The notes beneath the pieces were generated by a model, which did not search any database, had not been told where the DNA came from, and saw only the letters and a list, made by a program, of their open reading frames with translations. Position numbers and translations under genes: made by a program. A stretch of DNA of 64,000 nucleotides from the NCBI GenBank assembly GCA_044892525.1, contig CM097885.1, positions 27,158,001 to 27,222,000 of the forward strand, in the 5' to 3' direction. Shown piece by piece: positions 1 to 64,000 of this stretch (positions are counted from its first letter, which is position 1; the number at the start of each line of letters is the position of its first letter). The stretch is from Schmidtea polychroa (lineage: Eukaryota).

Positions 1-3000
1 AATTATATAATTCATTTTCTTCATTACTAAGTAAAATAATTAAAATATTGTAGTAAATTCTTTATTTACTTACTTTATGGATACTAAAACGAAAGAAATA
101 AAGTTATTTCAAAAGTATATTTAAATATTTTAAATTTAAATAATTTAAATTTAGTTATTTAAACATATTTAAACACTTTAGTTATTTAAGCATATTTAAA
201 CATTAATATTATTATATAGTATAATTTTATATAATTTTATATAATATTATAATATTATAATATTATGTATTGTAAATTTAATATATCCTTAATTTAATTT
301 TTTAAATTCAAAAATTTATAATGAAGATTCTTTGAATTAAAAAATATTCTGTTAGTATTTCCAGGCAGAAAACAACGAATTCAATAATTAAAATCTTAAT
401 TTTCATGTTGTTAGGGTTGTGGCCAGAAGTTAATCGCCATCTAATCGTTTGTTCTCAATTTCGCTCATTTTTGTTCAAAACATTCAGGTGAGTTGTTATC
501 TGGAAAGTTTCTTTGAGCTCAGTTTTGTTAAAACACTCACGGTATTCTTGAGGGACGTGACACTGGGAATAAATTAACAATGGGTGGTCTTGCATACATG
601 TTGTTGTTTTGAACTGTTGATTTATTTTAGAAATATGTATATTAAAAACATTTAGGGTATCATTCAGTAAAATAATATAGTATTTTTGAGTATGTTTTAG
701 TTGATTTATAAATAACAGTATTTTGATATATCAATAAAGACCATATACTCCTAGTTTATCCGACAAAATATTCTGTCCCCCTATGGATATTGCTAGCAAG
801 GGTACTGGTCACATTCAACATGTCGCAAGGCTATATTAATCATTTAGAAATTCTTAGGTAATTTAGTAAGATGATCAGAAATTCGTGAATATTTTAAATG
901 TAACTTTACACTTATGTCGAGCGACTAATTTATTGGTTAACTTTGTAGTCATTTAAAGCAAAAATTAATTTATTCATCTAATGTTCGTTACAATAGTTAA
1001 TAATATGAGAAAAACATGGTCATTATTCATTGATAATTTTTAATTCTTTATCATTTGGAGTAAATTTGTTTGAGGCAAAAATAATTAAAGGAGTCATAAT
1101 AGAAATATGGTTATCATTTATCCAATTAAGGGGCCTATTATTTAGAAATATATATTATAAAGTAACAATTATTTTCTAATTTAATTAGATGATCATTAGA
1201 CGTAATATATCTTTGCGAGAAATTTAAGATGTTTGAGTAACCAAAACATGGACATTTTGTGCGATAAATTTATGAATATTGCTTAATTTTGTTATTTTTA
1301 GTCATTTAAAATAATATTTAGCAAAGGTAATTTAGCAAAATATCATTTATCCATCCGATAACAATATTCCTTCAATAGATTAACTGATATTCAACCTATT
1401 TAATTTCTGGAAATATAATTAAAATCATAAATTTCCTTCATGAAAGTTAAATTTTCTTTAGTTGTCGATGTCTTACTCTTTTAAGTCAATATTTTTGTTA
1501 CCGTTATCTTCATAATGAATGTCCGTCTTTAAAATGTTAAATAAAATAATTTAAAGCAATAACCTTTGATATCAATTATCTCTAAATATTTCAAATATTG
1601 CATTGTCAAAACCAAGTAAATTAGTCATTACCCATTAATAAAACCGTGGATAATTAATAAAAACTGGTTCTGAAACATAAATTACTGTGCAATAACATTC
1701 ATCACAACCTCTAAAACGATATAATTTCACAGGAACTATTCATAGCTGACTATTTCCCTTGAAAATTTGATATTTTACCAATAAGAATATATAAATATTC
1801 AAAACATTAACCGATCCCTCACCAAATATCTTTACCCCTTAAAACACCTTAAATCGTATATATTACCATCTTAACCTTCACTAAATCCAACCGAATATAA
1901 TTTCATCCACTTGTGCCCTTTAATAAATCTTAAAATCTATAGAAAATTCTTCAAAATATGAATTTTATTTAATTGTCACAGACATTCTTCCATTGAAATA
2001 ATTTAGTAGCTAAATTCAAAGAGTCCACTAAAAGATCAAAATTCATTAAAATAAATATTTAACCACATGTGTCATCAAATACCTAACTAGAGATGATAAT
2101 ATCTCATTGATTGATCATAATTATAACCATTATAACATGATATATCTTTCAAACTAAATTTAGGTATATTTTACAATAATTTTCAAGTAGATTTTAAATA
2201 TATCATCATCGTGAAAAAATTAGATTGTTTCAACTTTAGATTTTCAATATTTTAAAGTTCATCAATGTGTAAATATTCTTAGAAAAATATATGAAAAAAT
2301 TATTTAGTCAAATTATCATTACAAAGTCATCATCATCATCAAAATTAATAAAATATAGCAAATTATCAAGAAATTAATTAAATTTATCTTAGAATTAACA
2401 CTAAACCTTAAATATTCTTTCAATTAACATGAAATTCACAAAAAAATGTTAGTAAAATCCCGCTAACTCTAAAAAATTACCAATGAATTTAATGCCAAAT
2501 AATAACCAAATATTTGCCTAAATAAAACACACCAGTACCTTTACGACCAGTACCCTTACAACCAGTACCCTTACGAGCAGTACCCATAGAGGGAGAAAAT
2601 ATTTTGTCGGATAAACTCCGAGTATATATATAATAAAACGAATTAACAATAACTCCATCAAATTGAATCAGTCAAATTATCACAAATTTTAATAAAAATC
2701 TTATTCTAAAGTGGTAAGCAGCGTAAAATCGAAAGATAATTTTAATAACACAGAGATAAAATTAACTATATTATTCTCAGGTGGTAAGAATATTTTATTT
2801 TTGAGTCTGTTATCCCTCTATTATCATTGCTTACTTGATGTTTTCATAAATTTGAGTAAAGTTAATGCTGGGTATGTGTTCTGACACACTTTGTTATTTT
2901 CTTAACTTTGAGAGATTATTTGATTAAAAAGAGTAATGTATCTTAAATTATCTTTTAGAATAACTGTTTTTGAAATATTTAATGTAAAATAGTAAATCTC

Positions 3001-6000
3001 ATAATTATTAATTCAATATTAAAGGAGTTAATCAAAATTTAAAATATAAAGTTATCATAATTGCTTAGTCAAATACCATTTGTTATGTATGTTTGTCATT
3101 TTTGGATTAAATACTTTATCAAAATAATTGTTTATCACATTATTATTATTCGTTAGTCACTCATATATTAGAAATAATTTATAAATACTCATCACTTATA
3201 GCCCCCCACTTTCCACTAATCCTCCCAACAACTATTTCTTTGAACATTGAATTAAATATTTTTTTTTTTTATTAAAGTGATCATTTTTATAAATTTTTAT
3301 GAATTTCATGAAATAATTTTAAATAAATGCAATTAATATATTTCCATCTTATCTATGACACTTCTCGGTATATTTACATTTACGTTCCATTAATGAATAA
3401 TTCAAACCCTTATTTTCACCTTTTTGAATTTCATTATTAATTAATCATAGAATAATGATGATTCTTACCACCTGAGAATAATATTGTTAATTTTATCTCT
3501 GTGTTATTAAAATTATCTTTCGATTTTACGCTGCTTACCACTTTAGAATAAGATTTTTTATTAAAATTTGTGATAATTTGAATGATTCAATTTGATGGAG
3601 TTATTGTTAATTCGTTTTATTATATATATACTCGGAGTTTATCCGACAAAATATTTTCTCCCTCTATGGGTACTGCTCGTAAGGGTACTGGTTGTAAGGG
3701 TACTGGTCGTAAAGGTACTGGTGTGTTTTAATGATTTTATTTAGGCAAATATTTGGTTATTATTTGGCATTAAATTCATTGGTAATTTTTTAGAGTTAGC
3801 GGGATTTTACTAACATTTTTTTTGTGAATTTCATGTTAATTGAAAGAATATTTAAGGTTTAGTGTTAATTCTAAGATAAATTTAATTAATTTCTTGATAA
3901 TTTGCTATATTTTATTAATTTTGATGATGATGATGACTTTGTAATGATAATTTGACTAAATAATTTTTTCATATATTTTTCTAAGAATATTTACACATTG
4001 ATGAACTTTAAAATATTGAAAATCTAAAGTTGAAACAATCTAATTTTTTCACGATGATGATATATTTAAAATCTACTTGAAAATTATTGTAAAATATACC
4101 TAAATTTAGTTTGAAAGATATATCATGTTATAATGGTTATAATTATGATCAATCAATGAGATATTATCATCTCTAGTTAGGTATTTGATGACACATGTGG
4201 TTAAATATTTATTTTAATGAATTTTGATCTTTTAGTGGACTCTTTGAATTTAGCTACTAAATTATTTCAATGGGAGAATGTCTGTGACAATTAAATAAAA
4301 TTCATATTTTGAAGAATTTTCTATAGATTTTAAGATTTATTAAAGGGCACAAGTGGATGAAATTATATTCGGTTGGATTTAGTGAAGGTTAAGATGGTAA
4401 TATATACGATTTAAGGTGTTTTAAGGGGTAAAGATATTTGGTGAGGGATCGGTTAATGTTTTGAATATTTATATATTCTTATTGGTAAAATATCAAATTT
4501 TCAAGGGAAATAGTCAGCTATGAATAGTTCCTGTGAAATTATATCGTTTTAGAGGTTGTGATGAATGTTATTGCACAGTAATTTATGTTTCAGAACCAGT
4601 TTTTATTAATTATCCACGGTTTTATTAATGGGTAATGACTAATTTACTTGGTTTTGACAATGCAATATTTGAAATATTTAGAGATAATTGATATCAAAGG
4701 TTATTGCTTTAAATTATTTTATTTAACATTTTAAAGACGGACATTCATTATGAAGATAACGGTAACAAAAATATTGACTTAAAAGAGTTAGACATCGACA
4801 ACTAAAGAAAATTTAACTTTCATGAAGGAAATTTATGATTTTAATTATATTTCCTGAAATTAAATAGGTTGAATATCAGTTAATCTATTGAAGGAATATT
4901 GTTATCGGATGGATAAATGATATTTTGCTAAATTACCTTTGCTAAATATTATTTTAAATGACTAAAAATAACAAAATTAAGCAATATTCATAAATTTATC
5001 GCACAAAATGTCCATGTTTTGGTTACTCAAACATCTTAAATTTCTCGCAAAGATATATTACGTCTAATGATCATCTAATTAAATTAGAAAATAATTGTTA
5101 CTTTATAATATATATTTCTAAATAATAGGCCCCTTAATTGGATAAATGATAACCATATTTCTATTATGACTCCTTTAATTATTTTTGCCTCAAACAAATT
5201 TACTCCAAATGATAAAGAATTTAAAATTATCAATGAATAATGACCATGTTTTTCTCATATTATTAACTATTGTAACGAACATTAGATGAATAAATTAATT
5301 TTTGCTTTAAATGACTACAAAGTTAACCAATAAATTAGTCGCTCGACATAAGTGTAAAGTTACATTTAAAATATTCACGAATTTCTGATCATCTCACTAA
5401 ATTACCTAAGAATTTCTAAATGATTAATATAGCCTTGCGACATGTTGAATGTGACCAGTACCCTTGCTAGCAATATCCATAGGGGGACAGAATATTTTGT
5501 CGGATAAACTAGGAGTATATGGTCTTTATTGATATATCAAAATACTGTTATTTATAAATCAACTAAAACATACTCAAAAATACTATATTATTTTACTGAA
5601 TGATACCTTAAATGTTTTTAATATACATATTTCTAAAATAAATCAACAGTTCAAACCAACAACATGTATGCAAGACCACCCATTGTTAATTTATTCCCAG
5701 TGTCACGTCCCTCAAGAATACCGTGAGTGTTTTAACAAAACTGAGCTCAAAGAAACTTTCCAGATAACAACTCACCTGAATGTTTTGAACAAAAATGAGC
5801 GAAATTGAGAACAAACGATTAGATGGCGATTAACTTCTGGCCACAACCCTAACAACATGAAAATTAAGATTTTAATTATTGAATTCGTTGTTTTCTGCCT
5901 GGAAATACTAACAGAATATTTTTTAATTCAAAGAATCTTCATTATAAATTTTTGAATTTAAAAAATTAAGTTAAGGATATATTAAATTTACAATACATAA

Positions 6001-6262
6001 TATTATAATATTATAATATTATATAAAATTATATAAAATTATACTATATAATAATATTAATGTTTAAATATGCTTAAATAACTAAAGTGTTTAAATATGT
6101 TTAAATAACTAAATTTAAATTATTTAAATTTAAAATATTTAAATATACTTTTGAAATAACTTTATTTCTTTCGTTTTAGTATCCATAAAGTAAGTAAATA
6201 AAGAATTTACTACAATATTTTAATTATTTTACTTAGTAATGAAGAAAATGAATTATATAATT
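1..6262. repeat. Large inverted repeat (palindrome): arms 1-2791 and 3461-6262, unique spacer 2792-3460
   Basis: Base 1 (aattatataattcattttcttc) is the reverse complement of 6241-6262. The inner ends gtggtaagaat (2781-2791) and attcttaccac (3461-3471) also pair. The arms differ by scattered substitutions and one ~10-bp indel near 3730. Confidence 0.95.
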
Positions 6263-6846
6263 ATGAAGAAGATGAACAAAATGGTGAAACACTAAATGAC
6301 TTATGTTCTGGATTTAGAAATTTCTTATTAAAACATGAATTATAGAAGAAAATGAACCAGACAAAATGGTGAAACATTGCTATGTTCTGGATTTCTTAAA
6401 TGAATTAGCTGATTGTGGGTGTCCTTCAACATGAATTATCAGACTTAAATTATGTAAACTTTCAACGAATGTCAAGAAAAATGGGAAAAACCGATGTTTT
6501 AGCAATTAGATATTGTAAAGTACTACCTGAAGAATATTATTATTAATGTAAGACATGAATTAATTCTTTAAAATATATATATTATATTTAGGTATCTGTG
6601 TTTTATGGTGGGAAATGACATTGAAAAAGTATACCACAAATAACAGTTGCCTAATTTATCAAGCCTGTGACGATAAAATGCTAGATAATGTAAGTAAATT
6701 TTAGCAATGATAGTTGACGCCACATCAGAAACTAAGAAATATGTCCAATTCGCAAGATGTATTCCATGAAATCACTATCAAATGGCCTGATGGAGAGATT
6801 AATTTTGAGATAGATTACCAACAGAAGAGCGAGAAAAATTTGTAAA
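6231..6846 (+). pseudogene. Degenerate, possibly spliced ORF relic of unknown function (cargo of element A)
   Basis: Coding-like stretches (NEENELYNYEEDEQNGETLNDLCSGFRNFLLKHEL; HELSDLNYVNFQRMSRKMGKTDVLAIRYCKVLPEEYY) are broken by stops. There is a short tandem duplication and a GTAAG...TTTAG mini-intron at ~6549-6591. Confidence 0.3.
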
Positions 6847-7320
6847 TTAAATATAATAGGGTTGGGTGGGTCCTCTTTATCCCTTAATTAATATATATTT
6901 ACAAGCTGATCGTCGTGGTGGGCGGTTGTAATCCAACTAGTGGGAGGCCTCTGTAAATATATATTTGTGTTAGTGAAAACATTAATTAATTTGGTTATAG
7001 TGCCAATGACGCATGTATTTTGAAATTATACGTTTCGAATGTGCTGGTAGTTGACTACCCATGCTAGGCGTAATGTTCCATACGGAAAACTATAATGCCC
7101 AGGTTCTTCTGACCCCACTTGGGGGAGGCACAGACGACCCTTGTGGACGCGAACAAATATCCACCGTGTCTTTCAGGCACAGATATTTGGTCACTGCTCA
7201 TTAGACCTGGCAATACTAAATGCATAAACTTTGCCTTGTCCTCTCTTGTCTTGATTTTTATAGTTTAAATATTATTAAAAATAGTAGGTGTTATAAGTTT
7301 TATTTACTAACCTTAATTAA

Positions 7321-7414
7321 TATACCCTTGCGATATGTTGAGTGTGAGTAGTACCTTTGTGAGCAATACCCATAGGGGGACAGAATATTTTGTCGGATAA
7401 ACTAGGAGTATATA
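7321..7414 (+). repeat. ~95-bp dispersed module TATACCCTTG...GGGGGACAGAATATTTTGTCGGATAAACTAGGAGTATATA (reference copy)
   Basis: Other copies lie at ~743-835(-), 2535-2630, 3621-3720(-), 5428-5520, 8469-8578, 8789-8904, 20043-20122 and 20461-20577. It contains a near-perfect 16-bp palindrome. Confidence 0.85.
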
Positions 7415-7539
7415 CACCCATGTTAAACAAAGTATGTGTATATGGAATGTATGTATAAAATTATTGTCAACTTCCCGTGAAGGCAAACACAGAATATTGC
7501 AAACATAATAATACTCTACCCCATAACTTAGTATGTAAA

Positions 7540-7575
7540 AATTATTTAAGGTTTTTCACTAATAATAATAATAAT

Positions 7576-7621
<46 letters not shown>

Positions 7622-8150
7622 TTAATAATAATAAAGTTTAATGGGTTGTATATGTGTGTAAAAAAATATTTGAGGTTTTCACGAATATTGATAATAATAA
7701 TGGTTTATGAGTGTTTTTATGTTTTTGACTAATATTTGCAATAATAATAATGGTTAATGGGTTGTGTGTGTGTGTGTGTAGAAAATATTTTAGGTTTTCA
7801 CTAATATTGATAATAATAATTGTTAATGGGTTGTGTGAGTGTAAATAATATTTTAGGTTTTTGACTAATATTTGCAATAATAATAATAATAATAATAAGT
7901 TTAATGAGTTGTATGTGTGTGTGTAAAAATATTTTAGGTTTTTAATATTGATAATAATAATAATAATGGTTAATGGGTTGTGTGTGTGTGTAAAAAATAT
8001 TTTAGGTTTTCACTAATAATGATAATAATAATGGTTAATGAGTTGTGCATGTGTGTGTGTGTGTGTAGAAAATATTTTAGGTTTTTAATAATGATAATAA
8101 TAATAATGGTTGAGGGGTTGTGTGTGTAAACCATATTTTAGATTTTTCAT
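7540..8150. repeat. ~60-bp minisatellite (TTAATGGGTTG(TG)nTAAAAATATTTTAGGTTTT...(TAA)n)
   Basis: About ten degenerate tandem units; a homologous array lies at ~26860-27135. Confidence 0.85.
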
Positions 8151-8154
8151 TAAC

Positions 8155-8247
<93 letters not shown>

Positions 8248-8609
8248 TCCCGCGCGTGTTAATACTTTAAAAGAAAATATTGAAAATTTAAAAAATAATA
8301 ATATTTATGCAAAGCATGTGCAATAATTATGTCTTTGTTAATTAAGTAAACTTTAGTGTCAAAATAAGTTTTTAAAATATTTTTAAATTTAAAATACCGC
8401 AACTTAATATATTTTTGTTCTACCCCTTCATTGATTTAAGTTGGTCAGAATTTAATAATAATTATATTATACCCTTTGAGACATGTTGAATGTGAGTAGT
8501 ACACCTTTGACCATTACCCATATGAGCAATACTCATAAAGGGATAGAATATTTTGTCGGATGGATTAAGAGTATATATGATAATAATATTCCCCGTGCGC
8601 GTAATAATA

Positions 8610-8754
<145 letters not shown>

Positions 8755-8905
8755 TGAACTTGTATTTGAAATAATAATAATAATAATTTACGACATATTG
8801 AGTGTGAGCAGTACCCTTGTGACTTGTTGAATGTGAGTAGTACATTTGTGAGCAGTACCCATAGGGGGACAGAATATCTTGTCGGATAGACTCGGTGTAT
8901 ATATG

Positions 8906-8986
<81 letters not shown>

Positions 8987-9149
8987 CTTAGAAAATAATA
9001 ATATGTAATCAACGATTTAAACAAAATTATATTATTACGTATTCGATAATTAAAACAAAAAAAATTATATAATCAATGATTTAAACAAAATTATATAATC
9101 ATCGATAATTAAAACAAAATTATATAATCATCGATAATTAAAACAAAAT

Positions 9150-10290
9150 TATTAATTCTAAAAATATTAGGCATCGTTCTAAAATTATGATGTAATCATT
9201 CTAAAAATATTAGGCATCGTTCTAAAAGTATGGCGTAATCATTCTAAAAATAATAGACATCGATTACGTAATAGTTCTAAAAATATTAGGCATCATTCTA
9301 AAATTAAAAGGCATCGTTCTAAAAATATTAGGCACCATTCTAAAAGTATGACGTAATCGTTCTAAAAATATTAGGCATCGTTCTAAAAATATTAGACATC
9401 GTTCTAAAAATATTAGGCATCGTTCTAAAAATTATTACGTAATCATTCTAAAAATATTAGACATCGTTGGGTGAGTCATTGGGTGAGTCATTCTCTTTGT
9501 TAATATTAATGATGATGATACCTTCAATAGCTCATTCGAAAGGTCTTGGACTGGGCTTTAAGATGAGGTATCGTTCAATAAATTCAGATGATGGAAACAT
9601 TAATTTTTGGGATGAAAAAAAGTGTGAGCCCGCCAGATCACTTAATAATATTTTGGAAAATAATAATAATTTAACTTTGAAAAGATGGTGGTCATCAAAT
9701 GTTAATAACATTAAAACTATTAAAGATATATAAGATACCTATAGCTCATTCGAAAGGTCTTGGACTGGGCTTTAAGATGAGGTATCGTTCAATAAATTTT
9801 GTTAACGAGAACATTAACTTTTGGGATGAAAAAAAGTGTGAGCCCGCCAGATCACTTAATTTAAAAAAATTATGTAATAGTTCTAAAAATATTAGGCGTT
9901 GGTTACGTAATAGTTCTAAAAATAAGAGGCACCATTCTAAAAATATTAGACATCGTTCTAAAAATATTAGGCATCGATTACGCAATAGTTCGAAAAATAT
10001 TAGGCATCGTTCTAAAAATATTAGACATCGTTGGGTGAGTCATTCTCTTTGTTAATAATAATGATGATGATACCTTCTATGGCTCATTCGAAAGGTCTTG
10101 CACTGAGCTTTAAGATGAGGTATCGTCCAATAAATTCGGATAATGGGAACATTAATTTTTGGGATGAAAAAAAAGTGTGAGCCCGCCAGATCACTTAATT
10201 TAAAAAAATTACGTAATAGTTCTAAAAATATTAGGCATTGGTTACGTAATAGTTCTAAAAATATGTGGCATCGTTCTAAAAATTTTTTTT
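9150..10290. repeat. 21-bp tandem repeat (TCTAAAAATATTAGGCATCGT) interleaved with a triplicated ~125-bp block; subterminal region of element A
   Basis: The block ATAGCTCATTCGAAAGGTC...GCCCGCCAGATCACTTAAT occurs at ~9519-9646, 9736-9860 and 10069-10199. TGAGTCA and TTACGTAA motifs are embedded. Confidence 0.9.
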
Positions 10291-10377
10291 CCCGGGGGGG
10301 GAGGGGGGAGGGGGTATATGTGATGCGGGGAGCTCCTGATCTGGGGAGCTCCAATCATACTACTTATTTTGCCATAG

Positions 10378-10448
10378 TATTTATTAAAAACTAGACTATG
10401 AATCAGTAAATATATCGATGTTTTTTAGAAATTCACGAATTTTCGGCC
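10378..10448 (-). repeat. Penelope-derived hammerhead repeat, truncated copy
   Basis: The reverse complement reads GGCCGAAAATTCGTGAA...CATCGATATATTTACTGATTCATAGTC, matching 14634-14780. Confidence 0.75.
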
Positions 10449-10455
10449 GATATCG

Positions 10456-11762
<1,307 letters not shown>

Positions 11763-11993
11763 TTATTATTATTATTATTATATTAAGTAAAAAATTAACT
11801 AATAAATGAACACAAATCCTGCATTCTATTTTTCTCATAAATAAAATATAATAATAAATTATGCAATTTAAATTTAAAGAGAAAAAATAATTCTCGATTT
11901 TTAAAATATTTATATTATGAAATTTTAAAAATGTAAAATTATTCAATAATAAACTTTTTTGTAAATTTTTCTTGAAATTTATGATTTTAACAC

Positions 11994-12800
11994 TTATTGA
12001 AACCAATTGTCATTGAGAAGCTCTTTTAATTCGATTCTATGTTTTGGATTAACAACAATACATTTCTTAATAAATTCTTTTACATTTTTCGAACATTTAG
12101 TAAATGACAATTTCCGTATGTAATCGTCATTTTCCTTTCTGAAAGGCTTCTTCTGTTCAATGCAACAGTAAGTTAGGGCTCCCAGCATGAATACAATGCT
12201 TTTCTTCACGTCATATCTAATACCCTCAAATACTTCTGGACAATAATATCCAGCAGTTCCGGCATGATCATCACATTTAGGATTTTTATCTTCAACATCG
12301 TAAAGCGCGTCTTTGTAATCAAGAATCTTTACTTGATATGTTGATTTATTAACCATGATATTTTTTGGCTTGATATCCAAATGATAAATGCCTTTCTCTG
12401 TCAACTTTTGAATGGCTATTATTACATTTCGTACTATTTTCTTTATTGAACTTTCAGGTCGTTTCTTCGCCATAATGTATTCATGCAATTCAATCCATTT
12501 GCCTGTCAAATGTTCCATAACAATTGCAAATTCTTTATCATTTTGGAAATAACGAAGAATTTTTGGACAAATTTCATCATCATTGATTAATTGATTAAAA
12601 TGCATTTCAAGCGGAATCGGGCATGAATAATCTGGACTTTTTGTGAATAGGTTAACTTTATATTTGTAATAACTTTTTATGACTACAGTTTTGTTTTTGT
12701 AAATTTCTCTAAGATAGTTTTCTGCGACATATATTGTACTTTTCTTTGATGAAAGGAGCGTTTTAATGTATTTGTAATTATCAGAAATAATCATATTCAA
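11994..12800 (-). CDS. Intronless Ser/Thr protein kinase, PIM-like, atypical (non-RD; DYK in place of DFG)
   Basis: 268-aa ORF with VVIK, PIPLEMH (alphaC), FAIVMEH, YHLDIKPKN, VKILDYKD, GTAGYYCPE and the C-terminal R...ELLNDNWF. Confidence 0.75.
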   Translation of the reverse strand: MNMIISDNYKYIKTLLSSKKSTIYVAENYLREIYKNKTVVIKSYYKYKVNLFTKSPDYSCPIPLEMHFNQLINDDEICPKILRYFQNDKEFAIVMEHLTGKWIELHEYIMAKKRPESSIKKIVRNVIIAIQKLTEKGIYHLDIKPKNIMVNKSTYQVKILDYKDALYDVEDKNPKCDDHAGTAGYYCPEVFEGIRYDVKKSIVFMLGALTYCCIEQKKPFRKENDDYIRKLSFTKCSKNVKEFIKKCIVVNPKHRIELKELLNDNWFQ

Positions 12801-13383
12801 TCGCTTTAATAATTGTTTTAATAATATCTTGTTGGCCTTTCAAATAATGATATATTTTATTTATTTTGTATTTATATCGCATATGATTGGATAGATTAAT
12901 AAAATAAATAAATAATTTAATATGTAATGACAATAGAAACTTTTTATATTATAATTTGATCGGGACATTGGAGTAAATTGCTCATTCTGATCTGTGCCTC
13001 ATAGGAACGGATTGTATCATTTTTGTTTATGCATAAATCCAACTATTTGCGTCTGTACACTCACCCTACAGACATGCCAAATAACTACTGTGCACACAGA
13101 AAAGACAATCGAAATCGAACAGCCTGAGAAGACTGATTATGGGGTTTTGAGAAATTATTACCGTTCTATTAAAAGATTTCAATAGAAATGTCCAAATAAA
13201 GTCATTTTCAGAAAATTATGAATGATTTTGTGTTTAAATAAATAAATATGTTGGTGGCGACAGAGAAATTAAATATTATCAATTATTGATCTGACTCAAA
13301 AGCGTGCATTCTTTAATAACAATAATGAGCTCCACTCAATATAAATTTTATTGAATAACAAATTGATTACCAATTTACAACGA

Positions 13384-13530
13384 CATTTGAAAAGGGCAGT
13401 GCTGAAAATTCGTGAATATCAAAAAAACATCGATATCTTTACTGATTCATAGTCAAGTTTTTTGTTAATAAATGAAATGTCAATTGAAAAGAAATCAGTG
13501 GTGAAAATTGAAAAAAGTTCTTATAATAAT
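13384..13530 (+). repeat. Penelope-derived hammerhead repeat copy
   Basis: CAT-TTGAAAA-G-GGC-AGT-GCT-GAAA-ATTC-GTG followed by the shared 3' tail ending TTCTTATAATAAT. Confidence 0.8.
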
Positions 13531-13630
13531 ATGAATTGTTATTAAAAGTATTAAATTATAAAATTAAATAATTTTTAAACTTCAATTTTTTAAAATCTTT
13601 TTTATATATATATATTGTTACAAATTACAA

Positions 13631-13860
13631 AGTATGTAGTAAGGACTCCAGTTCACTTTCAAGTTCAAGTTCATGAAATGTCAAGATCAAATATAGATCA
13701 ATCGAATCATTTTTTAAAAATTTTATATAATTACTTGTATTTAATTTATTACATTTTATTATATTTTTATTATATATTTATTATTATTTGATTTTAATTA
13801 ATACTTTTGTTAATTTTTAATTTATTAATTAATTATTTTAATTACTTATGCTATTTAATC
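13631..13860 (+). mobile_element. Left-end fragment of the AGTAG-terminated element family
   Basis: AGTATG...AGGACTCCA...CACTTTCAAG...AATGTC.AGATCAAATATAG.TCAAT.GAATCATTTT aligns with 19431-19510. The downstream AT-rich segment matches ~19510-19640. Confidence 0.7.
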
Positions 13861-14369
13861 ATATATATATATATATATATATATACCTACGCTTCCCTTT
13901 TTTAAACAATAGGACATGTAACACAATCAGAGCTTACATTCGCAATATGGTGTTGCCCGTTCATATTCGCCCGATTTATATAACTGCTGCACCTTTGAAG
14001 TCACAGTTTCGTAAGTCTCAAAAATCTCTAACATCAGACCTATTTCATCGAGATTGTATATACCAATCCTCCACCAAATGTTTCTGCTTCTCAAAGAACA
14101 TTGTTTACCAAATTACTTGCACAAGATGTAACGCATCGTACATAGGTGAAACACATAGAACGTTCCAAACAAGGCTCAATGAACAAGTCAAGAGAAAAAC
14201 CAGCAATTATCACGAACATTGTAAAAAAGTGCACAAATCAGCACCACTCTTACACGAAACAAAATGCAAAATGTTACAAGATGCGTTCAAAACCTCATTG
14301 CAAAGATTAACCGCGGAGTCTCTTTATATCAAAAAACTTAAACCGTCCATCAACATTCAACTTAATTAA
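13848..14369 (+). CDS. GIY-YIG endonuclease domain of a 5'-truncated Penelope-like retroelement (fragment)
   Basis: KNIVYQITCTRCNASYIGETHRTFQTRLNEQ...HEH...AESLYIKKLKPSINIQ is the PLE-type GIY-YIG signature. The N-terminus of the ORF is only (TA)n read-through. Confidence 0.85.
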   Translation: MLFNHIYIYIYIYLRFPFLNNRTCNTIRAYIRNMVLPVHIRPIYITAAPLKSQFRKSQKSLTSDLFHRDCIYQSSTKCFCFSKNIVYQITCTRCNASYIGETHRTFQTRLNEQVKRKTSNYHEHCKKVHKSAPLLHETKCKMLQDAFKTSLQRLTAESLYIKKLKPSINIQLN

Positions 14370-14782
14370 TACTTAAATTAATATTTAATTTAAAATTTAA
14401 AATTAAAAAATATTGTAAATATAATAAACTTTATTTTATAAAATAAAATATTAAAATAATTTGAAATTTAATTAAATTACAGAATTTGAAATTTTAAAAA
14501 AAATAGGAAATATTATTTGGGTAATTAAAATAAAATATAAATAGAATATAATTAAACCAATAAATTTATTATAAAATATGAAATAAATTTATTATCCTCC
14601 AACAATAATTATTAAATGTAATAATGATCAAAATCACTTGAAAAAGGCAGTGCCGAAAATTCGTGAGTATCAACAAACATCGATATATTACTGATTTATA
14701 GTTTTCAAACTCTTTTTTTAATAAATTTAATGGAAAAAATAATCACTAGTGAAATTGGAAGAAATAAAAGTCCTTATAATAA
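13886..14782 (+). mobile_element. 5'-truncated Penelope-like element: GIY-YIG 3' end plus hammerhead-containing pLTR
   Basis: It starts after (TA)n, encodes GIY-YIG, and ends in the hammerhead repeat, which runs into (TAA)n. Confidence 0.7.
14634..14666 (+). ncRNA. Minimal type I hammerhead ribozyme, U3-A8 core variant (best copy)
   Basis: Stem I TCAC/GTGA; core TTGAAAA plus one extra A; stem II GGC-AGT-GCC; GAAA; palindromic AATT mini stem III; UC cleavage site at 14661-14662. Confidence 0.7.
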
Positions 14783-14786
14783 TAAT

Positions 14787-14870
<84 letters not shown>

Positions 14871-14893
14871 TAATAATAATAATAATTAATAAT

Positions 14894-14934
<41 letters not shown>

Positions 14935-15840
14935 CAATAAAATGATAATTTAAGCTCATTTTACATGTTTCAATAAATTTTTTGATTTCGAAAATGGTCC
15001 TGAATTAGGTTATTTTTTCTTGAGTATAAAAATTCGCCCTCTTCCAAATTGATCATTTTATTTTATTTGCATTTTAATTGAGGTTAGGGAAAACTATAGA
15101 ATTGAAATTATAAAAGTTTTGAGAGTAACGTATTTAGGATTAGGATTTTAACCATTAACTGCATGATTTTCCCAAATTCTAACGAATTTTTTTTAAAATG
15201 TCAATATCACGCGTACAAAGACATTTATTAGAATAATTTGAAAATACAATGGCTCGGCGTTTTGTTACACTTATGCAACACTGTGCATTAGAGTTCTTTT
15301 ATTGCATGTATACTGAGTTATAAACGCTTAAATAAATTGTTACAGATATGCAACAGAATGCATTTAACGGTAAAAACAAACGCAAATTATTTTGCTTCTA
15401 AATGAAAATAGTTCCATAATTTTATCTGACTCAAGGTATGTTAAAATAAAGCTAAATGTAATTTCTTGTTAGCATAATATTAAATGTTAAAATTTTTGAT
15501 AATTCAAAGTCGTTCATTGAATGTAAAAATTTCGACTTTTAGTAAATCTTTGTTGCAATTTATTTAAATTTATTTTCTGTCATTATTCAAATGACATAGA
15601 ATAGAAAATTTTAGGAATATACTTTTATTATTTATTCTTATAAATATCAATTCATGAATGTTTTTTAAGTTTGTTAATATTTAATAAAAATCTTTCATTA
15701 GATTCCATGACTTGTTTTACTAGAGTCGGTTTTCCTCACTTTTCTAGATTTCTATTCAAATATCAATAAATTTTGATTGTAAGATATTTTTAATATATAC
15801 GTTACATAATAACTTTTCTACAGTCCTACCTTGAGTTAAA

Positions 15841-17817
15841 ATGTCAGCTAATGCAATTGGAATTGACTTAGGAACAACTTACTCATGTGTTGGAGTATTT
15901 CAACATGGAAAAGTCGAGATCATTGCCAATGATCAAGGAAACCGTACAACTCCAAGTTATGTTGCGTTTACAGACACAGAACGCTTAATCGGCGATGCGG
16001 CTAAGAATCAAGTTGCAATGAATCCTAATAATACTGTATTTGGTAAAATATTTCTTTATGTATTTAAATAACAGTGATTTATAGATGCTAAAAGATTAAT
16101 TGGTAGAAAGTTTGATGAACCCTCAGTGCAAAGTGACATGAAACACTGGTCATTTGATGTCATAACCGAAGCTGGAAGACCCAAAATCAAGGTAGAATTT
16201 AAGGGCGAAAGGAAAACCTTTTATCCTGAAGAAATCTCATCAATGGTATTGATTAAGATGAAAGAAATAGCAGAGGCTTATCTTGGTAAAATAGTAAAGG
16301 ATGCTGTTATAACGGTTCCAGCATATTTTAATGATAGTCAAAGACAAGCCACAAAAGATGCAGGTGCAATTAGTGGATTAAATGTGTTGAGAATTATAAA
16401 TGAGCCAACAGCTGCTGCAATTGCATATGGGTTAGATAAAAAAGTCGGAGCTGAACGAAATGTGTTGATTTTTGATTTGGGTGGTGGGACGTTTGATGTT
16501 TCAATTTTAACAATTGAAGATGGGATATTTGAAGTGAAATCTACAGCAGGTGATACTCATTTAGGGGGCGAAGATTTTGATAATCGCATGGTGAATCATT
16601 TCATTCAAGAATTCAAACGAAAGCATAAGAAGGATATCAGTGATAACAAGAGGGCGGTAAGAAGGTTAAGAACGGCATGTGAGCGAGCAAAACGAACTCT
16701 GAGTTCAAGTGCACAGGCAAATGTTGAAATAGATTCATTATATGAGGGCATTGATTTCTACACGTCGATCACTAGAGCGAGATTTGAAGAGCTTAATGCT
16801 GATTTATTCAGGTCGACCCTAGAGCCAGTTGAAAAGTCATTACGAGATGCAAAATTAGATAAAAATACAATTCATGATATCGTTTTAGTCGGGGGGTCAA
16901 CAAGAATACCTAAAATTCAGAAATTGTTACAGGATCTTTTTAATGGAAAAGAACTGAATAAATCGATTAATCCAGATGAAGCAGTTGCATATGGTGCAGC
17001 AGTGCAGGCTGCGATTTTATCCGGAGATAAATCAGAGGCAGTGCAAGATCTGTTGCTATTAGATGTTGCACCATTGAGTTTGGGGATAGAAACCGCTGGT
17101 GGGGTAATGACGGCATTGATTAAACGAAATACAACTATTCCTACGAAGCAAACACAAATATTTACTACATATTCTGATAATCAACCAGGAGTGCTGATCC
17201 AGGTATATGAGGGTGAACGTGCCATGACGAAGGACAATAATTTGCTTGGTAAATTTGAATTAGCCGGAATTCCACCAGCTCCCAGGGGAGTTCCACAAAT
17301 CGAAGTGACATTTGATATTGATGCAAACGGCATATTAAATGTGTCAGCGGTTGAGAAAGGTACCGGGAAAGAAAATAAAATTACGATTACAAATGACAAA
17401 GGTAGATTGTCAAAAGATGATATTGAACGCATGGTTAATGAGGCCGAGAAATACAAAAAAGAAGATGAAAATCAAAAAGAACGAATAGCCGCTAAAAATT
17501 CCTTGGAAAGTTATTCATATCAAATGAAATCGACAGTTGAGGATGAGAAATTGAAAGATAAAATTTCAGAGTCTGATCGTAAGAAAATAATTGAAAAGTG
17601 TCAAGAGGCGATAACTTGGCTTGAAAAAAATCAACAAGCCTCAAAGGATGAATTCGATTATCATTACAAAGAATTGGAGAAGTTGTGCAATCCTATTATG
17701 GCGAAAATGTATCAGGGAACTGGAGGACCAGGTGGATTCCCGGGAGGGTTTCCAGGGGCTCCTGGAGCACACAGTGGCGATGACAAGCAAGGTCCAACTG
17801 TTGAAGAAGTTGATTAA
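15841..17817 (+). CDS. hsp70: Cytosolic heat shock protein 70 (HSC70/HSP70); exons 15841-16042 and 16085-17817, 644 aa
   Basis: [36 protein letters not shown] and C-terminal GPTVEEVD. The GT-AG 42-bp intron restores [13 protein letters not shown]. There is a probable 5'UTR intron at 15436-15823 and AATAAA at ~17882. Confidence 0.98.
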
Positions 17818-18415
17818 ATGTTCTTTCAAGGTGTCTAGTTGTGTTTTGTTGGATTAAATTCTCATTTTATTTCTTTTAATTAATAAATTTGTTATATATG
17901 ATTTGTTAAGTAATAATGCTTATATTTCACTGTATTGCTTGTGTCCAATTAGAAATTGATAAATATCGCGGAAGCTTATTTTCAGAATATTTTTATTTAA
18001 ATTATTTTACGAATTAAATTATATTAATTATGATTTGGCGTTATTAATTATTTTCGTGAATTTAGCAGGATAGAGACAATTATTATATAATTATACAGAA
18101 TTTCATCAACCAAGTTCGTCTTTAGTTAATTTTAAATTAGAAATCATTGATAAATTTGGGTTAATTTTATTAAGTTAATTAATATTTAATTTATTGATAT
18201 TTTTGTTTAAATTTATCTAATATCGAGAATTTCAAATGAATAAATTTTGTTGAATGAAATATCAATACTATCGTATCTATGTAAAACATAATTAATATCC
18301 TCGAAAATTTATTAGTTATAAAATTGTGATGTTGATATATGAATCCCATCTGAAGGTGATAATGATTTGGATGCGATACTCGTGCTGGATGAAAAGTTTG
18401 TTCTGAGTTGTTAGA

Positions 18416-18851
18416 AGGCCCGCCAACAGCAAATCCGGGCTCCTAGGCAGAGGAATTCATGGGCCCCTAAACAATTGCTAATCGTACAACGCATAAAAAC
18501 CAGATGACGTTGTAGTGGCCTCTGGCCCGTGGGTGTGTTCTATAGTACACAAATGATATGCATGGTTTCAGTTTCAGTAATCATGGTTAGTAAATATAAC
18601 AGTTTTAGTTCCAGCATTAAAAAAACTCAAAACTTTATTTAGTTTATATTTGAATATTGATTCCGATGTTGATCTAACTACTTGTTGATGTTCGTTCAAT
18701 TTATTCTGTTGGAATTCAGATGCTTGAACTTTAAACTGATTAGAGTTAAGTCAACTTAAGTGCTAGTAATATTATATTAGCAAATCGAACCCGGGCTCCT
18801 AAATATCGTCCCTGGGCATTTGCACCCCCTGATCCCCCTTTCGACAGGTCT
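18416..18851. mobile_element. Degenerate hAT-type MITE
   Basis: Imperfect ends AGGCCCGCC.../...CGACAGGTCTG, with GC-rich subterminal GGGCTCCT/GGGCCCC motifs like the other hAT MITEs here. No clear TSD. Confidence 0.45.
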
Positions 18852-19029
18852 GATGGTTAGTACAAATTTTATTGGTGAGCTTCATTTATTCTTATATTTT
18901 TGTTTCTCTTTATTTCAAACGTCTATATTTTTTTATTCTGATTATTTAAACAAGTGGTTTGTTTTCTTTATATCTTTTAGTACATTAAAATATAATATAT
19001 CCATATAAACAAATATGCAAATATCTATA

Positions 19030-19400
19030 AAGTGGAGGCACTACAATAGCCCCCGCCGAAGTACATGTAGCACTTTGATAGGTGAAACAGAAATAAATTA
19101 TCATTCTTACCTTGATTGTCTTAATGGGTTAAAAATACCTAAAGTCATTCAAACAAGACTTGGGTCAAAAAATTATCAACTCTATACATAGGTGGCTCTA
19201 AAAAAAGGACGATAGAAGGGTTTAGGTAGGTCGGAACAAAGGTTTTGCATATGGGCATTATGGTAAAAAGTATTGTTGGCAATGATGATAATATGTTCAA
19301 TAAATGAGTGGTATTTTTTATGTAGTATGTGAAACAGTTCCAGTCAAACTTCAAATATCATTGTTAAAAGATGGAAGAACGGTAAAAATTTTGAAGCTCA
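19030..19400 (-). pseudogene. Possible degenerate Penelope-type reverse transcriptase relic
   Basis: YIKNTTHLLNILSSLP resembles the PLE RT 'YIKDTxxFL' region, and GAIVVPPLY resembles 'MGxxxAPxYA'. The match is weak. Confidence 0.3.
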
Positions 19401-20200
19401 AATACTACATAATAGGAACAGATAGATACAAGTAGTATGATGTGAGGACTCCAACGCACTTTCAAGGTCATCCCAATGTCCAGATCAAATATAGGTCAAT
19501 TGAATCATTTTATTTTTTAAATTTTATTTAATTAATTATTTTATTATGTTTTTATTTTAATTACTTACTTTAGTTAATTTATAATTTATTACATTTAATT
19601 AATTATTTTATTAATATTTTATTTTTATATTTTACGTTATTTAATTATTTTTTTTTCATTTTTATTATTATCTTACATCTCCATTTAATATATTCTAACA
19701 AGAGCGTAAATTGTAGCAATAATATTAAATATAAATTTAAATATAATGGGCATTAATTTTTTCAAAAAAAGTAATAATAATAATATATTATTAATAATAA
19801 TTAAAATTTATTAATAAATAAACCAAAAAAAAAATTAATTTATTACATTTAATTAATTATTTTATTAATATTTTATTTTAATATTTTACGTTATTTAATT
19901 AATTTTTTTTTGGTTTTTTTATTAATACTTTGAAAATAATATTTTGAAAATAATAATGAAAGAAAAAATATTTTGAAAATAATAATACTTTGCAAAAATA
20001 TTAATAATAATAATAATAATAATAAAAATAATTATAATAACAATACCCTTGTGAATTGTTGAGTGTGAACAATACCCATAGGAGGGACAGAATATTTTGT
20101 CGGATAAACTCATAGTTTATATAATAATAACAATTACAATTATACTTTGAAAATAAAATAAGAATAAATCCCATGGGCGCGTCATTGTCTTTGTTCTAAA

Positions 20201-20249
<49 letters not shown>

Positions 20250-20902
20250 TGAAAATAACTCTGAAAATATTATTATTAATAATAATAATATCCCCCGCGC
20301 GCTAATAATAATAATAATAATAAAAATAATAAAAATTGATGAAAATGCTGAAAATGGTGTCAAAATATGTTTTTAAAATATATTTAAGTTTTAAAATACC
20401 GCAACGTAATATTTTTTTTCTACCCGTTCATTGATTTTGATTGGTCAGAATTTAATAATATGCCCTTTGAGACATGTGAGCAGTACCCTTGTGAGCAGTA
20501 CCCTTGCAACTAGTTGAATGTGACCATTACCCACAAGGGGGCAAAATGTCTTGTCGGATAAACTCTGAGTATATATACATATGGTGGGTTACAGGTACTG
20601 CAAAATCTCTACCTCCTCATGCTGTTTCCAGCGTAACCCAGAATACAATTTATAGCTGACCACTTGATACCCGTTGAGCAATCAACGTTGGTACTGTATC
20701 AAGGGTTTGGGTACTAGCAAAAAGTGAACATGTTTAACATACTATAATTGTCTAGCACCCACTGGGGTTCACGGACTGCCGATAGAAGGCCTATGTCCGG
20801 TTTCTTTTCGTCCCCGTTGCGACAATTAACGTTATGGGAAAAATCAAAATGCCCAGATATGGATGTACCAGTAAAGATTTATTCGGAAAACATGATCAGA
20901 AC

Positions 20903-21364
20903 TTATAGTGTCCTAGTCGATTCTTTCGGAGTAGACTCTGACCCAGCAGAATGAAGCGTTAATTGGGCCTGGCTGGCTTGTCTTATTCTCGCCCGCCCCG
21001 CTTTACCCGGCCGGATCTTCTTCCTCGGAATTATTGGTGGGGTGCACTCCTTCGGTTTGTGGAGCAGCTCACTCATGGGTCGGATCTTGGAAATGACCTC
21101 TCGATAAAGGTCCTGTTGGTGTACCTTTATCTCCAGCTCCTTCACTCTCAGGCGGAGGGCCCGTAACTCAACCTGATCCTGTGCACTCTGGAGTTGCAGT
21201 TGAGTGATCAGCTTCATCCGTTTTTTCATTTCTGCTGGCGGGAACCAGGTACATTCGAAATTCCGGCAATGGGCCTTGACTCGTGCTAGCTTGGCCCAGT
21301 ATTCCTCTGCCAGTTGTTGCGCCCGTTCTCTATCTGCTCGCATCTCTTCCAGGAGTTTTAGCAC
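20903..21364 (-). CDS. Hypothetical coiled-coil protein with basic C-terminus (element cargo; probably a 3' exon)
   Basis: 153-aa GC-rich ORF in an AT-rich context with heptad-like E/Q/R/L runs and a PRKKIRPGKAGRARIR tail. It is preceded on the minus strand by a TTTTAG acceptor at ~21364. Confidence 0.5.
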   Translation of the reverse strand: MLKLLEEMRADRERAQQLAEEYWAKLARVKAHCRNFECTWFPPAEMKKRMKLITQLQLQSAQDQVELRALRLRVKELEIKVHQQDLYREVISKIRPMSELLHKPKECTPPIIPRKKIRPGKAGRARIRQASQAQLTLHSAGSESTPKESTRTL

Positions 21365-21797
21365 TAAAACAAGACAACATTAGTAATTTTCACGTCAGCA
21401 TCAAGTGTCGAGCATTATTATGAGCATCAATACTAAATGAATGTAATCTCCTCGTCGCAGCCCTCCTCTACGCGCACCTAAACCGAGTTCTATGAATCTT
21501 ACCAAACCTTATGGGGCTGTCAACGTTAAGGAAAATTATAGTCAATAGTAATAATAGTCAACGCTATAGAACATCAAAAATCAAGCAATACACGCAATTA
21601 AATTAATATTGACAACCAAAACACAAACAAACAATTAAATTAATATGAACTACCAAGACATAACGAGTAATATTTTACCCCTGGATCAAAGACGTCCATC
21701 CCATTACATAATAACACACTGTACGTTTAATAACAGTGTCATTGCATGATAATTAGTTTTCTATCACAAGTCGTAGTCTTTGGTCACAACGCAGACG

Positions 21798-22282
21798 TTA
21801 GGCGTGTCGCACAACGCTGGCTTTCGGTCCAGTAATCTCCTTGGCTGATCCGGCGGTTCTTCGTGGGCGTCCGCGTTTTCTCGGCTGGTCCGGTCCTCGT
21901 CGAGGACTTCTCTGGCATTCCAGCCCACGGCGAAGAGCTGCGGTCCGCTTTGGATGGCATTGGGCTCGAGCGTAGCCGTCGATGTCCTCCAGCTCGCCGG
22001 CCAGGGTTGCTACCGGTCCACCGCCTCCTTCGCATCGTCGAATGCGTCGCTCAAAGCCAATGAGGTATAATTGATGTACGGTTCCACCTTCGGGATTACT
22101 GGGACTTCGTTCTGGTAGGTCCAATCATGGATCTTATACCAGATCCATCTAGACCTTAGCCGGGCGATTTCTGCGTCCTCCCTCAATCGGAGGGCTTCGT
22201 TTGCCTCCTCGCAGGTAATTCCGAGCCTCGAGTCGGTTGACGAGTGACCTTCCTGTACGCTCCTTGGTTCAGTGTTGAACAT
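21798..22282 (-). pseudogene. GC-rich cargo ORF(s) ending in an AT-hook (PRKRGRPRR), apparently frameshifted
   Basis: Overlapping ORFs 22010-22282 and 21798-22124. The AT-hook core is encoded at 21858-21884. Mini-intron-like signals lie at ~22286-22326. Confidence 0.45.
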
Positions 22283-25200
22283 GACTGTAATGATGAAGAG
22301 AAATATTAAAATATTTCATAACTTACCTTCGTTCACCCATTTGGGTTCGTATTAACCAGGGACGTTCAACGTAATATTATATTCCAACCTCAAATGTAAC
22401 ACACATCAAGCCAACAGATAATGCCTTTTGTGATTAAGATGGGTTTAAGTTGCGAATCAGTTACCCGATTTGACTCTTCAACTGAACTCAAGGGAATTTA
22501 TTCGATAATTAGAAGTTTAAGAGTTTGACCATATATAATTGTTAACTTAACTAAATTCATATATATGTAATTTAAGTACTACTAAGTTCAGATTTAATAC
22601 GTTAAGAGTTGATAAATTAAAATTAGCAAATGAACTACAAAATTTCTATCCTTAATTTTTTATTCTCAATCTACTGTTGTTTAACTGAGTCAAAAATATT
22701 AAATTGTTGATTTAATGTTTAACCATTATTTAAAAATAATTTATTTAAAAATCATTACAAAAGAAAAACTATGCTGCTAGGATCCACCACGGGAGGGATA
22801 TTACTACGTGCCAATAGTATATTCGGCCCCTAGCAATTCTCATCCGTGGGGGTTGTAAGCAGCTTCATCGTCATTTCAATGGGATGGGTAATTAATTTTC
22901 AGATTTCTAATTCGTTTAATTTCAGAAATATATTCTTCGCGAATTCTGACTAATCACAAAATTTGTTTGGACAAATTTTCGAAACTTCGGCTGTCTGATG
23001 GGAATCCAGAACTTACTACTTAATTTGTCCGGTATCCAGTTGGAAATTTGCAATTATCTCAATATTTTGGATCTATGTTTGTACATGCAGGGGAAATTTA
23101 GGATAATAATTTGAACCCGAGGGGAGTTTTTAGAGAGGCTCTGCTCTCCTCGGTAAGACTTGTACAGTGGCTGGACTGAATTTTTCCAATCAGGTTTATA
23201 ATTTTTGTTAAATATAATGGTTTAGTTTCTGTTGAATTTAATTAACTAGTTAATTTTTATCGTAATAATTATTAAGTAATTCTATCCTCCTTTCATTTGA
23301 ATTTAAGTAACTAACGATTTGAATTATAATACATTTTGTTACTTATTATCCCTCGTCCATGATCATGTGGGTACCTATCTTAGCTTGGGCCGTCAAACCT
23401 GGGGAAAGGTCCTTTGCCCTTGCCGACATACTTTGGATCTACTTCTGGGACAACAGGGGTTGAATGCGCACGAGTGAGATAAGTTTTCTAGGAAGGTTGG
23501 AGTTCCTACTGACATGGTCGATGGCGATTGGCTCGTTTACGAGAGAGTATGTGTCATCCATTCGGTCAACTAGAGTTGGTTCGATGAGGGTAACCCTGGG
23601 TTTGCAGGGTTGTTACTATTAATAGAAGCGGTGTTATTGGTCAAATTTTACTATGAGGAAAAGGAAATCGATAATATCGGTTTTGAACTTTTCTATTAAT
23701 AGTAACGTTTTAAGAAATCGATAAATTGGTTGGAGTAAGTTATATAGTTAATAAGTAGGGTAGAATGGGATGTTAGATCGATGATGTCATTAAGGGATAA
23801 AAATAGGAAGAAATTAATTGAGTTCTCCGTAATATCCTGTGATCCAATTTTCTTTATTAAATAAATTTAATTGTGTTAATTATTCATGAATAAAATCTAA
23901 ATAGTATTAAATGAGGATTAAATATTAATGTAGATTTATAATTATAAAGATTAGAGCCTGGGGTCAATCATAAAAATTGTGAAATTATTATGAAATGAAT
24001 TATGAGTGATTTTTCTGAATATAACCTAAATTAGCATGACTAGGCAGTCATTAACGACGGTATGAACCGGGGGAAGGGGGGTCATCGGTGAAAATTATTC
24101 AAAAAAAAAATTTCTTTTTGACATGAAATACAATATATTTAAAAACCAAGCTAAACTAGAATCTGTGAGTAACTAGTAATGACCACATGGTTTGAGGGGG
24201 GTCAATTGAGAAAAATTCTCTAAATTTATTTCATAGAAATAATATAAGTTAAATATACTTACAGGATAGTCAAATATTAATTTGAGAAGATACGGCATGT
24301 TATGGCATAAAAATTTTAATATATAAATTCCTATAACATAATTCTAGATGGTATGGTTTAATAATTAATCTCTATTAACCAAACAATATGGCCACCCGGG
24401 TATATATTTATAGAACGTCCTTTGGATGGGGCAGATTCTTTTTAATCAACTAATATATACATTTCTAAAATAATCAGATGATGTTGATACTAGTATGTAT
24501 ATGTAGAAAATCTTTTATCTAGTACAAGGTTAATAATTAGTATAGACATATAAATTCCTGAAATACATTTTTAAATAATATCGATTTGAAATATGCTAAC
24601 TACATAATATCAATGTTAATTTATAATTATATGAAGCACAAGTTTGGTTCGTATAGATTTAAAATCATTATCAAATAATATAGGCATCAATAACTTTATA
24701 AAATATATTTTCGACAATGTAGCCCAAAAAATTTGTATTCATTGACCCAATAGTCTAGACATTAATATGTAAAATCGTGGGTAGGTTTAGACTCAATCTT
24801 TTCATATTCATTAAGAGGTGATTTAAAAGCATAACAGTTTCAGATTCTTCTCCGATATGATCGATAAGGTACTATACAATATGATAGCGATTTTCATTTT
24901 AGAAAAATTGAAGAATTTTGTTTTCCAGAGATAAAAGGGCTTTCATGATATCAATATTTTTATGATGCTACATTGTAGAGACGGGGCTCATTCAAAGTAC
25001 TTTTAAGGGTATCAATTTCGTCAAAATTAAGGTATCATAAACTGGATAATTACACTAGATTCGGGTTCTTGATTATTAAATTTCTGATTAAATATAATTA
25101 CAGGTAATACCAATTAGAGTATATTAATAATATTCGATATCCAAAGTATTAAACATTTGAATAATTTGGTGCAATTAACCGACTACTTGAGAACTTTTGT

Positions 25201-25779
25201 GATAATTTAAGTCTGGGATATTTCCCTTTTAGGTATTCCTAGTGATATCTTTCCTATAGAATAGTTGAGTGTTTATTTTAGATATGTCATTTACCGAAAA
25301 GTCAATTAATTAAAATTTTCCTACTTTCCCGACTCAACTGAATACGGTACGATAGGCCTTATTGTACTATGTTTCCCGCGATTACTATCCCAAATTTTAT
25401 TTCGTCCGCATAGTCCCTGTGACTATGCCAACTACCAGGATGGATTTACCCGCCCTACTCCTGGTTAGAAACCATTTGTTTGTGGCGACCTCCGGTTAAA
25501 AAAAAATTGAAATTTTTATGCATGTAGGGTCGTAGACCCGAATTTGTGCAGTTAGTTAGAAACAAGGCTGATCAGCGTCGTGAATACAACCCGTTCACGA
25601 CGACGCTGGTCACTCTTGTTATATAATAGCAAAATTAAATGTGACAAAAAGACAAAAATTAGTTAATATAATGGACATAATAACACAATGATAATTAAAA
25701 TAATACAATCAACGGTCCTTACTTTTGGTTTCACTTGAATTTTCTATGAAAATTTTTGGCATACAAAAAGATTAAATTG

Positions 25780-26180
25780 TGACTAAAATGCGTCGGTATA
25801 TATACCTATTTTGTACACGTGTATGTATTGATGCATTAAAACAAACTCGAATTCTTTTTATTCCAGAATTTTCTATTTTGTAATTTTGATATTTTTAATG
25901 GCGATTTTTGCGTCATAATTTTTATTTTTATTTTTAAATTTTTATTTTCTAAATATTTTTTGCTAATTTTACCTCCATGATGGATTTGGAACGGTTCCAG
26001 AACATTCCATATTACTTTTAATTCAATTTTTATTTTAATTGATGTTTTCTGAATTTCGTTTTAAGAATTTTTTATTTTTCTTACTAATTTATTTATTTTT
26101 CTAACTTTTATTGTTCTAGGTAGCTTTTATGATGGTCATCGCCATTTTTATGGAATGTTCTGGGGTTTTCTGGAATTTTT
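25780..26180 (-). promoter_or_regulatory. Putative heat-shock-responsive promoter: TATA plus three HSEs
   Basis: TTCcaGAAttTTC at 25861-25873, TTCcaGAAcaTTC at 25995-26007 and the gapped GAAtgTTCtgGGGttTTCtgGAA at 26153-26175. TATATATA lies at ~25797-25804. Confidence 0.5.
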
Positions 26181-26458
26181 TACTGTTTTTACCGTCTTTT
26201 AAGTTATTCGAGTTTGATTTTTGTAACTCTATGTTTATTTGGTTATTTTTGAGTTAGATTTTGCATAACTTCTTGCTTTTGTATAATTTTATTTAATTTC
26301 TGTGTTTATATTTTTGTTGGTTTCTCTTTTAATTAATATTGTTTATTTGGCGTATTTTTAATATTTAACTATACTTTTTGCTTTTTGCATGTTATGTACC
26401 TACGCATTCCAGTCACAACTCAGGATTTTGGGTCTAGAGGTCAGTTCTAGCCCAACAC

Positions 26459-26510
<52 letters not shown>

Positions 26511-27133
26511 CACATATACACCCGTGTTAATCAAGGCATGTGCATTACAAATGCAATAAATATCGAATGTGATTGTGTGTAAAATATCTAATTATTGCTT
26601 CTCCTTGACAATTTTCTGTACAGGCACACAAATGTTTCATAAATTTTAAAGAAATTTGATAAAATTTCATATTTTTACACACACATAGTAATTTTCTTCC
26701 CCAAAGCACACATATAGATTTTTTAAAGAAATTTACATGATTTTTATAAAATTTATTATTTTTACAAACATAATAATTCTCTACACACACATAGATTTTT
26801 CAAAAATTTACATGTATTTGATAAAATTTCATATTTTTAAACACACATAATAATTCTGTACCCCATAACTTGTATGTGTGTAAATATTTTAGGTTTTTCA
26901 CTAATACTTGTAATAATAATAAATAATAATAATAATGGGTTGAGTATGTGTGTAAAAATAAATATGATATAATATCATGGTATGACAATAAATTTGCAAT
27001 ACAAGTGCATAATGAACATAGACTTTGCAATAAACGTGCATGATTAACAAAGTCATGAATATAATAATAAAGTTTAATAGGTTGAGTATGTGTGTAAAAA
27101 TATTTTAGCTTTTTTACTAATATTTGCAATACT

Positions 27134-27196
<63 letters not shown>

Positions 27197-27634
27197 TGTT
27201 TTCGTCTAAGACAAATCAGAAGAGTTTCTTTGTAATTATTCGCATCACACGCTTTATTTGTGCAAAACCATTGTTTGTTAAACCATTTAACGTGTCCAAT
27301 AACTTGAGATTGAGCCATGATTGAATTTGAAACATTGGATAATTGTTCAACACTTTGGCTAGGAAACATTTGAATGGTGTTGATCTTTTTAAGAACTCGA
27401 TTAAATAGAATATCATATTCCTTCTTTTCGGCAATTCCATATTCTGCTTTATTATTCTTTGACATGAAACGATGAACAAAAATTATCCAAAGATCTATGG
27501 TTTGACTTGTAACTTTAAACGAAGCTCCAGTATCACATATAGCACTATCTTTTGCAGCAATTATTCTTTCGATACTTGGTCCAATAGAAGTGTCATAATA
27601 TTCACCAGATGATTTAAAAACATTTTCATTTTCC
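27197..27634 (-). pseudogene. ORF ending in a frameshifted cold-shock domain start (VIGHVKWFN / NNGFAQIKR)
   Basis: Matches the CSD pattern V.G.VKWFN..NG(F/Y)..I.R across a frameshift at ~27275. The ORF then runs into (TTA)n. Confidence 0.5.
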
Positions 27635-27965
27635 ATATTTAACTTCCAGAAAAAACGAATAAAATCAATTCCTTTCACCAAAGCCGCAAATTCAAAATAC
27701 ATACACAATTCACCAGTTTAAACAAAAGATTCCTGCTCTTCAATTAACAAAAAATCAAAACCAAATTCCACAAATTAAAGATCGATTCCATTCTCTACAA
27801 ACTAAATATAAAAAACCACAATATAAACATAAAACTACTTCTCACGTCTGTGTGCGCACACTAACAAGAATCGGTTTAACCATACCGCGCAGACAGACGC
27901 GATAACACTCAGCAACAAACTGCTAGTCAGAGGTAAATGCCAATCCCCCTCTGACTGGTCGAAAC

Positions 27966-28630
<665 letters not shown>

Positions 28631-30204
28631 GATACAGAGTGAATCTGCATGTGGAGAATGGTCAATGATGATGATATCTATGCGATGAAAAGAATAAACA
28701 TTATTGTGATAACTTATTATTAACAATTTGATTTATATTGATTTATTCGTGATGACATTATAGAAATTTATAAAAAAAGGAAATGACATCTTTTCAAGAA
28801 TCATTTGAAGCGGCTAAAACTTTAAAATCAATGACAAATAAAAATACATTAAAAATGCTGGACAAATGGATAATTCCAAAAATAGTAACAATTAAAATTT
28901 GCACTTTTAAAAACAGAAAATTCTATTGACTTTAACAGAACAGAATATATTGACATTCAAAATGGAGTGTTAACAGGGATTTCATATATAAGTCGACTGA
29001 TTTCTCAGTCAAATCACCCAAAAAATAAGAGCTTTTAAGAAGAGTTGTAAATTCAGAAATTGATATTCCAATATAATTTAGAGCTATACCTATTTTACAC
29101 ATCCGAGGTCAGGAAGCTATAAGCATTTACATACACATACACACGCATATTTATATATATTTATATATAATACAAATTGAAATATATTTGAGGTGATTGT
29201 TAATTTCATATTTTTAACTTTATTAGTAATTGTGATAATGTAATAAATTTATTGAACCAGTGTTTGTGTTCTTATTTATATAGGAACCATCAAGTTGAGA
29301 TTTCAGAACCTCAACATCATCAATCAAACAATATCCATTTCAAAACCAATAAATATTCTCAAATATCAACTGCTTCCAAACAATAAATCTTGACAATTAT
29401 CTAGATGTTTGTTATTAGTTTTATATACATGTTAAGATCTGTTTGTTAATGTTATTTAATGAAAACGTCTAGAAACTTTATTAGTTCGGTTACTTTTCAT
29501 AACAAAAAAATCAACAGCGCTAAAACTAATTAATATTTATTAAACTCAAAACATAAGCAAGCAATACAATGTTGTCTACATGTAACTATTAAAGGTTTTT
29601 GATATCTAATTCTGTTGTATACAGTAGGTTTTGTAAGAAATCTAGAGAGTAAGAGATCTAAGCTTTTGTCAAATCAAATTTATAAAATGAAAAAACCTCA
29701 TCCATACTTAATCAAAAAAGTGGTCTACCGTTAGATTACCTACCTTATTGAAAAATGCAGATTAGATAAGAGTGTAGCTGACAATATAGTATTAAATTTT
29801 GCTGACGCTTAATAAAGTTTTCTGTTTGGATCTTATTTTAATAATTGAAACAAAGAGCACAAGGAGTGAGAGTCAATACCGAATTTAACCATAATAACCC
29901 AACATTTACATTTTTAGAAATAATGTTTATATTTTTCTTAAGAATTTTAAAAATTATATAAAAATTATCAAATGACTATAAAGCTTTTTTCAAATTTAAC
30001 AAATTTAAATTTAGTTTAAAATTTAAAATTTTATATTTCATTTATTTTCATTTTATAAACACAAATCCAGAAATTAGTGCGTCGTATAATTAAATCTTGG
30101 ATCTATTGTCTGAATGAAAATAAATTAAATATCAAAAATGGAAAACAGATCAAATGTGAACGAAAATAATAAATTATTTAAGTGATTAAAAAGAGAGCTT
30201 GAAG

Positions 30205-30350
30205 ACTATAAATCAGTAATATATCGATGTTTTTTGATACTCGCGAATTTTCGGCACTGCCTTTTTCAAGTGAAATTCACTTGAAAAAAAAGAAAAATTC
30301 AATGGAAAAAATAATCAGTGGTGAAATTGGAAAAATAAGTTCTTATAATA
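30205..30350 (-). repeat. Hammerhead repeat in head-to-head arrangement (intact ribozyme on minus strand, ~30241-30273)
   Basis: The reverse complement TCAC-TTGAAAA-A-GGCAGTGCC-GAAA-ATTC-GCGA is joined by the palindrome TTTTCAAGTGAAATTCACTTGAAAA to a plus-strand 3' tail. Confidence 0.75.
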
Positions 30351-30410
30351 TTTAAGTGATATTTATATCCAATCAAATTGTAGATCTCACACAACAAAAA
30401 AATACATGGG

Positions 30411-30580
30411 CTGTCTGTCTGTCACAAGAACTCCTCCCAAACAGTGAAAAAATACGAGAAGTCATTCACACATGTCATTTTTGCTGCAATTTCTAGTACT
30501 ATTTTCAATTTTCAATTTATTTTCGCTAAGTCGCAGGCTTTATTTGACAGACGAGTGCTTCTGGCATGAACAACCAGTGT
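30411..30580 (+). mobile_element. Possible non-autonomous Helitron-like relic
   Basis: (CTGT)n followed by AACTCCTCC and a 3' ...AACCAGT end, a layout seen in short invertebrate Helitron derivatives. Confidence 0.3.
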
Positions 30581-30821
30581 ATGGTAATGTTAATATTGAA
30601 GGATTCCTCAGCATTGTTTTTATCAGCGTTCACTAGAGACTTCTAAAAATATTTTATAATCGAAAATTCTCATCTAATAACTTCTAAAAGTTGCTACAAA
30701 ATCTCGCCTGTATCATTTTGTAATTATCTAACATAAAATATAATAATAAATAACTAATATAAATAAACATTTTATTTGGAAAGCATTATTCACATAAGTT
30801 AAAAAATATTTATCTACAAAA

Positions 30822-64000
<33,179 letters not shown>

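Follow-up and report, generated by a model that had tools for sequence, protein, structure and literature searches.

Background

Cervera and de la Pena (2014, PMC4209133) described a minimal class of hammerhead ribozyme that resides in pseudo-LTRs of Penelope-like elements. Among the sequences presented there is a U3-A8 variant with about 1,300 matches in Schistosoma mansoni (Cercyon elements), and the swap of the C3-G8 pair to U3-A8, invoked by the original prediction made for the locus studied here, is thus published. The same paper describes an unpaired base between positions 9 and 10.1 and a palindromic segment 15.2-16.2, copies that are mostly solo with some opposite-strand pairs, and an activity that is low even in dimers.

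The elements themselves leave characteristic insertions. The hallmarks listed for Penelope include 5′ truncation in many cases, a truncated copy lying next to the element in inverted orientation, and a tail of 30-40 bp at one end (PMC8557442). According to the work on a reconstituted element (PMC11167929), this tail is the interval between two internal sites, within the 5′ part of the ORF, at which reverse transcription begins, and nicking takes place at ATT.

Here we present the analysis of a 64-kb stretch of DNA (the window) in which a short repeat carrying a hammerhead-like motif is dispersed. With good confidence, the repeats represent 3′ ends (the pseudo-LTR with the tail) of two or more Penelope-like families, left by heavily 5′-truncated insertions, and the motif is a predicted U3-A8 minimal hammerhead. 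This variant has precedents: PMC4209133 already contains the U3-A8 core, an extra base following A9 and a palindromic stem III.

Results

A probable truncated Penelope-like insertion carries the motif

Judged from its sequence, the segment 13887-14780 reads as an ordinary 5′-truncated Penelope-like insertion with a 3′ pseudo-LTR. The insertion and its borders consist of the following features:

13861..13885, (TA)n, putative 5′ junction of the truncated insertion
13887..14369, plus strand, 3′ fragment of a Penelope-like ORF: end of the RT thumb, linker, GIY-YIG endonuclease (Pfam GIY-YIG, E 6e-5) and stop codon
14370..14633, plus strand, spacer, 91% AT, putative 5′ part of the pseudo-LTR
14634..14666, plus strand, minimal type I hammerhead-like motif with a U3-A8 core, matched by the descriptor with UUGANAA; the local MFE fold gives stems I and II
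14667..14780, plus strand, remainder of the repeat; the optional tail is its last ~50 nt, with an ATG at 14730
14776..14949, (AAT)n, 3′ junction; the repeat ends at 14780 inside it

The endonuclease fragment has 823 relatives at E up to 0.001, the best long one being P0007 (E 5e-27), and the long relatives that were scanned contain RVT_1 in 6 of 6 cases and GIY-YIG in 4 of these. At 13887-14369 a GIY-YIG domain with internal cysteines forms the ORF's C-terminal end and the ribozyme motif lies downstream; in the linker, Y occupies the position of the second cysteine. One copy had been said to sit directly after a GIY-YIG ORF: the ORF fragment is real, and the motif begins 264 nt past its stop codon. 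The spacer between them is not common to the other copies in the window, and its tie to the endonuclease fragment therefore rests on position. A closely upstream ORF fragment was found for this 1 copy only. No RT domain or full-length element was detected in the 64-kb window, as would be expected if the copy is 5′-truncated.

A second GIY-YIG relic lies at 38224-38463 (plus strand) in an intron of the dynein gene described below. It is decayed, has a stop, belongs to a different Penelope-like family and has no intact ribozyme behind it. Among the relatives of the first fragment, P0007, P0018, P0055, P0040 and P0273 combine Hydra-clade marks (DKT, CxCX5C) with internal cysteines and possibly represent an unplaced Penelope subgroup.

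Copies in the window

The window contains 18 repeat arms per 64 kb. Profile searches, with profiles built from the window's own copies, distinguish a family A of ~150 nt (12 arms, 83-94% alike) and a family B that is 61-80% alike to family A. The original prediction of about a dozen copies is borne out, the dispersed repeat being present at or near 12 of the 12 listed places; in 4 of these the core is partial or absent, two copies starting inside it and two being without it. In addition to the copy at 14634, we find:

10369..10447, minus strand, family A copy that starts within stem II, tail absent
13380..13527, plus strand, family A copy, intact core, 3-bp stem I, tail present
30176..30349, head-to-head pair; minus arm (30275-30176) with intact core, a stem I mismatch and no tail; plus arm with an internal deletion, tail present
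34600..34799, family B head-to-head pair; arm at 34701 (plus) with intact core, stem I and palindrome broken; arm at 34683 (minus) decayed
37657..37798, plus strand, family A copy with A14C (core 37662), tail present
39175..39427, family B head-to-head pair; arm at 39316 (plus) with intact core, 6-bp stem I and non-palindromic stem III; arm at 39290 (minus) decayed and absent from the original list
41794..41926, minus strand, family A copy without U3-U4-G5, tail present
45796..45951, fold-back copy without ribozyme; direct arm with tail, inverted arm without
52868..53009, second fold-back copy without ribozyme, same junction
60090..60191, plus strand, family A copy with G12A, extra base absent, internal deletion, tail present (core 60095)
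61186..61271, plus strand, family B copy, decayed (core 61191)

Many copies begin within ~15 nt of stem I and have the same 3′ end. Most copies are broken, and the motif is plausibly a mostly decayed ribozyme relic.

In families A and B alike, a motif ending in TGATYYATAG (14690-14701) is kept ~35 nt past the predicted cut, and GT occurs at 14521 and 14618. The last ten letters of an intron in the host HSP70 gene seem to be identical to those that close the motif in the 14634 copy; dynein acceptors are for the most part richer in T than this motif. If it were a splice acceptor, the ribozyme would fall within a 5′ intron of the element.

End points, tail and inverted pairs point to probable Penelope-like ends

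Family A arms end at two places: 8 of 12 end at one point and the other 4 end 41-54 model positions earlier, and each of the 3 inverted pairs of this family joins one long with one short arm. Over all arms, 5 of the 8 on the minus strand have a plus arm starting within 100 nt in head-to-head arrangement (random mean 0.14, maximum 3 in 20,000). The stretch that separates the two end points, the tail, opens with ATG. Across six copies, 7 of its 15 changes are synonymous versus 19% expected (p = 0.016, a value that takes no account of transition bias) and 9 of the 15 fall at third positions. Two tails, at 14730 and in the plus arm of the 30.3-kb pair (the 14634 subtype), read in another frame and were omitted from this codon test. 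By these measures the tail looks like the beginning of an ORF; its peptides show no resemblance to the N-terminal 60 residues of 115 long relatives (best E 0.11).

Inverted pairs and an optional tail are hallmarks of Penelope and speak for Penelope-like ends rather than for a non-autonomous element of its own. The latter would be a SINE- or retrozyme-like unit of ~150 nt that arose from a Penelope pseudo-LTR and is mobilized in trans. The high density of arms would suit it, as would the many copies that start just before stem I and share a 3′ end, and the two fold-backs with one junction, as from a single master; a 2026 preprint (bioRxiv 10.64898/2026.07.22.740005) also derives animal retrozymes from pseudo-LTRs, often as monomers. 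However, the window holds no head-to-tail array, its nearest same-strand cores being 1,251 nt apart with the endonuclease fragment between them, while retrozymes as defined in PMC7229834 are canonical hammerheads in tandem repeats of 150-450 bp. Furthermore, the type copy comes after the end of an endonuclease ORF, the tail has a coding-like bias, and the upstream half of the ribozyme is kept, which a circular RNA running from cut to cut would not be expected to place at the 5′ end of an insertion one unit long. We therefore consider a separate element rather unlikely. As many copies have their start right before stem I, these could instead represent complete copies of a short stretch reaching from the RNA 5′ end to an internal start site, which would yield many same-sized solo copies with no separate element involved. 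Of the original prediction, the Penelope origin of the repeat is supported by the upstream endonuclease fragment, the inverted pairs and the optional tail; the distinct self-cleaving non-autonomous retroelement is not, the type copy being the 3′ end of what looks like a Penelope-like insertion and the window showing inverted pairs, an optional tail and no tandem array.

A predicted U3-A8 minimal hammerhead

Ribozyme positions are given in the general hammerhead numbering, with the H17 rule for the nucleotide preceding the cut. Both agree with the published descriptor (PMC4209133, Fig. S7), in which stems I and II span 3-7 bp, the loop 3-10 and an extra base is optional. The core rule applied for minimal hammerheads was YUGANRA with a complementary 3-8 pair, GAAA, U16.1 and H17.

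At 14634-14666 every element lies where it had been predicted. Stem I pairs 14634-37 with 14663-66, the core occupies 14638-44 and is followed by the extra base at 14645, stem II consists of 3 bp and a 3-nt loop (14646-54), and GAAA at 14655-58 runs into the self-complementary AATT at 14658-61 (segment 15.1-16.1). C17 is nucleotide 14662, with the predicted cut after it.

With UUGANAA as core, the descriptor finds 3 matches in the window (13387, 14638 and 39321), compared with a shuffle mean of 0.08 and a maximum of 1 in 100. The core pattern of the original prediction finds 5 (13387+, 14638+, 30269-, 34707+ and 39321+) and 0 in 100 shuffles. The dozen copies said to follow this pattern are thereby reduced to 5 of the 12 listed, with only 3 conforming to the published descriptor. 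As anticipated, searches for CUGANGA miss the motif, the corresponding descriptor giving 0 matches in the window; Rfam misses it too, with nothing at gathering score and no hammerhead at E up to 10. Applied to viral contigs the core pattern gave 0 matches. Metagenomes contain 27 matches to the same core, which we took as chance occurrences and used as a null: stem I is at most 3 bp in all of them and 0-1 bp in 25, and none has a Penelope protein match (best E 0.47). Stem I is 4 bp at 14638 and 6 bp at 39321.

U3-A8 is present in all eight core-bearing copies. The claim that the core is kept holds for the five in which all of it is intact; of the others, one has A14C, one G12A and one is decayed. 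At the 11 catalytic positions 4 of 88 cells differ versus 34 of 176 elsewhere (p 0.0008; two families), a contrast biased upward because the core itself was part of how the copies were detected. N7 differs in 1 of the 8 copies and two of the three stem II loop bases are nearly fixed while the first varies much, so N7 and the loop cannot be said to vary freely, as had been proposed. The tiny palindromic stem III is present in 5 of the 8 copies and missing from family B.

The reported covariation of stem I is essentially a difference between two subfamilies. In an alignment of 7 rows (60095 was omitted, the aligner having misplaced its gap) the covariation exceeds slid-partner controls and does not beat shuffles, 43 of 500 of which reach its score and 298 of 500 its double-sided pairs. 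A consensus hairpin downstream of the ribozyme was also considered and is unsupported, with compensatory change in 0 of 18 pairs.

Because of the descriptor fit, the kept catalytic positions and the metagenome null, we assign the motif to the known hammerhead class: on the sequence tests run, covariation apart, it is plausibly a U3-A8 minimal type I hammerhead.

The local MFE fold of the 14634 motif has the minimal type I topology, with pair probabilities of 0.94-0.99 when 20-nt flanks are included and near 0 with 60-nt flanks, where the stems are lost. Its energy is not better than that of shuffled sequence (z -0.94), and folding energies overall likewise do not surpass those of shuffles. An isolated AAUU duplex is predicted to be unstable (+2.2 kcal/mol), and two cofolded 33-nt motifs swap their stem II pairing with no stem III dimer, a structure that the program cannot represent.

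The loss of the fold in longer context would be expected of a hammerhead descendant that no longer cuts here and is retained through the descent of copies, or else as a signal for protein binding or a promoter. The geometry is the smallest that the descriptor allows (3-bp stem II, 3-nt loop), 5 of the 8 core-bearing copies fail the descriptor, and for the anole element the ribozyme is reported as dispensable for insertion in vitro and no RNA reads as ending at the cut (PMC11167929). Nevertheless, the catalytic bases are kept across families A and B while stem I and the flanks change, and comparably short stems occur among the examples of PMC4209133; this reading thus seems very unlikely to us. 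A repeat other than a retroelement (a MITE, a Helitron piece or a satellite) with a hammerhead look by chance can be practically dismissed, for although no target-site duplications are readable in the AT-rich flanks, no terminal inverted repeats are seen by eye, truncation is one-sided, the tail is optional, a Penelope-type endonuclease lies upstream and the descriptor fit is well above shuffles.

Fold-back copies and the predicted cut

The direct arms of the two fold-back copies (45796-45951 and 52868-53009) start 3-4 nt past the predicted cut and the copies have a common junction. They might be reverse transcripts of hammerhead-cut RNA, in which case the 33-nt U3-A8 hammerhead would cleave in vivo and set the 5′ end of a class of insertions: such a junction would arise if reverse transcription ran off cut RNA and folded back at a short ATAT repeat. 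A pause at the ATAT microhomology would also give it, as would descent from one master copy, and the anole RNA reads mentioned above argue against a footprint of the cut. In the small sample of four 5′-truncated family A copies, the two fold-backs begin past the cut and the other two before it. A limited search found nothing on point in the literature on truncation points at Penelope ribozyme cut sites. We judge this reading unlikely; if true, the footprint would tie the ribozyme to the Penelope transposition cycle.

Genomic setting

The window is AT-rich animal DNA with a kinase ORF (11994-12839, minus strand) and an HSP70 gene reaching to 17817 (plus strand). Much of the gene for axonemal dynein heavy chain 10 lies in it, on the minus strand from ~61.8 kb down to a stop near 30822; its best named match, at 71%, comes from a flatworm and those of other animals lie at 67-72%, making a flatworm host plausible. 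Repeat copies at 34.6-46 kb sit between mapped dynein exons and those at 53-61 kb between dynein-like ORFs. Within the dynein introns both intact cores run antisense to the gene (n=2, a number too small for a test of strand bias). The intact-core copy at 30275-30245 (minus strand) has the sense orientation, ~500 nt beyond the likely polyadenylation signal of this gene.

Other repeats are present as well. A perfect inverted repeat of 2,446 nt (1-2446 and 3817-6262), with nested inverted arms towards ~3130, makes window positions 1-6262 either a large palindrome or an assembly artefact. At 6905-7200 Rfam weakly matches metazoan SRP RNA in its 5′ end (E 8e-4, 29.6 bits, below gathering), and ~250 nt of higher GC follow; a divergent SRP RNA gene is one possibility, a derived repeat another. 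A further dispersed repeat, 65-100 nt long, occurs at 2572, 5465, 7358, 8521, 8847, 20065 and 20519, beside short tandem units and AAT runs.

Discussion

For the preferred reading of the repeats as Penelope-like 3′ ends, a mechanism can be proposed by analogy with published work on other elements. The element's protein would nick AT-rich DNA, and target-primed reverse transcription would start inside the element's own RNA at either of two nearby sites, so that some copies have the tail and others lack it. Synthesis would usually stop after 100-150 nt, sometimes adding an inverted second copy. In a tandem transcript two motifs could pair via AAUU and cut weakly after C17, probably helped by protein, perhaps as in the anole element, while solo genomic copies with no partner would decay.

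The window adds one more animal genome with dense probable Penelope ends bearing predicted minimal hammerheads, motifs that are missed by Rfam and by searches limited to CUGANGA. It also supplies a naturally occurring candidate close to the smallest size of a hammerhead fold. For Penelope ribozymes, reported in vitro activity is low (PMC4209133) and, in the one reconstituted element, cleavage is described as not needed for insertion (PMC11167929); with its many short copies, this family is suited to asking genome-wide if 5′ truncation points cluster at the cut.

Compared with non-LTR retrozymes (Cervera and de la Pena 2020, PMC7229834; bioRxiv 10.64898/2026.07.22.740005), the copies are alike in being a short non-coding AT-rich repeat with a type I hammerhead and pseudo-LTR kinship. 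They differ from retrozymes as characterized there in having a minimal ribozyme and not a canonical one, as well as a Penelope-type tail and inversions; the 3-bp stem II departs from a canonical hammerhead with 6 bp in helix I, 4 bp in helix II and a loop-loop contact.

In the nearest relatives of the endonuclease fragment, DKT or DKS occurs together with a CxCX5C linker; DKT and CxCX5C are marks of the Hydra clade, which like Nematis belongs to the C-terminal EN+ PLEs (Craig et al. 2021, PMC8557442), and the window fragment abuts (TA)n, as described for Hydra elements in the same work. Unlike Hydra elements, which by description lack them (PMC8557442), these relatives keep a pair of cysteines within the GIY-YIG domain; the Hydra-clade mark of an absent CCHH motif does not apply.

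Poseidon of Anolis carolinensis (Frangieh et al. 2024, PMC11167929) is alike in placing the ribozyme near the ORF start and a tail between two end points, and in its AT-rich targets with ATT/AAT at the junction. Its core, as reported, is C3-G8 and overlaps the start codon, whereas the candidate ATG here lies 68 nt past the predicted cut, and the tail, at 41-54 nt, is longer than the 30-40 bp published for Penelope (PMC8557442).

The closest counterparts are the U3-A8 ribozymes of the S. mansoni Cercyon elements (PMC4209133). Published U3-A8 examples have a stem II of 4 or 6 bp, whereas the motif analyzed here joins U3-A8 to a stem II of 3 bp and a 3-nt loop (33 nt, near the lower limit of the descriptor); among the examples given there, a stem II of 3 bp (C. 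briggsae) and 3-nt loops accompany the C3-G8 core. In a limited literature search we found no measured rate for a C3U/G8A ribozyme. The core is the same, example 4 of that paper being identical in eight core letters. The two systems also have in common the extra base after A9, G10.1, a four-base palindrome for stem III and a short stem I, together with mostly solo copies, opposite-strand pairs and a 3′ place in truncated elements.
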